Below are positions 1 through 64,000 of a stretch of DNA of 64,000 nucleotides, piece after piece. The notes below the pieces were generated by a model. It was not told where the DNA came from. It saw nothing but the letters and a program-made list of their open reading frames with translations, and searched no databases. Both the position numbers and the translations under genes were made by a program. The stretch covers positions 7,836 through 71,835 of the forward strand of contig JBJKQT010000107.1 of assembly GCA_046705065.1 (NCBI GenBank), in the 5' to 3' direction. Within the stretch, counting starts at the first letter, position 1. Every line of letters starts with the position of its first letter. This DNA comes from Desulfocapsaceae bacterium. Its GTDB lineage: Bacteria; Desulfobacterota; Desulfobulbia; Desulfobulbales; Desulfocapsaceae.

Positions 1-303
1 AAAATATGCTAAGCCTTTAATTGGCAATTTTTCTAGAGCAACCAGCAAAATGGCCTTCTCGGAGTCTCGTCGGCTCGCTTACCGGCCCAAACTCTACTTG
101 TGGGCAATTTATATCTCCGGAATCGATTATACGCCTGAGGTAAAAATTTGCGCATGCTTTGATTTTGAACGAAAATTCGTGTTTTGCAGAATACTCTCTA
201 TTCACCCCATCTACTAGAAAATTTCTGCCGATTGTGCGACGGATTTGGTAGTGAGACCGGCCTGTAGGACAATTTGCATACTTCATTTTGCATAGGGCAA
301 ATT

Positions 304-627
304 ATGGAAAAAAGAAGATACCAGCGAATCTTCCCCCTGGGACTTTCTGCCGAAATATCGGACGGAATCGGTTTTTACAAGGGCTTCGTTTCCAATATCT
401 CGATGAACGGTATTAAAATTGAGGAGTTGCCGTCTCGGATCGACGGGAAATCCTCATGGTATATCGCAGTCATCAAAGATCACGACGCTTGTTTTCAGAT
501 TTATATAAAACCCAAGTGGTCGGTTTTGCAGGGGGCAAACAGCACCATAGGAGGGATGATCGTTGATCCTTCTTGGCATTGGGCATCGTATGTCCACACT
601 CTGGCCGAAAAACCTAAAACCATCTGA
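304..627 (+). CDS. small stand-alone PilZ-domain protein
   Basis: ORF 274..627; the ATG at 304 gives MEKRRYQRIF. It has the PilZ signatures RxxxR (RRYQR) and N-x-S-x-x-G (NISMNG) at the usual spacing. Confidence 0.7.
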   Translation: MEKRRYQRIFPLGLSAEISDGIGFYKGFVSNISMNGIKIEELPSRIDGKSSWYIAVIKDHDACFQIYIKPKWSVLQGANSTIGGMIVDPSWHWASYVHTLAEKPKTI

Positions 628-967
628 CCGAATCTTGAGCGAATACTAGCCACTCCGTTGAGAAATCTTTCCCCTACCCGCGCATTCCCATCCGACTGCA
701 GCAACGACTCCACCTCGTATTTGGGCGGTGGTATTTTTCATGTCGAGGTATTAAGGCATTCCTTAACTTTTTGAAAAAAATTGATATTCGCAATAAGATT
801 TAATAAAATCGAATATTCTTATTTCAATTGTGGCTCTGTATCTCAAACAGGCGCAGGATTTTTCATTTGGGGCAGGGCAATCGTAATTGATGGGAAGAAA
901 GAGAAACGTTATTACATTTTGGTTCAGCGTTCAATCGGTTTATGTGCCGATGCACAAGGAATTTTAA

Positions 968-1672
968 ATGATACCCAAGCTGCAAATATTCTGGGACTGG
1001 CTGTCGAGGCTTTCTGGTTTGGACCAGATTGCTCTTACCGTATTTTTAGTGGGGGCGACCCTTTATAAGCTTTTTCTAATGTGGCAGCTTCAAAATGAAA
1101 AGAAGCCGACGTATGTCCATCAGTTACAGCATATCCGCAATGCCTGGATTGAAAAATACGGAATGGGAACTGATCCCATACTGGTTGTGCAGACCATGCG
1201 AAACAAGATTATGATATCTTCTTTTATGGCCTCCACGGCGCTGATAATGATCATCGGCGGTTTCAATTTTGTTTTCGGTGTCGATTTTGAAAAGATCAAA
1301 ACGGGAAAGCTCTTCTTTTTCAGTCTGCAGGACCCTAACCTCGGTATCGTCAAGGTTCTGCTGATCATCATCGTTTTGCTCTATTCTTTTTTTCATTTTC
1401 TCTGGCATACAAGAGAGTTGCATAATATGACATTGATACTGAACGTTCCGAACGACCGGCTGGGAGGAATCGTTTCATCGCAGCCTTCGGATTTCCTAAC
1501 TAAAATGTATGTCAATTCGGGTATACATTTCACGCTTGGGATTCGCGGCTACTATTTTCTTATTCCTCTGCTTCTCTGGATGTTCCATCCGGCGATGATG
1601 CTCTTTTCCTTTTTCAGCATCGTACTTTTTTTGATCAGAAGAGATTTAGGTTTGGCACCGTACCAGAAATAA
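968..1672 (+). CDS. DUF599-family integral membrane protein
   Basis: 234-aa ORF with several hydrophobic helices and the conserved stretch ILVVQTMRNKIMISSFMASTALIM typical of DUF599 proteins. Confidence 0.55.
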   Translation: MIPKLQIFWDWLSRLSGLDQIALTVFLVGATLYKLFLMWQLQNEKKPTYVHQLQHIRNAWIEKYGMGTDPILVVQTMRNKIMISSFMASTALIMIIGGFNFVFGVDFEKIKTGKLFFFSLQDPNLGIVKVLLIIIVLLYSFFHFLWHTRELHNMTLILNVPNDRLGGIVSSQPSDFLTKMYVNSGIHFTLGIRGYYFLIPLLLWMFHPAMMLFSFFSIVLFLIRRDLGLAPYQK

Positions 1673-1809
1673 CCGGCTGCGGTCCCGATCGGCTTGTTTA
1701 CCACGGTAAGCAATTTTCTCCGCTTGAAAGCGACAGCGTCCGCCATTCCGCATCCATTCCTTGCGGCGTTCAACAGGCGGCAGGAAAAAGGCCGACCTTA
1801 CGGGCAGAG

Positions 1810-2241
1810 TCAGCCCGGTCCTGCCTGTTTCTTTTTTTCTGAATTGAGGGTGATCCGTTCCACGACCTTGCGATAGTAGTCGTCCTGCATGGCGATATTG
1901 GAGGGAGTTGAGCGTTTAGACTCCAGCTTTATCATCAACAGATTCAGTTTTTTCATCTGCTTGAGCCGGACGTGCTCGTCTTCCGTGCAGGCGATCAGGT
2001 CTTCTAATTTTTTGATCTCCTTTTTGGTTTCGATCTCCGGGGGGAGATAGCCGCTGTTTTTCAGGATCTTATAGGCCATCTTCAGATCTTCGGGGACAAA
2101 CCGGTCATCATCCAACGGCAGAGGTTTGTTTTTCCACTTCTCGGAGGCGGAGGTCAGTTCCCCTGATTCTATGGCTTCAAGGATTTTCTGTTCCGCTATT
2201 CTGGCAAGAGCATCCACTTGTTGGTCCTCCTTATATTTCAT
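1810..2241 (-). CDS. DnaJC28-like protein (DUF1992 domain)
   Basis: N-terminal IAEQKILEAIESGEL...NKPLPLDDD..VPEDLKMAYKILKNSGYLPPEI matches the DUF1992 / DnaJ subfamily C member 28 conserved domain. Confidence 0.65.
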   Translation of the reverse strand: MKYKEDQQVDALARIAEQKILEAIESGELTSASEKWKNKPLPLDDDRFVPEDLKMAYKILKNSGYLPPEIETKKEIKKLEDLIACTEDEHVRLKQMKKLNLLMIKLESKRSTPSNIAMQDDYYRKVVERITLNSEKKKQAGPG

Positions 2242-2304
2242 TTCCCTGGAGTGTAACGGTGTCCAGTAGGGAATATATATGAAATCAAAGGGGAACTCTA
2301 CCTT

Positions 2305-4233
2305 TCACCAGGGATGCACCCGATTCGACCGGAAAGGTTGAGTTTTGACCCTGTAGCTGATTTCCTGTTCCTGACCTGAGTCCATCTTGCGTTTTACTTT
2401 TACTGTCACGTTGTCGCCCGGTTCGACATCGATCATGGCTATTCGTACATCTTGCATATCATATACCGGATTTTTATCGATTGCGAGGACGATATCGTTC
2501 ACCTTCAATCCGGCTTCCGGTGCTTTGCTGTCTGGGCTGAATCCGTCAATTTTCAGCCGTGACGCCCCTTGGCCGCCTACCTCCTCCAAGAGAATGCCTA
2601 TTTGGGCAGGCGGCGGGAGAGGAGGGGCCTGCTCTGTAAAAAAATAATTTGCAATATCGGAGAGGTCTGAATACTCATCTTGAGACGTAATGTTGACAAC
2701 CGAAGACTGTTTGACATGGATGCGCCGTGCCAGCCGTGGAGGGATGCCCGAGTCGGCTCTGATGTGTTCAACTCCGGCCAAAACGACCAGATGTCCATGG
2801 GGATGTTGCCTGAGATATACAGCTGCGTTTTTGGCCATACTCTCGTCCCAAACTGCCTGTGCCTGAATGAAACCGCTCGCTGTACCGTGTGCCTTGATCT
2901 CACCTGTGTGGATGCCGAAAACATCTCTGAGCCGGTCTGCATATCCAGGCAGGGCGAGATTTCGGTCTACGGGGAGTTCGTGTTTTTCTTCCGAGGTGAG
3001 CGTATCGGTGGAGCCGGTTTTAAAGATTTGGCCCACTATTTTGGCGTCGATATTCAATGCGACAACAGGAATTTTATAGGTGCGGGCAAAGTTGAATATT
3101 GGCCGAAAGAGGCGAAAGTCATATTTCCATGTTTCAAAATACCTTGATTTTTTAAGAAACTCGCTCTCTTTCATCCTTCCGTCTCCCAGGATATACTCAT
3201 CGAGTGCCTTCTGGCTCGATGTGGGAAACATTTCCATGCCGATGGCTAAATCGGGATTTTTTTTGTAAAGAGCCTGAATAATACGGAATTCGAGAAAATG
3301 ATCGGCTACGGAATTATGGATCTCTCCAACATAAACGACGCTGGAGGTTGCCAGATCGTCGATAATCCGGGGAAAAATTTTAATTGCCGCTGTCGGTGCT
3401 CCCTTCGGGAGTTGTTCCAGAGTATAAATCTGGCCGGATTCTGCGTGTTGTGTGGTTTTTTTTATGAGGTTCCCGTTTTCGAATTGGATAGAAGAGAAAT
3501 TGCCGGATTTAAGGAGAGGGTTGAGGGCGGATTTTGTTTGCTCCTCACTATTGCTTATACAACTTGCCGCCAAAAACTCGGGGGCAAGAGGGTTGCGATG
3601 CACTTGCAGGTTAAATCCGGCCTTGGGCCTTACAGATTGGCCAAAAAGACTTCGCTTCGCAGTGTTATCTGCTCCGAGAAACAAAAGGGTAGTTTTGGAG
3701 AGCATTTCATTTTTGATTTCGTCTGCCGCAACGATTTTCACCTTGCCGGCAAGCATATTGATCAGCGGAGCGTACTTTTTAACTTCCACCGGCGATTCCG
3801 GCACTACGGTTATTTCTTGCGCCTGAAGAAAATGCGACCAAAGCGGGGGGACTTCGGAAGGAGTCAGCATGCGGTCGAGTTTCCGGTCGGGGTCGATGAC
3901 AAGCCGGAGGGGCGGGTCGGGTAGGGCGAATGATAAATCGGTATGCAATGAAGAGATTGTCCGGGTGAAATGGAAAACTCCCACTCCCGATGTGATTTGG
4001 ATGGGCACTCTGAATGTTTGAGGTTTTGCGCCCTGTTGAGAGATGCGGAAGGAAAAAACGGTTTGTCCTTGCTCTGTTTTTGTTTGGATGTTGCTCACGA
4101 GAAGTCTTGGGGGGGCATGGTTGGTGGTTGAGTGCCGAGGGTTTTCCTCCGCTGCCCGGGCAGAACGGAGAAAAGGGAGGCACATCAGACAGAGAATGAA
4201 AAGCAGACAAGACTTTCGTTGAAGAGACGTCAT
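2305..4233 (-). CDS. secreted ChaN-like (haem-binding uptake/Tiki superfamily) protein with C-terminal PDZ domain
   Basis: Signal peptide MTSLQRKSCLLFILCLMCLPFLRSARA. The central VVYVGEIHNSVADHFLEFRIIQALYKKNPDLAIGMEMF is ChaN-like. The C-terminal GILLEEV..GLKVNDIVLAIDKNPV is PDZ-like. Confidence 0.6.
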   Translation of the reverse strand: MTSLQRKSCLLFILCLMCLPFLRSARAAEENPRHSTTNHAPPRLLVSNIQTKTEQGQTVFSFRISQQGAKPQTFRVPIQITSGVGVFHFTRTISSLHTDLSFALPDPPLRLVIDPDRKLDRMLTPSEVPPLWSHFLQAQEITVVPESPVEVKKYAPLINMLAGKVKIVAADEIKNEMLSKTTLLFLGADNTAKRSLFGQSVRPKAGFNLQVHRNPLAPEFLAASCISNSEEQTKSALNPLLKSGNFSSIQFENGNLIKKTTQHAESGQIYTLEQLPKGAPTAAIKIFPRIIDDLATSSVVYVGEIHNSVADHFLEFRIIQALYKKNPDLAIGMEMFPTSSQKALDEYILGDGRMKESEFLKKSRYFETWKYDFRLFRPIFNFARTYKIPVVALNIDAKIVGQIFKTGSTDTLTSEEKHELPVDRNLALPGYADRLRDVFGIHTGEIKAHGTASGFIQAQAVWDESMAKNAAVYLRQHPHGHLVVLAGVEHIRADSGIPPRLARRIHVKQSSVVNITSQDEYSDLSDIANYFFTEQAPPLPPPAQIGILLEEVGGQGASRLKIDGFSPDSKAPEAGLKVNDIVLAIDKNPVYDMQDVRIAMIDVEPGDNVTVKVKRKMDSGQEQEISYRVKTQPFRSNRVHPW

Positions 4234-4575
4234 AAAAAATCCCCATGTGGATGAATGAATTCTTAGAAAAAGATACTACAATAATAAGCAGTATCCCGGC
4301 AAATAATAAACAGTAACCCGGCAAAGGCGAAAAATGCCGACTTTTTTTCTTGTACGCCGCAGGCAATGGGGTGCATATTCAGGCAATGTTGCAAAATTTA
4401 CCTCTCGTCCAACCCTTGCGCAGCATGAGGACGTTTTATAATGTGGAAGAATAACTTTTAATCTCCAACAATCTTTTCTTGCGAAATTTGGATTCGGACG
4501 AAAAATCTAATTTTCCAAGGGATTCTGCCGCCTTTCAAATACCGGTGAAAGGTCAGTCTGAAAGGAGCAGTACTT

Positions 4576-6318
4576 TTGCCGGTGGATAAAAAATCGAGAA
4601 ATAAACAAACCATGCGTATTACACTCGTTGCTTTCAATGCCCGTTACACTCACTCCTGTCTGGGCCTTTTTCATGTCAGAAATGAGCTTGAAAATCATTT
4701 TCCCGACTTGAATCACGAGTTTTTGCAACTGACCATCAATGATTCCACTTATGAGGCGCTTTTGCGCATTACCGCGACCCGACCCGACTATGTTTTTTTC
4801 TCCGCTGCCATCTGGAACAGCAATGTGGTGGCGGATTTAATTCGCAGCCTCACAACCTGTCTGCCGGCTTGCAAATGTGTCGTGGGTGGTCCTCAGGCCG
4901 AGGTAATTGGGGCAACCCTGAAAGAGGGAACGTGTACGGTTGTGCTGGGGCCTGTTGAAGCAGTCAATTCCGATTTTTATAGGGATCTTGCGGCACGGAA
5001 TCTCAAGCTGGTGTATGGCTCATGTTCATCATCGTCTGCCAAGGGGTACTCCTTCGTCTCCCCATATCGGGACTCCGATTTTCGCTCGCACCTCGTCAAT
5101 AGACACGTCTATTATGAGACATCCCGCGGGTGTCCTTTTTCCTGTATCTACTGCCTGTCATCTGCACAGAAAGGTGTGCTTCACAAGGATCTGCCGCAAG
5201 TTGCGGCGGAACTTAGTCACATTCTCTCCCACCGTCCGAGGGTAGTCAGATTTATCGATCGGACTTTTAATGACAGACCTGAAAGGGCCTTGGCCATATG
5301 GCGGTTCTTGGTGGAGCAGCAAACACAGACGCTGTACCATTTTGAGATTTCCCCTGATCGTTTCACAGATGAGATGTTCGATTTCCTGCGTGGGGTTCCA
5401 CAGGGAATGTTTCAATTCGAGATAGGGATCCAGTCCACAAACCCCGATACTTTAAAGGCTGTCAGACGGCCAATGGATGTTGGCAAAGCTCATGAAATTG
5501 TGACCAAGCTGGCGTCTTTGAATACCATTTTTCTGCACGTCGATCTGATACTGGGCCTTCCGTATGAGACAGCGCAGAGTTTTTATCTGTCCTTTGCCGA
5601 TGTCTTTTCCATGTCCCCACACTATATCCAGATGGGTTTGTTGAAAATTCTTCCCGATACACCGATTTGTCATACTTCGGAGGAATATGGTTACCGATTT
5701 TGCAGCACTCCACCGTACAGCATTCTCGCAAATAAATGGATCGATCATGAAAAACTTCGTGATCTTTACTGGTTTTGTGAATGTGTGGAGCGATTTGTGA
5801 ATAATCGTTATTTCTTGAGCCTTTGGTCTTACTTGCGTCGGAAAGGTGAAGATATCACCGCGTTTTTTCTTCATCTGCTCTCCGTGTGTCTCTCACGCTC
5901 TTTTTTCAGTCTTTCTCCTACCCAGGAACTGCTTTGCTCCATGTTGCTTGCCGCAACCTCCAGCCGATCAGATGCTCCTGTGGTTTTTGAGTTGTTGCGT
6001 TTTGACTGGTTGCGCTGCGGACATCGCTTCTTACCAAAATGTCTGGCTACAGCGGAAGAGACATCTTCCGTTTTGAAAAAACGATTGTTTCATGTTCTTC
6101 CTGAAAGCATTGACGGTGTATATGACGTCGGTGAGAAAAACCAGTTCTGTAAAAAAGGGCTCTTTCTAATCTTCTCGGAGAACTCTCTGCTTGAGCTTGG
6201 GTATTCCGCTCAGAAAGGAAAGGGATGTCTTTGCTTTTTGCCGGAAAAAGTATCGGGACTCTACGGTTTCAGCCGGGTCGTTCACCTGCCGCTGGACGGC
6301 CGGTGTCTGCTCGCCTAA
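4576..6318 (+). CDS. B12-binding-domain radical SAM protein with DUF4080-like C-terminus
   Basis: N-terminal MRITLVAFNARYTHSCLGL is typical of this family, and the radical SAM cluster motif is YETSRGCPFSCIYC. TTG at 4576 has an AAAGGAG RBS. An alternative ATG lies at 4612. Confidence 0.75.
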   Translation: MPVDKKSRNKQTMRITLVAFNARYTHSCLGLFHVRNELENHFPDLNHEFLQLTINDSTYEALLRITATRPDYVFFSAAIWNSNVVADLIRSLTTCLPACKCVVGGPQAEVIGATLKEGTCTVVLGPVEAVNSDFYRDLAARNLKLVYGSCSSSSAKGYSFVSPYRDSDFRSHLVNRHVYYETSRGCPFSCIYCLSSAQKGVLHKDLPQVAAELSHILSHRPRVVRFIDRTFNDRPERALAIWRFLVEQQTQTLYHFEISPDRFTDEMFDFLRGVPQGMFQFEIGIQSTNPDTLKAVRRPMDVGKAHEIVTKLASLNTIFLHVDLILGLPYETAQSFYLSFADVFSMSPHYIQMGLLKILPDTPICHTSEEYGYRFCSTPPYSILANKWIDHEKLRDLYWFCECVERFVNNRYFLSLWSYLRRKGEDITAFFLHLLSVCLSRSFFSLSPTQELLCSMLLAATSSRSDAPVVFELLRFDWLRCGHRFLPKCLATAEETSSVLKKRLFHVLPESIDGVYDVGEKNQFCKKGLFLIFSENSLLELGYSAQKGKGCLCFLPEKVSGLYGFSRVVHLPLDGRCLLA

Positions 6319-6558
6319 CGGTGAAAATCGTCGTGGAAGAGAACGGTTTGAATCGGAAATCCGGTGGTGTATTGTATGACTTTGATATTAATTGTTAAAT
6401 TTCCTAAAAATCATATGTGAGAAATTTCATCCAACCTTTATAAAAGGATAGGCCTAAAGGCTGAAATTCCCGGAAAATGAATTGACGGCGGGAAAACATG
6501 TCGTATAGTTGCAGCTGTTACCGTTCTTATATCGACACGATAAAACCGAGGAGAGGAC

Positions 6559-7740
6559 ATGTCCGTATATCGAATCAAGACAATGAATTCCATTGCCGAG
6601 GAAGGCTTGAAACTTTTTCCGGAGAGTTTTCATGTTTCAGCGGATGAATCATCGCCCCACGGGATTGTTGTGCGAAGTGCCAAGGTAGATGTCGCCGATT
6701 ATCCCTCTCTTTTAGCGGTATCAAGGGCCGGATCGGGTGTCAATAACATCACCGTGGAAAAGGCAACGGAAAGGGGTGTCTGTGTTTTCAATACCCCGGG
6801 AGCAAATGCCAATGCCGTCGTTGATCTGGTGTTTCCGATGATTGGCGTCTGGATGCGTAACATCTATCAGGGCATTGAGTTCTGCCGTTCGCTTGCCGGA
6901 CTTGATCCCGAGAAAGTATCCGGCGAGGTCGAGCGGAGAAAGTCGGCTTATAAAGGAGTCGAGATCTCCGGAAAAAGCCTGGCCGTCGTAGGACTCGGAC
7001 AGATCGGTGTCAAGCTGGCTAACGGCGGAATTCACAGACATATGAAAGTAAAAGGATTCGATCCGACTCCGGGATTGGAGAACATTCATCAACTGTTGCC
7101 GGAGGTCGCTATTACAAGGACATTAAAAGCTGCCATTGGTGATGCCGATATCGTCAGCCTTCACCTGCCTTTGACCTCGGGAACCAGGCACCTCGTCAAC
7201 TCGGAGTTCATCGGGAAAATGAAACAGGGGGCAATACTTGTGAATTACGCACGTGGGCCGATTGTTGATGAACCGGCAGTACTTGAGGCTTTGAACAATG
7301 GTTTCCTCGCCGGATATATTACCGATTTTCCGACGAGGGCCAATATAAAACATCCCAAGGTATTGACTACACCGCATCTGGGGGCTTCTACCTCGGAATC
7401 CGAGGAGAACTGCGCCAGCATGGCGGTGAATGAACTTTGTGCATATCTTGAATACGGCAATGTCGCCAACAGCGTCAACTTCCCGAATATCGAGTCGACC
7501 CCTTCCGCAAAGGTCTGCAGCCGCTTGATCATGATCAATCGCGACGTTCCGGGGATGATCGCCTTCGCTACGAAGGTCATCAGTGGATACGGGGTAAACA
7601 TCGCCAGTTATCTTAACGAATCCAACGGTAAAATCGGCTATAATATCATTGATGTCGAATCGAAAATCCCTGATGGTATCCTGGGTGATTTTGAGAAGAA
7701 CCGCGATGTGATTCGCACCAGGCTTATCAAAATGTTTTGA
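6559..7740 (+). CDS. serA: D-3-phosphoglycerate dehydrogenase (2-hydroxyacid dehydrogenase with C-terminal ACT-like domain)
   Basis: NAD-binding motif VVGLGQIGVKLA, catalytic-domain stretch NYARGPIVDE...TPHLGAST, and a regulatory tail of about 80 aa. Confidence 0.8.
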   Translation: MSVYRIKTMNSIAEEGLKLFPESFHVSADESSPHGIVVRSAKVDVADYPSLLAVSRAGSGVNNITVEKATERGVCVFNTPGANANAVVDLVFPMIGVWMRNIYQGIEFCRSLAGLDPEKVSGEVERRKSAYKGVEISGKSLAVVGLGQIGVKLANGGIHRHMKVKGFDPTPGLENIHQLLPEVAITRTLKAAIGDADIVSLHLPLTSGTRHLVNSEFIGKMKQGAILVNYARGPIVDEPAVLEALNNGFLAGYITDFPTRANIKHPKVLTTPHLGASTSESEENCASMAVNELCAYLEYGNVANSVNFPNIESTPSAKVCSRLIMINRDVPGMIAFATKVISGYGVNIASYLNESNGKIGYNIIDVESKIPDGILGDFEKNRDVIRTRLIKMF

Positions 7741-8207
7741 AGCCGACCTGCTCAGGTGAGGCCTGCGAAAATCGAAAAATTATGACAGCAGGGTGATCGC
7801 CTCAGTAAGGAGCGGTTTTGTTTTTTTACTAATTATAGGCAGTTGTGCTTTTTTTTAAGGGGGAAAGGTCAGGGCGTTTTGCAAAGTTAGAGGAGTTTAA
7901 AAATCTTCACTTTTAATTTCTTGAATTTGCGAAAGTAATTTTAGGAGGTGCGGGCGGTTAAAGAAAAGTGTATAAAAATTTGTATCAACGACCTATTTGA
8001 ACGACCTGGGTGGCTGGGTAGAGCGGTGTCTAATTTAATGAAAATACAGTACTTATATGTAATGCAAATTTTTGGCATGAATCGTGCAGCGTTAATTATG
8101 CTTTTTATCTCTTCTCTCCTTTCTCCAGGAGAAGCCGGTTCTGCGTATGCGGAACCGGCTTTCCTGTTTCTGGGGCCTGCCGATTTCCTTCAATCATCAG
8201 TTGTCAT

Positions 8208-9137
8208 ATGAAGAGGCCCGTAAGCGTCATACTCCAAAGGTGCGATTATACCGCACAGTCTCTTGATGCTCTCATGGAAAGTGTTGCCCCTTCACTCGGG
8301 ATAGCCGGCAATTTAAAAGGCAAACGGATATTGATAAAACCTAACCTGATAAGCAGCCGGGGCCCGTTGCTCGCCTGCACCGATCCACGATTTATTATTG
8401 CAGTCTCCAGGTGGTTTGTAGACAGGGAGGCATCAGTCACAGTCGGGGATTCTCCCGCTTTCGGCAGCGCATCAGGGGTGCTCCGGCATATCGGCGCCTT
8501 AACCGAACTTATACGTTTGGGGGCGAAGGTGGTGGAGTTCGCTACCCCGAAAGCGTTTACCCTTTCCAATGACATCCGTGTAGGTGTAGCCGCAGAAGCC
8601 CTTGACTGTGATCTTATGGTGAATTTGCCGAAGGTCAAGGCCCACAATCAGATGCATACGACCATGGCAGTAAAGAACTTTTTCGGAATTGTCATAGGGA
8701 TGCGCAAATCTCTGCTGCACATGGTGCATGGTGGATCGCATGCACGGTTTGCAGGGGTTATTCTGGATCTTCAGGCGCTCTTACCAGAACACATCACCAT
8801 CGTTGACGGCATTTCGGCGATGCATGTGGCAGGCCCCTTGCATGGAAAGTCACTTGCTTTGCATTGTGTGGCTGCCTCGATGAATCCACTGGCAGTGGAT
8901 ACCGCACTGTATGCTGCGCTGGAGCTTGAACATGAAAAATGTCCGCTTTTGCGTGAGGCGAGAACACGAAGATATGAAGCTGTTTTTCCAAATGAAATTC
9001 GATATCTTTCCCTTAACCCCAGTGACTTTTACGGCTCCGGCTTTGTAGCGCCTACGGACTTGGCCCCCGTTCGATTCAATCCCTGTCGATTTCTTTATGG
9101 GCATCTCAAACGAATGGTTCTTGCCATACGGTCATAA
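8208..9137 (+). CDS. DUF362 domain protein
   Basis: ILIKPNLIS...CTDPRFIIAV...VGDSPAFGS...VNLPKVKAHNQMHTTMAVKNFFG matches the DUF362 pattern. Confidence 0.7.
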   Translation: MKRPVSVILQRCDYTAQSLDALMESVAPSLGIAGNLKGKRILIKPNLISSRGPLLACTDPRFIIAVSRWFVDREASVTVGDSPAFGSASGVLRHIGALTELIRLGAKVVEFATPKAFTLSNDIRVGVAAEALDCDLMVNLPKVKAHNQMHTTMAVKNFFGIVIGMRKSLLHMVHGGSHARFAGVILDLQALLPEHITIVDGISAMHVAGPLHGKSLALHCVAASMNPLAVDTALYAALELEHEKCPLLREARTRRYEAVFPNEIRYLSLNPSDFYGSGFVAPTDLAPVRFNPCRFLYGHLKRMVLAIRS

Positions 9138-9263
9138 GTGTGGTGAAGTAGAAAGAAAAGTGTCCGATGGCATGCTATCGCGATGTCGGGAGACACTCTC
9201 TGGAAGATTAGGCAGCATAAATGTTGATTTTTGAGATATACTCTCATTGTTTGAGGATTTTAA

Positions 9264-10016
9264 ATGTTTGAATTAAGAGATAAAATTGCATTGGTCACCG
9301 GTGGTTCCCGGGGTATCGGCAGAGCGGTTGCCGTCAGGCTTGCCGAGCATGGCGTCGATTTGATCGTCAACTATGTTCGGCATCGAAAAGATGCCGAAGA
9401 AACATCGGCTGCCGTTGAAAAACTCGGGCGGCGTTGCCTTCTGGTAAAAGCCAACGTTGCCAATGAGCGCGATGTCAAGAATATGTTCAATGTCATCGGT
9501 GAGGAGTACGGGCGTCTGGATATTTTGGTGAGCAATGCAGCATCAGGTGTTTTGAAGCCGTGTCTGGAGTTAACCGAACGGCATTGGAACTGGGCTATGG
9601 ATATCAATGCCCGGGCTTTTCTTTTTCTTGTTCAACAGGCTGTTCCGTTTATGGCTCCCGGAAGTCGGGTGCTCGCCGTGTCAAGTCTCGGCGCCATCCG
9701 AGCCATTGAAAATTACACCATTGTCGGAGCGTCAAAGGCCGCACTTGAATCCCTGGTTCGCCATCTTGCCGTCGAACTGGGAGAAAAAGGAATCAATGTG
9801 AATACCATCAGTGCCGGTGTGGTGGACACGGACGCGTTGAAAAAGTTCCCGAACAGGGAAGCAATACTGGCCACTTCCATGGCAAAGACTCCTTTGGGGC
9901 GATTGACCACTCCCGACGACGTCGCGGATGTCGCTCTTTTTCTCTGTAGTCCGTTTGCGGCGATGATTCAAGGTCAGGTCATTATCGTTGACGGAGGATA
10001 TGCAATCAAGGGATAA
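9264..10016 (+). CDS. fabL: enoyl-[acyl-carrier-protein] reductase, FabL type (SDR family)
   Basis: Colinear similarity to Bacillus FabL throughout: LVTGGSRGIGRA..., VKANV, GRLDILVSNAASGVLKP, ENYTIVGASKAALESL, DTDALKKFPNRE, GQVIIVDGG. Confidence 0.8.
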   Translation: MFELRDKIALVTGGSRGIGRAVAVRLAEHGVDLIVNYVRHRKDAEETSAAVEKLGRRCLLVKANVANERDVKNMFNVIGEEYGRLDILVSNAASGVLKPCLELTERHWNWAMDINARAFLFLVQQAVPFMAPGSRVLAVSSLGAIRAIENYTIVGASKAALESLVRHLAVELGEKGINVNTISAGVVDTDALKKFPNREAILATSMAKTPLGRLTTPDDVADVALFLCSPFAAMIQGQVIIVDGGYAIKG

Positions 10017-10028
10017 GGGGCAGAGAGA

Positions 10029-10637
10029 GTGGGCAAAATGGTTTTTAGGACTCGAAAACCGCTGATTCTAGCCTCCGGATCGCCGAGGCGGAAGCGCTAT
10101 TTCGAAGATCTTGGTCTGAACTTTACCGTCTGCACGGCGGATGTCGTCGAGGCGCAGCTGCCGGAAGAACGCCCCGATGCGTTTGTCAAACGGATGGCCG
10201 GGGAAAAAGCGAGGGTTGTAATGGGCGAAAATCCCCAGAGCTGGGTCGTTGCGGCAGATACCGTGGTTATCCATCGGGATGTGGTTCTCGGCAAGCCCAA
10301 AGATCGGGATGAGGCGGTGAAGATGTTGATGCGTCTCTCCGGGGAAGAGCATTGTGTTCAGACCGGTTTTTGCATCGGGTGCCTGAACGAGAACGAAAGG
10401 ATGCTCGATAGCGTTTCGACAAAAGTCGTTTTTGACGATTTCTCAGAAGAAGTCGCAAAAGCCTATGTTGCCACGGGAGAGCCGTTGGACAAGGCAGGGG
10501 CATACGGTATCCAGGGCAGAGGAGCATTTTTGGTGGCGACAATCACGGGCTCGTATTCCAATGTGGTTGGCCTTCCGCTTCGCGAAGTAATTGGCTGCCT
10601 CTGCCAATATGGCGTAATAACACCTGTTTTATGTTGA
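10029..10637 (+). CDS. maf: Maf-like nucleoside triphosphate pyrophosphatase
   Basis: LILASGSPRRKRYFEDLGL...AADTVV...GKP...DKAGAYGIQG...GSYSNVVGLP. GTG start at 10029; an alternative ATG lies at 10038. Confidence 0.85.
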   Translation: MGKMVFRTRKPLILASGSPRRKRYFEDLGLNFTVCTADVVEAQLPEERPDAFVKRMAGEKARVVMGENPQSWVVAADTVVIHRDVVLGKPKDRDEAVKMLMRLSGEEHCVQTGFCIGCLNENERMLDSVSTKVVFDDFSEEVAKAYVATGEPLDKAGAYGIQGRGAFLVATITGSYSNVVGLPLREVIGCLCQYGVITPVLC

Positions 10638-10850
10638 TTGATTGAGGAAGAACACATCCGGATATACGGTTTGTAAAATATCATTTTGTTATTATTTGAA
10701 TATTTAATAAAAAGAAAACGGATATTTTTTTGACCAAAGGGCATTTTTGTTGACTTTTACGAGGTTGCTGTGATAGTCATTTTTTTGAAAGAAGTGCTTG
10801 AATTACAAGAGATTCAATGAAAACTGCCGACGTGTCCATACAAAAGTCTT

Positions 10851-12233
10851 ATGCCGTATCTTTTCAATAAATATTACCACTTCAGAGACATCGTTTTTTT
10901 CTTTGGCGAAGGTCTTCTTATCTTCATGTCCCTGTTGATTGTGGATTGGATCTACCGGGGAAGTTTTCTCTTCCGCATCAGTGCCTACGATGAGATTGTT
11001 CGGGCGGCTGTTGTAACGGTAATTTTTCAGTCGAGCCTGTACTTTTTCGATCTCTATGATTTAAAAAAAGATCTTTCTCTTTTCAACACGGCAACGCGTA
11101 TTACCCAATCCTTCGGAGTCGGATGCATTATCCTGGGAATACTTTATTATTCGTTGCCGAAGATGATTATCCCATCCAAAGTATTCTGGACGGGATACCT
11201 GATTCTCTGCGTGCTGATTTTGCTTTGGCGTGCTGTGTACTATTTCGTGCTGAGAAGAAGAATGTTCGTGAGGGAAATAGTCGTCCTCGGCACGGGGAAG
11301 TTAGCGGAAGATATTTCTCGGGAGATCGAAGGGAAACACAATTCCTCCTATCGGATTCAGGCGTTCATTGGTGACAGAAAAACGATCTATAATCCCAAAA
11401 GTGCACCGTTCTTCAAAGATATTGACGAAATGGAGACTATGCGGCCGGGAAAGCATATCGAGAAAATAGTGGTGGCACTCGATGATCGAAGAGGAGCGAT
11501 GCCCATTAAAGCGTTACTCAAATATAAAATGCGAGGGACCGTAATAGAACAGGGGATCAGTTTTTATGAGAGGGTAACGGGCCGATTGTTGGTGGAAAAC
11601 ATGGATCCGAGTTCGATAATCTTCTCCACCGGATTTGCACTCAGCAGATGGCTGTTTATGCTGAAACGAGTGGTCGATATTGCTCTTTCTCTTTTAATAC
11701 TGTTGATCTCCTCTCCGGTTCTTCTTCTCTCGGCTATCATAATCAAGATTGAATCTCCCGGACCGATTCTGTACAGTCAGGAACGAGTCGGTTCTAAAAA
11801 TAGACCGTTTAGGGTGTATAAATTACGCTCCATGCGTCAGGATGCGGAACAAAACGGCGCGGTATGGGCTAAAGAAAACGACGACCGTGTGACTCGTTTC
11901 GGACGAATCAGCCGAAAATTCCGCATTGATGAACTTCCTCAGCTCTGGAATGTGATGAAAGGAGATATGAGTCTTGTCGGTCCACGGCCGGAGCGTACCG
12001 TATTTGTAGAGCAACTCGCGGAAAAATTACCATTTTACCTGTTGCGGCATGACGTGAAGCCGGGTATTACAGGCTGGGCGCAGGTTTGTTACCCTTATGG
12101 GGCATCCGAGGAGGATGCGCTGCGCAAGCTGGAATATGATTTGTATTACATAAAAAATCTTTCCATCTCAATGGATCTCCTTGTGGTCTTCATGACTGTA
12201 AAAACAGTTTTGCGCAAAAAAGGAGCCAGGTGA
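10851..12233 (+). CDS. exopolysaccharide-priming polyprenyl glycosylphosphotransferase (bacterial sugar transferase family)
   Basis: Multi-TM N-terminus. The C-terminal catalytic domain reads KRVVDIALSLLILLISSPVLL...PGPILYSQERVG..FRVYKLRSM...DELPQLWNVMKGDMSLVGPRPE. Confidence 0.8.
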   Translation: MPYLFNKYYHFRDIVFFFGEGLLIFMSLLIVDWIYRGSFLFRISAYDEIVRAAVVTVIFQSSLYFFDLYDLKKDLSLFNTATRITQSFGVGCIILGILYYSLPKMIIPSKVFWTGYLILCVLILLWRAVYYFVLRRRMFVREIVVLGTGKLAEDISREIEGKHNSSYRIQAFIGDRKTIYNPKSAPFFKDIDEMETMRPGKHIEKIVVALDDRRGAMPIKALLKYKMRGTVIEQGISFYERVTGRLLVENMDPSSIIFSTGFALSRWLFMLKRVVDIALSLLILLISSPVLLLSAIIIKIESPGPILYSQERVGSKNRPFRVYKLRSMRQDAEQNGAVWAKENDDRVTRFGRISRKFRIDELPQLWNVMKGDMSLVGPRPERTVFVEQLAEKLPFYLLRHDVKPGITGWAQVCYPYGASEEDALRKLEYDLYYIKNLSISMDLLVVFMTVKTVLRKKGAR

Positions 12234-12278
12234 CAGGTATCACGGATGGGGATTATTATGTGGAATGCAAAAACCTAA

Positions 12279-15200
12279 ATGGTGGGGAAGGACAAGAAGA
12301 TCGGGAGCTCAATGATGACAGATGCAACCAGTCAAAACGAAGCATTGGAAGCCTTGCAGGCGTTCAATACTGCTATTACGACCACTCGCCTCTATCCTGC
12401 CGATGCCCCGCAGGTTCCGGCCTCGGTGGAAAAAGCCTATCAAGCAATCAAGCACCATCTGCGAAAAAACGGCGAGTTGGTAATAAGCATCCAGGAAGGT
12501 GAGGGAATGCTTTGCGGCATGCCGATTCAAAAGCAAACACTCGGCAAATTGCATGGTGCTGATGTTTTTCAACATATGAGGTTGCTCGATCTGTCATTTA
12601 CCGTTATGCGTCCGGGGATCGATCGCAAGACCTTTAAGTCGATACTCGGCTTTTTCACCACTCCTTATCAGAAGATTAAAAATGAAGGCGGAGGGCTGGA
12701 TTATGCCGCTCAAGTCGGTCTGGGAAAGGTTTTCCCCGAATCGTATGCCGTAAAGGTCGATCGTCCGCTGCAGGATTCGGATGCTGTTTTGCAGACCTTT
12801 GGAGCATCTCTGTCGGATACACGAACCGAGTGGGTGGATTTTCTCGCCGGAAATTTCGACGATGACTCCACTAGCCTGGAGGTTTCGCAGACTTTCGGCG
12901 ATCCGGACAAGGCAGCGAGAACAATTGTAGCATGTATTATAAAAATATTGCAGCAGATCCGAAAAACGGAACCTGAGGGATCGTCACCGGTATTTGACCG
13001 TATCCAGCAAAATGTAGATGAACTCTTGGATCAGCCCCGGAAACAGGAGGTGGCGTTGAAAACCGCGGATTTGCTTCTCCAAGGTCTCAATGGGGCGATT
13101 CTCAGCGAATTTGTATCTCAAAAGTTCACAGGGTTTTTTGGGGAAGCCTTGTTGAACGCCTTTATGGTCAAGGTCAGCAACGATGCCTTTCGGGAAATCA
13201 TCGACTCTCTCCGTGAGAAGGAAAAAACGTATCAAGAAAAATACGGTGTCGATTCCAATCAATCTCGTTATGTGCAAAAAACGACTTCTCGCCTTTTAGA
13301 TACGATCCGAGGAAAACAGTTTCAGGCCCTTGAAAAGACACGGTCAATCCTGGAGGAAGGAGAAAAGGAAAGGCGGAGAAAACGTATTCAAGCAGGTCTC
13401 AATGCGATACTGCAGGGCAAGATATCCGTTTTGGAAAATGATGAGGTTGTCCAACATCTTCCCCAAACGGTCGAACGGCTTCTTGCCAACCACAAAGACG
13501 ACGTTGCCGCTCTTTTGACCGAGAAACTCATCAAGGAGTTGCTTAAAAGAAATAAAAAAATCGAAGAAAAGATAAGCGGAAGCCTGGGGCGCATCGGTAG
13601 TATTCTCGTCCAGTCCAAGAAGTGGGATTGGCTGGAAAAATTGGCCGTGCCGTTTCTGCTCTGGGTTAAAGAGGCTGATAAGGCGGATTCTGTATATGAG
13701 GAGATTGTCACTGTTCTTAAACAGGTCATGCTGCACGGTTGGGAAGTGGGCAGCAACAAGACGGCAGATCAGATTCTCAATGTTCTGTTCGGTATTCGGT
13801 CCGGACTTATTCCGAAGTCCCAGAAAGTGATACAACTCACCGGAAAGATACAGGATAAGTTCATGGACAGGAGATTCCTGGAAGCGCTTTTGACCAGATG
13901 CCTGACCGATCCGGCAGATGAAGTCCTGGGGCAAAGGCTCAGCATGCAGGGGCCCGTTGCAGCGAGTTTCCTGATTTCAAGGCTTCTCAGTTCCGATAAC
14001 CCTGGAGAACGTATTCGGATATTGGATCTGCTTGCCAATATGGGATCATTGTTGCCGGCGGTTATCGTGGAAAAGTTGCCGGAGCCCATGCCGTGGTTCG
14101 GCAAGAGAAATCTTCTTAAACTTTTGGCAGAGACCGGGAATGAATCGCATATGGATGCAGTTCTTGCTTATCTCAGTCATGATGATGTGCGGGTACAGCA
14201 GGAGGCCTTTGTCTGTCTCTACAAGATTTGTGGAAACAGCAGGAAAAAAGCTTTACTCGATGCTCTTGCCTTGGCTGGAGAAACAATGAAAATTCAAGTT
14301 GTTAAGGCCTTGTCTTCTCTGGTGGATGATGAGGTGGCCGGGCACTTGATAGAACTCTTACAGGATCAGGAAAACTTTTCCCAAAATACCAGAAGCCCGC
14401 TTATCCAACAGATAAGCCGTACTTTGGCCCGTTCAACATCCGAGGAGGGCCGTGAAGCTTTGGAGAAGTTCCTTGCACAGCGTCGGAAGGGCAGTGCTAA
14501 AAAGCTTGAGCCGGAGGTCTGGAAATCTGTGGAAAACGCCATTCAGCAGATTCGGGACAATCAGGAGAACCAGGGCTCGTCAGCCGGTAAAATGCAGGAA
14601 AATACTCCCTATGCTTTTCCGATAAAAGAATTGGAAGGGGAACAACTTATTACCAATTTTTCCGAAGAACAGCAAATCAGAGCCTACCTTGATCAGGATA
14701 ATAAGGCAGGCGCCAAAGTCATGCTTTCGGACCTCATAACACGTACCGCTAAAATGCGGCAGTTTGTCCAAGCGGAGAAATTGCGTGAATGGCTTATCGA
14801 AATCGACCCGCTGGCCCTGACTGAAATCATTCAGGCAGCCGAAATAATCGAGAGCGAAAAGACATCCTCCATAGATAAAGAGCATCTGGAGACGTGGAGC
14901 GGCCTCTACGATGTTCTGACTACGGAAGAATTCAATGCCCTTTATTATTCTTTTGAATCCAAACAATATGCCGCCGAAGAAGTGATCATCAAACAGGGAA
15001 CGATTCGTCCCTCGTTGTTCTTCATCAATTCCGGACGGGTGAAACTCTATTTCAAAGAAGACGATTCCGAGACCTTGGTCAAGGTAGCCGATCGAGGTGA
15101 AGTCCTCGGGGCAACGTCTTTTTTTTCCGCCTCTGTCTGGACCATTAATGCCGCAGCTCTGGGGTATACAGAGGTTTCCATACTGGATTATGAGAAGATC

Positions 15201-15668
15201 GTGGAGTGGCATAAAGACTATCCGGCCCTGGAGTCGAAGCTCAATGATTTTTGCATGCGATTCGAAGGAAGCAAAGACTTTTTTCAGAAAACCGGGAAGG
15301 ATCGAAGAGCGGACGAGAGGGTCGCGCTCACAGGCCGGATTACGGCGATTGTCCTTGATCGGTATGGAAAAGAAACAGGCATCGTTTCCAAAGGAGATCT
15401 GACCGATATTTCCATCGGGGGAACATCGTTTTTTCTACATATTTCCCAAAAACGCAATGCCCGGTTACTTCTTGGGAGAAACGTACGTGTCGTTTTTCCT
15501 ACGGAATCAATGTCGTCCGGCAAGCTTTTCAGGAAAGAAGGAGTCATTGTAGCCGTTTTTTCCCATCGAGTGATGCAAAACGAATACTCAGCTCACGTTC
15601 GTTTTGATAGTCCGCTGGAGGCTAAAGATATGCAAGGAATCACCGATGCCTTAAAACAGGAACAGTAA
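12279..15668 (+). CDS. large multidomain protein: N-terminal unknown region, HEAT-like repeats, cNMP-binding-like domain, C-terminal PilZ domain
   Basis: 1129-aa ORF. The likely start is ATG 12312, with GGGAG 4 nt upstream. HEAT-like repeats read LLSSDNPGERIRILDLLANMG and LSHDDVRVQQEAFVCLYKI. The cNMP-like fold reads IIKQGTIRPSLFFINSGRVKLY...GEVLGATSFF. The PilZ motifs are RRADER and DISIGG. Confidence 0.7.
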   Translation: MVGKDKKIGSSMMTDATSQNEALEALQAFNTAITTTRLYPADAPQVPASVEKAYQAIKHHLRKNGELVISIQEGEGMLCGMPIQKQTLGKLHGADVFQHMRLLDLSFTVMRPGIDRKTFKSILGFFTTPYQKIKNEGGGLDYAAQVGLGKVFPESYAVKVDRPLQDSDAVLQTFGASLSDTRTEWVDFLAGNFDDDSTSLEVSQTFGDPDKAARTIVACIIKILQQIRKTEPEGSSPVFDRIQQNVDELLDQPRKQEVALKTADLLLQGLNGAILSEFVSQKFTGFFGEALLNAFMVKVSNDAFREIIDSLREKEKTYQEKYGVDSNQSRYVQKTTSRLLDTIRGKQFQALEKTRSILEEGEKERRRKRIQAGLNAILQGKISVLENDEVVQHLPQTVERLLANHKDDVAALLTEKLIKELLKRNKKIEEKISGSLGRIGSILVQSKKWDWLEKLAVPFLLWVKEADKADSVYEEIVTVLKQVMLHGWEVGSNKTADQILNVLFGIRSGLIPKSQKVIQLTGKIQDKFMDRRFLEALLTRCLTDPADEVLGQRLSMQGPVAASFLISRLLSSDNPGERIRILDLLANMGSLLPAVIVEKLPEPMPWFGKRNLLKLLAETGNESHMDAVLAYLSHDDVRVQQEAFVCLYKICGNSRKKALLDALALAGETMKIQVVKALSSLVDDEVAGHLIELLQDQENFSQNTRSPLIQQISRTLARSTSEEGREALEKFLAQRRKGSAKKLEPEVWKSVENAIQQIRDNQENQGSSAGKMQENTPYAFPIKELEGEQLITNFSEEQQIRAYLDQDNKAGAKVMLSDLITRTAKMRQFVQAEKLREWLIEIDPLALTEIIQAAEIIESEKTSSIDKEHLETWSGLYDVLTTEEFNALYYSFESKQYAAEEVIIKQGTIRPSLFFINSGRVKLYFKEDDSETLVKVADRGEVLGATSFFSASVWTINAAALGYTEVSILDYEKIVEWHKDYPALESKLNDFCMRFEGSKDFFQKTGKDRRADERVALTGRITAIVLDRYGKETGIVSKGDLTDISIGGTSFFLHISQKRNARLLLGRNVRVVFPTESMSSGKLFRKEGVIVAVFSHRVMQNEYSAHVRFDSPLEAKDMQGITDALKQEQ

Positions 15669-15681
15669 AGAAGGAGTTCCC

Positions 15682-16701
15682 ATGGCGATTACAAGTTATC
15701 CGGAAGAACAGCGGATTCATGAGGTCTTTGACCAAGGAGAGAAGGAAAAAGGAAAGAAACTTCTGCTCGAACTCATTATGACTGCGGCCAAGCAGAGAAA
15801 GTTCACCGATGCGGAGAACCTCCGTAAATGGTTGATGGACGTGGACTCTATGGCCTTGACCGAAAGTATCAAAGCGGCGAAAATCATCGAAGAGGAGAAA
15901 GCTTCATCTGTTGATAAAAACTTTATAAACGTTTGGCCTGCCCTTTCCGCCGTACTCGAACCCAGCGATTTTTTCACCCTCTATCACTCTTTGGAACATC
16001 GGCATTTTGCCAAAGGGGAAATGATTGCCAAGCAAGGGTCGAAGCAATCGGCACTGTATTTTATCAACAGCGGCAGAGTCGAACTTTTCTATAATGGGAA
16101 TGATGGATCGACGCCGATTAAAACCCTCGGTCCCGGAGAGATCCTCGGAAGTGCAACTTTTTTCGAAGCTTCGGTGTGGACGCTGTCCGCCAGGAGTCTC
16201 GATGCGGACCTGTCTCTCTTGAAAGTGGACAATCTCCAGGACTTGAAAGAGGATCATCCAGCTTTGGAATCGAACCTGAATGATTTCTGCCTTAGGTTTA
16301 GAATTCCCTATGAATCCATCAAGAAAGTTGGCCGTGACCGCAGGGTTTTGGAGCGCAAACGTATTTCCGGCAGGGTGGCAATGGCTTTGCTGGACAGGGA
16401 GGGTAAGGACGCCGGGAGTGGTGTGCGGGGCGATCTCTTCGATATTTCCATCGGCGGCCTTTCCTTTTTCCTGCGTATTTCCCAGAAAAAAAACGCCAGG
16501 CTTCTCTTGGGCAGAAAGGTTCGGTTTACCCTGCCTTTGAAGGGTGATCGTACTTTCAGCATAACCGGCGATATCCTTGCTGTTCGCAGCCAACCGGTGG
16601 TCGGCAATGAGTATTCCATTCACAGTCGTTTTGAAAGGGAGTTGAATCCCAGTGAGTTAAAGGAGTTGCTGACGGTGAATAAGAAAGTGGAAGAATCATG
16701 A
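15682..16701 (+). CDS. cNMP-binding-like + PilZ protein, paralog of the C-terminal ~340 aa of the upstream gene
   Basis: An AAGGAG RBS lies in the 13-nt gap after 15668. The protein is colinear with residues ~794-1129 of the upstream protein, sharing FINSGRV, PALES.LNDFC.RF and DISIGG.SFFL.ISQK.NARLLLGR.VR. The PilZ motifs are RRVLER and DISIGG. Confidence 0.75.
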   Translation: MAITSYPEEQRIHEVFDQGEKEKGKKLLLELIMTAAKQRKFTDAENLRKWLMDVDSMALTESIKAAKIIEEEKASSVDKNFINVWPALSAVLEPSDFFTLYHSLEHRHFAKGEMIAKQGSKQSALYFINSGRVELFYNGNDGSTPIKTLGPGEILGSATFFEASVWTLSARSLDADLSLLKVDNLQDLKEDHPALESNLNDFCLRFRIPYESIKKVGRDRRVLERKRISGRVAMALLDREGKDAGSGVRGDLFDISIGGLSFFLRISQKKNARLLLGRKVRFTLPLKGDRTFSITGDILAVRSQPVVGNEYSIHSRFERELNPSELKELLTVNKKVEES

Positions 16702-18470
16702 CCGAGCGGCTCGATCCGATTTCCCGGTTTTATACGGCACATCTTCCTCAAGGTCATTTTGATAAAAAGGTTCTCACGGCCGATTGCCCATTTTGTTCAA
16801 GACGACATACTGAAAATAAAGGAAAAATAATTGTCTTTTTAAACAAGGGCAGTTTTTTTCACGGATATTTTCGTTGCCTGAACCGCTGTGTCCCCGGAGG
16901 GTTTCCTCTCTGGTTTGCCCGTCTTGCCGGAATCGATCCGGCAGAAGTGCCAGGTTTTGATCCGGATCGGGAGCCGTTTTTACTTCAAACTGATTATCCT
17001 GCAAGCAATATCAACGACGAAATCAAGAGCTACCAGGATCGGATGACTCCCGAATTATCGGCCTATTTTCAACAGGCCGATGTGACATCGTCCGCACTTT
17101 CGGAAATGCGTATCGGGTATAATGGACGCTATCTGATTTATCCTTATTTTCAAAGCGACGGTAATTGCTACTCGGCTCGGTGCGTTTTTCCCGACAAACC
17201 TAATGATTTCTTTTGGCACGGTGACGAGCGTTTTTTTTCTGAAAAATTTCAGTTGTTCAACGTTCAGGATATCGAACGGTGTGAAAACGGGACTCTCTTC
17301 CTGTGCGAGGGAGAAGATAATCTACTGACGTTGAAACAGCTCGGTTTTCCGGGAATTGCCGTTCCCGACAGCCGGGCTCTGGAAGCGGTCGATCCCGATC
17401 GCTTTGCCTTTGTAAATACCCTGTTCATCGTTACGGTCAACAATGCTGAGTCTGAGGCCGCTGCCAGGTCCGTTGCGGCCAGAATCGGCTATAAGGTCCG
17501 CCTGTTTACCTGGCCCGCAGGTTTGTCACGTAATTTTTGTTTGTGGGAACTGGCAAAGGATAAGGAAAAGAAGTTCCGCACAGTCGTCTCTTCGATGATC
17601 AATGCCTCGCGGGCTTTTTCTCCTTTTCCGAGCCCGGAGAAGGAGGAAAAACGGTTCTTTGACTGTCTCTTATTGGAAACAGGGAAGGAGTACGGTGCTC
17701 TGCGCTCCGGATATACCAAGCTGGATGCCGCCCTTGGCGGCATCCACGGAATCAACGTCATGGGCGGAGCACCGAAAATCGGCAAATCGTGTTTTATGAT
17801 TCAGATCGCCACCGAGATGGCCGGAAGGGGCATTCCCGTTCTGTATTATGATTTTGAAAACGGGAGGCAAAAGATCTACCAACGAACACTTGCCCGGATG
17901 AGCAGATTGACCACAGGTCAGTTGCGGCAACAGAACTGGACGGAACATGAGAGGCAAAGCTATGACTTGGCCTGCAGGGATTTTAAGAAGATGCTTTTTT
18001 CCTTCCGGGTGGTCAATGACCGCAAGGTGAATCCGGAAATCATGCGGCGGCATATCGATTTTATTCGTCATGAGACCCGATCGGAATATACCGTGGTCGT
18101 CATCGACAGTCTCCATAAACTGCCGTTTAAGGATATTTCGGAGAGGCGTAGCGGGATAGACGCCTGGCTGCGCCAACTGGAATCGATACGGGACGACCTT
18201 CAGGTTTCCTTTCTTGTCATTTCGGAGTTGACGAGAGGTGCTGAAGGATCCTACAAGGAGACGCCGCATCTCGGAATATTCAAGGGAACAGGCGATATCG
18301 AATACAGTGCCGACAATGCGATGGTCTTTTTCCCGGCCTGGGACCAGATGGACGACAGCAAGACCAGGAGCAACGCGCTTTGGCTGGTGGCGAGCCGGGA
18401 GCATAGTCCTGGGCTGATTAGCCACTACACCTTGGATTATCCCTATTGGGGGTTCGTCGAAGAAGAATAA
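16698..18470 (+). CDS. T7 gp4/Twinkle-like protein: Cys4 zinc finger + primase core/Toprim + DnaB-family helicase C-terminal (RecA-like) domain
   Basis: ATGA start/stop overlap with the upstream gene.
- Zinc finger: CPFC...CLNRC.
- DnaG-like stretch: [26 protein letters not shown].
- Toprim glutamate motif: [13 protein letters not shown].
- DnaB_C-like motifs: Walker [25 protein letters not shown] and [11 protein letters not shown]. Confidence 0.7.
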
Positions 18471-19783
18471 TTCGCATCAATCCATCGTTGCAGAGAAGCC
18501 AAGGCGGTTTCAACCCGCATTTTCGCCCGCAACTTTTTCGGCACCTTTTTCTCCCAGGGGGGGAAAAGGCCGAAGGTAATGTTGGACGGCTGAAAATGTT
18601 TGGTCTTGCTTTGTGTCAGATGACCGATCAGGGCACCCAGGGCAGTATCGGGCGGCGGAACAACAGCTTGCCTGCCCGAGAATGTCCGTGCCGCATTGAT
18701 TCCTGCCAGCAACCCCATGGCTGCCGATTCCACGTAGCCTTCCACGCCGGAGAGCTGTCCCGCCAAAAAGAGGTCCTGCCGCGCTTTCGTTTGCAGCGTC
18801 GGCTCTAAGAGGTCCGGGGCGCAGACAAAGGTATTGCGATGGATGGAGCCGAGACGGCTGAATTCGGCGTTTGCCATACCGGGGATCATGCGGAATATTC
18901 GTTTTTGCTCCCCATAGGTGAGTTTGGTCTGGAAACCCACCATATTGTAATGGCTTCCCTCACGGTCTTCCTGTCTAAGCTGAACCACGGCATACGGTTC
19001 CCTGCCGGTTCCTGGGGCGGCAAGACCCACCGGTTTCATGGGACCGAAACGCAATGTGTCAACCCCGCGGGCGCACATTACCTCAATGGGCAGACAGCCC
19101 TCGAAGTACTCAGCCTCTTCGAAATCCTTCAGCGGCACATATTCCGCTTTTCGCAGCTCCTGCATGAAGTGAAGATACTGTTCTTTGTCCATGGGGCAAT
19201 TCAGATAGTCGCCCTCACCCTCGTCATAACGCGATTTTCGATAGATGATGGATGTATCCAGTGAATCTACCTGAACGATCGGTGCAATGGCATCGTAGAA
19301 GGAAAGTCCTTCTTTGCCGGTAAGTTTTGCAAGGGAGGCAGCCATTTCATCCGAGGTCAAGGGGCCGGTGGCCAAAATGATCGGGCATCCGGTTGCAGCA
19401 GGCAAGTCCTTCAGCTCTTCCCTGACGGTTTCGATGAGCGGGTGGTTAGCGATGACTTCAGTGATGTGGGCGGCAAAACGTTCTCTATCCACAGCCAGGG
19501 CTCTCCCGGCCGGTACGGCAGTTTGCCCGGCCGTCTGCATGATCAACGAGTTGAGCCTTCTCATCTCTTCTTTTAACAAGCCCACGGCAGAGGCGACATC
19601 GTTGGAGCGAAACGAGTTGCTGCAAACCAACTCCGCGAGATTCTCGGATGTGTGGGCAGGGCTGAATCTATGCGGTTTCATATCGTACAGACGCACGTGG
19701 CAACCCCTCGCCGCGATCTGCCAGGCGGCCTCGCATCCGGCCAGTCCGCCGCCGATTATCAGGATCTTTTTCTCAGTCGTCAT
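18443..19783 (-). CDS. trmFO: methylenetetrahydrofolate--tRNA-(uracil-5-)-methyltransferase TrmFO
   Basis: [21 protein letters not shown]... and full-length Gid/TrmFO-like sequence. The start at 19783 forms an ATGA overlap with the stop of the upstream 3D-domain gene. Confidence 0.9.
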
Positions 19784-20334
19784 GGTCTTTCTATTTGAAC
19801 CGGCACCCGTCGTCTGCCCCATTGCATGGCATCGTCGTAGCTGTCAAAATAAAGGTCCAGCCGGTTGGGGCCTTTGATGGCGCTTCCCCGGTCTTCGACG
19901 GTGCCCCATCCATATCCCGGCACATACATCCGGGTTCCGAACGGGTAGTATCTGGTATCGGCGGCAATCGTCCCGTCTTCGGGCAGCAGATACCATGGAA
20001 AAAGGACGATACGGATGGGGATCATCCACGGATGTTCGATGCTGTCGGCCGAGAACAGCCCCGGTTGCGGCTCATGCGGTTTGGTGCCGCTTGCCGTGAG
20101 TCCCGAATACGGTTCTCCCGCCTGCGGGCCGGAACTGTAGTAGCGGTTCCAGATATCGAGCTTTAAGTATTTGATGCTTCCTCTGACGTAATTCCCGCAG
20201 TTGTCTTCACCGCAATACGCGGTTGTTTCCATCACCCGTCCCACCGGCATCTTGGCGCAACTGCCAAGCAGAAGTATCGCCGCAAGAAAAGGGAGCAGGA
20301 CAGAGGGGCGTGAAAGGCAAGTCGGTTTTTTCAT
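19780..20334 (-). CDS. 3D-domain (MltA-like) lipoprotein
   Basis: Lipobox-like [26 protein letters not shown] when started at 20334. The C-terminal [34 protein letters not shown] is a 3D domain. Confidence 0.7.
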
Positions 20335-20351
20335 CGGAACGATTCCACCTT

Positions 20352-22229
20352 TTATGGTCTGGAAAACCATTTTTTGATCTCGTCGGCTGGAAAATATTTG
20401 ATGACGGGCCGTCCATGGGGGCAATGGCTGAAGAGATCGGCCGCGGTCATTTGATTAAGAAGCGCGTTGATCTCTTCAGAGGCAAGTCTGTCTCCGGACC
20501 TGACGGCCGTCTTGCAGGCCATATCAGCCAGGATGTCCTCGAGACGTCCCGCTCCCTGATGTAATTCTCCTTCGTTACCGAAGCGTTCCAGAATATCGAT
20601 AAACAGTCGGCCCGGATCGCATTGTCCGGCAAGCGCCGGGACGGCTGAGATGATATACGTGTTGCCTCCGAACTCCCTGATGGAAAAACCGAGGCGTTCG
20701 ATTTCCTCCTTATTCTTTTCCACAAGCTGCGATTGAAAACGGGAGAGTTCCACCGTCTGGGCAAAGAGAAGGTTTTGGGCGGCGATCTTTCCGCTTAAAA
20801 ATTGATTTTTAAGCTTTTCGAACAGCAGCCGTTCGTGCGCGGCATGCTGGTCAATGACAACCAAGGTGTCGCCTGACCGGCAAAAGATATAGAGATCGAG
20901 AAACCGGCCGATGATCTCCAATCCATGGCTTTTTGGTAACTCACGGGTGGGAAGAGGATCGTTTTCGGCTTGCCTGTTATTTCCCATTGTTTTCTCATGG
21001 GGACGGCAAACTATGGTTCCCCCAGTCCTGGCGAAGGCAGGGCTGGGCTCTTCGGTAACAGGAAGGGAGTATGGAATTTGATCAGCTGATGTTTGGTCAG
21101 GATATCGGAGAGGTCGCGGGCGGTATTCTGATTTGGTTGGCGCGGAGGAGGCAGCAGGTGAAGGTGGAGTATTTGGTTGATGTGGTTGAGCTTTTTCCTC
21201 TTCGCGTCGAAAAAAAATTTCAGTTTTTATTGCTCCTTGAAGCTCGTGCAGAGCTTCTTGCACGGTTCGGCAGATCATTTCGTGAATGTCATGGCTGCTT
21301 CTGAAACGAACCTCATGTTTTGCAGGATGGACATTTACGTCCACCTCGTCTGCAGGCAGATGAAGATGAAGCAGCCCTGCCGGGCCTTTACCTTTCTGTA
21401 GAAATCCACGCATGCCCTCTGCCGCAGCGTGAATCATCATTCGGTCTTTGATTGCCCGGCCGTTGACGAAGAGCCGGAGCACCGAGGCCACCGCTACCTG
21501 GGCCTCGGGCGGGACCAGAAGACCGTGAACATACCGTGTTGCCTGGCGAGGAGAAGGGTTTCCCACCTCGATAAAGGCGCCTTTGTAGCGCATGATGGCG
21601 GCCAGCCGCCGGTTTAAGGGAAGGCCGCCGTCCAAGTGGAGTGCCTCTTTATCGTCAATGCGCAGGATAAAGGAAATGTTCGGAGAGGCGAGCGCCGAGT
21701 TTTTGACGACTTCGTCGATATGGCCCAACTCGGTGCGCACGGTGCGCAGGAATTTGCGGCGGGCAGGTGTGTTGCCGAAGAGATTCCGGACCTCGATTAC
21801 CGTACCGCGGGGGCATCCGGTCTCATGCACCTTGACCAACTTCCCGTAATCGGCTACCACCTGGGTGCCCAGTTCCTTTCCCTGGGGCCGGGAGGTGATA
21901 GTCAGTTTCGCTACCGATCCGATGGACGGAATGGCTTCTCCTCGAAAGCCCAATGTTCTTATGGCATCAAGATCATCATCATTTTGAATTTTTGATGTCC
22001 CATGTCGTTCCAGGCTGAGCAGAATATCGTCTTCATCCATCCCTTCACCGTTGTCGATGACACGCATCAGGTGCGTACCGCCACCTTGCACTTCGATTTC
22101 AATGCGGTCGGCTCCGGCGTCGAGGCTGTTTTCCAGGAGTTCCTTGATGACCGAGGCTGGGCGCTCGACGACTTCTCCTGCTGCAATACGGTTGGCGAGG
22201 TGTTCGGGGAGGATGCGGATCTTCGACAT
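20352..22229 (-). CDS. mutL: DNA mismatch repair protein MutL
   Basis: N-terminal GHKL ATPase IAAGEVVERPASVIKELLENSLDAGA, plus a C-terminal dimerisation domain containing QHAAHERLLFE. Confidence 0.9.
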   Translation of the reverse strand: MSKIRILPEHLANRIAAGEVVERPASVIKELLENSLDAGADRIEIEVQGGGTHLMRVIDNGEGMDEDDILLSLERHGTSKIQNDDDLDAIRTLGFRGEAIPSIGSVAKLTITSRPQGKELGTQVVADYGKLVKVHETGCPRGTVIEVRNLFGNTPARRKFLRTVRTELGHIDEVVKNSALASPNISFILRIDDKEALHLDGGLPLNRRLAAIMRYKGAFIEVGNPSPRQATRYVHGLLVPPEAQVAVASVLRLFVNGRAIKDRMMIHAAAEGMRGFLQKGKGPAGLLHLHLPADEVDVNVHPAKHEVRFRSSHDIHEMICRTVQEALHELQGAIKTEIFFRREEEKAQPHQPNTPPSPAASSAPTKSEYRPRPLRYPDQTSADQIPYSLPVTEEPSPAFARTGGTIVCRPHEKTMGNNRQAENDPLPTRELPKSHGLEIIGRFLDLYIFCRSGDTLVVIDQHAAHERLLFEKLKNQFLSGKIAAQNLLFAQTVELSRFQSQLVEKNKEEIERLGFSIREFGGNTYIISAVPALAGQCDPGRLFIDILERFGNEGELHQGAGRLEDILADMACKTAVRSGDRLASEEINALLNQMTAADLFSHCPHGRPVIKYFPADEIKKWFSRP

Positions 22230-22450
22230 GAAAAATCAGTGATGTTGAACCAGATAGACTATGGTAAAAGGACAAAGTCCGTTTGTTGAACATTTATGAA
22301 AATACGATTCTACCACGTGATGCCGTATTTGTCATGCCGGGATAATATTTCCCGGTGGAAGTCCGGAATCGAAGATCGACTGCTCTTGCCGTCGACGTTT
22401 GTTTCTTGCAGCCCCTAAAGGTCATTGATAATTCATTTAATAGGTTGGCA

Positions 22451-23002
22451 ATGGAAAACGCATCAATGCTGCCGCATCTCTACGATCTTATTTATGGCGG
22501 AGAAATAGGCGCGAAACTGGAAGTGACAAAGAGACTTTTCCTTTTTTATGGAGAACAACTGGCAAAGGATCCGCAAGTGTCGGCGTACATGACAAGTGCG
22601 CTTGGTTTGCACAAAGCCCTCCGGCGACAGATGGAGTTGATGGAGATGGACCGCATCTGCACCGAGTGCGCGCAAGGAAAGGGCGGTGGATGTTGCAGCG
22701 CGGCCTTTGCCGGAGAAACCGATGTGATCCAGCTGTTGATGAATTTGCTGGCCGGGGTCGTCGTGGACGTTCAGCACAACAACGAAAAAGAGTGTTGTTA
22801 TCTCGGACCGAAGGGATGCATCTTCCTGTTCAAACCGATATTCTGTCTCAACTACAATTGCCCCCGCATTACTTCTGGCGGCCGGCAGCACGCCCTTTTG
22901 ACCCTGGAGCAGAGAACCGGAAAGCTGCTCAGTGCCCAACACGACCTGGAAAACAGGCTGATCGATTTTTTAAGAAAAAAAGAGAAAGTTTTGCAACCTT
23001 GA
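22451..23002 (+). CDS. Cys-rich protein, YkgJ/UPF0153-like putative metal-chelating domain
   Basis: CTECAQGKGGGCCS ... CCYLGPKGC ... CLNYNC cysteine pattern. The start is uncertain; the ORF opens at 22355. Confidence 0.4.
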   Translation: MENASMLPHLYDLIYGGEIGAKLEVTKRLFLFYGEQLAKDPQVSAYMTSALGLHKALRRQMELMEMDRICTECAQGKGGGCCSAAFAGETDVIQLLMNLLAGVVVDVQHNNEKECCYLGPKGCIFLFKPIFCLNYNCPRITSGGRQHALLTLEQRTGKLLSAQHDLENRLIDFLRKKEKVLQP

Positions 23003-23360
23003 TTTTATAGTTGTCGGTTAATTACCAGACAGTAATCCTGCCATAAAAGGCTCAGACAGCCTCCCGTATATAGTAAAAATCCTCCGCTTTCCCTTCACTT
23101 GCAGAAATGCTGGTCAGTGGGATTGTTTCCACACACGATGCCCTCATTGGAATGTACGTAGATCCTTTTTAATATCTGCGGGCAAGAGGGGAATAGATTT
23201 GACGCCTTCTGTGACATCTGAGAAGATAATACTAAGAATTTAGATCTAAGACGGAACAGTCATAGATTTTTTCAATACCAGGAAGTTGTGTGGCATTGTT
23301 CCGTGGATTTTTCGTTAATGTGTATGACGCAGATTTGCAAAGAAAAATGAGGATACTGGG

Positions 23361-26000
23361 ATGAAAAAGGACAGGTACCGGGAGTTCTTTGAGCGCTCCG
23401 CAGATGCCATTTTAATCATCGAGGATAACAGGTTTGTTGATTGCAATGATGCCGCCGTAAAAATGCTCCGGTATGGAAATAAAAACGAGCTGTTGAATAT
23501 TCACCCTTCCGAACTTTCTCCCCAATTTCAGCCAGATGGCCGAGTGTCGTATGAAAAGGCGGATGAAATGATGAAGTTGGCCTTTAAAAACGGCACTCAC
23601 CGATTTGAATGGAACCACAAGCGGGCCGACGGAGAAGTGTTTCCGGTTGAGGTTTCACTTACATCCGTCTCTGATGGTGTCACCGCCAGCCTTCACGTTG
23701 TCTGGAGGGAGATTTCCGACCGAAAAAAAATAGAAGAGAGTCTGCGTCGTCTTACTTCCATTGTTGAAACCACGAGCGACCTGGTGGCGACAGTGACTCG
23801 GAATGGCAGGATTATGTACATGAATTATTCTGGCAGAAGGATGTTGGGATGGAATCTGGATGATGACCTTGATGGCAAAAATATCCATGACGTCCATTCC
23901 AGGCAAAGCCTCGAAATCGTACTACAGGAAGGACTTCCGGTCGCAATGGAGAAAGGTATCTGGCATGGTGAAACGACGATTATCGATAAACAGGGAAAAG
24001 ATATACCGGTTTCTCAAGTGATTATGGCTCACAAAAACAGGCAAGGGCTGGTCGAGTATCTCTCGACAATAATGCGTGATGTTTCAGAGAGGAAAAAATC
24101 GGAACAATTTCTCACGAACATCATTAACACGGTTGCAGACCCTATTTTCGTAAAAGACCATGAACACCGATTCGTGGTACTCAATGAGGCATTTTGCGAA
24201 TTTGTCGGCTTCCCGCTGGATGAACTTCTGCATAAAAGCGATTTTGATTTTTTTCCAACGGATCAGGCGAAGGAATTCTGGAAAATAGATGAGCAGGTCT
24301 TAGCTTCAGGCAATGAGAATATCAACAATGAAGTCGTTTCCGATATAAAAGGTTATACCCATATTGTGTCGACGAAAAAAACAGTCTTCGTTGACGACGA
24401 AGGAAAAAAGTTTCTGGTCGGGGTTATTCGGGATATAACAGAGCAAAAGAAGACGGAAAAAAATCTTCACGACAATCTGCATTTGCTTAACTCGATAATT
24501 GAAAATCTGCCCATCTGCGTCAAGATAATCGGTAGGGATGGTTCTCTTTTGGATATGAATCCATCGGGACTGGCCATGATAGGTGCTCCAAGTAAAGATG
24601 CTGTTGTCGGAAGGCAACTGTGCGATTTAATAGTTGAAAATGATAAGGAGGCCTTCCTTAAGTTTAACAAAGATGTCTGTGAAGGGAAAAAAAGTAGCCT
24701 GAGGTTCAGTATGAAAGCCCTCGACGGATCCCTTCATGTTATGGATTCTTTCGCAGTTCCTCTTTATTATGGGCCAAAGGATGAAATCGTACAGCTTGGT
24801 ATAACCAGAGATATTACCAAACGGATAGCTGCTGAAAGAGAAAAGGTAAAACTGGAAAGCAGGTTGCAACAATCGCAAAAAATGGAGGCCATAGGTACTC
24901 TTGCTGGCGGTATTGCTCATGATTTTAATAATATACTCTCTGCTATTCTTGGCTATGCCGAACTCTCGTTACTGTCTGTTCCAAAAGACAGTAACTTGTA
25001 CAAGGACCTTTCCCAGATTTTTAAAGCAGGTAACCGTGCCAGGGAACTGGTCAGGCAGATATTGACCTTCAGCAGAAGATCGGAGAGAGTGTCGAAACCG
25101 GTACGTCTTCAATTAATCATGGAAGAAACCTTGAAACTGCTACGGGCAACGTTGCCCTCAACAATTGACATTCACCAGACTATCGACAAAAGCTGCCATC
25201 CGATATTTGCCGACCCCTCTGAGATGCATCAATTACTGATGAACCTTTGCACCAATGCCTATCATGCCATGCGGGATAGCGGGGGAATACTGACGGTAAG
25301 CCTGCAAGAAATCACTGGAAACGGTGAAATGCAAAACGGGGTGGCGGAACTCTCCCCCGGGAACCATTCAAAAATTGAAATTCGCGATACCGGTATCGGG
25401 ATGACTAAAGAAACCGCAAGTCGGATTTTCGAACCGTATTTCACTACGAAAAATCCGGGAGAAGGAACCGGACTGGGGTTGTCGGTTGTCCATGGCGTTG
25501 TTAAGAGCAATGGAGGGTGGATTACTGTAGAGAGCGAGCCAGGTATGGGAACGGTGTTCGCCGTATATTTTCCCTGTATCGCAGATGACGAGAAGATCGA
25601 TGAAGTATTGGTTCCTTTGGATTTGCCGGGGGGAAATGAACATATTTTGCTTGTCGACGATGAACCTATTCTGGTGGAAATGTTGGGAAGGACCATGGAA
25701 CAGCTTGGCTACAAGGTGGATTCGTTGACTAAGAGTGTCGAGGCCCTCGCTTTGTTTAGTAAAAAACCGGACGCCTTTGACCTCGTTATAACCGACATGA
25801 CAATGCCTGAGTTAACAGGGGATCGACTTGCTGAGGAACTGCTTCTCATCCGCTCCGATATTCCCATTATACTGTGCACGGGGTTTAGTGAGAAAATAGA
25901 TGAGGTGCAGGCAAAAAAAATTGGAATCCGGAGACTTGTCTCCAAACCCATTTCACAAAAAGACCTGGCATATACAATTCGGGAGGTTCTATCTCTATGA
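23361..26000 (+). CDS. multi-PAS hybrid sensor histidine kinase with C-terminal receiver domain
   Basis: Several PAS-like repeats. HisKA box HDFNNILSAILGYAEL, HATPase motif GTGLGLSVVHG, and receiver ILLVDDEP...DLVITDMTMPELTG. Confidence 0.85.
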   Translation: MKKDRYREFFERSADAILIIEDNRFVDCNDAAVKMLRYGNKNELLNIHPSELSPQFQPDGRVSYEKADEMMKLAFKNGTHRFEWNHKRADGEVFPVEVSLTSVSDGVTASLHVVWREISDRKKIEESLRRLTSIVETTSDLVATVTRNGRIMYMNYSGRRMLGWNLDDDLDGKNIHDVHSRQSLEIVLQEGLPVAMEKGIWHGETTIIDKQGKDIPVSQVIMAHKNRQGLVEYLSTIMRDVSERKKSEQFLTNIINTVADPIFVKDHEHRFVVLNEAFCEFVGFPLDELLHKSDFDFFPTDQAKEFWKIDEQVLASGNENINNEVVSDIKGYTHIVSTKKTVFVDDEGKKFLVGVIRDITEQKKTEKNLHDNLHLLNSIIENLPICVKIIGRDGSLLDMNPSGLAMIGAPSKDAVVGRQLCDLIVENDKEAFLKFNKDVCEGKKSSLRFSMKALDGSLHVMDSFAVPLYYGPKDEIVQLGITRDITKRIAAEREKVKLESRLQQSQKMEAIGTLAGGIAHDFNNILSAILGYAELSLLSVPKDSNLYKDLSQIFKAGNRARELVRQILTFSRRSERVSKPVRLQLIMEETLKLLRATLPSTIDIHQTIDKSCHPIFADPSEMHQLLMNLCTNAYHAMRDSGGILTVSLQEITGNGEMQNGVAELSPGNHSKIEIRDTGIGMTKETASRIFEPYFTTKNPGEGTGLGLSVVHGVVKSNGGWITVESEPGMGTVFAVYFPCIADDEKIDEVLVPLDLPGGNEHILLVDDEPILVEMLGRTMEQLGYKVDSLTKSVEALALFSKKPDAFDLVITDMTMPELTGDRLAEELLLIRSDIPIILCTGFSEKIDEVQAKKIGIRRLVSKPISQKDLAYTIREVLSL

Positions 26001-26127
26001 CGGAAGTGTTGTCGGCAATGATCTGAAGTGTATTTACTGATTTCTGCTACACAGGCCCGAGGGCTATTTTTTTTTCTTTTTTTGATGCCGTTCTTTTCGG
26101 AATCACTCCCTTCCATCCTTTTCCATT

Positions 26128-27129
26128 TCAGGCTGCGGGATAGTCTGCATATGTCTTTTCGTATTCCAAAACCTCTTGCTCGGAACCGATGGCAAACGGA
26201 ATGCGCTGATGGATGGTATCCGGGCATATCTCCATGACCCGTCTTCTGCCTGTGGTCGCTCCCCCTCCTGCCTGTTCTGCGATCATAGCCAGAGGAGCAC
26301 ACTCATAAAGCAACCGCAATTTTCCGGACGACCGCTTTTCGTCTTCCGGGTAGAAGTAAATGCCGCCTTTGTGAAGGATTTGGTGCAGGTCTGCCACCAA
26401 TGCTCCCGAATAACGCAGCGTATAGGATCCTCCGGTTCCCAAGAGCAGTGAATCCGCAAAGACACGGGCGGGCTCTGCCCATCGTTTTCGATTGCCGAAG
26501 TTGGCGCTTATGATCTTGCCGTGAGGCGGCATTCGGATATATTCGTGATCGAGAACAAATTCTCCGATGGCTTCGTCCAACACGAAGCTGTGGACACCGT
26601 CTCCTGAGGTGTAGACAAACAGGATTGACGGACCGTACATGATATAGCCGGCGCCGACCTGTTTAGATCCCTCTTCCAGGATATCCTCATGTCGAGGGCT
26701 GTGGAATTTGCGAATGGAAAAAATCGATCCCGTCATGCAATCCACCTCTAAATTTGACGAACCGTCCAGCGGATCGACCAGAACGACATATTTTGTCAGG
26801 TCGTTCTTCGCATGCAGAATCAGGGGGTGCTCCATTTCTTCGGAAACAAGGGCACCAACGATATCGACATATTCGAAGGCTTCCATGAAGGCATTGTTGC
26901 TTAATCTATCCATTTTTTCGACTTCTTCGCCCTGCACATTGGTTTCGCCTGTCATTCCTTTAATTCCGAGCAGTGCCGCACGGCGAGCATAGCTGGCTAT
27001 AATTTTGGCAACTGTGCTGAGTTGCAAAACAACCCTGGTCAGCTCTCCGCTGGCTTCCGGATGCATCTGCTGCTGGTGAATCAGAAAACGACCAAGAGTC
27101 ATGTGTTTGCTTCCATGTTTATGCATCAT
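26128..27129 (-). CDS. fbp: fructose-1,6-bisphosphatase class 1
   Basis: Full-length FBPase I similarity, including GEEVEKMDRLSN, DPLDGSSN and GGIYFYP. Confidence 0.9.
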   Translation of the reverse strand: MMHKHGSKHMTLGRFLIHQQQMHPEASGELTRVVLQLSTVAKIIASYARRAALLGIKGMTGETNVQGEEVEKMDRLSNNAFMEAFEYVDIVGALVSEEMEHPLILHAKNDLTKYVVLVDPLDGSSNLEVDCMTGSIFSIRKFHSPRHEDILEEGSKQVGAGYIMYGPSILFVYTSGDGVHSFVLDEAIGEFVLDHEYIRMPPHGKIISANFGNRKRWAEPARVFADSLLLGTGGSYTLRYSGALVADLHQILHKGGIYFYPEDEKRSSGKLRLLYECAPLAMIAEQAGGGATTGRRRVMEICPDTIHQRIPFAIGSEQEVLEYEKTYADYPAA

Positions 27130-27556
27130 TCACCTCCTCTTGATGAAAGGTCAGTTGTGTTAGGGTGGGGAACGTCGTCAAATAGGGTTACTTCTAAAAG
27201 TATGCATGATTTTCTTGGAGTACACCAGGACAAACATGCTTTGGGAGGGTGTTTTCGAAGTACGGCGATATATCCGATCCAAAATGATTTTTCCGACTTC
27301 CCGGTGGCCAATAAAAAAATTGCTACAAGGGCATCTATCAGCTAAGATGAAAAATCCCAGGTAAGGAAATATGGGATGCAGGGAAGGATACTTGGGATTG
27401 GTTGCAAAAGCGGTTGAGCAATACACGGTTTTCTTCTCCGGAGTTCGGGCCGAGCCCGGTCCGTATCGCCTCGCTTCCTTTCGTTGCGCAAGCGGGGATA
27501 CTACAGAGAGCCGGCTAGCTGTATCGTCGCCGGATCAAGAAAAGGAGTTGGATACA

Positions 27557-27802
27557 ATGAAAAAGGGTCAATGCCCGAAATGCGGGTCCAAAGAGGTTTA
27601 TTCCGGGGCCGATATTCCATTGAAAAGCGGTCCGTTTGCCGGAAACGCCATCCCCATCAGTCTGACCTCCATGGCGGCGCTGGATAATTATGTCTGTGTG
27701 GCATGCGGTCTGGTGGAGAGTTATATTGCGGACCCTGACAAGCTTGAAGAGGTGGCCCAACGCTGGGTTAAAGTCGAGTCGGGTGCCGAGGATGAAAAAT
27801 AA
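27557..27802 (+). CDS. small zinc-ribbon protein
   Basis: An AAGGAG RBS lies 9 nt upstream of ATG 27557. CPKCGS ... CVACG is a four-cysteine ribbon. The longer ORF from 27371 lacks coding character upstream of this ATG. Confidence 0.5.
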   Translation: MKKGQCPKCGSKEVYSGADIPLKSGPFAGNAIPISLTSMAALDNYVCVACGLVESYIADPDKLEEVAQRWVKVESGAEDEK

Positions 27803-27841
27803 TATGCAGATCATGAACCGAAAAACGGTGAAACGAATCCC

Positions 27842-29521
27842 ATGAAAGGACTACGCCGCTTCGGGGCCATAACACGGGTTTTGGTCAAGCATGGTTTCGG
27901 CAACATAACCGAAAACATGTTCCGGAGAGGGGGAGTAGAGGATGATGCCGATGCCGACGAGAGTCCCAGGATGCGGCAGGCGTTTCATTCTCCCGTTCGC
28001 ATTCGCAGAATGCTCGAAGAACTGGGCCCCAGTTTTATCAAGCTGGGGCAGTTGATGAGTGTCCGCGCTGATATCTTCCCGCCGGAATACACGGAAGAGT
28101 TCAAAAAGCTCCAGGACAGCATTCCTCCGGTATCCTTCTCTTCCATCAAATCAGTCGTGGAAGCTGATTTGGGGGCGCCTTTAGACGACATCTTTTCTGA
28201 ATTTTCCTCCGAATCCATGGCTGCAGCATCAGTGGCACAGGTGCATGAGGCCCGGCTTTTAAACGGCGACCGTGTGGCCGTCAAAGTTATTCGGCCGGGG
28301 ATAGAGAAAAAGATTAGCGACGATATCCACTTGATGCGTTTCTTTGCGAAAAAGCTTGAAAAAATGTTCGAGCTGGCTCGTGTAATCGGGGCCGTAAACC
28401 TGGTACAGGAATTCGAGAGGACGGTTTTCCGGGAACTTGACATGTATATTGAAGGCGGCAATATCGACAAGTTCGCAGTTAACTTCAAAGGAAGCCAAGA
28501 AATCTACACTGCCCGGGTCTATTGGGAGCACACGGCCAAATCCGTGCTTGTGATGGAGTATATCGACGGCATCAAGATGGATGAAGTGGACAAGATCCGC
28601 AAGGCCGGCATAGATCCCAAAGAAGTCGCCATGATCGGCCTCCGGTCATTTTCCCGCCAGCTGATGGATTTCGGCTTCTTTCATGCCGATCCTCATCCCG
28701 GAAACACCATCGTCATGTACGACGGGCGAGTCAGCCTTGTGGATTTCGGGATCATCGGTTACCTGGACGAAGAGGCGATGATGCAGGTGGCCAATATCTT
28801 TCTTGGGTATGCCGAACACGACTACGACTTGGTCATGGACGCGTTCCGTGAGGCCGGGCTCATTGACGAAAACCACATCGACCTGAAGCAGTTTCGTATA
28901 GATCTCAAAGATATGAGTGAACCATTTTACGGTCGATCTCTTCAAACCATAGCGGTAAAAGACGTCTATGAACAGGCCATGCGGCTGGCGTATAAATACC
29001 ACATCCGGTTCCCGCGGAACATGCTCCTTCTACTCAAGACCTTTGTTCAGACGGAGGCTTTGGGAAAGATCTTAGGCAGCGATGCCAGCATACTGGAGGT
29101 CACAAAACCATACGCAAAAGAGCTTGTGAAGCGGGGCTACGACGCTCAAAAGCTCCTGAAAAATCTGGACCGGGAAGCCCGAAACATGGGCTATTATCTG
29201 AAAATGCTGCCCCGGCTGGCCCACACAATCTTCAAACGGACGGCCGAGGGCGGACATCGAATTGAGATACGGCATAGTGGTTTTGATCCGGTCGCGGGGA
29301 AATTGGAGCGGGGGCTCAACAGGGCCGTGATGGCAATAATCATAGCCGCCTCAACCATTGCCGCTTCACTTGTACTCAATTCTCCACTCAAAGTGGCGGA
29401 AATCACCCTTGGCAGGTTTACTTTTTCCGTAACTTTTCTTCTCGGCGTTACCGGCTATTGTATTGCAACCCTTTTGGGAATATGGCTCATTATCTCCATT
29501 TTCAGGTCGGGAAAACTATAA
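27842..29521 (+). CDS. ubiB: ABC1/UbiB-family atypical protein kinase
   Basis: FIKLGQLMSVRADIFP, AAASVAQVH.A, VAVKVIRPG, FFHADPHPGN and two C-terminal TM helices. Confidence 0.8.
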   Translation: MKGLRRFGAITRVLVKHGFGNITENMFRRGGVEDDADADESPRMRQAFHSPVRIRRMLEELGPSFIKLGQLMSVRADIFPPEYTEEFKKLQDSIPPVSFSSIKSVVEADLGAPLDDIFSEFSSESMAAASVAQVHEARLLNGDRVAVKVIRPGIEKKISDDIHLMRFFAKKLEKMFELARVIGAVNLVQEFERTVFRELDMYIEGGNIDKFAVNFKGSQEIYTARVYWEHTAKSVLVMEYIDGIKMDEVDKIRKAGIDPKEVAMIGLRSFSRQLMDFGFFHADPHPGNTIVMYDGRVSLVDFGIIGYLDEEAMMQVANIFLGYAEHDYDLVMDAFREAGLIDENHIDLKQFRIDLKDMSEPFYGRSLQTIAVKDVYEQAMRLAYKYHIRFPRNMLLLLKTFVQTEALGKILGSDASILEVTKPYAKELVKRGYDAQKLLKNLDREARNMGYYLKMLPRLAHTIFKRTAEGGHRIEIRHSGFDPVAGKLERGLNRAVMAIIIAASTIAASLVLNSPLKVAEITLGRFTFSVTFLLGVTGYCIATLLGIWLIISIFRSGKL

Positions 29522-29535
29522 AGACATGTTGAGAA

Positions 29536-30735
29536 ATGGCTAAAACCTTCATCACCGATTCATTGACCGGCAGCCGGATTCCTTTTTTACGCGGCATTTT
29601 GATCCGTTCCCTGCAAGACAGCGGGGTGCCATTCGACAAAGCCTATGAGATAGCATCTCAAGCCCGTGACGGACTGACTCAGAAAAACGAGTTCCAGTCC
29701 ATGGAGCTTCGCGAGATGGTAGTCGATCTTCTGGCAAAAGAGGGATATTTTGATGTCATCGCAAGATATTCGGATAGATCCCTGCCCCAAGAGCCATTTA
29801 CTGTGCTGGAACGCGACGGTTCGCGCTACGGTTTCTCCACCTCCGACAATCGGCGCTTTCTCGAATCCTGCGGCCTTACGCCGGATGAATCCATGCTTGT
29901 TGTCGGTAAACTCAAAGATTCTTTGGTTCAGGAAAACCGGCGTGAGATTACGACCGATCTGCTTGGCTACAGAATATATCAAATTTTAAAGAACGAATTT
30001 GGTCCTCCCTACGATCAAAACTATCTGGTCTGGAAAAAATATCAGCGAAGCGACAGGCCTCTTTTGCTGATGATCGGCGGAGCAACCGGCAGCGGAAAAT
30101 CCACAATTGCCACCGAAATTGCCCACAGTCTCGATATCGTCAGAACCCAGTCGACGGATATGCTCAGAGAGGTGATGCGGATCATGATTCCGGAGGGGCT
30201 GCTTCCCATTCTGCATATTTCCTCGTTTCGAGCATGGCAGGCCTTGCCCAGAGTCAAAGAGCCGATTCGACCGCCGCCGGACTCCCTGTTGATCGATGGG
30301 TACTCCATGCAGGCAAGGCTGCTCGCAACGAGTTGTGAAGCCGTGATCAACAGGGCATTGAAAGAGCGCGTTTCCCTTATTCTTGAAGGCGTTCATGTCG
30401 AGCCTACGCTGCTGCAGAGAATTCCGGCCACAAGCGATGCGGTGGTGGTGATGATCATGCTTGCCGTTTTGAAACAGGAACAGCTCAAAAAACAAATCAT
30501 CGGGAGAAGCGATCAGGCGCCCGTGCGAAGAGCAAGACGATATCTCAAACATTTTCAAGAGATTTGGTCCATTCAGTCTCATCTCCTGGCGGAAGCGGAT
30601 CAAAATCAGGTACCCATTGTAATCAACGACAATAAAGAGCAGGTAATCCGCAAGATTATGAAAATCATCGTTACTGCTTTGCGGAAGGATTTCGAGACCA
30701 CCGCGGAAGAACTCTTTCCTCACATGATGAGGTGA
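29536..30735 (+). CDS. 2-phosphoglycerate kinase-like P-loop protein with N-terminal ATP-cone-like region
   Basis: IPFLRGILIRSL...AYEIA N-terminus. P-loop GGATGSGKSTIATEIAHSLDI..TQSTDMLREVMR is typical of the COG2074-type 2PGK family. Confidence 0.65.
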   Translation: MAKTFITDSLTGSRIPFLRGILIRSLQDSGVPFDKAYEIASQARDGLTQKNEFQSMELREMVVDLLAKEGYFDVIARYSDRSLPQEPFTVLERDGSRYGFSTSDNRRFLESCGLTPDESMLVVGKLKDSLVQENRREITTDLLGYRIYQILKNEFGPPYDQNYLVWKKYQRSDRPLLLMIGGATGSGKSTIATEIAHSLDIVRTQSTDMLREVMRIMIPEGLLPILHISSFRAWQALPRVKEPIRPPPDSLLIDGYSMQARLLATSCEAVINRALKERVSLILEGVHVEPTLLQRIPATSDAVVVMIMLAVLKQEQLKKQIIGRSDQAPVRRARRYLKHFQEIWSIQSHLLAEADQNQVPIVINDNKEQVIRKIMKIIVTALRKDFETTAEELFPHMMR

Positions 30736-30741
30736 ACCGGC

Positions 30742-32022
30742 ATGACGCTGCATTTGTATAAGGGCCTGATGTTTATCCTTGACGGATTGGGAGATCGCCC
30801 GGTTTCGGCAATGGACGGTAAGACGCCTTTAGAGGCAGCCGAGACCCCCGTCATGAACGACCTTCTAACTCGTGGCCGGGGAGGCCTCATGGATCCTTTG
30901 ACCCCCGGCGTCCCGGTGGATACCCATACCGGCACCGCTTTGTTGACAGGTGTATCGGTGAAAAACGCCCGCCTGCTCAAGCGCGGGCCCATTGAGGCCG
31001 CCGGAGCGGGAGTGAAACTGCAGAATGGCGATGTGGCCTTCCGCTGTAATTTCGCAACGATAAAACAGGAAGGCGACGAGTTTTTGATCAGTAACCGGCG
31101 GGCCGGCCGCCTCGGCGAAGAGGCGGTGGCCGAGCTTGCCCGGAGCCTGCAAAAAGTCGATCTGGGCGACGGTATTATTGCCTCTGTCCATCCGGCCACT
31201 CAGCATAGGGCCATCCTCCATCTTACGGGTACCGGACTTTCCTCCATGGTCAGCGATTCCGATCCCATGTCCGGGACACGGATGAAAATAGAAACCGTTG
31301 TTCCGCTGGACCCGCAGAATGCCTCGGCGCAAAGGACGGCCGATGCAATGAACCGGTTCGTCAAAATCGCCCATGCCAGGCTGGAGGATCATCACTTCAA
31401 TCGAGCCCGCAGAGCGTCCGGTGAGCTTGTGGCAAACGGGATAATCTGCCGGGGAGCTGGAGAAATCCTGGATCTCGACAACCTGTTGCATCATCTTGAG
31501 CTGAAAGCGGCATTGATAACGGGAGACTGCACCATTGCCGGGCTCGGCCGGTTGTTGAAACACAGCGTATTTACTTCCCCGCTCTTTACGGCCCTTGCCG
31601 ACACCGACATCGATGCCAAAATCAGCACGGGGCTCGCCGCTTTGAACGAGCATGAGATCGTCTTCATCCATTTGAAGGGCCCTGATATTTGTTCCCATGA
31701 TTTCAACCCGACGGGCAAAAAAGAATTTCTTGAACGGTTTGATAGAGCCCTAGCCGCCGTTCCCACCGAAGACCTGGTTATCGGTATCACAGGGGATCAT
31801 TCCTCGGACAGCGGCTTGGGGGATCATTGCGGAGACCCGGTTCCTTCACTTATATCTGCGCCGCGTGGCCGGCGCGATCTTTGCCTCGAATATGGCGAGA
31901 CCGGATGCTGTTGCGGGGGGCTAGGACGGATAAGCGCCAATAATTTCCTGATAACCATGCTTGATGCCATGGGATGCCTGCACAATTATCGGGCTGAAGA
32001 TACGCAATATTATCCCATATAA
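30742..32022 (+). CDS. apgM: archaeal-type cofactor-independent phosphoglycerate mutase family protein (ApgM, metalloenzyme superfamily)
   Basis: FILDGLGDRP...GKTPLEAAETPVMNDL, DVAFRCNFAT, IHLKGPDICSHD and ITGDHSSDS..GDH.GDPVP metal-site motifs. Confidence 0.7.
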   Translation: MTLHLYKGLMFILDGLGDRPVSAMDGKTPLEAAETPVMNDLLTRGRGGLMDPLTPGVPVDTHTGTALLTGVSVKNARLLKRGPIEAAGAGVKLQNGDVAFRCNFATIKQEGDEFLISNRRAGRLGEEAVAELARSLQKVDLGDGIIASVHPATQHRAILHLTGTGLSSMVSDSDPMSGTRMKIETVVPLDPQNASAQRTADAMNRFVKIAHARLEDHHFNRARRASGELVANGIICRGAGEILDLDNLLHHLELKAALITGDCTIAGLGRLLKHSVFTSPLFTALADTDIDAKISTGLAALNEHEIVFIHLKGPDICSHDFNPTGKKEFLERFDRALAAVPTEDLVIGITGDHSSDSGLGDHCGDPVPSLISAPRGRRDLCLEYGETGCCCGGLGRISANNFLITMLDAMGCLHNYRAEDTQYYPI

Positions 32023-32040
32023 AAATCTTGACTGTGAGAA

Positions 32041-32069
32041 TTGAAAAATTCTGCATATTCTGGTAAGTT
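32041..32069 (+). promoter_or_regulatory. candidate sigma-70 promoter upstream of pstS
   Basis: TTGAAA at 32041-32046, a 17-nt spacer, then TAAGTT at 32064-32069. It overlaps the palindrome AGAATT-GAAA-AATTCT at 32037-32052. Confidence 0.3.
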
Positions 32070-32140
32070 CCCCGGAGCAACGGGAAGGCTGTTTGTGAAT
32101 TAACTGTTTGAATTCTAAAACATAAGAGGGGAAAGAGACG

Positions 32141-33013
32141 ATGAATAGGTTAACTTTGCTGCTTTGCTCGGTACTTTTGCCGGTGCTGTCTGCGACCTCT
32201 GCAGCCGCTGCCGGAACCGTTATTCAGAATAAGGGCTCGGATACTTTGGTCAATGTGGCTCAGACGTGGGCGGAGGCGTACCAAAAGATCAACCCCAATG
32301 TTTCCGTCGCCGTCACCGGGGGAGGATCCGGAACGGGTTTTGCGGCACTTATCAACGGGACCGTCGATATCGCCAATGCCAGCCGCAAGATTAAGAGAAT
32401 CGAAAGGAATATGGCAAAAAAGAACGGCCATGTACCCGTTGAATTCATCGTCGGTTACGATGCCTTGGCTGTCTATATCAATAAAAATAACCCTCTTGAT
32501 TCGGCGAGTCTTGCTCAACTTGCCGGAATTTATGGTGAAAAGGGAAATATTGTTCGCTGGGATCAACTGGGTGTCAAGGTTCCGGGATGTGAGAACCAGG
32601 AGATCATCCGGGTCAGCCGTCAAAACAATTCCGGTACTTATGCTTACTTTCGCGAGACCATCATGGAGAGGCAGGACTATAAGTCCGGTTCGCGGGATAT
32701 GCACGGCTCAAAGGATGTCATAGATTTAGTTGAAAAAACTCCATGCGCCATCGGGTATAGCGGGCTTGCCTATGATACGGATCGGGTGAAGATGCTCTGT
32801 ATTTCCCAAAAGCAAGGAGAAAAATGCGTCGAGCCGTCGGAGGCCACAGCCTCAAACAAAACCTATCCCATCGCCAGACCGCTTTTTATGTACACCAACG
32901 GCAAGCCTACCGGAGATGTGAAACAATATATGGATTGGATCTTAAGCGATGAAGGTCAATGCATCATCAAGAAAAAGGGATATGCACCTGTCCGGCCGGT
33001 TACCTGCAAATAA
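32141..33013 (+). CDS. pstS: phosphate ABC transporter substrate-binding protein PstS family
   Basis: Signal peptide, then GSDTLVNVAQTWAEAYQK..VAVTGGGSGTGFAALINGTVDIANASR. Confidence 0.85.
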   Translation: MNRLTLLLCSVLLPVLSATSAAAAGTVIQNKGSDTLVNVAQTWAEAYQKINPNVSVAVTGGGSGTGFAALINGTVDIANASRKIKRIERNMAKKNGHVPVEFIVGYDALAVYINKNNPLDSASLAQLAGIYGEKGNIVRWDQLGVKVPGCENQEIIRVSRQNNSGTYAYFRETIMERQDYKSGSRDMHGSKDVIDLVEKTPCAIGYSGLAYDTDRVKMLCISQKQGEKCVEPSEATASNKTYPIARPLFMYTNGKPTGDVKQYMDWILSDEGQCIIKKKGYAPVRPVTCK

Positions 33014-33070
33014 CATGGTTGATGTGCAGATGTGACGATACCGGGCGGCCTGCGCCGTCGGAGGGTACTC

Positions 33071-34171
33071 ATGAGTCATTACGAAGAACGTCTGGAGCAT
33101 GACATCTCGGTCATCCGGCAGAAAACCGCGGATCTCGCCGTGAAGGCGGAAAAAGCCATCAAAGATGCGATCCATGCTTTGCTGACAGCCGATCACACCT
33201 TGTCATATGAGACCATCATCAGGGACAATGTAATCAACCGGGACAATGAAGAGATTACCAGGTTGAGTTATGCTTTCATTGCCCGGCATCTCCCCAGTGC
33301 CGGGCATCTCCGCCGGGTCTCCTCTATTCTCCATCTCTGCATCTTTCTTGAAAGAATCGGCGATCAGGCTGTGGGCATCTCCAAAGTTGCAGTCAACCTG
33401 TCCAAGCCTTTGGATGAAAAGATGACCCGGCATGTGCTGGTTCTCGAGGAGGAGTCTCGGCATATGCTGCATCAGGCGATTACCTCTTTCAACGAGGAGA
33501 ATGTCGAATTGGCACGCAGCACGAAGCTTCTCGATACCCAGGTGGACCATACCTTTCAGAATGCCTTTGCCGATCTTTCCGATGAAAAGAACAAAGCAAC
33601 CTGGCCGATAAAAGACCTCCTCGGTTTGCTCTCCGTCTTTTATTCGTTGGAACGCGTCAGCGATCTGTCAAAAAATATCTGTGAGAAAACTATCTTCGCC
33701 GTCTTGGGGGAAACCAAGAAAAGAAAGCCGGTGAAAGTTCTATTTCTCGCTGAATCCGACAACTACTTCTGCCGAATGGCTGAGGCCATCGGGAAAAAAT
33801 CCTTTTCCCGGTGCGGGATATTCTCCCGGGCCGGCCGGAATGACGCCAAAGAGGAAGATGTGGAATTTTCCAGCTTCATGCAGGAGTATGGGCTCGACTA
33901 TGAATCGGGTGAGTGCACTACCGTCGAGATGCTGCCCAGGTTGGATGAGTTTAATGTGATAATCGGATTGCAGGCGCCGGTCTCTTCGTATATTTCGGCG
34001 CTTCCTTTTAACGTCGTGGCCCTTGAATGGCAAGGCCCTCCGATAATGGAGATGGCGACGAGTGGGGATAAGCATAAAGCATTCAAAGAATTATTTCGTT
34101 ATTTGTCAGAAAAAATCCATGATCTGATGGAGATTATGCGAGGTAAGGAGGCTGTTTGTGGCCCAAGCTGA
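33071..34171 (+). CDS. phoU: PhoU-domain protein fused to a degenerate LMW-phosphatase/ArsC-like C-terminal domain
   Basis: A GGAGGG RBS precedes ATG 33071. Two PhoU repeats are present (ERIGDQAV, LERVSDLSKNI). The C-terminal ~140 aa start VKVLFLAESDNYFCRMAEA with an LMW-PTP-like layout. Confidence 0.7.
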   Translation: MSHYEERLEHDISVIRQKTADLAVKAEKAIKDAIHALLTADHTLSYETIIRDNVINRDNEEITRLSYAFIARHLPSAGHLRRVSSILHLCIFLERIGDQAVGISKVAVNLSKPLDEKMTRHVLVLEEESRHMLHQAITSFNEENVELARSTKLLDTQVDHTFQNAFADLSDEKNKATWPIKDLLGLLSVFYSLERVSDLSKNICEKTIFAVLGETKKRKPVKVLFLAESDNYFCRMAEAIGKKSFSRCGIFSRAGRNDAKEEDVEFSSFMQEYGLDYESGECTTVEMLPRLDEFNVIIGLQAPVSSYISALPFNVVALEWQGPPIMEMATSGDKHKAFKELFRYLSEKIHDLMEIMRGKEAVCGPS

Positions 34172-35285
34172 TAAGATCGCCGGCACTTCCCGGGATGACA
34201 GTCGCAATGCCGCCTGGTTCATCGACAAGTCCGTCCAGGTAATGGTTTTTATCGCCGGAATATCCGCGATTCTTTTTATCCTCGGAATTTTTATCTTTAT
34301 CACCAAAGAGGGGATCGGATTTCTCGTCAAATCCGATTATACACTCAGTGAACCCCTTTTCGGGCTCCTTGAGGACAAAGGAATGCCGGATGATCTGCTT
34401 GACGCCCTTTCCCCGTTGGAGGGCAAACCGTTTCACTCGTCGGCTGAGCTTGTCAAGGCCGTGGAAACGACCATCGGAGTGGAAAAGGCCCGCCCCTACG
34501 AACAGCTCATCGCTAAAAATTCCCTCGATAAGCCCTTCAACTTCAAGACGTTTTTTACATCACCCAAATGGGCTCCGACATCCGAAGTCAAACCCGTGTA
34601 CGGAACCTTGGCCCTGATGGCGGGCACGGCGAGTGTGACCGGTTTTGCGATGCTGATCGCCATTCCTTTTTCCATGGGAGCCGCCATTTTTATCGGCGAG
34701 TTCGCAACCGGCAGGAAGCGTGAATTCTTAAAGATTCTTGTGGAGCTGTTGGCCGCCATTCCATCGGTGGTTTGGGGATTTATCGGGCTTTCCATTATGA
34801 ACCCTCTGATCATCAAACTCTTTCATGTGCCCATTGGGCTCAACATTTTAAATGCCGGCCTCATCCTTGGTTTGATGGCGGCGCCGATCATGACCACCAT
34901 CGCGGAAGATGCTTTGAAAGCCGTGCCCGACAAATATCGTGAGGCCGCAGAGGCCATGGGGGCGACACGATGGCAAGTGATCTTCAAAGTGGTGATTCCG
35001 GCTGCCAAGAACGGATTGATGGCGGCTGTGCTCCTCGGAGTGGGGCGCGGTTTCGGCGAGACCATGGCCGTCCTGATGGCCACCGGCCATTCCATCAATC
35101 TGCCCACCAGTATTTTCGATTCTGTACGCGCCATGACAGCAACCATTGCCGCGGAGCTTGGGGAAGCCGCCGTGGGGTCAGACCACTACCGGGCCCTTTT
35201 CACCCTGGGAATCTTTCTCTTTCTCGTGACCTTTCTGATTAACCTGACCGCTGATTTGGTCCTACGTGGGGTACGGAAGGAGTAA
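34158..35285 (+). CDS. pstC: phosphate ABC transporter permease PstC
   Basis: GTG start after an AAGGAGG RBS, overlapping the phoU end by 14 nt. Multi-TM, with the EAA-like segment EDALKAVPDKYREAAEAMGATRWQ. Confidence 0.85.
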   Translation: MAQADKIAGTSRDDSRNAAWFIDKSVQVMVFIAGISAILFILGIFIFITKEGIGFLVKSDYTLSEPLFGLLEDKGMPDDLLDALSPLEGKPFHSSAELVKAVETTIGVEKARPYEQLIAKNSLDKPFNFKTFFTSPKWAPTSEVKPVYGTLALMAGTASVTGFAMLIAIPFSMGAAIFIGEFATGRKREFLKILVELLAAIPSVVWGFIGLSIMNPLIIKLFHVPIGLNILNAGLILGLMAAPIMTTIAEDALKAVPDKYREAAEAMGATRWQVIFKVVIPAAKNGLMAAVLLGVGRGFGETMAVLMATGHSINLPTSIFDSVRAMTATIAAELGEAAVGSDHYRALFTLGIFLFLVTFLINLTADLVLRGVRKE

Positions 35286-35290
35286 ACGCC

Positions 35291-36160
35291 ATGTTTGAAG
35301 CGACCCAGCTCAATATACGCAACAGAAAGGTGGAGAAGCTCTTCAAGATACTGTTCATGTTGATGACGGGCTTGCTCATACTCCCCGTTTTACTGATCCT
35401 GGCCATTCTGACCTATAAAGGCGGGTCCATGGTCAGTATGAATTTTCTCTTTACCAATCCGACTAACGGCATGACGGAGGGTGGAATTTTTCCGGCATTG
35501 ATCGGCACCGTGTGGCTGGTCAGTGTGGCGCTTCTCTTTTCGGTGCCCCTTGGCGTTGCCGCGGCCGTTTATCTCAGTGAATATGCTGGGGATAACTGGC
35601 TTACTCGGATCATTAACCTGGCAATTATCAATCTGGCCGGAGTCCCGTCCATCGTGCATGCCTTGTTCGGTCTGGGAGCCTTTGTTCTCTTTTTCAAATT
35701 CGGCACCAGCATTCTGGCGGCGAGCCTGACTCTCGGAATCATGACCCTTCCTGTGGTGATCGTCTCCACAAAAGAATCACTGCAGGCGGTGCCCCAGGCT
35801 TTCAGAGAGGCCTGCTGGAATATGGGCGCAACCAAATGGCAGACAATTAGAAAGGTCGTTCTTCCCAACTCCATCAGCGGCATCCTGACCGGCATCATTC
35901 TCGAGGTTTCACGTACTGCCGGGGAAACCGCACCGATCATGTTTACAGGAGCCGCCTTCTTTCTTCCCCAGTTGCCGGAATCGATTTTCGACCAGACCAT
36001 GGCCTTGTCTCTCCACTTGTTTGTTATCGCGACGCAGGTTCCCGGTGTGCCGGAGGATTTGCCGTACGGAGTGGCCTTCGTGCTCATTACGATGGTGCTG
36101 CTTATGAATTCACTTTCCATTGCCTTCCGGGTTTATTTGCGCGGCAAGAAGAAATGGTAG
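35291..36160 (+). CDS. pstA: phosphate ABC transporter permease PstA
   Basis: Multi-TM, with ESLQAVPQAFREACWNMGATKWQTIRKVVLP. Confidence 0.85.
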   Translation: MFEATQLNIRNRKVEKLFKILFMLMTGLLILPVLLILAILTYKGGSMVSMNFLFTNPTNGMTEGGIFPALIGTVWLVSVALLFSVPLGVAAAVYLSEYAGDNWLTRIINLAIINLAGVPSIVHALFGLGAFVLFFKFGTSILAASLTLGIMTLPVVIVSTKESLQAVPQAFREACWNMGATKWQTIRKVVLPNSISGILTGIILEVSRTAGETAPIMFTGAAFFLPQLPESIFDQTMALSLHLFVIATQVPGVPEDLPYGVAFVLITMVLLMNSLSIAFRVYLRGKKKW

Positions 36161-36957
36161 GTAAAATAGGGGAAATGATGGCAGAGCCTGCACTTGAAAA
36201 AAAACCGGTGAAGCTTGAAGTGGAAGATGTCGCTGTGACCTACGGCGGCAAAACTGTCTTGAGCGGTGTTACCTTCAATATCCATGAACATGAGATATTC
36301 GGCATCATCGGTCCGGCGAACAGTGGCAAAACATCTTTTTTAAAGACGCTGAACCGGATGGACATTTTCGATCCTTTCATGAAATTTAGCGGCTGTATCA
36401 GGTTCAGCGGCAAAGATATCCGAAAATGGCGCAATGTCTACAGCCTACGCAAACGTATCGGAGTCGTCTTTCCTCTGCCCGTTGGGCTGCCGTTGACGAT
36501 CTATGAAAACGTCGCTTTCGCACCACGGCTCTCCGGTATCACCGCAAAGGAAGATCTGGACATCATCGTCGAACGATGTCTTGCCCGGGCAGCTTTGTGG
36601 GATGAAGTCAAAGACAGGCTGAATTCGCTCGGCAGCCTGCTCTCCGGCGGCCAGCAACAACGTCTGACGATTGCGAGGGCTCTTTCTCAGGAGCCGGAGA
36701 TGCTGATGCTTGACGAGTTTTCCATCGCCGTAGACCCGGTCACCACCATGCGGATTGAGGATGTTTTGAAAGAGTTGAAAAGGGAGATGACCATCATCCT
36801 TGTCACCAATCTTGTGCAGCAGGCGAGACGGCTTGCCGACCGCACGGCCCTTTTTTTGGGCGGTGAGGTGGTCGAAGTGGGGATCACCGAAGATCTGTTT
36901 GCAGGAGAGGTAAAGGATTCGCGAACCAAAGATTATTTAGCTGGAAGGTTTGGTTGA
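36154..36957 (+). CDS. pstB: phosphate ABC transporter ATP-binding protein, divergent paralog (Q-loop and H-loop substituted)
   Basis: Walker A GPANSGKTS, signature LSGGQQQRLTIAR, Walker B MLMLDE, PstB-type C-terminus KDYLAGRFG. The Q-loop position reads VVFPLP and the H-loop reads LVTNLV. Alternative starts lie at 36175 and 36178. Confidence 0.8.
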   Translation: MVGKIGEMMAEPALEKKPVKLEVEDVAVTYGGKTVLSGVTFNIHEHEIFGIIGPANSGKTSFLKTLNRMDIFDPFMKFSGCIRFSGKDIRKWRNVYSLRKRIGVVFPLPVGLPLTIYENVAFAPRLSGITAKEDLDIIVERCLARAALWDEVKDRLNSLGSLLSGGQQQRLTIARALSQEPEMLMLDEFSIAVDPVTTMRIEDVLKELKREMTIILVTNLVQQARRLADRTALFLGGEVVEVGITEDLFAGEVKDSRTKDYLAGRFG

Positions 36958-36962
36958 GAGCC

Positions 36963-37748
36963 ATGATCATGGAACAGGAAAACAAGCTTGCAGTGGAAAC
37001 CGTTGCACTGAACCTTTGGTATGGCACCTTCCAGGCCTTGACCAATGTTAACCTAAAGATTAAAAAAGGAATTATAACTTCTTTGATCGGGCCGTCGGGT
37101 TGCGGCAAGTCCACTCTTCTCCGGAGTATTAACCGGATCAACGAGAGGCTTGGCTATGTCCGGGTGGAAGGGTCCGTCAAGGTCATGGATGCCAACATCT
37201 ATGACTCCGGTGTCGAGCCGGTCCAGTTGCGGAAACAAGTCGGGATGGTCTTTCAGCGTCCCAACCCGTTGCCCCTGTCCATTAGAGAAAATATCTTGTT
37301 CGGTCATAAGCTGCACACGCCGTTTTCTCTGAAGATAAAAAAGCAGAGGCAAGACGAGATCGTCGAGGAGGCGTTAACACAGGTACTTCTCTGGGACCAG
37401 GTCAAAGACCGATTGAAACGCAAGGCCACGTCTCTTTCATTGGAGGAGCAGCAGAAGCTCTGTATTGCCCGGCTTCTTCCGGCAAAACCGGAAATCCTGC
37501 TGATGGATGAACCTTGCTCGGCCCTGGATCCAAAAGGGACCGAGGCCGTTGAGGAGCTTATATGGGATCTCAGAGGTCAATACACCATAATGATTGTGAC
37601 ACACAACATGGCTCAGGCCCGCCGGGCCAGCGATGAATGCGCCTTTATGCTCATGGGAGAGCTCATCGAACATGAGACGACGGAGGAAATATTCGTTACC
37701 CCGAAGGATACAAAAACAGCTGATTATATTGAAGGAAGATATGGTTGA
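36963..37748 (+). CDS. pstB: phosphate ABC transporter ATP-binding protein (degenerate signature motif)
   Basis: Walker A GPSGCGKST, Q-loop MVFQRPNP, Walker B LLMDEPCSALDP, H-loop VTHNM, C-terminus ADYIEGRYG. The signature reads LSLEEQQK instead of LSGGQQQR. Confidence 0.85.
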   Translation: MIMEQENKLAVETVALNLWYGTFQALTNVNLKIKKGIITSLIGPSGCGKSTLLRSINRINERLGYVRVEGSVKVMDANIYDSGVEPVQLRKQVGMVFQRPNPLPLSIRENILFGHKLHTPFSLKIKKQRQDEIVEEALTQVLLWDQVKDRLKRKATSLSLEEQQKLCIARLLPAKPEILLMDEPCSALDPKGTEAVEELIWDLRGQYTIMIVTHNMAQARRASDECAFMLMGELIEHETTEEIFVTPKDTKTADYIEGRYG

Positions 37749-37799
37749 TTGGTAGGTTTTACTTGTTGTCCCGGGGAGTTGCAAGAAAAGGGAGATACA

Positions 37800-38072
37800 A
37801 TGGAAATCATCATCGGTTCAATACCGCCCATGGGGCCGTCGCCGCCCAAACCAACGGCAGAGACTGGCCCTGCCGTTGAGGCGCAACTTCTGCATATTCG
37901 TCCGCCCCGTAAAGGAATAGCCGGACCTTCCGGGGTTGAACGACGGGGAAAAAAGGTCAACGATCCCATAAAAGGACGGGTGCTCACTATTCTCGTTCCC
38001 GACGGGGACTTACTTCCTAAAGATATCGCTGCCGAAAAATATAAGGTGGTTCTGCGTTTTATCCGCAAATAA
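37800..38072 (+). CDS. small hypothetical protein with Pro-rich N-terminus
   Basis: An AAGGGAG RBS lies 6 nt before ATG 37800. The gene is 90 aa, and I recognise no family. Confidence 0.4.
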   Translation: MEIIIGSIPPMGPSPPKPTAETGPAVEAQLLHIRPPRKGIAGPSGVERRGKKVNDPIKGRVLTILVPDGDLLPKDIAAEKYKVVLRFIRK

Positions 38073-38249
38073 AAAGACAGGGCATCCTTGGTTCAAAGAA
38101 TATATTGAGAAAAACAAGTACAAACCCATAGTACTCCAGTACATCACTATGCCGGCGGACCTGCGGAAGAAACTCGATTACGCCACCAGACTTGACCGCA
38201 GGTGAGGTCTTATTTTTCCATTGCTTGCCTTTGTCGAGGTCCGGTCGTC

Positions 38250-40298
38250 TTAAACGCGAAAGCTTCGTACGATGGTATCGAGTTCGGCTGCAAGGTTTTT
38301 AAGGTGGTCCGCCTTTACTTTTACTTGATTGCTGCAATCGGCAACTTCTCCGGAGCCTTGGTCGATAACGGCTATATCCTGCGAGATCTCCTTTGCCGTC
38401 GCAGAACTTTGGCTGGCGTTTTCATTAACGGCCTGAATACCAAGAGACGTTTGAGAGATGCTTCGGGCTATCTCTTTGGTTACGCCGGACTGCTGTTCAA
38501 CAGCCGTGGCAATGCTTCCAATAATTTCGTTTACCACGTCGATAACCTTCGAGATTTCACCGATACCCTTGACCGTCCCTTCTGTGCAGCCATGGATGTT
38601 TTCAATTTTGCCTCTGATTTCCAGAGAAGCTTCCGATGTTTGTTTCGCCAGTTCCTTGATTTCGTTGGCAACAATGGCAAAACCTTTTCCCGCTTCACCT
38701 GCGCGTGCAGCTTCAATGGTCGCATTGAGTGCCAATAAATTCACCTGTTCCGAAATTTCGGTAATGGTTTCGATAACCATATTTATAGCTGCTGCGGCAT
38801 GTTCCAATTCGTCCAATTGACATGTTGTTTCGCTCGTCCTATGAACAGCCTCGCTTGCTATCGACCTTGCCTTTTCGGCATTTTGGGCAATTTCCTCTAT
38901 GGTTGCGGTCATCTCTTCCGCAGCGGTGGCGACAACTGAGGAATTCATGGAAGACTCTTCAGTTGCGGCAGCCACGTTATTCAATTGGACCGTCATTTCC
39001 CCGGAGGCAGACGACACCCTGTTCGAACGGGCAGAGGTCTCAACCGCCCCTTTGGACAGGTAGGTTGCGATTTCCTGGAATTCACTGGATGACTGATTGA
39101 GAGTGCGGGAATTTTCAGCTATATTCTTGATTATTCCCTGCAGTTTGCCAAGAAAAGTGTTGAACCAGCCGGCCAGTTCGCCAATTTCATCTTTTTTGAT
39201 TATTTCAAGTCGCTTGGTAAGATCTCCTTCTCCTTCGGCGATGTCTTTTAACATCCCGATCGTTCGGTTTATGGGGAGGGTTACCGAACGGACACTTAAA
39301 AAAAGTGGTATCATAACGGCCACCAGCAATACCACACACAGCGTTGCAGTTCTCGTCTGGACTTTTGCCATCGTTCCGTATTCATCTGAGGCGTTGTATA
39401 TATATGCTATTACACCAATTTGTTTGCCGCTAAAATCCTTTACCGGGAAAGTACTGGTGTAATAATTTCCTACTCTGAAGGAAACAAATCCCCTCTTGCC
39501 TGCCGCTAGCTGTTTGGAGGAGAGAACGGCATCGGTGGTCCGTTTATCGGTTGATGAAATGAAAACAAAATCTCCTATGACAGGGTTTTTGGCAGCATCC
39601 TGCAATTGGGTGGCAATCGGGAGAAATTCCTTGTTCATATATACGGCTATGTATTCGTTTTTGTTGCTGACGCTGTATTTGACCAAGGGATCATAAGCAG
39701 ACAGCGACTCCACGGAGCCAAGGAATTTGCCGGTATCATCAAGAACGGGCGCCACTCCGCGAATGGCAAACCCGCCGCGACCGATCTCGATGCCGCTGAT
39801 CACGCTGTGTGTAGTGCTGATTTCTTTTATCATGGGACGGAAGGAACTGAGATCGTCGCTTTTGTGCTGGTTTTTTTTCCACAGCCGCAGCAGGCTTCTT
39901 GCAGGAGGAACGTGGAAATGAAGACGCAATGAATTAGCTTTATGTGTTTGCCGGTATCCGTTTTCAATTGAGGCAAAATAACTGCGCAATTGTTGACGTG
40001 CTGCTTCCATATTAGGATCGTCGGAATTGTTCAGATTACCCTTATAGGCGGTTTCATAGGCGCCAAGGACTGTTTTTTCCCTGCTGAAAAGGGAAGATTG
40101 GGCAAGTAAATTGTCAGCGATACTTTTCTCGTTTTTTGCAATATCCGCCTCTTTTGACTTGGCCATACTTTCAAGATTCAATTTTGTCTGGTTATTGAGC
40201 ATTGAAGTTATAACGAAAAAGAGCGAAACGGAAAAAATAACGGTAACGCTGACCACCGGTAAAAGAATACGAGTGCCGATTTTGTGTATGATTCTCAT
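38250..40298 (-). CDS. methyl-accepting chemotaxis protein with Cache-like periplasmic domain and HAMP
   Basis: Two TM helices flank a ~300-aa periplasmic region. A HAMP domain follows, then the signalling hairpin [31 protein letters not shown]. Confidence 0.9.
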
Positions 40299-40504
40299 TT
40301 TATTCTCCGTTTATTTGTTCGTTTTCATAATACACAGTAATTCAAATGATTCTCGATCAACACAATCGTTTAAAACTTTCAACCAGGCAGATCGTATTTT
40401 TACGCGACCAAAAAATACCCCGCAGTACCGAAAAGCATACTTGATTAGTAAGTGTATGGACGGATCCATTCAGGTTTGCATATCAAAATCGTATGCCGCT
40501 TCCG

Positions 40505-41323
40505 TTATGGGTTGCCGCGGGATGGTAAAGCTCGTTTGATTTTTGAGTAATCTTCATCTCTTGATATTTCAAAGGCTTGTATTTTAAGAGCCTGAAGAAC
40601 AGGGGCGTTTGGTTGAAGAGCGAGAAGCGCCGCTTGAATTTTTTGCTTTATCTGTTCCGGCAGGGTCTTTTTGATCGAAAAAGCCCAACCGGGGATCATT
40701 TCACAGTTTTTAATTATTTTTATCTGCGAAACCGCAATAAACTTGTCAACTTTATGCAGTGCCGACTCACGAATAAATCCGGCATCCGCTTCCCTCGCAT
40801 AAACAGAGAGTATTACATTTTCTTGTTTGTTATCGACCGCTTCAATGATATTGCAATCGGTATCAACGTGGATCCCGGCTTCCATTAAGGTTAATTTTTG
40901 CGAAAGATAGCCGCCGGCCGATCTGAGACCGACTATGGAAACCTTTTTACCTCGTAAGTCTTCCAGTGTGGATATTCCACTGTCCGTCCTGGCAATGATG
41001 ATCCCTCTGAATTTATTTTTATCCGAAACTATGACCTCGTGACGGTCTGAAACCAAGGTGTAGACTAATGGATTTTCATAGCCGAAATCGATGGAGCCAT
41101 TTTTGATTTTATTCTCGTATTGGGAAAAGTCGCTTGTGACGACAGGCTCGATTTTCAATCCGGTTTTTTGGGACAAATATTCAGACAATATTCCGATTTT
41201 TTTATTGATTTCAATAGATGAATAAAGCGGCAACATAGAGAGTTTGTAGGTGTCACCGGCATGTACAGACATGGGTGCCATGCCGATCAGTACAACGATT
41301 GTGAACAGTATTAATAATCGCAT
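40505..41323 (-). CDS. PhnD-like (phosphate/phosphite/phosphonate family) periplasmic substrate-binding protein
   Basis: Signal peptide MRLLILFTIVVLIGMAPMSVHA. YKLSMLPLYSS...IARTDSGISTLEDLRGKKVSIVGLRSAGGYL...ADAGFI matches the phosphonate-binding fold pattern. An AGGAG RBS is present. Confidence 0.7.
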   Translation of the reverse strand: MRLLILFTIVVLIGMAPMSVHAGDTYKLSMLPLYSSIEINKKIGILSEYLSQKTGLKIEPVVTSDFSQYENKIKNGSIDFGYENPLVYTLVSDRHEVIVSDKNKFRGIIIARTDSGISTLEDLRGKKVSIVGLRSAGGYLSQKLTLMEAGIHVDTDCNIIEAVDNKQENVILSVYAREADAGFIRESALHKVDKFIAVSQIKIIKNCEMIPGWAFSIKKTLPEQIKQKIQAALLALQPNAPVLQALKIQAFEISRDEDYSKIKRALPSRGNP

Positions 41324-41351
41324 GTTTAGCTCCTATCGGATATCCTTGCTG

Positions 41352-42359
41352 TCAATTGCGTCTCAGTCGATTTATGGCGGTCTTGATGGAAAAACGCATA
41401 CGCTCCAGTGATGCCGCTAATTCCGCAATTTCACCACCGCCTTTAATTTCAATGGGTAGATTGATTTCGCCCAAACTTATTTTTTCGGCAGCAAGGGTCA
41501 GTGCTTTGATAGGAGATGCAATCGTCCGTGCAACCAGTAAAAAACTAAGAAAACCTAAAATGGCGATGACTCCTAAAATCAATAAAAGTGGAATCAAACT
41601 TTTTAGAATGGCTTTTTCAACGTCCTCGGTAAATATTCCAACATGTGTTTCTCCCCCCGTATCGCCAATCTTTACCGCAACGTCATGAATTTTTTGTCCT
41701 CCGACGCTGAGATCAAGAGCGCTTTTTTGCATCTTCCCGGGGATTTTGTTTCGTGTAGAAATTTCTTTTGGGAATCCATTTTTTTCGACCTTTTGCACAA
41801 AATCAGCCGAAAAACGTTTGAGGTCACCAAAAATGCCGGCGACAACTTGGCCTTTTCCATTTATGACGGAAACATAAGCAACTCCTGGTAAGCCGGCATT
41901 GGTTTCTGCTGCCTTATTTATCAAGAGAAAATCGTTTATCAGATAAGGTTGTTGAATTGATGCGCTGAATGACCTTGAGATCGAAAAGGTTCGCAAGTTT
42001 ATCTGGTCGTTCATCAAAGAAGGGACATAGGTCATATAGACCACACTGAGAATACATCCTGTAACCAAGATAAAAGCTACGAAAAGGAGTAATAATTTTT
42101 TGCTTATGGTAAGTCCCGGCGATTTCTCCGGGGGTGCAGCTTCTTCGTCATCGATTTCCCAATCGATATTTTGAGGTTTTGGTGTTGTTTCTTTATTGTC
42201 ACCTTGGAGTTGCGCTGACTTCTCCGAAAGATTCTGCTTATACACCTCAATTGTGTCACCGCAGTTCCGACACTTAAATCTTACCTTAGGACCGGAAATT
42301 TTTTGTTCATCAATTTTGTATTGTTTCCCACATTCTTCGCATTGAATAATCCTATGCAT
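41352..42359 (-). CDS. membrane protein: N-terminal MJ0042-type zinc ribbon, periplasmic region, C-terminal HAMP domain, no output domain
   Basis: An AAGGAG RBS precedes ATG 42359. The ribbon is CEECGKQY...FKCRNCGD. Two TM helices are present. HAMP-like ARTIASPIKALTLAAEKISLGE...GEIAELAASLERM lies at the C-terminus. Confidence 0.65.
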   Translation of the reverse strand: MHRIIQCEECGKQYKIDEQKISGPKVRFKCRNCGDTIEVYKQNLSEKSAQLQGDNKETTPKPQNIDWEIDDEEAAPPEKSPGLTISKKLLLLFVAFILVTGCILSVVYMTYVPSLMNDQINLRTFSISRSFSASIQQPYLINDFLLINKAAETNAGLPGVAYVSVINGKGQVVAGIFGDLKRFSADFVQKVEKNGFPKEISTRNKIPGKMQKSALDLSVGGQKIHDVAVKIGDTGGETHVGIFTEDVEKAILKSLIPLLLILGVIAILGFLSFLLVARTIASPIKALTLAAEKISLGEINLPIEIKGGGEIAELAASLERMRFSIKTAINRLRRN

Positions 42360-42379
42360 ATTCTCTCCTTTTGCCTCTC

Positions 42380-42841
42380 TCAGATTCGATCCAATTCCTG
42401 AAGCATACATTTAACAAACTCATTTCGCTTTTTCCCTTCCGGGAGCTGCTTTTCCAATAATTCAACCAATTCCACCGCTCGACTCTTGGGTATTTTAAAA
42501 ACGCCGTTACCCATTTCAAGAACTGCATCTTCGACCATTACCTTAGCGATCGGACCTGTTATTTTGGAGAGTTGTTTTGCCAAGAAACCTAGGAATTTCA
42601 TGTCGAGCAATTCAGCTTCTTTGCGAACTTCTTCGATGATGCCGTAAGCCATAAGTTTCGATACCAACGGACGCATATCAGAAAGGCTTGAATTAACTTT
42701 TCGTGAAATGGTGTCAATATCGTTTTTACCATCGATCTCTGCTAATATTTGAAGCATTTTTACGGTCAGGGATACTTGCCCTTCAATGGCAAATGTTCGT
42801 TTGAACACTGCTTTCGATATATCATCAGCTAAAGGGTTCAT
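42380..42841 (-). CDS. small soluble helical protein of unknown function, first gene of the chemoreceptor operon
   Basis: A GAGGAGG RBS is present. The gene is 153 aa. A possible winged-helix-like N-half reads LQILAEIDGKNDIDTISRKV...LVSKLMAYGIIEE. The family is not recognised. Confidence 0.5.
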   Translation of the reverse strand: MNPLADDISKAVFKRTFAIEGQVSLTVKMLQILAEIDGKNDIDTISRKVNSSLSDMRPLVSKLMAYGIIEEVRKEAELLDMKFLGFLAKQLSKITGPIAKVMVEDAVLEMGNGVFKIPKSRAVELVELLEKQLPEGKKRNEFVKCMLQELDRI

Positions 42842-42959
42842 TGTGCCTCCTCAATAGGCTGCGTAGAAATCAAATTTAAAAAACTCCATTTAATAAAGAG
42901 GCAACATTCGCTTTTAGAGCTTATCACCGTTCACTTTATACAGATTTGATTTTTAATTA

Positions 42960-42975
42960 AGCAATATTGATGCCA
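42960..42975 (-). promoter_or_regulatory. candidate sigma-54 (-24/-12) promoter for the 42841..38250 operon
   Basis: The minus strand reads TGGCATC-AATA-TTGCT against the consensus TGGCACG-N4-TTGCW. The GG-N10-GC spacing is correct. The site lies ~120 nt upstream of the first ATG (42841). Confidence 0.55.
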
Positions 42976-43081
42976 TCTTTTTGATAGTCAAATAAAAACA
43001 TATATTTAGTTAACATATTGTAATTTAAAAATAACATGTATGATATAGTAGTGCATATATGAAGGAACATGCCCCGTGCTG

Positions 43082-43118
43082 TGCAACAAATTCGTTGCAC
43101 AGCAACTGATTTGTTGCA
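43082..43118. promoter_or_regulatory. 37-bp imperfect palindrome, candidate enhancer/operator site
   Basis: TGCAACAAAT-tc-GTTGC-aca-GCAAC-tg-ATTTGTTGCA, with 15 of 17 arm positions self-complementary. It lies ~110-145 bp upstream of the candidate sigma-54 promoter in AT-rich DNA. Confidence 0.4.
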
Positions 43119-43740
43119 TTATGCAAAACAAAAATCAATAACTGTCTATCTGCGATTAAATAAAATTATTTCAATATGTTAGAGTTCAAAATATTGAGGT
43201 AAGGAAAGGCTCTTATTATTTTTTTACGGCACTCGTGTGTGTTTTAAATGTTAGGTTTTTCTTTCTGCCAATGGGGTTCAGCAGATTGATAATCGAGTGC
43301 TGTCTTTTGCTCGCCGCGCTTTTGGCTATGCCGGATACAAAGGAGTGTGTTTCACGTCCAAAAAATTTACCACTAAGCGCCACATAAGGGTTGCACCAAC
43401 CTGTTCTTTTTGTATCAAATTCTTGCGAACTTGCATGAAAAATTTCCTCAGAAACACGGGCCAAACGTTTTCATGCAAACCTTGGAAAACGTTGTGCAGG
43501 CCGATGCCTCAAACCGGTCTCGGAGGCATGCACTATTCCGGTAGAGGGACGGGAAAATTATCAACGTCGGCATGCTTGACGAGATGATTTGGCAAGCACC
43601 CCATAGTTCCCTTCATCGTCTTATGGAGCTTTGGCATGAATGGGTCTGGAAGTTGATGCTATAGGTATATTTTACAATAGGTTATGTGAATTTTCTGGAA
43701 ATTAAAAATGAGGGATCTTGTTTTGAAATTTTTCGATGGT

Positions 43741-44270
43741 TACCATTAAGGCGTGCCCGTTGACCAGAAAGAGCTGGAACTCTTTTCCCGCTCGATTTTA
43801 GGAAAAGGGAGGTGGCATAAACTCCGAATCGACAATCGAGATAGTTTTGTGTCGTAGAAAAACTCGCTTCTCTTTTCTTAATCCTGGCTCGTCGCGGGAA
43901 CCTGTTCCGATGGATGGTTCTTTCGAACTACGGCCATGGCTTACTCTTGCCTGGCTGTCACAAGCAGCTTTTTGACAAGCAACTACTACCCAGCATACTC
44001 GGCTTTTCGAACTGCAATAAACGATTGTTTTTTGGGGTCGAGGCAGTGGGATAGCTTTGTCCTTTGGATATACCGTATCCGGAGAACTCTATCCTCCTGC
44101 CGTAACAGCTTTTGAATAACCTCGAGTTCAAAATGGTCGTTCAACAACGGTCAAAGACTGTTCAAGGTTCCCAAGGAAGAGGTACGCGTTGTTTTCTTTT
44201 GCAAGGTTCCGTGGCTGATTGAAGGTTTCAAGGACTTGCTTGATAGACGTAGAACAGGCGGGTTATGATC
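43741..44270 (-). pseudogene. possible decayed gene remnant, family unknown
   Basis: No ORF of 60 aa or more lies here. The minus strand gives protein-like fragments broken by stops and frame changes: IKQVLETFNQPRNLAKENNAYLFLGNLEQSLTVVERPF, ELEVIQKLLRQEDRVLRIRYIQRTKLSH and EKRVFLRHKTISIVDSEF. Confidence 0.2.
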
Positions 44271-44314
44271 CGTGGTTTCTGAATGCCGAATAGGAAAATA
44301 CAAAGGATTGAAGC

Positions 44315-44719
44315 ATGCGATTGCTTATTGGACTAGCATTAGCGTTAATATTGACAATTGGGACAATTTCGTCATTGTATTCAAGAGACTCCCTCCCTTT
44401 TTCCTGTACCAGTATCCTTGGATCTGCCCAAAGCGATCTTCCGGAGTCTCACACCTCATCGCCCGGGGGGGAAATTGCAAAGGAAGGATGGAAAAAAGAG
44501 ACGCGAAAGCCCTTTGGTCGCTGGCTCGATCAATCTGAAACCATTCTTGTCAGAATCATCGATTATGTGCAGGAGAACAGGAAATCCCGGGAGTTTCAGT
44601 CTGCGTTAAGCGATCTCTTGGAGGACCTCTTCTGCGATAAGGATGAAGTCGACACGCGTGACGATATGTACGAGCCACGAGACCGGGATCGTCACAGACC
44701 GTATTCTCAATCGGGATGA
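44315..44719 (+). CDS. hypothetical secreted/membrane-anchored protein
   Basis: An AAAGGA RBS is present. The N-terminus MRLLIGLALALILTIGTISS is hydrophobic and the C-terminus is charged. I recognise no family. Confidence 0.4.
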   Translation: MRLLIGLALALILTIGTISSLYSRDSLPFSCTSILGSAQSDLPESHTSSPGGEIAKEGWKKETRKPFGRWLDQSETILVRIIDYVQENRKSREFQSALSDLLEDLFCDKDEVDTRDDMYEPRDRDRHRPYSQSG

Positions 44720-44860
44720 GACGATCCGGCTTGGGAAAAGTTGTGCCACCTTGTTTTCTTGAGGTTACTTCCTAATGTAAAGAGCAATAGGGGATATGAA
44801 TCAATGATCACCATTGGTTCATTGATTCCTAGGAAAATCAACTTGGAAAAGGAGGTCATC

Positions 44861-45472
44861 ATGAGCAAAATACTGATAGTATATTACAGCATGTACACCC
44901 ACGTGCACAAAATGGCGGAAGCAATGGCAGAAGGCGTAAAGGAGATCCCTGGTTGTGAGGTAATCCTGCGAAGGGTTCCGGAAACCTTGCCCGCTGAAGT
45001 GATAGCAGCAATGGGAGCAGAGGAGACGCAGAAGAGTATGGCCCACATCCCCGTCGCAACGGTGGACGACCTTGCTGAAGCCGACGCGATAATTTTTGGA
45101 ACTCCAACCCGTTTTGGGAATATGTGTGGTCAAATGCGGCAATTCCTTGATGCAACGGGTCAACTCTGGCTGAAAGGAGCTTTGGTGGGGAAGGTCGGTA
45201 GTGTTTTCACCAGCTCGGCCACGCAACATGGCGGCCAGGAATCGACGATTCTGAGTTTTCATACCACTTTGCTTCACCAGGGAATGATCATCGTCGGTCT
45301 TCCTTATGCTTTCGCGGGTCAAATGGATAATTCGGAAATTACGGGAGGCTCTCCTTATGGGGCGTCGACAATTGCCGGCACCAAAGGAGAAAGAGCTCCG
45401 ACTGCCAATGAATTGGCCGGGGCCCGATTCCAAGGTGCACATGTGGCGAGAATTGCGAGTAAGCTTGCCTGA
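44861..45472 (+). CDS. wrbA: NAD(P)H:quinone oxidoreductase WrbA (flavodoxin-like)
   Basis: An AAGGAGG RBS is present. [15 protein letters not shown]..., [10 protein letters not shown] and [12 protein letters not shown] are typical of WrbA. Confidence 0.85.
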
Positions 45473-45727
45473 TTCGTCATACCGGTGCTGGTACAGACTG
45501 CATTTTGCTGTTTATTCTCCGGTACAAAAATGATAAAGGTAAGGTGCTTATGAAATAAAATCTGATCTGAAAGCTATGGGTTTTATTCCCGGACAGACCG
45601 TATCTTCTTTTAACCACAGAACCAGACGTGCCGTTTTATCTGATTATAAAAGGAGAAAACTCGATCTGGAGCTGAAAGATACCGGTTTTCAGACGGGAAC
45701 CAGTTAGCCGGTTTTTAAGGTCATGGT

Positions 45728-46420
45728 ATGCCCCTGATTTGCGACAATATCGCTTTCACCTATCCCGGAGCGGAACGCCCGCTTTTTACCGACGTGTCGT
45801 TTCAGTTGACGGTACCTGGATTCCATTCATTCTTCGGTCCTTCAGGTGTGGGAAAAACCTCTCTTGCGAAAGTCCTCACCGGCGACATCGATGGATACTT
45901 AGGCAAGGTTTCAACGGACGGGTTCAAAACGCTTCTCTATTCACATAATAAAGAGCGGCTTCCCGGGTGGTCCGGCGTGGGGCATCACCTCACTCGGGTC
46001 ATTGCGTCGTCGCTGCACGCCTACAAAGATGAACTGGTGGAGATTTTCGGATTATCCGACTGCATCAAATCCCGATTTGACCGGCTTTCCATGGGGCAGC
46101 AGAACCGCGTGAACCTGATCCGCTATCTGCTTCAGGACAGCGATTTGTTGATAATGGACGAAAGCCTGGCCAATGTCGATGAACTGACACGGGAAAAGAT
46201 TATACTGGCCATCAAGGCCATGTTTCCTGATCGCTATTTCATTTATATTTCACACAATGCCATGGAGGTTTCCAAATTCTGCGATTCGATTCTGGTCTTC
46301 CGCAACAACGGCAAGACACCGCAGACAGTCATGATTAAAGGGTGCAATATCTGTCGAGAAAAAGATTTTTCGCGCACAGCCTTGGATGCAACTCTGCTGG
46401 AGATCATGAATGTTGTATAG
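45728..46420 (+). CDS. ABC transporter ATP-binding protein (NitT/TauT-like)
   Basis: Walker A GPSGVGKTS, signature-like LSMGQQNR, Walker B LLIMDES. Confidence 0.75.
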   Translation: MPLICDNIAFTYPGAERPLFTDVSFQLTVPGFHSFFGPSGVGKTSLAKVLTGDIDGYLGKVSTDGFKTLLYSHNKERLPGWSGVGHHLTRVIASSLHAYKDELVEIFGLSDCIKSRFDRLSMGQQNRVNLIRYLLQDSDLLIMDESLANVDELTREKIILAIKAMFPDRYFIYISHNAMEVSKFCDSILVFRNNGKTPQTVMIKGCNICREKDFSRTALDATLLEIMNVV

Positions 46421-47159
46421 ACGCATCTTCCAGTTCTTTATCATCTACTTCTTGTTTATCGGCGGGTTGATGTTGCTGAAATACAGTTTGCGACTCTCCG
46501 ATTACGTCATCCCGGCTCCTTTAGGCATGTTCAATACTTTGATTGCGGAATATCGCCAATACAGCCTGGCAACTTTGAACACCATGACCGTGGCAGTCAT
46601 AGGCCAGATCCTGTCGGTCATCATGGCGTTCGTAATCGGAATCACAGGCCGTCAGTCCACCTGGTTCGGCTCATTCATCAAGGTTGCAGCTTATAATATT
46701 CAAGCATACCCAATCGTTGCGCTGGCGCCGATCCTTTTTATCCTGCTGGGCGACGGATTTCTCACCCGGCTGCTGATAGCGGCCATGATCTGCTATTTTC
46801 CGGTGCTTCTCTCCGTTTTAGGTATCATGTCCAAGCCGATAGATGATATCGAACACTTTTACCGGGTCACCGGACGCATGCGCTGGCAACTGGAGGTAAA
46901 GATCAGGACTTTTGAAAACCTGTCGCAACTGACCACCGTCATTGCCGGCAGTGCCACATTGGCCATGGCCGGGACCATTGTCGGAGAATTCATCGCCGCC
47001 AATGCAGGAATCGGCTACAGCATTCGGATCGCCCTTTATCAAAGCGATCTGAGCAAAATTTTGATCGCACTTTTTATGATCGGCATCACCATTGCCGTAT
47101 ACCAGGCACTTCTGGAATTGCTGGGCGGGATTATTAAAAAAGCATGGGCAGGAAGGTAA
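46410..47159 (+). CDS. ABC transporter permease (NitT/TauT-like)
   Basis: Six predicted TM helices. It overlaps the ATPase gene by 11 nt. Confidence 0.75.
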   Translation: MLYRRIFQFFIIYFLFIGGLMLLKYSLRLSDYVIPAPLGMFNTLIAEYRQYSLATLNTMTVAVIGQILSVIMAFVIGITGRQSTWFGSFIKVAAYNIQAYPIVALAPILFILLGDGFLTRLLIAAMICYFPVLLSVLGIMSKPIDDIEHFYRVTGRMRWQLEVKIRTFENLSQLTTVIAGSATLAMAGTIVGEFIAANAGIGYSIRIALYQSDLSKILIALFMIGITIAVYQALLELLGGIIKKAWAGR

Positions 47160-47206
47160 CTCCCCCTCCCCCAAGGGGGCCGGCGTGAGAATAAAACTGG
47201 GAATTC

Positions 47207-48229
47207 ATGCCAAAAAATGGAGCGATGATGAACGACAACACAAAAACTCGTGTTCTATCTTTCTGTGCTTTTTTTGTAGCGACGCTCGTCTTTACAGCCG
47301 TCGCCCACGCCAATGAGAAGGTGATCTACCGCTTGAAGTGGCTGCGAAATGTCAGCGTAGTCGGCGTGTTGTATGCCGAAACCCACCATCTGTTCGAGAA
47401 GGAAGGGCTAGATGTGGATGTCAAGGCAGGCGGGCCTGAACGAGATGCGATCCGGGAACTGGAGCTTGGGTATGCGGATTTTGGAGCGGCATCGGCCGAT
47501 CAGGTTCTCCGGGCCCGCGCCAAAGGATCACCTGTGGTGGTGATCGCTCAGTTATTCCAGGTCAACCCGCTTCAATGGATTTACCGCCCGGCGGATGTGC
47601 AGATCCGGAATCTTTCGGATCTTAAAGGAAAAATCATCGGAGTGACATATGGCGGAAATGACGAGACCATCATGCGCACTTTGCTGGCGGAAGCGGGTCT
47701 CGGCAGCTCGGATGTAACGCTGTTCAGCGTCCGCTATGATTATACCCCGTTTTACAGGCATCGTGTTCAACTCTGGCCGGTTTACCGCAATGCCCAGGGG
47801 CCTATTATCAGCGCACAACTCGAAAAGGCGGGGGAGAAAACCGCTTATTTCAATCCGTCGGAATTCGGCGTCAAATTCGTGGCCAACTCAGTGGTTACCG
47901 AAGCACGCACTTTTAATGAAAAGCCTGAATTAGTGAAGCGGTTTTTGACCGCCTTGCTTATGGGGTGGCAACAGGCGCTTGATCCGAACAATCAAGCAGA
48001 AGCCGTTAAAACTCTGCAGAAGTACGACCGCGACACGCCGCGAAGGATTCTGGAAGAACAGCTGAAGATCACCCGAGATCTGGTTCAGCCGAATCCCACT
48101 CTTGCCATTGGCACAATCGATGAAAAGGGATGGGAACAGACCGAGCGCATTATGCGGGCCCAAAAACAGCTTCCGGAAAAGGTTGATCTCAAAGCAATAG
48201 TAAAGCCGGTTGATGTTTCTCTGAAATAG
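47207..48229 (+). CDS. NMT1/THI5-like ABC transporter substrate-binding protein
   Basis: Signal peptide, then RLKWLRNVSVVGVLYAE..GLDV.V..GGP... and the overall NMT1-type layout. Confidence 0.7.
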   Translation: MPKNGAMMNDNTKTRVLSFCAFFVATLVFTAVAHANEKVIYRLKWLRNVSVVGVLYAETHHLFEKEGLDVDVKAGGPERDAIRELELGYADFGAASADQVLRARAKGSPVVVIAQLFQVNPLQWIYRPADVQIRNLSDLKGKIIGVTYGGNDETIMRTLLAEAGLGSSDVTLFSVRYDYTPFYRHRVQLWPVYRNAQGPIISAQLEKAGEKTAYFNPSEFGVKFVANSVVTEARTFNEKPELVKRFLTALLMGWQQALDPNNQAEAVKTLQKYDRDTPRRILEEQLKITRDLVQPNPTLAIGTIDEKGWEQTERIMRAQKQLPEKVDLKAIVKPVDVSLK

Positions 48230-48280
48230 CTCCTGTCCAAATACTGTTTTCAGGATACTTGCTGTTTTACTAAAATGAGA

Positions 48281-48310
48281 AAAGCCCTTCCGAGGGGGAA
48301 GGGCTTTTTT
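48281..48310. terminator. bidirectional rho-independent terminator between convergent genes
   Basis: AAAGCCCTTCC-GAGGG-GGAAGGGCTTT forms an 11-bp perfect stem, flanked by an A-run upstream and TTTTTT downstream. Confidence 0.65.
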
Positions 48311-48332
48311 CATTTAGTTTGTCAGGGGCAGC

Positions 48333-50693
48333 TTAATACGTATGCATGGTCCAAATACCGCAGGGACAAGTATCGGCGCAAAAGCCGCAGCCGATGCATT
48401 TCTTGTCGTCAGACACGTATTCGTACGTGACAGTATATCCGGCAATGGGACCGACTCCGCCTTCTGGCTTCAGGTCCTTTCTGCTGATGGCGCCTGTGGG
48501 ACAGATAGTCTCACAGAGGTGACAATCGCGGCAGGAGGCGCAGGACAGACACCTTTCGGCCTGATTTTCAGGAGAGGCGTCTAATTGGCCCGGCACATAG
48601 TGGGTGATGGTCAAGGCCTGTTGCGGTATGAGTTGCTTGGTAAAAGGCTTCCATTCCACCCCCTGGAATTTGGCAAGGATGAACTCGGCGGCTGTTTTGC
48701 CGGCTCCCAAGGCATGGGTGGCAAGACCGGGTTTTTCCACATCGCCTATGGCAAGGACTTTCTTATCGCTGGTGAGATGGGCCTTGTCCGTTTTGATCCA
48801 GGCAGCGCCACCGACGGTGACGGTGTCCACCGTTGCCGGTAGGAACGGCAGAGCGGGAACGTCGCCGATGGAGATAATAACCGTCTGGGCCGGGATCAAC
48901 TCTCCCGAATCGGTAACCAATCCTTTTGCGCTGACCTCTTTGGTGGCCACCGGCCAGCGGAAGGCTGCCCCAAGCGCCTCGGCACTTTCTTTTTCTTTCC
49001 CGAAGGCCAGGGGTTTCTGGATATCCACCAGAGTTACCGTTTCGGCTCCCAGGCGATAGGCTTCGCAGGCAACGTCGCAGCCGACGTTCCCTGCACCGAT
49101 GACAACCACTTTTTTGCCGATCGTGGGCGGCGTGTCGCTCTTGGCGCTCTTGAGGAAGTCAAGCGCTGCAATGACCCGCTCATGACCAGGGAACTGCAGG
49201 CGCCTCGGAGAATGGGTGCCCACGGCGACCACAACGTAATCAAAGTCTTTCTCCAACTCGGAGAATTTCTTCTTATCCATGTCCACGCCTAAATTAACGT
49301 GGATATTTGGCGTGGAGAGAAAACGTTCTATCTCTTGGTCCCAGATGGCCTGAGGCAATCTCTCCCATGGGATGACCTGGGCCAGTTTCCCGCCGATCTT
49401 TTTATCCTTTTCAAAGATATGAACTTCCACCCCGGCCAGGGCAAGCTGCCAGGCAGCATTCATTCCGCCGGGACCTGCACCGATAACTGCAACCTTCTTG
49501 CCGATGGATTCGGCCGCGGCAGGTGCTTTGAAGTGGCCTACGGCACGGCCTAAAATCTGGACGTCGATGGGTGCATCCACACCTTGTCTTGAACAGTTCT
49601 CGATGCAAAGATTGGGACAAATCGAGCCGCAGACAGCTGCGGGCAGTGGAGTGTATCTGAGCAGCATTTCGTAGGCTTCGTCGCTTCGTCCTTCCCGCAT
49701 CAGACGCAACCGGTCGACGGTTGGGATGTGTACCGGACAGTAGTAGGTACAAGGAGCTGCAGATTCGCAGTTGGCCCAGTATGGCCTGTTACGGCGCAGC
49801 TCGCCGGAGACGATGGCGTCAATGGGGCTTCGGTCTATTCCGGGGGCGATATCGCGCAGCGGGTCTCCTCCTCCGAAGGCGTTTTTCCAGAATTTCTCGC
49901 GAAATTCGGCCATGGGCATGGGGCCGGCAAACATCAGAGCCCGTTCCTGAGGCGTAATGGATACCAAAACCTGCCACTCTTCCCGTACAGACAAGGTGGT
50001 GTGCAGCTCCGGAGCCCCTATCTTTTCGAGATACTCTCCCATGCGCTCGCTCAGCCACTGCCATTGTTCATCGGTGGGTTTGTCGAGCCTGGAGTTGGTT
50101 TTCGAAAAAGAGCCGTCGATTTTTCCCCGGAAATAGATGAGGCCTCCAACCATTCCCACACATGGGCGGTAGCCGAGAACGTTGTCGGGATTCTTAGGGT
50201 CGATACCGCAAACCACAGCGATGCCGCCGCAGTTGAATTCGGCAAAGGAGTCACCGGTTGAACCAAGAACCCAGAGTTCGGGCTTTGTGTAATCCGGGTT
50301 CCATTTGGTCATGGTAAGTCCACGTGCGCCAATGGAGCCTTTGACGAAAACCTTGCCCATGGCCATGGCGTTGCAGGCGCCGTTGGTGGCATCGCCCAGT
50401 ACGGTGATCTCGGCACCGATGTTCAGATAGCCTACGTCGTCTGAGGTGCCGCCATGGCAGACAATGGTCGTCCCCGGCATTCCCATACAGCCGAGGCGTT
50501 GTCCGGACGGTCCGTTTACTTCGATATGGAGTCCGTCGGGTCGCTGAAGTCTGATACCGATATTATGTTGACCATAGGATTCGAGGGTAACATGGGAAGA
50601 CTCGCTTGCAGCCTTGCGGACCATCTTCTCGAAGTCCATGGAATTGATTCGCCGGCCTTGTTCGTCACGGCCTTTAACAACTATCATAGTCAC
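48333..50693 (-). CDS. glutamate synthase fusion subunit: GXGXG (GltB C-terminal) domain + GltD-like NAD(P)H/FAD oxidoreductase + C-terminal 2x[4Fe-4S] ferredoxin domain
   Basis: GXGXG-domain repeats run from GQRLGCMGMPGTTIVCHGGTSDDVGY... to VKGSIGARG. The GltD-like part has CPNLCIENC, VAVIGAGPGGMNAA and VVVIGAGNVGCDVA. The C-terminus carries CLSCASCRDCHLCETICP and CIGCGFCADTCP. Confidence 0.8.
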   Translation of the reverse strand: MTMIVVKGRDEQGRRINSMDFEKMVRKAASESSHVTLESYGQHNIGIRLQRPDGLHIEVNGPSGQRLGCMGMPGTTIVCHGGTSDDVGYLNIGAEITVLGDATNGACNAMAMGKVFVKGSIGARGLTMTKWNPDYTKPELWVLGSTGDSFAEFNCGGIAVVCGIDPKNPDNVLGYRPCVGMVGGLIYFRGKIDGSFSKTNSRLDKPTDEQWQWLSERMGEYLEKIGAPELHTTLSVREEWQVLVSITPQERALMFAGPMPMAEFREKFWKNAFGGGDPLRDIAPGIDRSPIDAIVSGELRRNRPYWANCESAAPCTYYCPVHIPTVDRLRLMREGRSDEAYEMLLRYTPLPAAVCGSICPNLCIENCSRQGVDAPIDVQILGRAVGHFKAPAAAESIGKKVAVIGAGPGGMNAAWQLALAGVEVHIFEKDKKIGGKLAQVIPWERLPQAIWDQEIERFLSTPNIHVNLGVDMDKKKFSELEKDFDYVVVAVGTHSPRRLQFPGHERVIAALDFLKSAKSDTPPTIGKKVVVIGAGNVGCDVACEAYRLGAETVTLVDIQKPLAFGKEKESAEALGAAFRWPVATKEVSAKGLVTDSGELIPAQTVIISIGDVPALPFLPATVDTVTVGGAAWIKTDKAHLTSDKKVLAIGDVEKPGLATHALGAGKTAAEFILAKFQGVEWKPFTKQLIPQQALTITHYVPGQLDASPENQAERCLSCASCRDCHLCETICPTGAISRKDLKPEGGVGPIAGYTVTYEYVSDDKKCIGCGFCADTCPCGIWTMHTY

Positions 50694-50817
50694 GAAAAAC
50701 TCCTTCTTTTAAAAGCAACTCGCGGCCGGACCAGGTACAAACCGACCGGGCCGTTTTGTTTATTGGAGCGTAAATCACGTCGTCTCATAGCAATCTGCAA
50801 CGGGATATTGGGCAAAA

Positions 50818-52458
50818 TCAGCAGACATATTTGATTTGCAGCCGCTCCGCCGCATCTTTGTCGGCAATTCCCAGCGCATCCGACATGCCGATGGGGAGAC
50901 TCTGTGATCGCCCCAAAGGCGCCATGATCTTTTTCACCTCGGTATTGATCGACATGAACACCTCGGCGACCCGTTCTGCGACCAGATCGGGGTCCAAACG
51001 CCGGTAGAGTTTCGGATTCTGGCTGGTGATACCTTTGGGACATATGCCTACGTTGCACACATTGCATCTATTTTTTTCGTTGCCGAGACACCCCGCAGTG
51101 GCCTGCATCATGTACTTGCCGATATGGACACCGGATGCTCCCAGCATGACGAGCGCCATGCCGTTCTGGGCGACATTGCCGTTTTTGCCGATGCCGCCTG
51201 CCGCGAATATCGGGATCTCGTTCTGTCTGCCCTGGGTCACCAGATCAAGATAGCATTCGCGGACGTTGGAGGCCACCGGATGCCCTGTGGCGTCCATGGA
51301 TACGTTGTAGGCCGCGCCTGTTCCACCGTCGATACCGTCGATGACAAGTCCTCCGGCATAGGGGTTGCGGACCAGATTATTCAAAACGGATTTGGCCGAG
51401 GTCGAGGCTGATATTTTCGGGTAGACCGGCACCTTATGGTCAAAGGCGGTGGAAAGAGTCTGGATCATCTTCATGACGCTCTCTTCGATGGAATAGAGGG
51501 TCTGATGAACAGGGGGCGATGGAAGATCGACACCTTCGGGTACGCCGCGCAGGCGGGCGATCAGCTTGGAAACCTTGAACCACATTAAAAGCCCGCCGTC
51601 TCCGGGTTTGGCACCCTGACCATATTTGATCTCGATGGCTGCCGGATCGCACTGCATGTGCGGTATGGCCCTGATAATCTCATCCCAGCCGAAATAGCCG
51701 GAGGCGATCTGCAAGATCAGGTATTTCAGGTATTGGCTTTTCAGGACCCAAGGCGGACAGCCGCCTTCACCGGTGCACATTACAACCGGGATCCCTAAAA
51801 CCTCGTTGCAGTAGGCAACACCCTGCAAAAGACCGAGCCACATGTTCGGAGACAGCGCGCCGAACGACATGGAGCCGATCACAAAAGGAAAGATCTGACG
51901 GGTCGGTGGAATCCAGCCGCCGTTTATTGTTCTTTTTAAGAATTCTTCGGGAGGCAGGACACGACCCAGAGTCGTCGTCACGGTGAACTCATGCCGGCCG
52001 GCATCCAATGCCGGGTCGGTAAGCATGGAGATGCGGTCGAAGAGAATCTTGTCAAGCAGGTTCGGGCCGCTCGCATTTCTGCGGCCGCCTCGTTTGCGCG
52101 GCTCACCCTTTTGGTTGTGGTAGAAGAGCGTGCGGTTTTCGTTGGAGTTCGGCACCGGGCCGATGGCCTCGTTGGGGCAGACCATGGAACACATTCCGCA
52201 ACCGATACAGGCGTTGGTCATGTTGGTTCGTTGACGGATCCCTACAAAGGTTCGGTATTCATTGCCGCGGTTTTTATTAAGGATGTCGAGCTTCGGCATT
52301 CTCTGGCGTCGATGGGCCAGGTAAATCGCATTCTTCGGACAGACCGAGGTGCAGTTGCCGCAGAGGGTGCATCGGTCCTCACGGTGCTCGACGATCCAGG
52401 GGAAATCGCTGTAGGTCAGGCTGCTTGGGGTAACGGATACGGATCGTACTGAGACCAT
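50818..52458 (-). CDS. glutamate synthase FMN-binding (central) domain subunit with N-terminal 2x[4Fe-4S] motifs
   Basis: CTLCGNCTSVCP and CIGCGMCSMVCP, then the GltS FMN-domain stretch IEIKYGQGAKPGDGG...PPVHQTLYSIE...IDGIDGGTGAA...AAGGI. Confidence 0.85.
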   Translation of the reverse strand: MVSVRSVSVTPSSLTYSDFPWIVEHREDRCTLCGNCTSVCPKNAIYLAHRRQRMPKLDILNKNRGNEYRTFVGIRQRTNMTNACIGCGMCSMVCPNEAIGPVPNSNENRTLFYHNQKGEPRKRGGRRNASGPNLLDKILFDRISMLTDPALDAGRHEFTVTTTLGRVLPPEEFLKRTINGGWIPPTRQIFPFVIGSMSFGALSPNMWLGLLQGVAYCNEVLGIPVVMCTGEGGCPPWVLKSQYLKYLILQIASGYFGWDEIIRAIPHMQCDPAAIEIKYGQGAKPGDGGLLMWFKVSKLIARLRGVPEGVDLPSPPVHQTLYSIEESVMKMIQTLSTAFDHKVPVYPKISASTSAKSVLNNLVRNPYAGGLVIDGIDGGTGAAYNVSMDATGHPVASNVRECYLDLVTQGRQNEIPIFAAGGIGKNGNVAQNGMALVMLGASGVHIGKYMMQATAGCLGNEKNRCNVCNVGICPKGITSQNPKLYRRLDPDLVAERVAEVFMSINTEVKKIMAPLGRSQSLPIGMSDALGIADKDAAERLQIKYVC

Positions 52459-53558
52459 ATTGTCAATTCCTTTCTATCTGGTGGGATAATAATTGTATGT
52501 TCGCGCATGGGTTGGAAGTCATAGACGGGATCCCGGTCGGGAACCATCGCATTCACACCGCACATTTCGGAGGCGATGGCCCAAGTTCCAGGTTTGCCGC
52601 CGACAATGGCCGGCCTCATCTTCTTTTGGTCCATGACCAGCATACAGGTCTCGTCGGGAAGTGTGCCGATGACGGCGTTGGGGCCGTCGATGATAAGCCT
52701 TCTGCAGACATTGCGCAACCCCATCAGGAATTCTCCCTGAGGATGGTTTTCCAGCTCGCTGGGACTCAGCGGAGTGATGATGTGTTTATAAGCCTGAAGA
52801 GGCAGTTTCAACATCTTTAGAGTATAATGAAGGATATGGGTAAAGACCTCGGAATCACTCTGATACCCCATATAACCGGGGTAAGATTTGCCGAGCAGCC
52901 AATCGCGGATCGGCACAAAGGCGGTGTTTTCGCCGTTGGTCATCGTGGAGATGCCTTGGAGAAAAAATGGATGGCACGCGTAGAGGTTGATGCCGTAATT
53001 GGTGTTCTGTCTTCCCTGGGCCATGCAGATGCGGGATTTGATCTGACCGTCATGTAAGCAAAGGATTTCCCCGACTTCAAGCGGCCAGCCGACTTCCTTT
53101 ATAACGGTTACGTCGGGCCAGAATGAATAGACAGTGAGATCTCCGCCGTTCTCCTCGCCGTCCTTTCTCAAGGCAAGGCGGGTAAGCATGAGCTCTTCTT
53201 CTTTTTCCTCTTTTGTGGCATTGGAAAACCGGTCGGGCATACGGTATGCCCGTACAAAATAACGAAATCGATCTTTGGACTGAATCAGGTCCCTGCGCAT
53301 CGCGAACTTATGATCGTATTTCAGCTCGTAACCGCGATTTTCCATGAAATCGTCGAGACGGTGCCAAGATTTTTCGCTGTGGGCTATTCCGGAAAGGATG
53401 GGGAATTTCGGGTTGTATTTGAAATCCTCGAATTCCATGCCCCTGAGAAGGATGCCTAAGCCGGAGCCGTCGTAGCCTTCCTTCATGGCTTCCATGGCTG
53501 TCAGAACCTCGTAGGGTGAAAAAGGTTCATTGGCTGTTTTCAGGGCTAAACGACACAT
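52416..53558 (-). CDS. glutamate synthase glutamine amidotransferase (class II, Ntn) subunit
   Basis: Starts MCRLALK, with Cys2 as the Ntn nucleophile position. The ~380-aa GATase-2-like protein is first in the three-gene cluster. Confidence 0.75.
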   Translation of the reverse strand: MCRLALKTANEPFSPYEVLTAMEAMKEGYDGSGLGILLRGMEFEDFKYNPKFPILSGIAHSEKSWHRLDDFMENRGYELKYDHKFAMRRDLIQSKDRFRYFVRAYRMPDRFSNATKEEKEEELMLTRLALRKDGEENGGDLTVYSFWPDVTVIKEVGWPLEVGEILCLHDGQIKSRICMAQGRQNTNYGINLYACHPFFLQGISTMTNGENTAFVPIRDWLLGKSYPGYMGYQSDSEVFTHILHYTLKMLKLPLQAYKHIITPLSPSELENHPQGEFLMGLRNVCRRLIIDGPNAVIGTLPDETCMLVMDQKKMRPAIVGGKPGTWAIASEMCGVNAMVPDRDPVYDFQPMREHTIIIPPDRKELTIWSQYDPYPLPQAA

Positions 53559-53606
53559 GCTTTTCTCCTGATTGAAATTGTGCTACTACCCGGAGGTAAT
53601 TCTGCC

Positions 53607-53622
53607 GGCAAGAGGAAAACCA
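53607..53622 (-). promoter_or_regulatory. weak sigma-54-like element upstream of the glutamate synthase cluster
   Basis: The minus strand reads TGGTTTT-CCTC-TTGCC, with correct GG-N10-GC spacing, ~50-65 nt upstream of ATG 53558. Only the core dinucleotides and the flanking T residues match. Confidence 0.25.
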
Positions 53623-54193
53623 TTGGAATCCGCTGCCTGATAACACATAGAAAAATAATTTTTCCTGCAACCGGTATCTTTAAATGCCTAACTCTTTTTG
53701 GCCTGACATCGGACACGACGCCGCAGGAAGTTTTTTTATTTTTATCGCAATTTTGTAATATTTTTATCCAGTGGGATGACAATGATGACAATATTGCGAC
53801 GGACCTGAACTATTACATTGAAGGTAGTGAAAAGTCAAGAGGGATTCAGGAAAATGGCCTGAGTTCGCAATGATGCTATAGGATCGAGGAAAAGCTGCCG
53901 AAAAGATGATGTACCGGCTTGGATACGAGCTGTTTGGACCACCGGTCGCAAGGAGAGAAGACTACCGAGAGAAGACTACCAGGGGTGTCGGAAAAATATC
54001 GGCCCCGATGAATGAGCGAGGGCGTAAAAGATTGCCCACAAAGGGGGAAGATCGGATGGGGGGAAGGAAAAGAGTTTTTGGGGATCCGCCTGGACAAGGT
54101 ATCGTTAAGGTATCGCCCTGCGGATATCGGGTTGGAAAAGACTCCCATGGAGTTAAAGAGACGACTGGAGCATTATCGGAGCGAAGTCGTTAT

Positions 54194-54661
54194 ATGGGCG
54201 GCGTCGTAACGAAAATGGTGGAGAAGGTGATTGGACGGCATATTGTTCTGCATGATCTTCTTGGCCCTGATGATTTCGCGTCGCTTTATTCAGGCAAGGG
54301 CACGGGCCGGCCGTTGTGGAGGTATCGGCATGATCGTGGGGTGCCGTTTAGAGCCACTTTGCTCCGTTTTGATCTTGACTTCAAGAAGAAGCACATGACG
54401 GTCCTGTCAACGGGATATTTGGAACTTGTTCCCGGAAGGAAAATCCCGCTTTTGATGGAATTAACTGTGGAGAGGATCGGAGTTTCACTTCAAAGCGTTG
54501 TGATGCGGGGAGGTGAAAAAACGACCCCGCTCACATTCCACTTCGATTCCGGTCCCGATGTTTTCAGTGAAATCGCCTTTTCCTTCGATATCGGAGAAGG
54601 AAACAGGCCGTATGGTATATCGGGTTGCGGATTCCTTGCCTTTCCGGACCGGACATTATAA
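54194..54661 (+). CDS. hypothetical protein
   Basis: This is the 3' part of ORF 53906..54661. The upstream third is Arg/Gly-rich and non-protein-like. The start (54194 or 54215) is uncertain, there is no clear RBS, and I recognise no family. Confidence 0.3.
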   Translation: MGGVVTKMVEKVIGRHIVLHDLLGPDDFASLYSGKGTGRPLWRYRHDRGVPFRATLLRFDLDFKKKHMTVLSTGYLELVPGRKIPLLMELTVERIGVSLQSVVMRGGEKTTPLTFHFDSGPDVFSEIAFSFDIGEGNRPYGISGCGFLAFPDRTL

Positions 54662-54717
54662 CACTCCGAAAGGACAGAGGACGTTGAGGCTTGGCGAACT
54701 GGCGATGATCCTGCCGT

Positions 54718-54939
54718 CTATTTCAGAATATTGCCGATATTCTTGACTTGGTCGATTTTTTGTTTGACTTCGGCGACTTCTTTTACTCCGGGAATGTCCT
54801 CGGCCTCTTTCAGTCCCTGTTTAAAAGAAGAGATTGCCTTGCCGAGACCGGCACCGACTTCGGGGAGTTTTTTACCGCCGAAAACTAAAAAGGCAATGGC
54901 CAAAATGACGATCAATTCAGGTGTTCCGAGTCCAAACAT
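54718..54939 (-). CDS. tatA: twin-arginine translocase TatA/E family protein
   Basis: MFGLGTPELIVILAIAFLVFGGKKLPEVGAGLGKAISSFK. Confidence 0.85.
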   Translation of the reverse strand: MFGLGTPELIVILAIAFLVFGGKKLPEVGAGLGKAISSFKQGLKEAEDIPGVKEVAEVKQKIDQVKNIGNILK

Positions 54940-54984
54940 AGTGTGTCCTGTACTGTAAAGTGGATCTTAAGGGTGCGGTTCTGA

Positions 54985-55170
54985 TCAAGCGGCGGAATCC
55001 GGCTTGTCGTCGCCATCGATCTTTTTTGTTTCTTCGCTCTTTGTGGCTTCCTTGAAATTCTTGATTCCTTTTCCGATTCCGGCGCCTATTTCCGGCAGCT
55101 TGCCGGCGCCGAAAATTATCACGACAATGACCAGAATAACCAGGAGTTCCGGCATACCAAGTCCGAACAT
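54985..55170 (-). CDS. tatA: twin-arginine translocase TatA/E family protein
   Basis: [40 protein letters not shown]. Confidence 0.85.
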
Positions 55171-55384
55171 AAAAACACCTCGATTCAGAAATTCTTGCTA
55201 TAAAAACGGTCTTTAAAACTCAAAAATCAGACCTTTTCACGATTGTCATGGCCGGATACACGTTGCTGTTCCGCCATGCCTTGGGCCCGGAGGGCGGCTG
55301 TCGTTTTCGGACAACCCTCAAGCCTAGGTCGAATTTAGATCAGTACCACGAGAAAGTCAAGGCCTACAACGGCTGCCACAAAAA

Positions 55385-56728
55385 TCATATTTTAGCAAGA
55401 GCCCGGTGGTTCCGGATGTCCTGGCTGATCTCGATCATCTTGGTTACAATCTCCTGTTCATCAATGGTCAGCAGCCGGCGGTTGTGCATAATCTGCCGGC
55501 CGTTGATGAAAGAATGGATGACATCCGCACCGCGTGCCGTATATACCAGGTGGGAGGGGATATTGTAAATGGGGGTCAGATGAGGCTGATTGAGGTCGAG
55601 CACGATGACGTCGGCCTTTTTGCCCGGAGAGAGCGAGCCGATCTTATCTCCGGCCCCTAATGCTTCGGCTCCTCCTTGCGTTGCTGCATGCAGCGTTGTT
55701 TCGGCATCCATGACGGTGGGGTCCATGCAGGCAACCTTATGGACTTTGGCCACGCTGTTCATTTCCGAAAACATGTCCACATCGTTATTGCTGGCACTGC
55801 CGTCGGTTCCGATGGACACAGTGATTCCCCGGTCCAGCATCTTGACCACCGGTGCGGTTCCGGAGGCAAGCTTCATATTGGATTCGAGACAATGAGCCAC
55901 CTTGACCTTGCGTGCTGCCAACAGATCGATTTCCTCATCGTTCAAGACGACGCAATGGTCGGCCAGCGTTCTCTCGTTGAGCACTCCGAGGTTTTTTAGA
56001 TGGTCCACCGGTGAGCATCCGTATTGTTGTTTGCAGGTGGCGACCTCCGTCTCGGTTTCTGAGAGATGTATCACGTAAAGGCTTCCCTGCTCACCTGCCA
56101 TCTCCCCCAGTTGCTGTAAAAGATCCGGCGAGCAGGTATAGACGCTGTGAGGATCGCAGGTTACTGAGATCAGCGGATGATTGGTGTATCGCTTAAACAT
56201 CTCCCGGACATAGTTAAAACCATTGGAGAGTTCGCCATAGCTTGGTGAGGGGAAATCATAGAGAACCTCGCCGATCCAGGCACGCATACCGCCGTGATCG
56301 ACGGCTCGTGCCACGTCATCTGCAAAGAGATACATATCGCAAAAGCTCGTCGTTCCGGATTTGATCATCTCAGCCATGGACAACAGGGTCGCATGGTAGA
56401 CAATATCGCCGGTCAATTGGGCTTCGATGGGGAAGATATGATCCTGCAGCCAGGTCATGAGCGGAAGATCGTCGGCCAAGCCGCGGAAACAGGTCATGGC
56501 TGCATGGGTGTGGGTGTTTATCAAACCGGGCATGACCAATCCATGGGGCTCGTGGAGACGTTTTGCCTTTGGGTAGAGACGAACAAGCTCGTTCGTCGGG
56601 CCGATGGCAGCGATGGTGTCGCCGGCAATGGCGATCCCGGCATTCTCCATCAGCTCGGTTTGAGAGCAGCCGGGCAGGAGATAACGACCGGTGAGGAGAA
56701 GATCAACGCTGGTTGCCGGAGTGGTCAT
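55385..56728 (-). CDS. mtaD: 5-methylthioadenosine/S-adenosylhomocysteine deaminase (amidohydrolase)
   Basis: GLINTHTHAAMTCFRGLADDLPLMTWLQDHIFP, HLSETE and GTDGSASNN are typical of the MtaD family. Confidence 0.75.
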   Translation of the reverse strand: MTTPATSVDLLLTGRYLLPGCSQTELMENAGIAIAGDTIAAIGPTNELVRLYPKAKRLHEPHGLVMPGLINTHTHAAMTCFRGLADDLPLMTWLQDHIFPIEAQLTGDIVYHATLLSMAEMIKSGTTSFCDMYLFADDVARAVDHGGMRAWIGEVLYDFPSPSYGELSNGFNYVREMFKRYTNHPLISVTCDPHSVYTCSPDLLQQLGEMAGEQGSLYVIHLSETETEVATCKQQYGCSPVDHLKNLGVLNERTLADHCVVLNDEEIDLLAARKVKVAHCLESNMKLASGTAPVVKMLDRGITVSIGTDGSASNNDVDMFSEMNSVAKVHKVACMDPTVMDAETTLHAATQGGAEALGAGDKIGSLSPGKKADVIVLDLNQPHLTPIYNIPSHLVYTARGADVIHSFINGRQIMHNRRLLTIDEQEIVTKMIEISQDIRNHRALAKI

Positions 56729-56787
56729 GATGGAAACCCCTTAGTAATGGATTCAGGTTACCCAATCCGGAATCCTGGAGAAAAATA

Positions 56788-57663
56788 TCAGACAGCTTGA
56801 ATTCTTTTCACGATTTCGAGGATCAAGCATTTCAGCTGAGGTGTTACCCTGGATGCCGTTGCAATGACATCTTCAATGGTTATGGGTTGGAAGTCGTCGG
56901 GGTTGTTGACGTTCGAGACAACCGAAAGTCCAAGGACCGAGAGGCCGCCATGCAGAGCAACCAAAACTTCCGGAACCGAAGACATTCCGACGGCGTCCGC
57001 CCCGCATTCTCGCAGCCAACGCGTTTCTGCCGGGGTCTCCAAACTGGGCCCCGGAATGCAGACATATACTCCCGTGATAACGTTTTTCAGCCCGCAGTGA
57101 TGGGCGCTATCCAATGCGGTCTTAATCAATTGCGGATCATACGGGCAGGACATGTCGGGGAAACGAGGTCCCCAGCTGTCTACGTTTCTTCCTCGCAACG
57201 GGTTTTCACCAAGGAAATTGAGGTGGTCTCTGATGACCATGATCGACCCGGGCGTGAACAGCGGGTTGAGGCCGCCTGCGGCGTTTGTCAGCAGTAAGGT
57301 CTTTGCTCCCAGAAGGGACAGGACCCTGATGGGAAAAGCAACCTCCTTGGTGGAATAGCCTTCATAATAATGAAATCTTCCCTGCAAAGCAGCCACCGGG
57401 TGGCCTTCAAGCCGGCCTAGGATCAGATTTCCCTTGTGGCTTTCGACCGTCGATTGCGGAAAGTGAGGGATTTCAGTATAGGGGATGACGGCGGTCGGCT
57501 CCATCCGATCAGCCACATCGCCCAGTCCTGTTCCCAGCGAGAGGATTGTTCGCGGAGTAAACGGGAACTTGGCCTTGAGAAAGGCGACACTTTCCTCCAC
57601 CTGGAGCCGATATGGGTCAACTTGTTCCGACATGCCTTGATCCGTATTTTCCCCTTCTGCCAC
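56788..57663 (-). CDS. purine nucleoside phosphorylase (trimeric PNP family; possibly methylthioinosine phosphorylase)
   Basis: LGTGLG...IPYTEIPHFPQSTVESHKGNLILG.LEG..V.ALQGRFHYYEGYS, GADAVGMS..PE. The start lies 4 nt after the thrC stop. Confidence 0.8.
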   Translation of the reverse strand: MAEGENTDQGMSEQVDPYRLQVEESVAFLKAKFPFTPRTILSLGTGLGDVADRMEPTAVIPYTEIPHFPQSTVESHKGNLILGRLEGHPVAALQGRFHYYEGYSTKEVAFPIRVLSLLGAKTLLLTNAAGGLNPLFTPGSIMVIRDHLNFLGENPLRGRNVDSWGPRFPDMSCPYDPQLIKTALDSAHHCGLKNVITGVYVCIPGPSLETPAETRWLRECGADAVGMSSVPEVLVALHGGLSVLGLSVVSNVNNPDDFQPITIEDVIATASRVTPQLKCLILEIVKRIQAV

Positions 57664-57667
57664 GTGC

Positions 57668-59065
57668 TTATTTGTATATGGCGTGCCCTTTTATATAGGT
57701 TTTGATCTGTTTGCCGTCGGCATCCATCAACTCGCAACGTGAATCCTTTTCCATGATGCCTGCAAGGGCTTCAGGCATTGGAGGCTTTTGGCCGATGGCC
57801 TTTTCGACGGCTTCTGCGAATTTGGCCGGATGCGCTGTCGCCAGACATACCATGGGCACATTCTTTTTCAAATTCGCAAGTCCGGCGCTAACACCTACGG
57901 CCGTATGCGGATCGAGGATATAGTCGTGGTTTTTATAAAAATCGGCAATGGTACGCAGAACCTCCTCCTCGGATACACTTTTTGCAGCGAAGTCACGCCG
58001 AATCTGATCCTGGAAGTCCGTCAGATTCAGCCGTCCTGTTGTCGTAAATTCGGCCATGGCTTCTTTGGTTCTTTCAGGCTCTTTGTCCAACAGATAAAAG
58101 AGATAGCGTTCAAAATTGGAGGCCGCCTGAATGTCCATGGACGGACTCGATGTTACGACGACTTCGCCAAGAGAATAATCACCGTTGTTGACGAACCGGG
58201 AGAGAATGTCATTGGAGTTGGTAGCCAGGACCAGATTGCGGATCATCCCTTCCGGCAGGATCTGTTTAGCGATATATCCGGCGAAAATATCGCCGAAGTT
58301 GCCTGTGGGAATGGTAAAATCAAAGGCCCTGTCGTTTTCGTCCTTCATAATGTGCAGGCCCGCATATATATAATAGACGATTTGTGCGAGGACGCGAGCC
58401 CAGTTGATGGAATTGATGGCTCCCAGATTTTGCGCCGATTTGAAGTCAATATCGTTGAAGATGGATTTGACGATGGCCTGGCCGTCGTCAAACGTCCCGC
58501 GGATCGCAATATTGAATACATTCGGATCCGTCACCGTCGTCATTTGTTTTTCCTGGATCGGACTTACCCGCTTATGGGGGTGAAGAATGAAGATATTGAT
58601 CCTTTTCTTGCCGCGAACCCCATAAATGGCGGCGCTTCCCGTATCGCCTGAAGTGGCTCCTAAAATGTTCATGACCCCATCGTTTTTCTCCAGGAGATAT
58701 TCAAAGAGATTGCCCAGGAATTGCAAGGCGATATCCTTGAAGGCAAGTGTGGGGCCATGAAAGAGTTCCAGGATATGCAGATTGCCGTGGTGGACAAGCG
58801 GAGTGATTTCCGGAGATCTGAAAACGGCATATGACCGGTTGATTAAATCACGCAGATCACTGTCGGGAATGTCGTCTATAAATCGCGACATCACCTCGAA
58901 GGCAAGCTCCTGGTAGGTCAGACTCTGCCATGAATTTGCAGTATTGTTGCCTACTCTGGGAATCGTTCGGGGCAAAAGAAGACCTCCGTCAGTGGCAAGT
59001 CCCATCATCACAGCCTGGGTAAACGGGATCGGAGTTATCCCACCTCGTGTGCTCAGATATTGCAT
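57668..59065 (-). CDS. thrC: threonine synthase
   Basis: MQYLSTRGG..., HGPTLAFKDIALQFLG (PLP lysine motif), ATSGDTGSAA. Confidence 0.9.
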   Translation of the reverse strand: MQYLSTRGGITPIPFTQAVMMGLATDGGLLLPRTIPRVGNNTANSWQSLTYQELAFEVMSRFIDDIPDSDLRDLINRSYAVFRSPEITPLVHHGNLHILELFHGPTLAFKDIALQFLGNLFEYLLEKNDGVMNILGATSGDTGSAAIYGVRGKKRINIFILHPHKRVSPIQEKQMTTVTDPNVFNIAIRGTFDDGQAIVKSIFNDIDFKSAQNLGAINSINWARVLAQIVYYIYAGLHIMKDENDRAFDFTIPTGNFGDIFAGYIAKQILPEGMIRNLVLATNSNDILSRFVNNGDYSLGEVVVTSSPSMDIQAASNFERYLFYLLDKEPERTKEAMAEFTTTGRLNLTDFQDQIRRDFAAKSVSEEEVLRTIADFYKNHDYILDPHTAVGVSAGLANLKKNVPMVCLATAHPAKFAEAVEKAIGQKPPMPEALAGIMEKDSRCELMDADGKQIKTYIKGHAIYK

Positions 59066-59191
59066 AGGTCTGTACTATTGAAGGTTATTCAGATGAGGCC
59101 GTCTCGAAAAATTGTCTTTTTTCGCCAAAATCAAATTTTTCAAGGCAACCATTAAGTTTAGGAAGGATAGTCGATAATCGGAGACCGTGTG

Positions 59192-59569
59192 TCAGATCTC
59201 TTCGAGTTCAATCCGGCGGGCATCGTGCCAGAGACCTTCCAGATTATAAAACGTTCTCTGTTCATAATAAAAGATATGAATGACAACATCGTCGAAATCA
59301 AGCAGGACCCACGTACCTTCTTGAAGGCCTTCGGTATGCGATGCTTTAATTCTTTTTGATCGAAACTCGCCTTCGATGGCCTCGGCGAGCCCTTGCACAT
59401 GCCGTGTGGATCGACCGTTCATGATGACGAAATAATCCGTAAAGGACGAAATTCCTTTGACATCAAGGATAACCAGATCTTCAGCCTTCGCATCAAGGGC
59501 GATCTTGGCACAGGCCCTGGCAAGCTCCAATCCTTCTTTGCTTTGGTATGTTTTTTTGAGTTTTTTCAT
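59192..59569 (-). CDS. rsfS: ribosome silencing factor RsfS
   Basis: AEDLVILDVKGISSFTDYFVIMNGRSTRHVQGLAEAI...WVLLDFDDVVIHIF. Confidence 0.85.
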   Translation of the reverse strand: MKKLKKTYQSKEGLELARACAKIALDAKAEDLVILDVKGISSFTDYFVIMNGRSTRHVQGLAEAIEGEFRSKRIKASHTEGLQEGTWVLLDFDDVVIHIFYYEQRTFYNLEGLWHDARRIELEEI

Positions 59570-59591
59570 TATACTTTATCTGTACAGGATA

Positions 59592-62054
59592 TCAATCGTC
59601 CTGTGATTTTGTCTTGGTCTTCCTCGGCGGGAAGTCAAAGGTGATTTTACCATTCTTTCCCAGAAGAAGGAAGGCGTCAAATGGTCTCTTTTTTTTGGAG
59701 ATGAATCCTTTGATCAACTCCGTTTTTCCTTGAGACAAGAGTTGAGAAATATGGACAGGTGCGATGTTCTTGGAGAGGATAATCTTGCTTATTTTCAGAC
59801 CTTTCTTCTCGTCTCCATCTAAAGCCGATTCGGACATGTAAGCGCCGGGCGTATCGAAGACCGGGGTTTTGTCGATGGGTGACAGACCGAGAGAAGGAGA
59901 TTTTTTAATATCTTCAAGGTTGAGATCATCTGTTGCGTCGGCAAAAATGAATTCGATTTTGCCGCTTTTCATCCTGACCGAAGCGGTGAAAGGTTTGCCT
60001 TTTTTTGATCGGAAGTCTGCAAAAGGCCCGAGAGTTTCTCCTTTGACCAGAGCCCTGATCTCCTCCGATGTCATGACTCTGCCACCCAGAACCTTGCGGA
60101 TTTTGGTTGTTCCATCCTCGGAGACATAGGCCGTCGCCGAGTCGAAAAAACGGATGCCGTCGACGGGGCTGAAGGGCGCTTCCTTTCTAGTTCCGGTGGC
60201 TTCGAAGTTTTTGATCTGGGATGTGATGTGCAGCGTCAGTTCACGTATTTCCTGCATGAATCTGGTCCTTGTGAACTCTCCCCGAAGAATCTGGTTGAGT
60301 TTGTATTCCCATTCGCCGGTCATCTCAGGGGAAGCGAGCACGTCTATATTCATGGCCTCGAGAAGGGCCAGCAGATCGAATGCTTTGCCGGTGGGGGCCA
60401 GTTCTTTGCCTTCTCTGACCACGTATTTTTCATTGATCAGCTTTTCGATGATGGCTGCCCGGGTGGCGGGGGTGCCCAATCCCCGTTCTTTCATAGCCTG
60501 GGCGAGCTCTTCATCCTCTACCAGTTTGTCAGAGTTCTCCATGGCCGACAACAACGTCGCTTCGTTGTAGCGAGGAGGCGGGACTGTTTCGGTCTCCTCT
60601 TTGTCGATCTTTCGGCAGTCCACCCGCGCTCCTTCCTTGATCGGGGCAAGAGCCTCGTCTGAGTCATCGGCTTCCGTGGCCCCGTACACCGCCTTCCAGC
60701 CGGGATCGGTCAGGATTTTGCCTTCTGTGAGAAAGGTTTCTCCTGCAACCGTGGAGATTCTCCGGGTAAGATAAAACAGGGCCGGAGGGAAGAAAACGGC
60801 AAGGAATCGCTGGACGACCATGCGGTAGATCTTCAGTTCGGGCTCGGAAAGAGAGCCCGGAATCTTGTTCGTGGGAATGATGGCATGATGATCGGAAATT
60901 TTCGCATTGTTGAAAATTCGTTTATCGGGTCGTACGTAGTTGTTTTTTAGCGCGATTTCTGCAAATTGCCCGAATTGCCAGTCTTTTTGTATGCTGAGCG
61001 CCTGTTTGACGGTGCCGATGTAGTCTTCGGGAAGATTGCGACTGTCCGTTCGCGGGTAGGTAAGGACCTTGTGCCGTTCGTACAGGGCCTGGGCGAGTGC
61101 CAAGGTGTTCTTCGCCGAGAATCCAAAACGTGAGTTGGCCTCGCGCTGCAAAGAGGTCAGATCGAAGAGTTGCGGGGCGCGCTGGCTTGACTTTTTGTTT
61201 GTATCTTCAACCGCGGCAGGTTGTCCGGTGCATTTTGCTATAATCTCTTCGGCTTTGTCGCTTTGCCAGATCCGCTCCTCTCTGCCGTCCGGATGATTCG
61301 AGTCCTTGGTAAAGTTCGGATCGATCCACTTCCCCTGGTAGGACCCGTTTGCATGGATGAAATCGGCCAACAGCAAACAGTACGGACGCGGAGTGAAATC
61401 AAGGCGTGCCCGTTCGCGTTTTACCAGCAGTGAAAGCGTCGGTGTTTGAACCCTGCCGCATGGGGTCAAAAAGAATCCCCCTCGTCGGGAATTGTATCCG
61501 GTCAGGGCTCGGGTCGCATTGATGCCGATCAGCCAATCGGATTCCGATCTGCACAAGGCGGTATCTTCAAGAGCCATCATTTCGGAATTATCGCGCAGAT
61601 GGTTCAAACCGTTCTTGATGGCTTCGTTGGTCATCGATTGCAGCCAAAGTCTGCGAAACGTTTTTTTGGCCACCGTCTGGTTCCAGACGTATTTGAGAAT
61701 GTATTTAAAGATCAGCTCGCCTTCCCTGCCGGCATCACAGGCATTGATAATCTCTTTGACATCCTGTCTTTTGATGAGTTTTTCCAAGGCGTTAAGCTGA
61801 CTTTTTGTTCCTGACAGGCCCTTGAGCGGAAAACTTTCCGGGAGAATGGGAAGATTCTCCATTTTCCACTTTTGGTATTTATGATCAATTTCTTCAGGAT
61901 AACATATAGATACGAGGTGACCTATCGCGTAGGATACAATGTATTTCTCTCCCTCGTAATGAGTTTTGCTCTTTTGAAATTTGCCGGGCAGGACTTTGAC
62001 GAGGTCGGCCGCTACGCTCGGTTTTTCAGCTATGATTAATATCTTATCAGTCAT
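59592..62054 (-). CDS. topB: type IA DNA topoisomerase (topoisomerase III-like) with C-terminal repeat domains
   Basis: Toprim start KILIIAEKPSVA, active-site region LTYPRTDSRNL, and two C-terminal repeats of the form KGKPFTASVRMKSGKIEFIF / KKRPFDAFLLLGKNGKITFDF. Confidence 0.85.
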   Translation of the reverse strand: MTDKILIIAEKPSVAADLVKVLPGKFQKSKTHYEGEKYIVSYAIGHLVSICYPEEIDHKYQKWKMENLPILPESFPLKGLSGTKSQLNALEKLIKRQDVKEIINACDAGREGELIFKYILKYVWNQTVAKKTFRRLWLQSMTNEAIKNGLNHLRDNSEMMALEDTALCRSESDWLIGINATRALTGYNSRRGGFFLTPCGRVQTPTLSLLVKRERARLDFTPRPYCLLLADFIHANGSYQGKWIDPNFTKDSNHPDGREERIWQSDKAEEIIAKCTGQPAAVEDTNKKSSQRAPQLFDLTSLQREANSRFGFSAKNTLALAQALYERHKVLTYPRTDSRNLPEDYIGTVKQALSIQKDWQFGQFAEIALKNNYVRPDKRIFNNAKISDHHAIIPTNKIPGSLSEPELKIYRMVVQRFLAVFFPPALFYLTRRISTVAGETFLTEGKILTDPGWKAVYGATEADDSDEALAPIKEGARVDCRKIDKEETETVPPPRYNEATLLSAMENSDKLVEDEELAQAMKERGLGTPATRAAIIEKLINEKYVVREGKELAPTGKAFDLLALLEAMNIDVLASPEMTGEWEYKLNQILRGEFTRTRFMQEIRELTLHITSQIKNFEATGTRKEAPFSPVDGIRFFDSATAYVSEDGTTKIRKVLGGRVMTSEEIRALVKGETLGPFADFRSKKGKPFTASVRMKSGKIEFIFADATDDLNLEDIKKSPSLGLSPIDKTPVFDTPGAYMSESALDGDEKKGLKISKIILSKNIAPVHISQLLSQGKTELIKGFISKKKRPFDAFLLLGKNGKITFDFPPRKTKTKSQDD

Positions 62055-62368
62055 AAAAACTACTGGGTTTTGGTCTTTTGGGTATTTATACGCGATAGGC
62101 TAAAATTGCCAGTGTTGTATAAGTCAGTGTCCCGTTTGTCAATCGTATTTTCGTCGGCTGCCGAACATTTTTCGGTGTCACAACATTTACGCAGGGCACA
62201 TTTCTTAATATTTTAATGTTTATTTATCAAATAGATAGAACAGGAGAATCCTTTTTGTAAATTTTTTTGTTTTTTTTATCGTTTAAGCGGCTTGAATGCA
62301 TAGATGGTTCATCCGACACCGACTTGGGGAAAAGAAGGAAGAGTGAAGGGAAATTGCGTACTTCCTTC

Positions 62369-62397
62369 TTGACAAAATAGGGCTTCTGTGTTTATGT
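62369..62397 (+). promoter_or_regulatory. candidate sigma-70 promoter for tRNA-Gly
   Basis: TTGACA at 62369-62374, a 17-nt spacer, then TTATGT at 62392-62397, about 25 nt upstream of the tRNA 5' end. Confidence 0.35.
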
Positions 62398-62422
62398 GGC
62401 TGAGTTGTGCTGGATTTACTAT

Positions 62423-62498
62423 GCGGGCATAGCTCAGTTGGTAGAGCGCAAGCTTCCCAAGCTTGAAGTCGCGAGTTCGAGCCTCGTTGCCCGCTCCA
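62423..62498 (+). tRNA. tRNA-Gly (anticodon CCC), CCA encoded
   Basis: The cloverleaf folds by hand:
- Acceptor stem GCGGGCA/TGCCCGC.
- D arm GCTC-AGTTGGTA-GAGC.
- Anticodon arm CAAGC-TTCCCAA-GCTTG.
- T arm GCGAG-TTCGAGC-CTCGT.
- 3' end TCCA. Confidence 0.9.
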
Positions 62499-62521
62499 TC
62501 CGGGACCGGCCGGATGATTTT
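62497..62521 (+). terminator. hairpin overlapping the tRNA 3' end (weak terminator candidate)
   Basis: CATCCGG-GACCGG-CCGGATG forms a 7-bp stem, followed by ATTTT. Confidence 0.3.
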
Positions 62522-62579
62522 CCGGAGGAGAGGCGGCAAGATCGCCAATCCCCGGTATACCTCCTGTATGTTGTTTGTT

Positions 62580-62620
62580 GCGGGCAGGCTTTTGAAAGTG
62601 GGCTATGCCCGCTTTTTTTT
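62580..62620 (+). terminator. rho-independent terminator downstream of tRNA-Gly
   Basis: GCGGGCA ... TGCCCGC stem, followed by an 8-T run at 62613-62620. Confidence 0.6.
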
Positions 62621-62743
62621 ATGTCTGTTCTCGGCTGGTCGGATCGACCGGAAATAGGGGCTGGAAGGGAAAAGCACATTTTTTTATGGTATCTCGTTGA
62701 AATGGAGGCGGAGCTTTAGTGAAATCTGACGGAGGGCACACAG

Positions 62744-63202
62744 GTGAATGATCTGATTGTTGAGAAAGTCCGCGCCTTTGCCGAGGAACTTTTGCCTTCC
62801 ATGGGGTTGGAGTTGTTTGATGTTCAGTTCCGCAGAGAAGGACACGGCTGGGTGTTGCGCCTCTTTATCGATCGGGAAGACGGTGTGTCTCTCGATGATT
62901 GTTCGATGGTGAGCAGGGAAATCAGTGATTATCTTGATGTTGAGGATATTATCGAACAGTCCTATCACCTTGAGGTGTCGTCACCGGGGCTTGAACGACC
63001 ACTACGCAATGTGAGCGATTTCAAACGTTTTAGTGGGAAAAAAGCCCGAGTCAAGCTTCGAGAGTCCATTGGCGGGCAGCGGGTTTTTGTCGGAATAATT
63101 TCTCGTGTACATGATAATAACAGAATCGAACTGATCCTTGAGAATGAGGAACCGCTTACGTTTTCCTATGAGATGGTCCGTACGGCTAGGCTGTCGCTGT
63201 GA
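62744..63202 (+). CDS. rimP: ribosome maturation factor RimP
   Basis: GTG start with a GGAGGG RBS. GLELFDVQFRREGHGWVLRLFIDRE.GVSLDDC..VSREISD.LD and LEVSSPGLERPL. Confidence 0.85.
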   Translation: MNDLIVEKVRAFAEELLPSMGLELFDVQFRREGHGWVLRLFIDREDGVSLDDCSMVSREISDYLDVEDIIEQSYHLEVSSPGLERPLRNVSDFKRFSGKKARVKLRESIGGQRVFVGIISRVHDNNRIELILENEEPLTFSYEMVRTARLSL

Positions 63203-63286
63203 AAAGGCGAGCGAATGATGTGGAGTAACGAGGTGACGACGTATATTCGAACCGTGAGGACGGAATAATAAAGGTGGGGTAAGACA

Positions 63287-64000
63287 ATGTTATCAGATCT
63301 GAAACGCATAATCGACCAGATCAGCAGGGATCGTGGGTTTGACAAGAGATTACTGATCGAGGCTATTGAAGAAGCGGTCCAGTCTGCCGCCAGGAAAAAA
63401 CTGGGAAGCCGGCGCGATATCGAAGTCCGCTATAACGAAGAGTACGGAGAGGTCGAGGTCTTTCAGTTTCGAAGTGTCGTCGAAGAAGCAGAAGATGAAC
63501 AGACTGAAATTTCACTCGCCGACGCCAAAGTCCTCGATCCTGAGGTGCAGTTAGGCGACGAACTTGGCGAAAAGATGGAAAATATAGAAGATCTCGGTCG
63601 AATTGCTGCCCAATCCGCCAAGCAGGTCATCATTCATAAAATGAAAGATGCCGAAAGAGATGTCATCTTTGAGATGTTTAAAGATCGACTGGGGGAGGTT
63701 GTAAGTGGCATCGTCCAGCGTTTCGAACGGGGCAACATGATCGTCAATCTTGGACGGACGGATGCGATTCTTCCCAAAGACCAGCAAATACCGAAACGAT
63801 CGTTCAAGCAGGGCGACAGGATACGTGCCTATCTCTTAGAGGTTAAACAGAGCAGCAGGGATTCGCAATTAATGCTGTCACGGACATGCGATGAGTTTCT
63901 TGCCAAGCTGTTTCAATTGGAGGTCCCTGAGATTTCCGAAGGCATTGTCAAGATTATGGGGGTAAGCCGTGAACCCGGCTTCAGGGCCAAGATTGCGGTT
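63287..64000 (+). CDS. nusA: transcription termination/antitermination factor NusA (5' part; runs off the window)
   Basis: The frame is open from ATG 63287 to the window end: MLSDLKRIIDQISRDRGFDKRLLIEAIEEAV...GRIAAQSAKQVIIHKMKDAERD...GIVQRFERGNMIVNLG. It is missing from the ORF track because no stop lies inside the window. Confidence 0.9.
   Translation, partial: MLSDLKRIIDQISRDRGFDKRLLIEAIEEAVQSAARKKLGSRRDIEVRYNEEYGEVEVFQFRSVVEEAEDEQTEISLADAKVLDPEVQLGDELGEKMENIEDLGRIAAQSAKQVIIHKMKDAERDVIFEMFKDRLGEVVSGIVQRFERGNMIVNLGRTDAILPKDQQIPKRSFKQGDRIRAYLLEVKQSSRDSQLMLSRTCDEFLAKLFQLEVPEISEGIVKIMGVSREPGFRAKIAV

Follow-up and report, generated by a model that had tools for sequence, protein, structure and literature searches.

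The window, by which we mean the whole stretch of 64,000 nucleotides that was analysed, contains three consecutive open reading frames on the + strand, here called g1, g2 and g3, encoding proteins of 1129, 339 and 590 aa (Table 1). Each was found to have many homologues in sequence searches, identifying all three as real genes. The TAA stop codon of g1 (15666-15668) is followed by 13 nt, agaaggagttccc, containing an AAGGAG motif, and then by the ATG of g2 at 15682, and the g2 stop and the g3 start overlap in an ATGA at 16698-16701, so that the gene trio and both tight junctions described in an initial annotation of this DNA were confirmed. The three genes share a strand, are barely spaced apart and have no terminator separating them, from which we infer that the cluster is probably a co-transcribed operon. 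The surrounding genes encode Maf, an EPS sugar transferase, TrmFO and MutL, and in the source lineage the end of epsB (TIGR03013) lies 46 nt before the annotated g1 start. The true start of g1 is probably M12 or M13 (12312 or 12315); a GGAG sits 5 nt upstream of this alternative start, and M13 is invariant among the homologues. The region overall was not enriched for promoter-like sites, one of which was found just upstream of g1. The analysis directly shows how the genes and their domains are built, which motifs are intact, and how the locus is arranged and distributed among genomes.

Table 1. Features of the g1-g3 locus, with positions counted from the first nucleotide of the window.
Feature	Position	Strand	Basis
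Promoter-like site GTGACA-18-TATTAT (10/12 consensus match), just 5' of g1	12230..12259	+	Consensus match only
g1, ~1117-1129 aa, alpha-solenoid/HEAT + cNMP-binding-like + PilZ	12279..15668	+	ORF, Pfam, homologues, AlphaFold model
PBS/alphaRep-type HEAT repeats of g1, aa 593-750	14055..14528	+	Profile of g1 N-terminal regions, Pfam HEAT_2
cNMP-binding-like domain of g1, aa 895-976, cassette without arginine	14961..15206	+	Pfam, 48.9 bits
PilZ beta-barrel of g1, ~aa 1009-1110	15303..15608	+	Motifs, identity to g2, family conservation, AlphaFold
g1-g2 spacer, 13 nt, with AAGGAG	15669..15681	+	Sequence inspection
g2, 339 aa, cNMP-like + PilZ	15682..16701	+	ORF, Pfam, alignment to g1
g3, 590-aa T7 gp4/Twinkle-type SF4 helicase, degenerate primase domain	16698..18470	+	Pfam, PHROG, Foldseek, profiles
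Cys4 zinc ribbon of g3 (C30, C33, C60, C64)	16785..16889	+	Invariance, outgroup alignment
Toprim-like fold of g3, aa 197-275	17286..17522	+	Profile match to 1NUI, motif comparison with outgroups
DnaB_C/RecA-type NTPase domain of g3, aa 335-546	17700..18335	+	Pfam DnaB_C, 82.7 bits, E=3.7e-23

A profile built from the N-terminal regions of g1 and its homologues matched alphaRep/HEAT proteins (E=7e-33), and Pfam HEAT_2 was found at aa 609-664 of the window protein. The Pfam scan of g1 itself returned no PilZ match, and the domain was instead assigned from homology and structure: g1 aa 801-1129 share 47% sequence identity with g2, the AlphaFold model places strands at residues 1015-1109 that form a beta-barrel in the PilZ region, and many g1 homologues do match PF07238. 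Both PilZ signature motifs are present, as RADER (RxxxR; R1010 and R1014) and DISIGG (DxSxxG; D1043, S1045 and G1047/G1048), and R1010, R1014, D1043, S1045, G1047 and G1048 are conserved throughout the g1 family. The domain looks canonical and probably binds c-di-GMP. In g2, both C-terminal domains were detected by Pfam (cNMP_binding at aa 107-188, 53.1 bits; PilZ at aa 242-326, 25.4 bits against a cut-off of 22.5), and the PilZ motifs read RVLER and DISIGG. The initial annotation, in which g1 and g2 each close with a cNMP-binding-like domain followed by PilZ with intact motifs, is therefore borne out, for the g1 PilZ domain through homology and not through Pfam. The homologues of g2 are either 335-340 aa or 560-590 aa long, and g2-like paralogues are also located elsewhere in the same genomes. 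Sequence comparison identifies g2 as a recent, lineage-specific and truncated tandem paralogue of the C-terminal sensor module of g1.

The cNMP-like domains of g1 and g2 resemble CRP/PKA-type domains in fold and Pfam family, with Foldseek matches to the corresponding domains of PKG, CNG channels and CooA. They differ in the phosphate-binding cassette, which reads GEVxGxxSFFDASVWT and in the family alignment contains no arginine or lysine in any member; alignments to PKG stop at this cassette, and the arginine that contacts the cyclic phosphate is missing from both proteins. Canonical cAMP or cGMP binding by g1 and g2 is doubtful because of this cassette, and the g1 domain probably does not bind these nucleotides in the canonical manner. 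Describing g1 and g2 as cNMP receptors was hence an overstatement.

The product of g3 has the anatomy of a T7 gp4/Twinkle-type protein. Its four zinc-ribbon cysteines are invariant in 24 homologues, and the segment around them aligns with the Zn_ribbon_DnaG (CHC2) found in outgroup relatives, in keeping with a four-ligand zinc ribbon. Between the ribbon and the helicase lies a Toprim fold, supported by a match of the N-terminal profile to the T7 gp4 primase fragment 1NUI (E=6.7e-4), by PHROG 239 ('DNA primase/helicase'), which matches aa 135-557, and by Foldseek searches with the AlphaFold model (pLDDT 81.6). The best PDB matches of this model were the T7 gp4 structures 5IKN, 6N9X and 1Q57 (E ~1e-20, ~500 columns), and Twinkle (7T8B and 7T8C, ~610 columns) was also among the top matches. 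Profile-HMM searches, which had been suggested as a check of the domain assignments, recovered cNMP_binding, HEAT_2 in g1, PilZ in g2 and DnaB_C in g3, but neither PilZ in g1 nor a zinc-finger or Toprim model in g3; relatives that can be aligned to g3 do score with Pfam Zn_ribbon_DnaG and Toprim_2. The SF4 motifs H1, H1a, H2, H3 and H4 are present and conserved, including the Walker B sequence VVVIDS and ISELTR.

In contrast to the helicase motifs, the active site of the Toprim domain is degenerate. The glutamate of EGE (E206) is retained and all three catalytic aspartates are lost, with the D-x-D motif reading V-N-N and the aspartate of DINDL replaced. Outgroup proteins keep F-D-N-D-E-x-G and D-I-N-D-L, whereas the g3 family carries x-N-[NS]-x-E and L-W-[EQ]-L. 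In T7 gp4 the first motif is F-D-M-D-E-A-G, its D-M-D aligning with the V-N-N of g3, and the three lost aspartates presumably correspond to T7 D207, D209 and D237. Primase activity has probably been lost in g3, judging from these residue substitutions. An invariant glutamate of g3, E251, lies close to the lost D-x-D and could partly compensate. The anatomy given in the initial annotation was largely correct, and for g3 the Cys4 zinc ribbon, the Toprim fold and the DnaB-type domain all stood up; the term primase-helicase overstates the protein, since its Toprim domain lacks the catalytic aspartates.

Proteins of the gp4 type are known as primase-helicases from phages, plasmids and, as Twinkle, mitochondria. 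T7 gp4, the best structural match, has the same order of parts as g3 (zinc ribbon, Toprim-type domain, linker and SF4 RecA-type helicase) and likewise conserves the Toprim glutamate, Walker A and B, and H1a. The two proteins share only ~15% sequence identity, the Cys4 site of g3 has a longer insert, and gp4 is phage-borne whereas g3 is chromosomal and vertically inherited. In metazoan Twinkle, a cellular genome has domesticated a protein of the gp4 type, whose primase domain has become inactive and whose helicase has been kept (PMC3610141, PMC7231222). Like Twinkle, g3 is cell-encoded, but it belongs to another host and another compartment, it has an invariant Cys4 site where animal Twinkle lacks the zinc-binding cysteines, and nothing marks it as a replicative helicase.

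Relatives of g3 were found encoded in 430 species genomes, and the best 80 all belong to the Desulfobulbales, an order with sulfur disproportionators and cable-bacteria relatives among its members, except for a handful of MAGs with loose or odd labels. Genomes of this order share a fixed backbone, maf-[epsB]-[g1]-[g2]-g3-trmFO-mutL, in which trmFO is convergent; in the sampled genome loci g3 is mostly followed by TrmFO and often by MutL. Median identity to the window proteins was 63% for g3, 68% for TrmFO and 54% for MutL, as compared to 34% for the N-terminal part of g1, which thus evolves much faster than g3, g3 itself being about as slow as TrmFO. A table of 83 g3 loci was compiled, including two duplicates and one locus starting too near g3 to be judged, and 65 of the 81 non-duplicate loci have a same-strand PilZ gene directly upstream of g3, at a median gap of 53 nt and with 14 overlapping pairs. 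Counted from the other side, 50 of the 64 metagenome loci that were informative have g3 after g1, and this adjacency reaches into a deep branch where g3 identity is 47-57%. The expectation that the trio would be conserved as neighbours therefore holds for g1 and g3, across the Desulfobulbales and into this deep branch, but not for the trio itself, as g2 is found in just 11 of the 111 loci that have a PilZ module upstream. Two clades retain g3 without g1 (maf-g3), and g3 is absent from 14 of the 64 g1 loci, two of which (L150 and L154) read maf-g1-trmFO. A split pair, of a HEAT gene and a cNMP/PilZ gene, also exists without g3, and an 800-aa HEAT-cNMP-PilZ relative adjoins a Dus gene. The pairing of g1 and g3 is frequent across the Desulfobulbales but facultative, as each gene can occur without the other.

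The reading that we put forward, with about even confidence, is that of a vertically inherited Desulfobulbales cluster, in which g3 is a domesticated SF4 motor and g1 and g2 form a c-di-GMP-responsive accessory adaptor acting on it. The g3 protein would be a gp4/Twinkle-type protein fixed in the Desulfobulbales chromosome, most likely a ring-forming, NTP-driven translocase or helicase on single-stranded nucleic acid, and, like animal Twinkle, probably no longer makes primers. That it is conserved at the level of housekeeping genes suggests a part in a core DNA transaction, for example repair, restart or recombination. The g1 protein would serve as a large alpha-solenoid scaffold with a C-terminal cNMP-like and PilZ sensor, co-expressed together with g2 and g3, and the g1/g2 adaptor may recruit, sequester or modulate g3. 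Such an adaptor would be dispensable, because each gene persists without the other in some lineages, and a facultative functional link between g1/g2 and g3 is plausible. A stricter version is unlikely: here c-di-GMP, bound by the HEAT-PilZ adaptor (g1 together with the g2 copy), would directly control a chromosomal ring helicase of the Twinkle kind that has a dead primase and belongs to the core genes of the whole order.

An adaptor role would have precedents among PilZ proteins. YcgR, MapZ and Myxococcus CdbS/PilZ-DnaK share with g1 and g2 a PilZ barrel carrying RxxxR and D/NxSxxG, and known PilZ proteins bind and modulate a partner machine. Unlike these adaptors, g1 and g2 have PilZ joined to a cNMP-like domain, with a HEAT solenoid of ~800 aa in addition in g1, and an SF4 helicase is the candidate for a partner. 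A search of a literature collection found no description of such a pairing, nor of any PilZ/primase-helicase system, in agreement with what had been stated in the initial annotation; PilZ proteins have been tied to chromosome organisation (PMC10313047). A chromosomally fixed g3 with a silenced primase site and housekeeping constraint would parallel Twinkle as an independent case and would point towards a core DNA transaction of the Desulfobulbales that is not yet known. If its frequent operon partner is indeed a c-di-GMP-sensing adaptor, a ring helicase would be a new output class of c-di-GMP signalling, and direct gating of g3 would amount to second-messenger control of a motor for DNA replication, repair or restart.

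It is also possible, though somewhat less likely, that the genes are neighbours by descent only, with g1 and g2 being c-di-GMP effectors for an unrelated output and g3 an independent housekeeping helicase, perhaps on a shared transcript and with no mechanistic link. The entire maf to trmFO-mutL region is syntenic across the order, including the convergent trmFO, so adjacency within one order may reflect descent alone, and the occurrence of g1 and g3 without each other, their strongly different evolutionary rates, the Dus-associated relative, and the existence, away from g3, of HEAT plus cNMP/PilZ pairs and of solitary g2-like genes all fit this explanation. The unrelated output could for example be envelope or exopolysaccharide control, given the XrtA/PEP-CTERM-type sugar transferase just upstream in the window and the short distance between epsB and g1; epsB is however found in a minority of loci only and thus cannot be a general partner. 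Descent alone is further countered by the co-directional adjacency of g1 and g3 in ~80% of loci counted from either side, and by gaps that are small or replaced by overlaps, all of this back to lineages in which g3 is only 47-57% identical.

As proteins with a gp4-type architecture are typically found in phages and plasmids, g3 might be left over from, or carried by, a prophage, plasmid or ICE or an anti-phage defence island, with the PilZ genes incidental or parts of a defence system. The nearest motif-complete relatives of g3 come from short contigs, a DNA methylase gene precedes one relative of 40% identity, and PADLOC gave weak partial matches, of g2 to Pycsar-type effectors via its cNMP domain and of g3 to a DRT-associated DnaG-like model (E=9e-4). 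Against this stand the housekeeping-level conservation of g3, its fixed place between housekeeping genes in the sampled genome loci, the unremarkable GC content, and the lack of any integrase, phage or conjugation gene near g1-g3, where the initial annotation had likewise seen no phage, plasmid or ICE genes. Phage, plasmid and viral collections held no close g3 relatives, with one weak viral match and at most 29% partial identity in the phage and plasmid collections. An origin in a mobile element or defence island is largely refuted and hardly credible for this locus.

That g3 is instead the main replicative helicase, and perhaps primase, of the Desulfobulbales, replacing or supplementing DnaB/DnaG so that c-di-GMP gates replication through g1 and g2, appears very improbable. 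The presence of g3 across the sampled genomes of the order at housekeeping-level conservation would fit such a role, and some records label it 'replicative DNA helicase'. g3 and DnaB are homologous in the C-terminal domain, with solved DnaB structures matching at E=5e-10 to 1e-6, but g3 scores 68.8 bits against NCBIfam TIGR00665, far below the equivalog cut-off of 385.25, and by Pfam lacks the DnaB N-terminal domain. The loss of the Toprim aspartates also speaks against a replicative role, as does the near-universal occurrence of canonical DnaB in bacteria. Further differences from DnaB lie within the helicase motifs, where the arginine of 'RESG' is a lysine in g3 (FKGSG), a lysine occupies the DnaB arginine-finger position, and the H3 glutamine is a glutamate.

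g3 is the 590-aa protein encoded by the last gene of the cluster. Its C-terminal region (aa 335-546) matched Pfam DnaB_C with E=3.7e-23, while NCBIfam DnaB models matched the C-terminal domain alone, far under their cut-offs, and PHROG 239 ("DNA primase/helicase") spanned aa 135-557. The top structural matches of its AlphaFold model (pLDDT 81.6) were structures of T7 gp4 (5IKN, 6N9X and 1Q57; E ~1e-20, ~500 columns), with human Twinkle also among the best and DnaB ranking after both, and a profile built on the first 320 residues matched the gp4 primase fragment 1NUI at Toprim (E=6.7e-4). In distant relatives with 31-33% identity over aa 102-588, the Pfam models Zn_ribbon_DnaG, Toprim_2 and DnaB_C all score. 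When the g3 family was compared to outgroup relatives, the Toprim glutamate was present in both (EGE, E206 in g3; EG[AI] in two outgroup members), whereas F-D-N-D-E-x-G at the Toprim D-x-D of the outgroup corresponds to x-N-[NS]-x-E in the g3 family, and D-I-N-D-L at the downstream aspartate to x-x-L-W-[EQ]-L. The zinc ribbon is of the CHC2 type in the outgroup and an invariant Cys4 in the g3 family (C30, C33, C60, C64); the helicase motifs, conserved in the outgroup, read in the g3 family GAPKx[18 protein letters not shown], ISELxR and FKGSGDIEY. The motif comparison thus points to a gp4/Twinkle architecture in which the primase site is probably dead, so that the initial annotation of a primase-helicase holds for the architecture and the helicase motifs but probably not for the primase, whose Toprim aspartates are gone.

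A similar state is found in animal Twinkle, where the primase domain is inactive and the helicase is kept (PMC3610141, PMC7231222); the likeness lies in the gp4-type architecture combined with a primase site that is dead, in g3 probably so. g3 is best classed as a gp4-type helicase, domesticated and probably primase-dead, of a family not found described in the literature searched. A role as the replicative helicase is unlikely in view of the DnaB model scores and of the DnaB N-terminal domain, which g3 lacks. No second, canonical DnaB turned up in the window or the compared loci, a scope that says nothing on whole genomes.

The three ORFs were recovered on the forward strand where they had been annotated (table). 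The 13-nt gap between g1 and g2, agaaggagttccc, contains AAGGAG ahead of the g2 ATG, and g2 and g3 share an ATGA, both as first read. The real start of g1 is probably M12/M13, with a GGAG 5 nt ahead of it and invariance among homologues beginning at M13. A promoter/terminator scan of the region, in which site frequency was not enriched over shuffles, gave one decent promoter-like site ahead of g1; between the cluster genes it showed nothing terminator-like.

Coordinates of features in the window and in compared loci (L-numbers)
Feature	Locus	Position	Strand	Remarks
epsB	window	10851-12233		polyprenyl glycosylphosphotransferase, XrtA/PEP-CTERM-type (TIGR03013, EpsB_2, 453 bits); between maf and g1
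Promoter-like site	window	12230-12259		10/12 match
g1	window	12279-15668	+	1129 aa
g1 probable start (M12/M13)	window	12312/12315	+	
g1 stop codon	window	15666-15668	+	TAA
g2	window	15682-16701	+	339 aa; ATG at 15682
ATGA shared by g2 and g3	window	16698-16701	+	
g3	window	16698-18470	+	590 aa
trmFO/GIDA	window	18443-19822	-	convergent to g3
g3/trmFO 3' overlap	window	18443-18470		28 nt
Hybrid histidine kinase	window	23361-26000		879 aa
tRNA	window	62423-62495		
DNA methylase	L084	2-733		N6/N4 type
g1 homologue	L080	6548-8938		in-frame stop codon, N-terminal region
Nucleotide cyclase fragment	L089	9810-10277		155-aa ORF, after g3 relative
g2-like paralogue	L096	2915-3940		stand-alone
g2-like paralogue	L098	1347-2369		stand-alone
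HEAT + cNMP + PilZ gene	L164, L168, L169	~5940-8364		~800 aa

Pfam matches in g1 comprise cNMP_binding (aa 895-976) and HEAT_2, and those in g2 cNMP_binding and PilZ, the latter exceeding its cut-off. g2 shares 47% identity with the g1 C-terminus (aa 801-1129) and is therefore regarded as a truncated tandem paralogue. The PilZ motifs RxxxR (R1010, R1014) and DxSxxG (D1043, S1045, G1047/8), annotated as intact, show little or no variation in the 20-22 g1 homologues compared. The cassette consensus of the cNMP-like domain, GEVxGxxSFFDASVWT, contains neither arginine nor lysine, and alignments to PKG end at this cassette, making canonical cAMP or cGMP binding doubtful. The predicted g1 structure (pLDDT 81.5) has a small alpha/beta domain at the N-terminus, an alpha-solenoid (~aa 165-770), a CNBD and a beta-barrel, and a profile search identified residues 593-750 as PBS/alphaRep-type HEAT repeats (E=7e-33). 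Foldseek with the full model returned only CNBD matches and generic solenoids with poor TM-scores, and the N-terminal profile found only artificial alphaRep/HEAT proteins in the PDB, neither search giving a specific function for the N-terminus. While PilZ itself is of a known kind, its architecture and context in g1 and g2 are new to the literature searched. The initial annotation knew of no PilZ/primase-helicase system, and none was found: the searches returned no description of the g3 family or of a PilZ/SF4-helicase pairing, and nothing relevant on c-di-GMP/DnaB, bacterial Twinkle homologues or Desulfobulbales.

The cluster lies downstream of Maf and an XrtA/PEP-CTERM-type sugar transferase (TIGR03013) and is followed by TrmFO and MutL, and by tblastn mapping the backbone order maf-[epsB]-[g1]-[g2]-g3-<trmFO-<mutL was fixed across the compared loci. 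The g3-trmFO adjacency is kept in many Desulfobulbales loci. epsB is found between maf and g1 in some lineages only (e.g. L006, L007, L009, L010, L063, L073) and could be a local link of the PilZ protein to exopolysaccharide synthesis. More than 1200 g3 homologues were found, the organism-named ones being from Desulfobulbales; relatives are encoded in 430 species genomes, the best 80 of which are all Desulfobulbales save a few MAGs with loose or odd labels. One contig with a "Leptospira biflexa" MAG label (L082) carries a Desulfobulbales-type g1-g3 pair (g3 61% identical) and is probably mis-binned. Median identity to the window protein was 68% for TrmFO, 63% for g3, 54% for both MutL and Maf, and 44% and 34% for the C- and N-terminal parts of g1, respectively. 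By these comparisons g3 is a vertically inherited core gene that evolves slowly, and g1 is a fast-evolving one.

A prophage, ICE or defence origin of the cluster is essentially excluded by the synteny, by the searches given below and by the neighbouring genes, which are housekeeping genes in line with the annotated absence of phage, plasmid or ICE context. PADLOC gave weak partial matches only on the window, viral contigs a single weak match to g3, and phage and plasmid collections only partial matches of at most 29% identity. On a 2.9-kb contig (L084), an N6/N4 DNA methylase precedes a 40%-identical g3 relative, which may indicate a mobile context for that outgroup lineage.

Viewed from g3, 83 loci were tabulated, two of which duplicate others and one of which begins too near g3 to tell. 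A same-strand PilZ gene lies directly upstream of g3 in 65 (median gap 53 nt, range -11 to 365 nt; 14 pairs overlap), and maf-g3 without g1 occurs in 16. These g1-less loci form two clades nested among g1-bearing loci in the g3 tree, and g1 is therefore taken to be ancestral, with two or more losses. In a deep branch (L093, g3 47% identical) the order is maf, a 1117-aa g1, a 562-aa cNMP/PilZ gene and g3. Viewed from g1, a metagenome scan gave 64 informative loci, 50 with g3 directly downstream and 14 without; two of the latter (L150, L154) read maf-g1-trmFO, and in some others unrelated metabolic genes follow g1. Conservation as neighbours stands for a PilZ gene upstream of g3 and not for the annotated trio: two PilZ modules precede g3 in only 11/111 loci, which belong to the clade of the window itself (g3 at least 77% identical) and to a deep clade (53-57%), and g2 is a lineage-specific partial duplicate.

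The anatomy of the cluster is well established. g1 and g3 are often paired, the pairing is old and the spacing tight, as would suit an operon whose genes are functionally related. In the model we favour, with confidence that is about evenly balanced, g3 would be a ring translocase/helicase without primase activity serving a core DNA transaction, and g1 and g2 would be dispensable adaptors responsive to c-di-GMP. Caution on the functional link is warranted because the pairing is facultative both ways, the whole region is syntenic, and g1 and g3 evolve at very different rates; the main rival explanation, that g1 and g3 are adjacent by descent without mechanistic coupling, is a serious possibility, if a somewhat improbable one.

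Related modules also occur away from the cluster. Another lineage has a split pair of HEAT (749 aa) and g2-like (346 aa, 36% identical) genes without g3, and the stand-alone cNMP/PilZ paralogues at unrelated loci are 48-50% identical to g2, that of L098 being from the same MAG as a g3 locus (L007). In the shorter ~800-aa family (PilZ 36.9 bits) a dihydrouridine synthase gene comes next downstream, with maf and g3 both absent nearby. An outgroup g3 relative (L089, 38% identical) lacks g1, and the ORF after it matches no more than the C-terminal part of the adenylate/guanylate cyclase catalytic domain (25.2 bits; positions 106-180 in a profile of 183). The stop codon in the g1 homologue of L080 may mark a pseudogene or stem from an error in sequencing. 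In the window itself, the hybrid histidine kinase 5 kb downstream of the cluster combines several PAS domains with HisKA, HATPase and receiver domains, and the tRNA is the sole Rfam match.

Follow-up and report, generated by a model that had tools for sequence, protein, structure and literature searches.

The pst operon described here encodes two PstB ATPases, PstB1 and PstB2, whose motif defects are complementary, and from its sequence it is best read as a subtype of its own among Pst phosphate ABC importers. Pst, the textbook system for high-affinity phosphate import, provides the input to Pho-regulon signalling, and its motor is regarded as a symmetric homodimer of PstB. In the operon studied here, the two ATPases probably form an obligate PstB1·PstB2 heterodimer on PstC·PstA, with one consensus ATP site and one degenerate site that is likely to bind ATP and to hydrolyse it poorly. 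Neither protein has the complete canonical ABC motif set of E. coli PstB, and both currently carry the plain name "phosphate ABC transporter ATP-binding protein".

The operon lies on the + strand of the window (the whole 64-kb stretch of DNA that was analysed), in the order pstS–phoU(fusion)–pstC–pstA–pstB1–pstB2 (Table 1); no further pstB was found within the window. PstS, PstC and PstA score above the cut-offs of their profiles, and their genes are on the same strand, directly upstream of the pstB pair. For both PstB proteins the best match is TIGR00972, at scores (271.2 bits for PstB1, 330.2 bits for PstB2) under the curated cut-off of 343.2 bits. Because the homologues are 259 and 261 residues long, the true starts are probably ATG 36178 for PstB1, rather than the start of the open reading frame, and ATG 36963 for PstB2, in which case pstB2 begins 5 nt past the PstB1 stop codon; the two genes are read in different frames. 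A scan for promoters and terminators across the operon gave nothing that exceeds the shuffled background.

Table 1. Features of the pst operon and motifs of its two PstB ATPases (positions are those of the window).
Feature	Position	Strand	Description	Basis or residues
pstS	32141..33013	+	Periplasmic phosphate-binding protein, 290 aa	TIGR02136, 241.7 bits (cut-off 206.6); PF12849
phoU (fusion)	33032..34171	+	PhoU with a predicted C-terminal ArsC/LMW-PTP-fold domain, 379 aa	TIGR02135, residues 20-227
pstC	34158..35285	+	Permease, 375 aa	TIGR02138, 266.5 bits, residues 130-371 only
pstA	35291..36160	+	Permease, 289 aa	TIGR00974, 266.4 bits
pstB1	36154..36957	+	ATPase, degenerate Q-loop, D-loop and H-loop, intact signature, 267 aa	ORF, HMM, alignment
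PstB1 Walker A	36310..36336	+	GPANSGKTS	K59 and T60 kept; inner Gly replaced by Asn
PstB1 Q-loop	36463..36480	+	VVFPLP	P107 (36472-36474) = E. coli Q98
PstB1 signature	36640..36666	+	LSGGQQQRL, canonical	Alignment to E. coli PstB
PstB1 Walker B and D-loop	36700..36738	+	MLMLDEFSIAVDP	D187 and E188 kept
PstB1 H-loop	36799..36816	+	LVTNLV	N219 (36808-36810) = E. coli H210
pstB2	36954..37748	+	ATPase, intact catalytic motifs, degenerate signature, 264 aa	ORF, HMM, alignment
PstB2 Walker A	37089..37115	+	GPSGCGKST, canonical	K52 intact
PstB2 Q-loop	37245..37262	+	MVFQRP	Q101 kept
PstB2 signature	37434..37460	+	LSLEEQQKL	L163/E164/E165 = E. coli G156/G157/Q158
PstB2 Walker B and D-loop	37494..37532	+	ILLMDEPCSALDP, canonical	D185/E186 intact
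PstB2 H-loop	37596..37610	+	VTHNM	H217 kept

Two of the upstream genes have unusual features. PstC contains approximately 90 additional residues after TM1 and exceeds the TIGR02138 profile in length by approximately 80 residues. PhoU is extended by 149 C-terminal residues, for which a Pfam search returned no match. In an AF2 model, which was built on a three-sequence alignment because the homology search gave just two relatives, and which was confident in one of five versions, this domain resembles pI258 ArsC (TM 0.82–0.85). The catalytic Cys and Arg of the putative ArsC/LMW-PTP fold are missing, and the CX5R loop is not conserved. The C-terminal extension was found in 67 of 70 related loci.

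Motif columns were read, residue by residue, from HMMER alignments with the E. coli PstB of the solved PstSCAB complex (PDB 9k3x), to which both proteins align over their full length, large gaps being absent. Over 248 aligned columns, identity to E. coli PstB is 50% for PstB2 and 40% for PstB1; the two paralogues are 37–38% identical to each other. The initial annotation had proposed that PstB1 combines an intact Walker A, an intact Walker B and an intact LSGGQQQR with Pro in the Q-loop and Asn in the H-loop, and PstB2 an LSLEEQQK signature with intact Walker, Q and H motifs. The alignment bears this out, with the substitutions falling inside the Q-loop, H-loop and signature columns. PstB1 shows further deviations that had not been remarked on: DEF replaces DEP (F189 = E. 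coli P180), the D-loop reads IAVD in place of SALD (I191 = E. coli S182), and the inner residue of Walker A is Asn. Residue E188 of PstB1 aligns with the catalytic glutamate of E. coli PstB (E179) and is invariant.

Matches to PstB1-specific peptides place the PstB1 type in at least 590 species-level genomes of many phyla, and 80 loci of this type were fetched. Nearly all of them keep the order pstS-phoU-pstC-pstA-B1-B2, with pstS as the first gene. The PstB1 substitutions are present in 79/79 loci and the adjacent PstB2 has LSLE[EQ] in 75/75 readable neighbours, the loci outside this pair count being interrupted by contig ends or frameshifts; the complementary pattern, first described for a single pair, is present in every readable tandem pair of this type. 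The Q-loop of PstB1 is VVFPLP in all 121 sequences of a set made up of the query and its closest homologues, and in 78 of 79 genomic loci (VVFPLPAGLP in the other one), while the signature LSGGQQQRL is invariant (79/79). The altered Q-loop, D-loop and H-loop residues likewise do not vary among the 120 homologues closest to PstB1, and PstB2 and its 120 closest homologues have LSLEE (114 sequences) or LSLEQ (7 sequences). Since the same residues are invariant among homologues and genomic neighbours, the pattern is not a chance one.

Across phyla, 131 of 257 columns of PstB1 are at least 97% identical, including the whole of the altered Q-loop, D-loop and H-loop, as are 123 of 257 columns of PstB2. 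Both proteins are under strong purifying selection, with dN/dS values of 0.04–0.10 (PstB1) and 0.05–0.06 (PstB2), near those of pstA and pstC. They are also co-inherited (Mantel r = 0.60, reached by 0/999 permutations). The sub-threshold profile scores of both proteins would suit a PstB1 that is a decaying duplicate, or an artefact of assembly or annotation; however, the dN/dS values, the column conservation, the occurrence in at least 590 genomes, the intact reading frames and the motifs found in 79/79 loci rule this out, and we give it a negligible probability. Among the carriers whose loci were fetched are Accumulibacter, Dechloromonas, Thiodiazotropha, Sedimenticolaceae and Desulfocapsaceae, which are associated with heavy phosphate or polyphosphate cycling. 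Elongatibacter sediminis, named as a source in the homologue search, is a carrier that has been cultured. In a plasmid collection only canonical pstB was found, at less than 60% identity.

The E. coli Pst structure contains one PstB in two copies, and each composite ATP site is built from Walker A and Walker B of one monomer and LSGGQ of the other (PMC12976172). With composite sites of this kind, neither paralogue would form a consensus site with itself: a PstB1 homodimer would lack the Q-loop and H-loop residues at both sites, and two PstB2 subunits would place LSLEE in both. As initially argued, and as the motif states uphold, only the PstB1·PstB2 combination is predicted to give a consensus site. 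In this heterodimer, ATP site 2 would consist of both Walker motifs (A and B), the Q-loop and the H-loop of PstB2, together with the LSGGQ of PstB1; it would be fully canonical, and hydrolysis there would reset the transporter. Site 1, formed by the P-loop of PstB1 and the LSLEE of PstB2, would be degenerate on both faces. It would retain the nucleotide-binding residues (A-loop Tyr, P-loop Lys/Thr, Walker B Asp/Glu) and would lack Gln in the Q-loop, His in the H-loop, Ser in the D-loop and Gly-Gly-Gln in the opposing signature. Because the binding residues are kept and the others lost, site 1 most likely binds ATP with slow or no hydrolysis; as the catalytic glutamate E188 is retained, it may keep some activity. 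Its role would be structural or allosteric, and about one ATP would be used per cycle. What the sequences show is the state of the motifs, how they complement each other, their conservation, their joint inheritance and the purifying selection on them; we infer that the two proteins pair physically, that site 1 binds nucleotide and has lost hydrolysis, and how much ATP is used.

It is also possible to assign transport to a PstB2 homodimer, with PstB1 in an accessory or signalling role, for example as partner of the PhoU fusion. Tandem pstB genes have unequal roles in E. faecalis OG1RF, where PstB2 is required and PstB1 accessory (PMC12096839), the PhoU fusion in the operon is itself unusual, and an interaction of PhoU with PstB in E. 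coli is attributed to Gardner et al. 2014 in the text of PMC12976172. Nevertheless, we consider this scarcely probable. Such a homodimer, with LSLEE on both sides, would have no consensus site at all; an invariant PstB1 signature is what one would predict for a motif that completes the active site of PstB2; and the E. faecalis pair, with intact motifs and 60% identity (PMC12096839), is not of the same kind.

The complementary pattern recurs in 6/6 readable pairs of a second lineage, a distant one (about 44% identical). Its PstB1′ proteins have Q→A and H→N substitutions, and the PstB2′ signatures are LPLEQ, LSAEQ, LPMDQ, LSLEQ or LSGEQ. In a neighbour-joining tree of 248 columns, calculated with no outgroup, PstB1 and PstB1′ form a clade with 99% bootstrap support and PstB2 and PstB2′ one with 78%; the tree indicates that the Q/H-degenerate PstBs are a single clade with one origin. 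The metagenome scan for this lineage also supplied an unplanned control of 80 loci, as its unspecific peptides led mostly to ordinary pstB. One PstB-like ORF is present in 73 of these loci (signatures LSGGQ in 57, MSGGQ in 14 and ISGGQ in 2). The H-loop and signature of these single-copy proteins are canonical, and the Q-loop Gln is found in nearly all; it is replaced in the single-copy PstBs of three ordinary pstSCAB loci. Loss of the Q-loop Gln is therefore not diagnostic alone, and since the single-copy proteins are presumably homodimeric, the substitution need not kill a site. The H→N substitution was seen in paired genes only, with none among the single-copy controls. Every degenerate signature in the control scan shares its locus with a PstB whose Q-loop is degenerate; there are five such signatures, four of them encoded directly downstream of a Q/H-degenerate PstB.

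The occurrence of Gln-less single-copy PstBs in normal operons, together with the invariant catalytic Glu, Walker A Lys and A-loop Tyr of PstB1, would be compatible with two competent composite sites, in which the substitutions are non-canonical yet working and the heterodimer uses two ATP per cycle. We judge this to be distinctly unlikely. Five changes converge on both faces of one site (Q-loop, H-loop, D-loop, DEP→DEF and the opposing GGQ→LEE), the H→N change is confined to paired genes, and few mutations disable ABC ATPases as severely as those of the H-loop and of the signature Gly. In HlyB, MalK and HisP, mutation of the H-loop His removes almost all ATPase activity, and in CFTR the G551D substitution, which makes the second Gly of the signature acidic, abolishes the ATP-dependent function of the facing site.

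At the other extreme, site 1 may no longer be a nucleotide site, but a fixed interface between proteins or a pocket that takes a different ligand, with PstB1 as a pure scaffold. The two acidic residues of LSLEE would be expected to repel the γ-phosphate of ATP, and a site that is simply relaxed would be expected to vary more than the altered loops do. However, the nucleotide-binding residues of PstB1, i.e. the adenine-stacking A-loop Y30, K59/T60 of the P-loop and D187/E188 of Walker B, are invariant across phyla, which makes an absence of nucleotide binding hard to explain, so that we regard the scaffold role as very unlikely. A more far-reaching proposal, rather unlikely in our view, is that the degenerate site acts with the PhoU–pseudo-ArsC/LMW-PTP fusion as a nucleotide or ligand sensor, in a new, horizontally spread class of feedback-gated importers with a single hydrolytic site. 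In that case both the uptake rate and the ATP cost (one ATP per Pi) would differ from those of the textbook Pst.

If PstB1 and PstB2 do pair in this way, giving one consensus ATP site and one degenerate one, the principle of asymmetric NBDs applies to a type I importer as well as to exporters. The pair would then be a natural test of whether one hydrolytic site is enough to drive a binding-protein-dependent importer, and of the purpose of the second site, be it holding the dimer, allostery or regulation via PhoU. The subtype also bears on annotation, given the plain protein names and sub-cut-off scores, and it may matter for phosphate cycling models of carriers such as Accumulibacter.

The asymmetry had initially been described as not the textbook picture for Pst, and no description of a PstB1/PstB2-type pair in phosphate importers was found in open-access literature text. 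Among importers, two non-equivalent ATP sites occur in the CUT2 sugar transporters RbsA, MglA and XylG, in which the NBDs are fused in one polypeptide; these belong to another family and transport another substrate than Pst. The E. coli PstSCAB complex (PDB 9k3x/9k3s; PMC12976172) has the same four transporter components and the same site geometry, with two identical consensus sites, whereas the present system has two paralogues with complementary defects. It also differs in the position of phoU, which here is second in the operon and carries an extra fused domain, and in the longer PstC. The tandem pstB1/pstB2 genes of E. faecalis OG1RF (PMC12096839) are likewise adjacent in a pst-phoU operon and functionally non-equivalent, but in that pair the motifs are intact in both proteins, in contrast with the lower identity (37–38%) and complementary degeneracy found here; canonical tandem pairs at two of the control loci look like the E. 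faecalis type. Synechocystis has a tandem pair as well, pstB1-pstB1′ (sll0683/sll0684). The asymmetric NBD principle has been presented as a feature of exporters (review PMC3971661), in which loss of the catalytic Glu is the hallmark of the degenerate site (PMC7544095). TM287/288, BmrCD, LmrCD, TAP1/2, CFTR and MRP1 (PMC3971661, PMC7544095) have two non-identical NBDs, as here. In the heterodimeric exporters, as in the PstB pair, the deviations all fall on one composite site, affecting the H-loop and catalytic loops of one NBD and the signature of its partner, and the other site is consensus. The exporters, however, are of type IV, while Pst belongs to the type I importers that depend on a binding protein, and its NBDs are separate polypeptides; and where the exporters lose the Walker B catalytic Glu, PstB1 keeps this residue and is altered instead at the Q-loop Gln and the D-loop.

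The pst operon comprises six genes on the forward strand, for PstS, a PhoU-family protein, PstC, PstA and two tandem ABC ATPases, denoted PstB1 (upstream) and PstB2 (downstream). For both ATPases the PstB equivalog model TIGR00972 is by far the top match in NCBIfam, with scores below its curated cut-off of 343.2 bits; the two share 38% identity, and no further pstB was found within the 64-kb window. The lengths of the homologues (259 and 261 residues) and inspection of the DNA suggest that translation starts at ATG 36178 for PstB1 and ATG 36963 for PstB2, which would leave an intergenic gap of 5 nt. In PstC, the family model covers residues 130–371 alone, and about 90 additional residues follow the first predicted membrane segment.

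Features of the pst region, with positions in the window
Feature	Position	Strand	Remarks
Two genes immediately 5' of pstS	29536-30735; 30742-32022	+	ATP-cone and P-loop kinase-like; cofactor-independent phosphoglycerate-mutase-like metalloenzyme
pstS	32141-33013	+	NCBIfam score over curated cut-off
PhoU-family protein	33032-34171	+	379 aa; fused C-terminal extension
PhoU C-terminal extension	33722-34168	+	about 150 aa
pstC	34158-35285	+	375 aa; NCBIfam score over curated cut-off
pstA	35291-36160	+	NCBIfam score over curated cut-off
PstB1, ABC ATPase ORF	36154-36957	+	TIGR00972 best match, 271.2 bits
PstB2, ABC ATPase ORF	36954-37748	+	TIGR00972 best match, 330.2 bits
ORF directly 3' of pstB2	37800-38072	+	90 aa; ribosome-binding site upstream
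Three genes downstream of the operon	38250-42410	-	

PstB1 and PstB2 were aligned residue by residue with E. coli PstB, taken from the solved PstSCAB complex (PDB 9k3x). The initial annotation had read an altered Q-loop and H-loop in PstB1 and an altered signature in PstB2; these calls are correct, with every substitution in the claimed column. Further PstB1 substitutions lie on that side too: in the D-loop, after the catalytic Glu (DEP to DEF) and in Walker A, where Asn replaces the inner Gly.

Motif positions of the two PstB copies aligned with E. coli PstB
Motif	E. coli PstB	PstB1	PstB2
A-loop Tyr	Y20	Y30	Y23
Walker A Lys	K49	K59	K52
Q-loop	Q98	P107	Q101
Signature	S155-G156-G157-Q158	S164-G165-G166-Q167	S162-L163-E164-E165
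Walker B	D178/E179	D187/E188	D185/E186
Position following catalytic Glu	P180	F189	P187
D-loop first residue	S182 (SALD)	I191 (IAVD)	S189 (SALD)
H-loop	H210	N219	H217

In E. coli PstB, Walker A/B of one monomer and the LSGGQ of its partner together hold the ATP (PMC12976172). On this geometry every deviation falls on one composite site, that of the PstB1 P-loop and the PstB2 LSLEE, the second site being fully canonical; the division into one canonical and one degenerate site proposed in the initial annotation stands.

Among database homologues, the 120 nearest to PstB1 (identity at least 74%) belong to Thermodesulfobacteriota, Gammaproteobacteria, Acidobacteriota and others, and all carry VVFPLPVGLP, the H-loop Asn (VTNL) and the D-loop DEFSIA[VI]DP. 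In the corresponding set of 120 for PstB2, Walker A, Q-loop, Walker B and H-loop are intact throughout, and the signature is LSLEE (114) or LSLEQ (7) and nothing else. One genome per species was scanned with the PstB1-specific peptides DPVTTMRI and RIGVVFPLP, and at least 590 genomes matched; the hosts among the matches listed belong to Desulfobacterota, Gamma-, Alpha- and Betaproteobacteria (including Accumulibacter, Dechloromonas, Thiodiazotropha and Sedimenticolaceae), Acidobacteriota, Gemmatimonadota, Myxococcota, Planctomycetota, SAR324 and Rhodothermales. Across 80 fetched loci the gene order pstS-phoU-pstC-pstA-B1-B2 is almost universal. The complementary pattern recurs in these other genomes with tandem pstB, the PstB1 motifs being kept in 79 of 79 loci and LSLE[EQ]QQKL in 75 of 75 adjoining PstB2 (in the few remaining loci PstB2 is cut by a contig end or split by a frameshift). 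The complementary pair is a conserved design and no local accident. In two loci (L058, L068) the asymmetric operon is directly followed, about 4.8 kb beyond its ATPase pair, by a canonical pstC-pstA-pstB set (LSGGQQQRL, VTHNM), so both importer types can share one genome.

Cluster representatives, searched exhaustively with HMMER, include a second, divergent group, PstB1', which is about 44% identical to PstB1 and has Ala or Ser for the Q-loop Gln, Asn for the H-loop His and a canonical Walker B. The same complementary pattern is seen here: in all six readable loci the gene 3' of PstB1' encodes a partner, PstB2', whose catalytic motifs are intact and whose signature is degenerate (LPLEQ in L085, LSAEQ in L083, LPMDQ in L090, LSLEQ in L140 and L150, LSGEQ in L158). 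The control was a set of 80 metagenome-scan loci obtained with unspecific peptides, mostly ordinary pstB, with four PstB1'/PstB2' loci (L090, L140, L150, L158) included. A lone PstB-like ORF is present in 73 of the 80, nearly all canonical (Q, H, [LMI]SGGQ). Degenerate signatures in this set are always accompanied by a Q-degenerate PstB in the same locus, and in four of five cases the gene immediately 5' encodes a Q/H-degenerate PstB. Both copies are canonical in the tandem pairs of L156 and L168, which resemble the Firmicutes type. The Q-loop Gln is replaced by Ala or Asp in ordinary single-copy pstB of L104, L125 and L142; the H-loop His (VPH[SN]) and LSGGQ are retained in such Q-loop-altered single-copy PstBs of pstSCAB(-phoU) loci. 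L161 was grouped with these as an ordinary single-copy pstB with its Q-loop Gln replaced. Loss of the Gln alone is therefore no proof of a dead site: it is dispensable in some presumably homodimeric PstBs, and the specific mark of the asymmetric pair is the His-to-Asn change together with the opposing degenerate signature.

Against two close relatives (L087, L088), dN/dS is 0.04–0.10 for PstB1, 0.05–0.06 for PstB2 and 0.03–0.04 for pstA and pstC. Columns at least 97% identical number 131 of 257 in PstB1 (79 loci), among them its entire altered Q-loop, D-loop and H-loop, and 123 of 257 in PstB2 (75 loci). Pairwise distances of the two proteins are correlated over 73 loci (Mantel r = 0.60, reached by 0 of 999 permutations). 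Selection, conservation and co-inheritance rule out a decaying copy and argue that PstB1 is a constrained, functional protein. In a neighbour-joining distance tree (248 columns, 200 bootstraps), PstB1 and PstB1' form a clade with 99% bootstrap and PstB2 and PstB2' one with 78%, canonical PstB lying nearer to PstB2. A single old duplication, after which the copies specialised in complementary ways, would fit this topology, a result that is indicative only because the distance tree has no outgroup.

The best-supported reading is a predicted obligate PstB1·PstB2 heterodimer, since only this pairing yields a consensus site, which would combine the catalytic motifs of PstB2 with the LSGGQ of PstB1. 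Two copies of PstB1 would form two sites that each lack Gln and His. A PstB2 homodimer has its catalytic motifs intact and would have two LSLEE sites; that it drives transport, with the constrained PstB1 as an accessory subunit, is highly improbable. In the heterodimer, the degenerate site lacks the His "linchpin", the Gln of the Q-loop and the Ser of the D-loop, and it faces a signature that has lost its Gly-Gly-Gln. The nucleotide-binding residues of PstB1 (Y30, K59/T60, D187/E188) are all invariant, and it is very unlikely that the site, for all its losses, is a nucleotide-free scaffold. Mutation of the H-loop His in HlyB, MalK and HisP removes nearly all ATPase activity, and CFTR G551D, which makes the second Gly of the signature acidic, disables the site opposite. 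Given these precedents, the retained binding residues and the lost His, Gln, Ser and GGQ, the degenerate site would be expected to bind ATP with little or no hydrolysis, and the heterodimer would use about one ATP per transport cycle. The chief reason for caution is the catalytic Glu retained in PstB1, unlike in exporters, where its loss is the hallmark of degenerate sites (PMC7544095). This Glu would suit activity at both composite sites, which is unlikely with the H-loop His and the opposing signature both lost.

The C-terminal extension of the PhoU-family protein has no Pfam match and is found in 67 of 70 related loci. Its AF2 model resembles the thioredoxin-coupled ArsC/LMW-PTP fold (pI258 ArsC, TM 0.82–0.85); one of five models, built on a three-sequence alignment, was confident (pLDDT 81.9) and the other four were poor. 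The CX5R(S/T) active-site loop is without its Cys and Arg, reading FLAESDNYFCRM in the window and F[VL]DEDN... in most relatives. Since E. coli PhoU is reported to contact PstB (Gardner et al. 2014, as cited in PMC12976172), the fusion may be linked to the asymmetric motor.

The ORF 3' of pstB2 has no family match and is conserved solely in the closest Desulfocapsaceae-like relatives (L001–L003, L006, L087, L088), where a dN/dS of 0.06–0.08 indicates purifying selection; it is thus probably a real lineage-specific gene. The two genes 5' of pstS may be tied to phosphate metabolism. The opposite-strand genes downstream encode a 682-aa putative methyl-accepting chemotaxis protein (read by eye), a phosphonate-type periplasmic binding protein (PF12974) and a zinc-ribbon/HAMP protein.

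Tandem pstB1-pstB1' genes occur in cyanobacterial pst1 clusters, e.g. sll0683/sll0684 of Synechocystis sp. PCC 6803 (PMC1906773), and a paper on the tandem pstB of E. faecalis states that such paralogues had not been studied before (PMC12096839). No description of complementary degeneracy in PstB was found in searches of open-access full text aimed at PstB pairs and degenerate ABC-importer sites, and an earlier mention is possible. In the 2026 E. coli PstSCAB structure, PstB is present as two copies of a single subunit (PMC12976172). Pairs of consensus and degenerate sites are frequent in exporters (reviewed in PMC3971661), and the predicted PstB1·PstB2 dimer would work like their asymmetric NBD dimers; it differs from them in belonging to a type I importer, in having its NBDs on separate polypeptides and in the set of residues that are degenerate.
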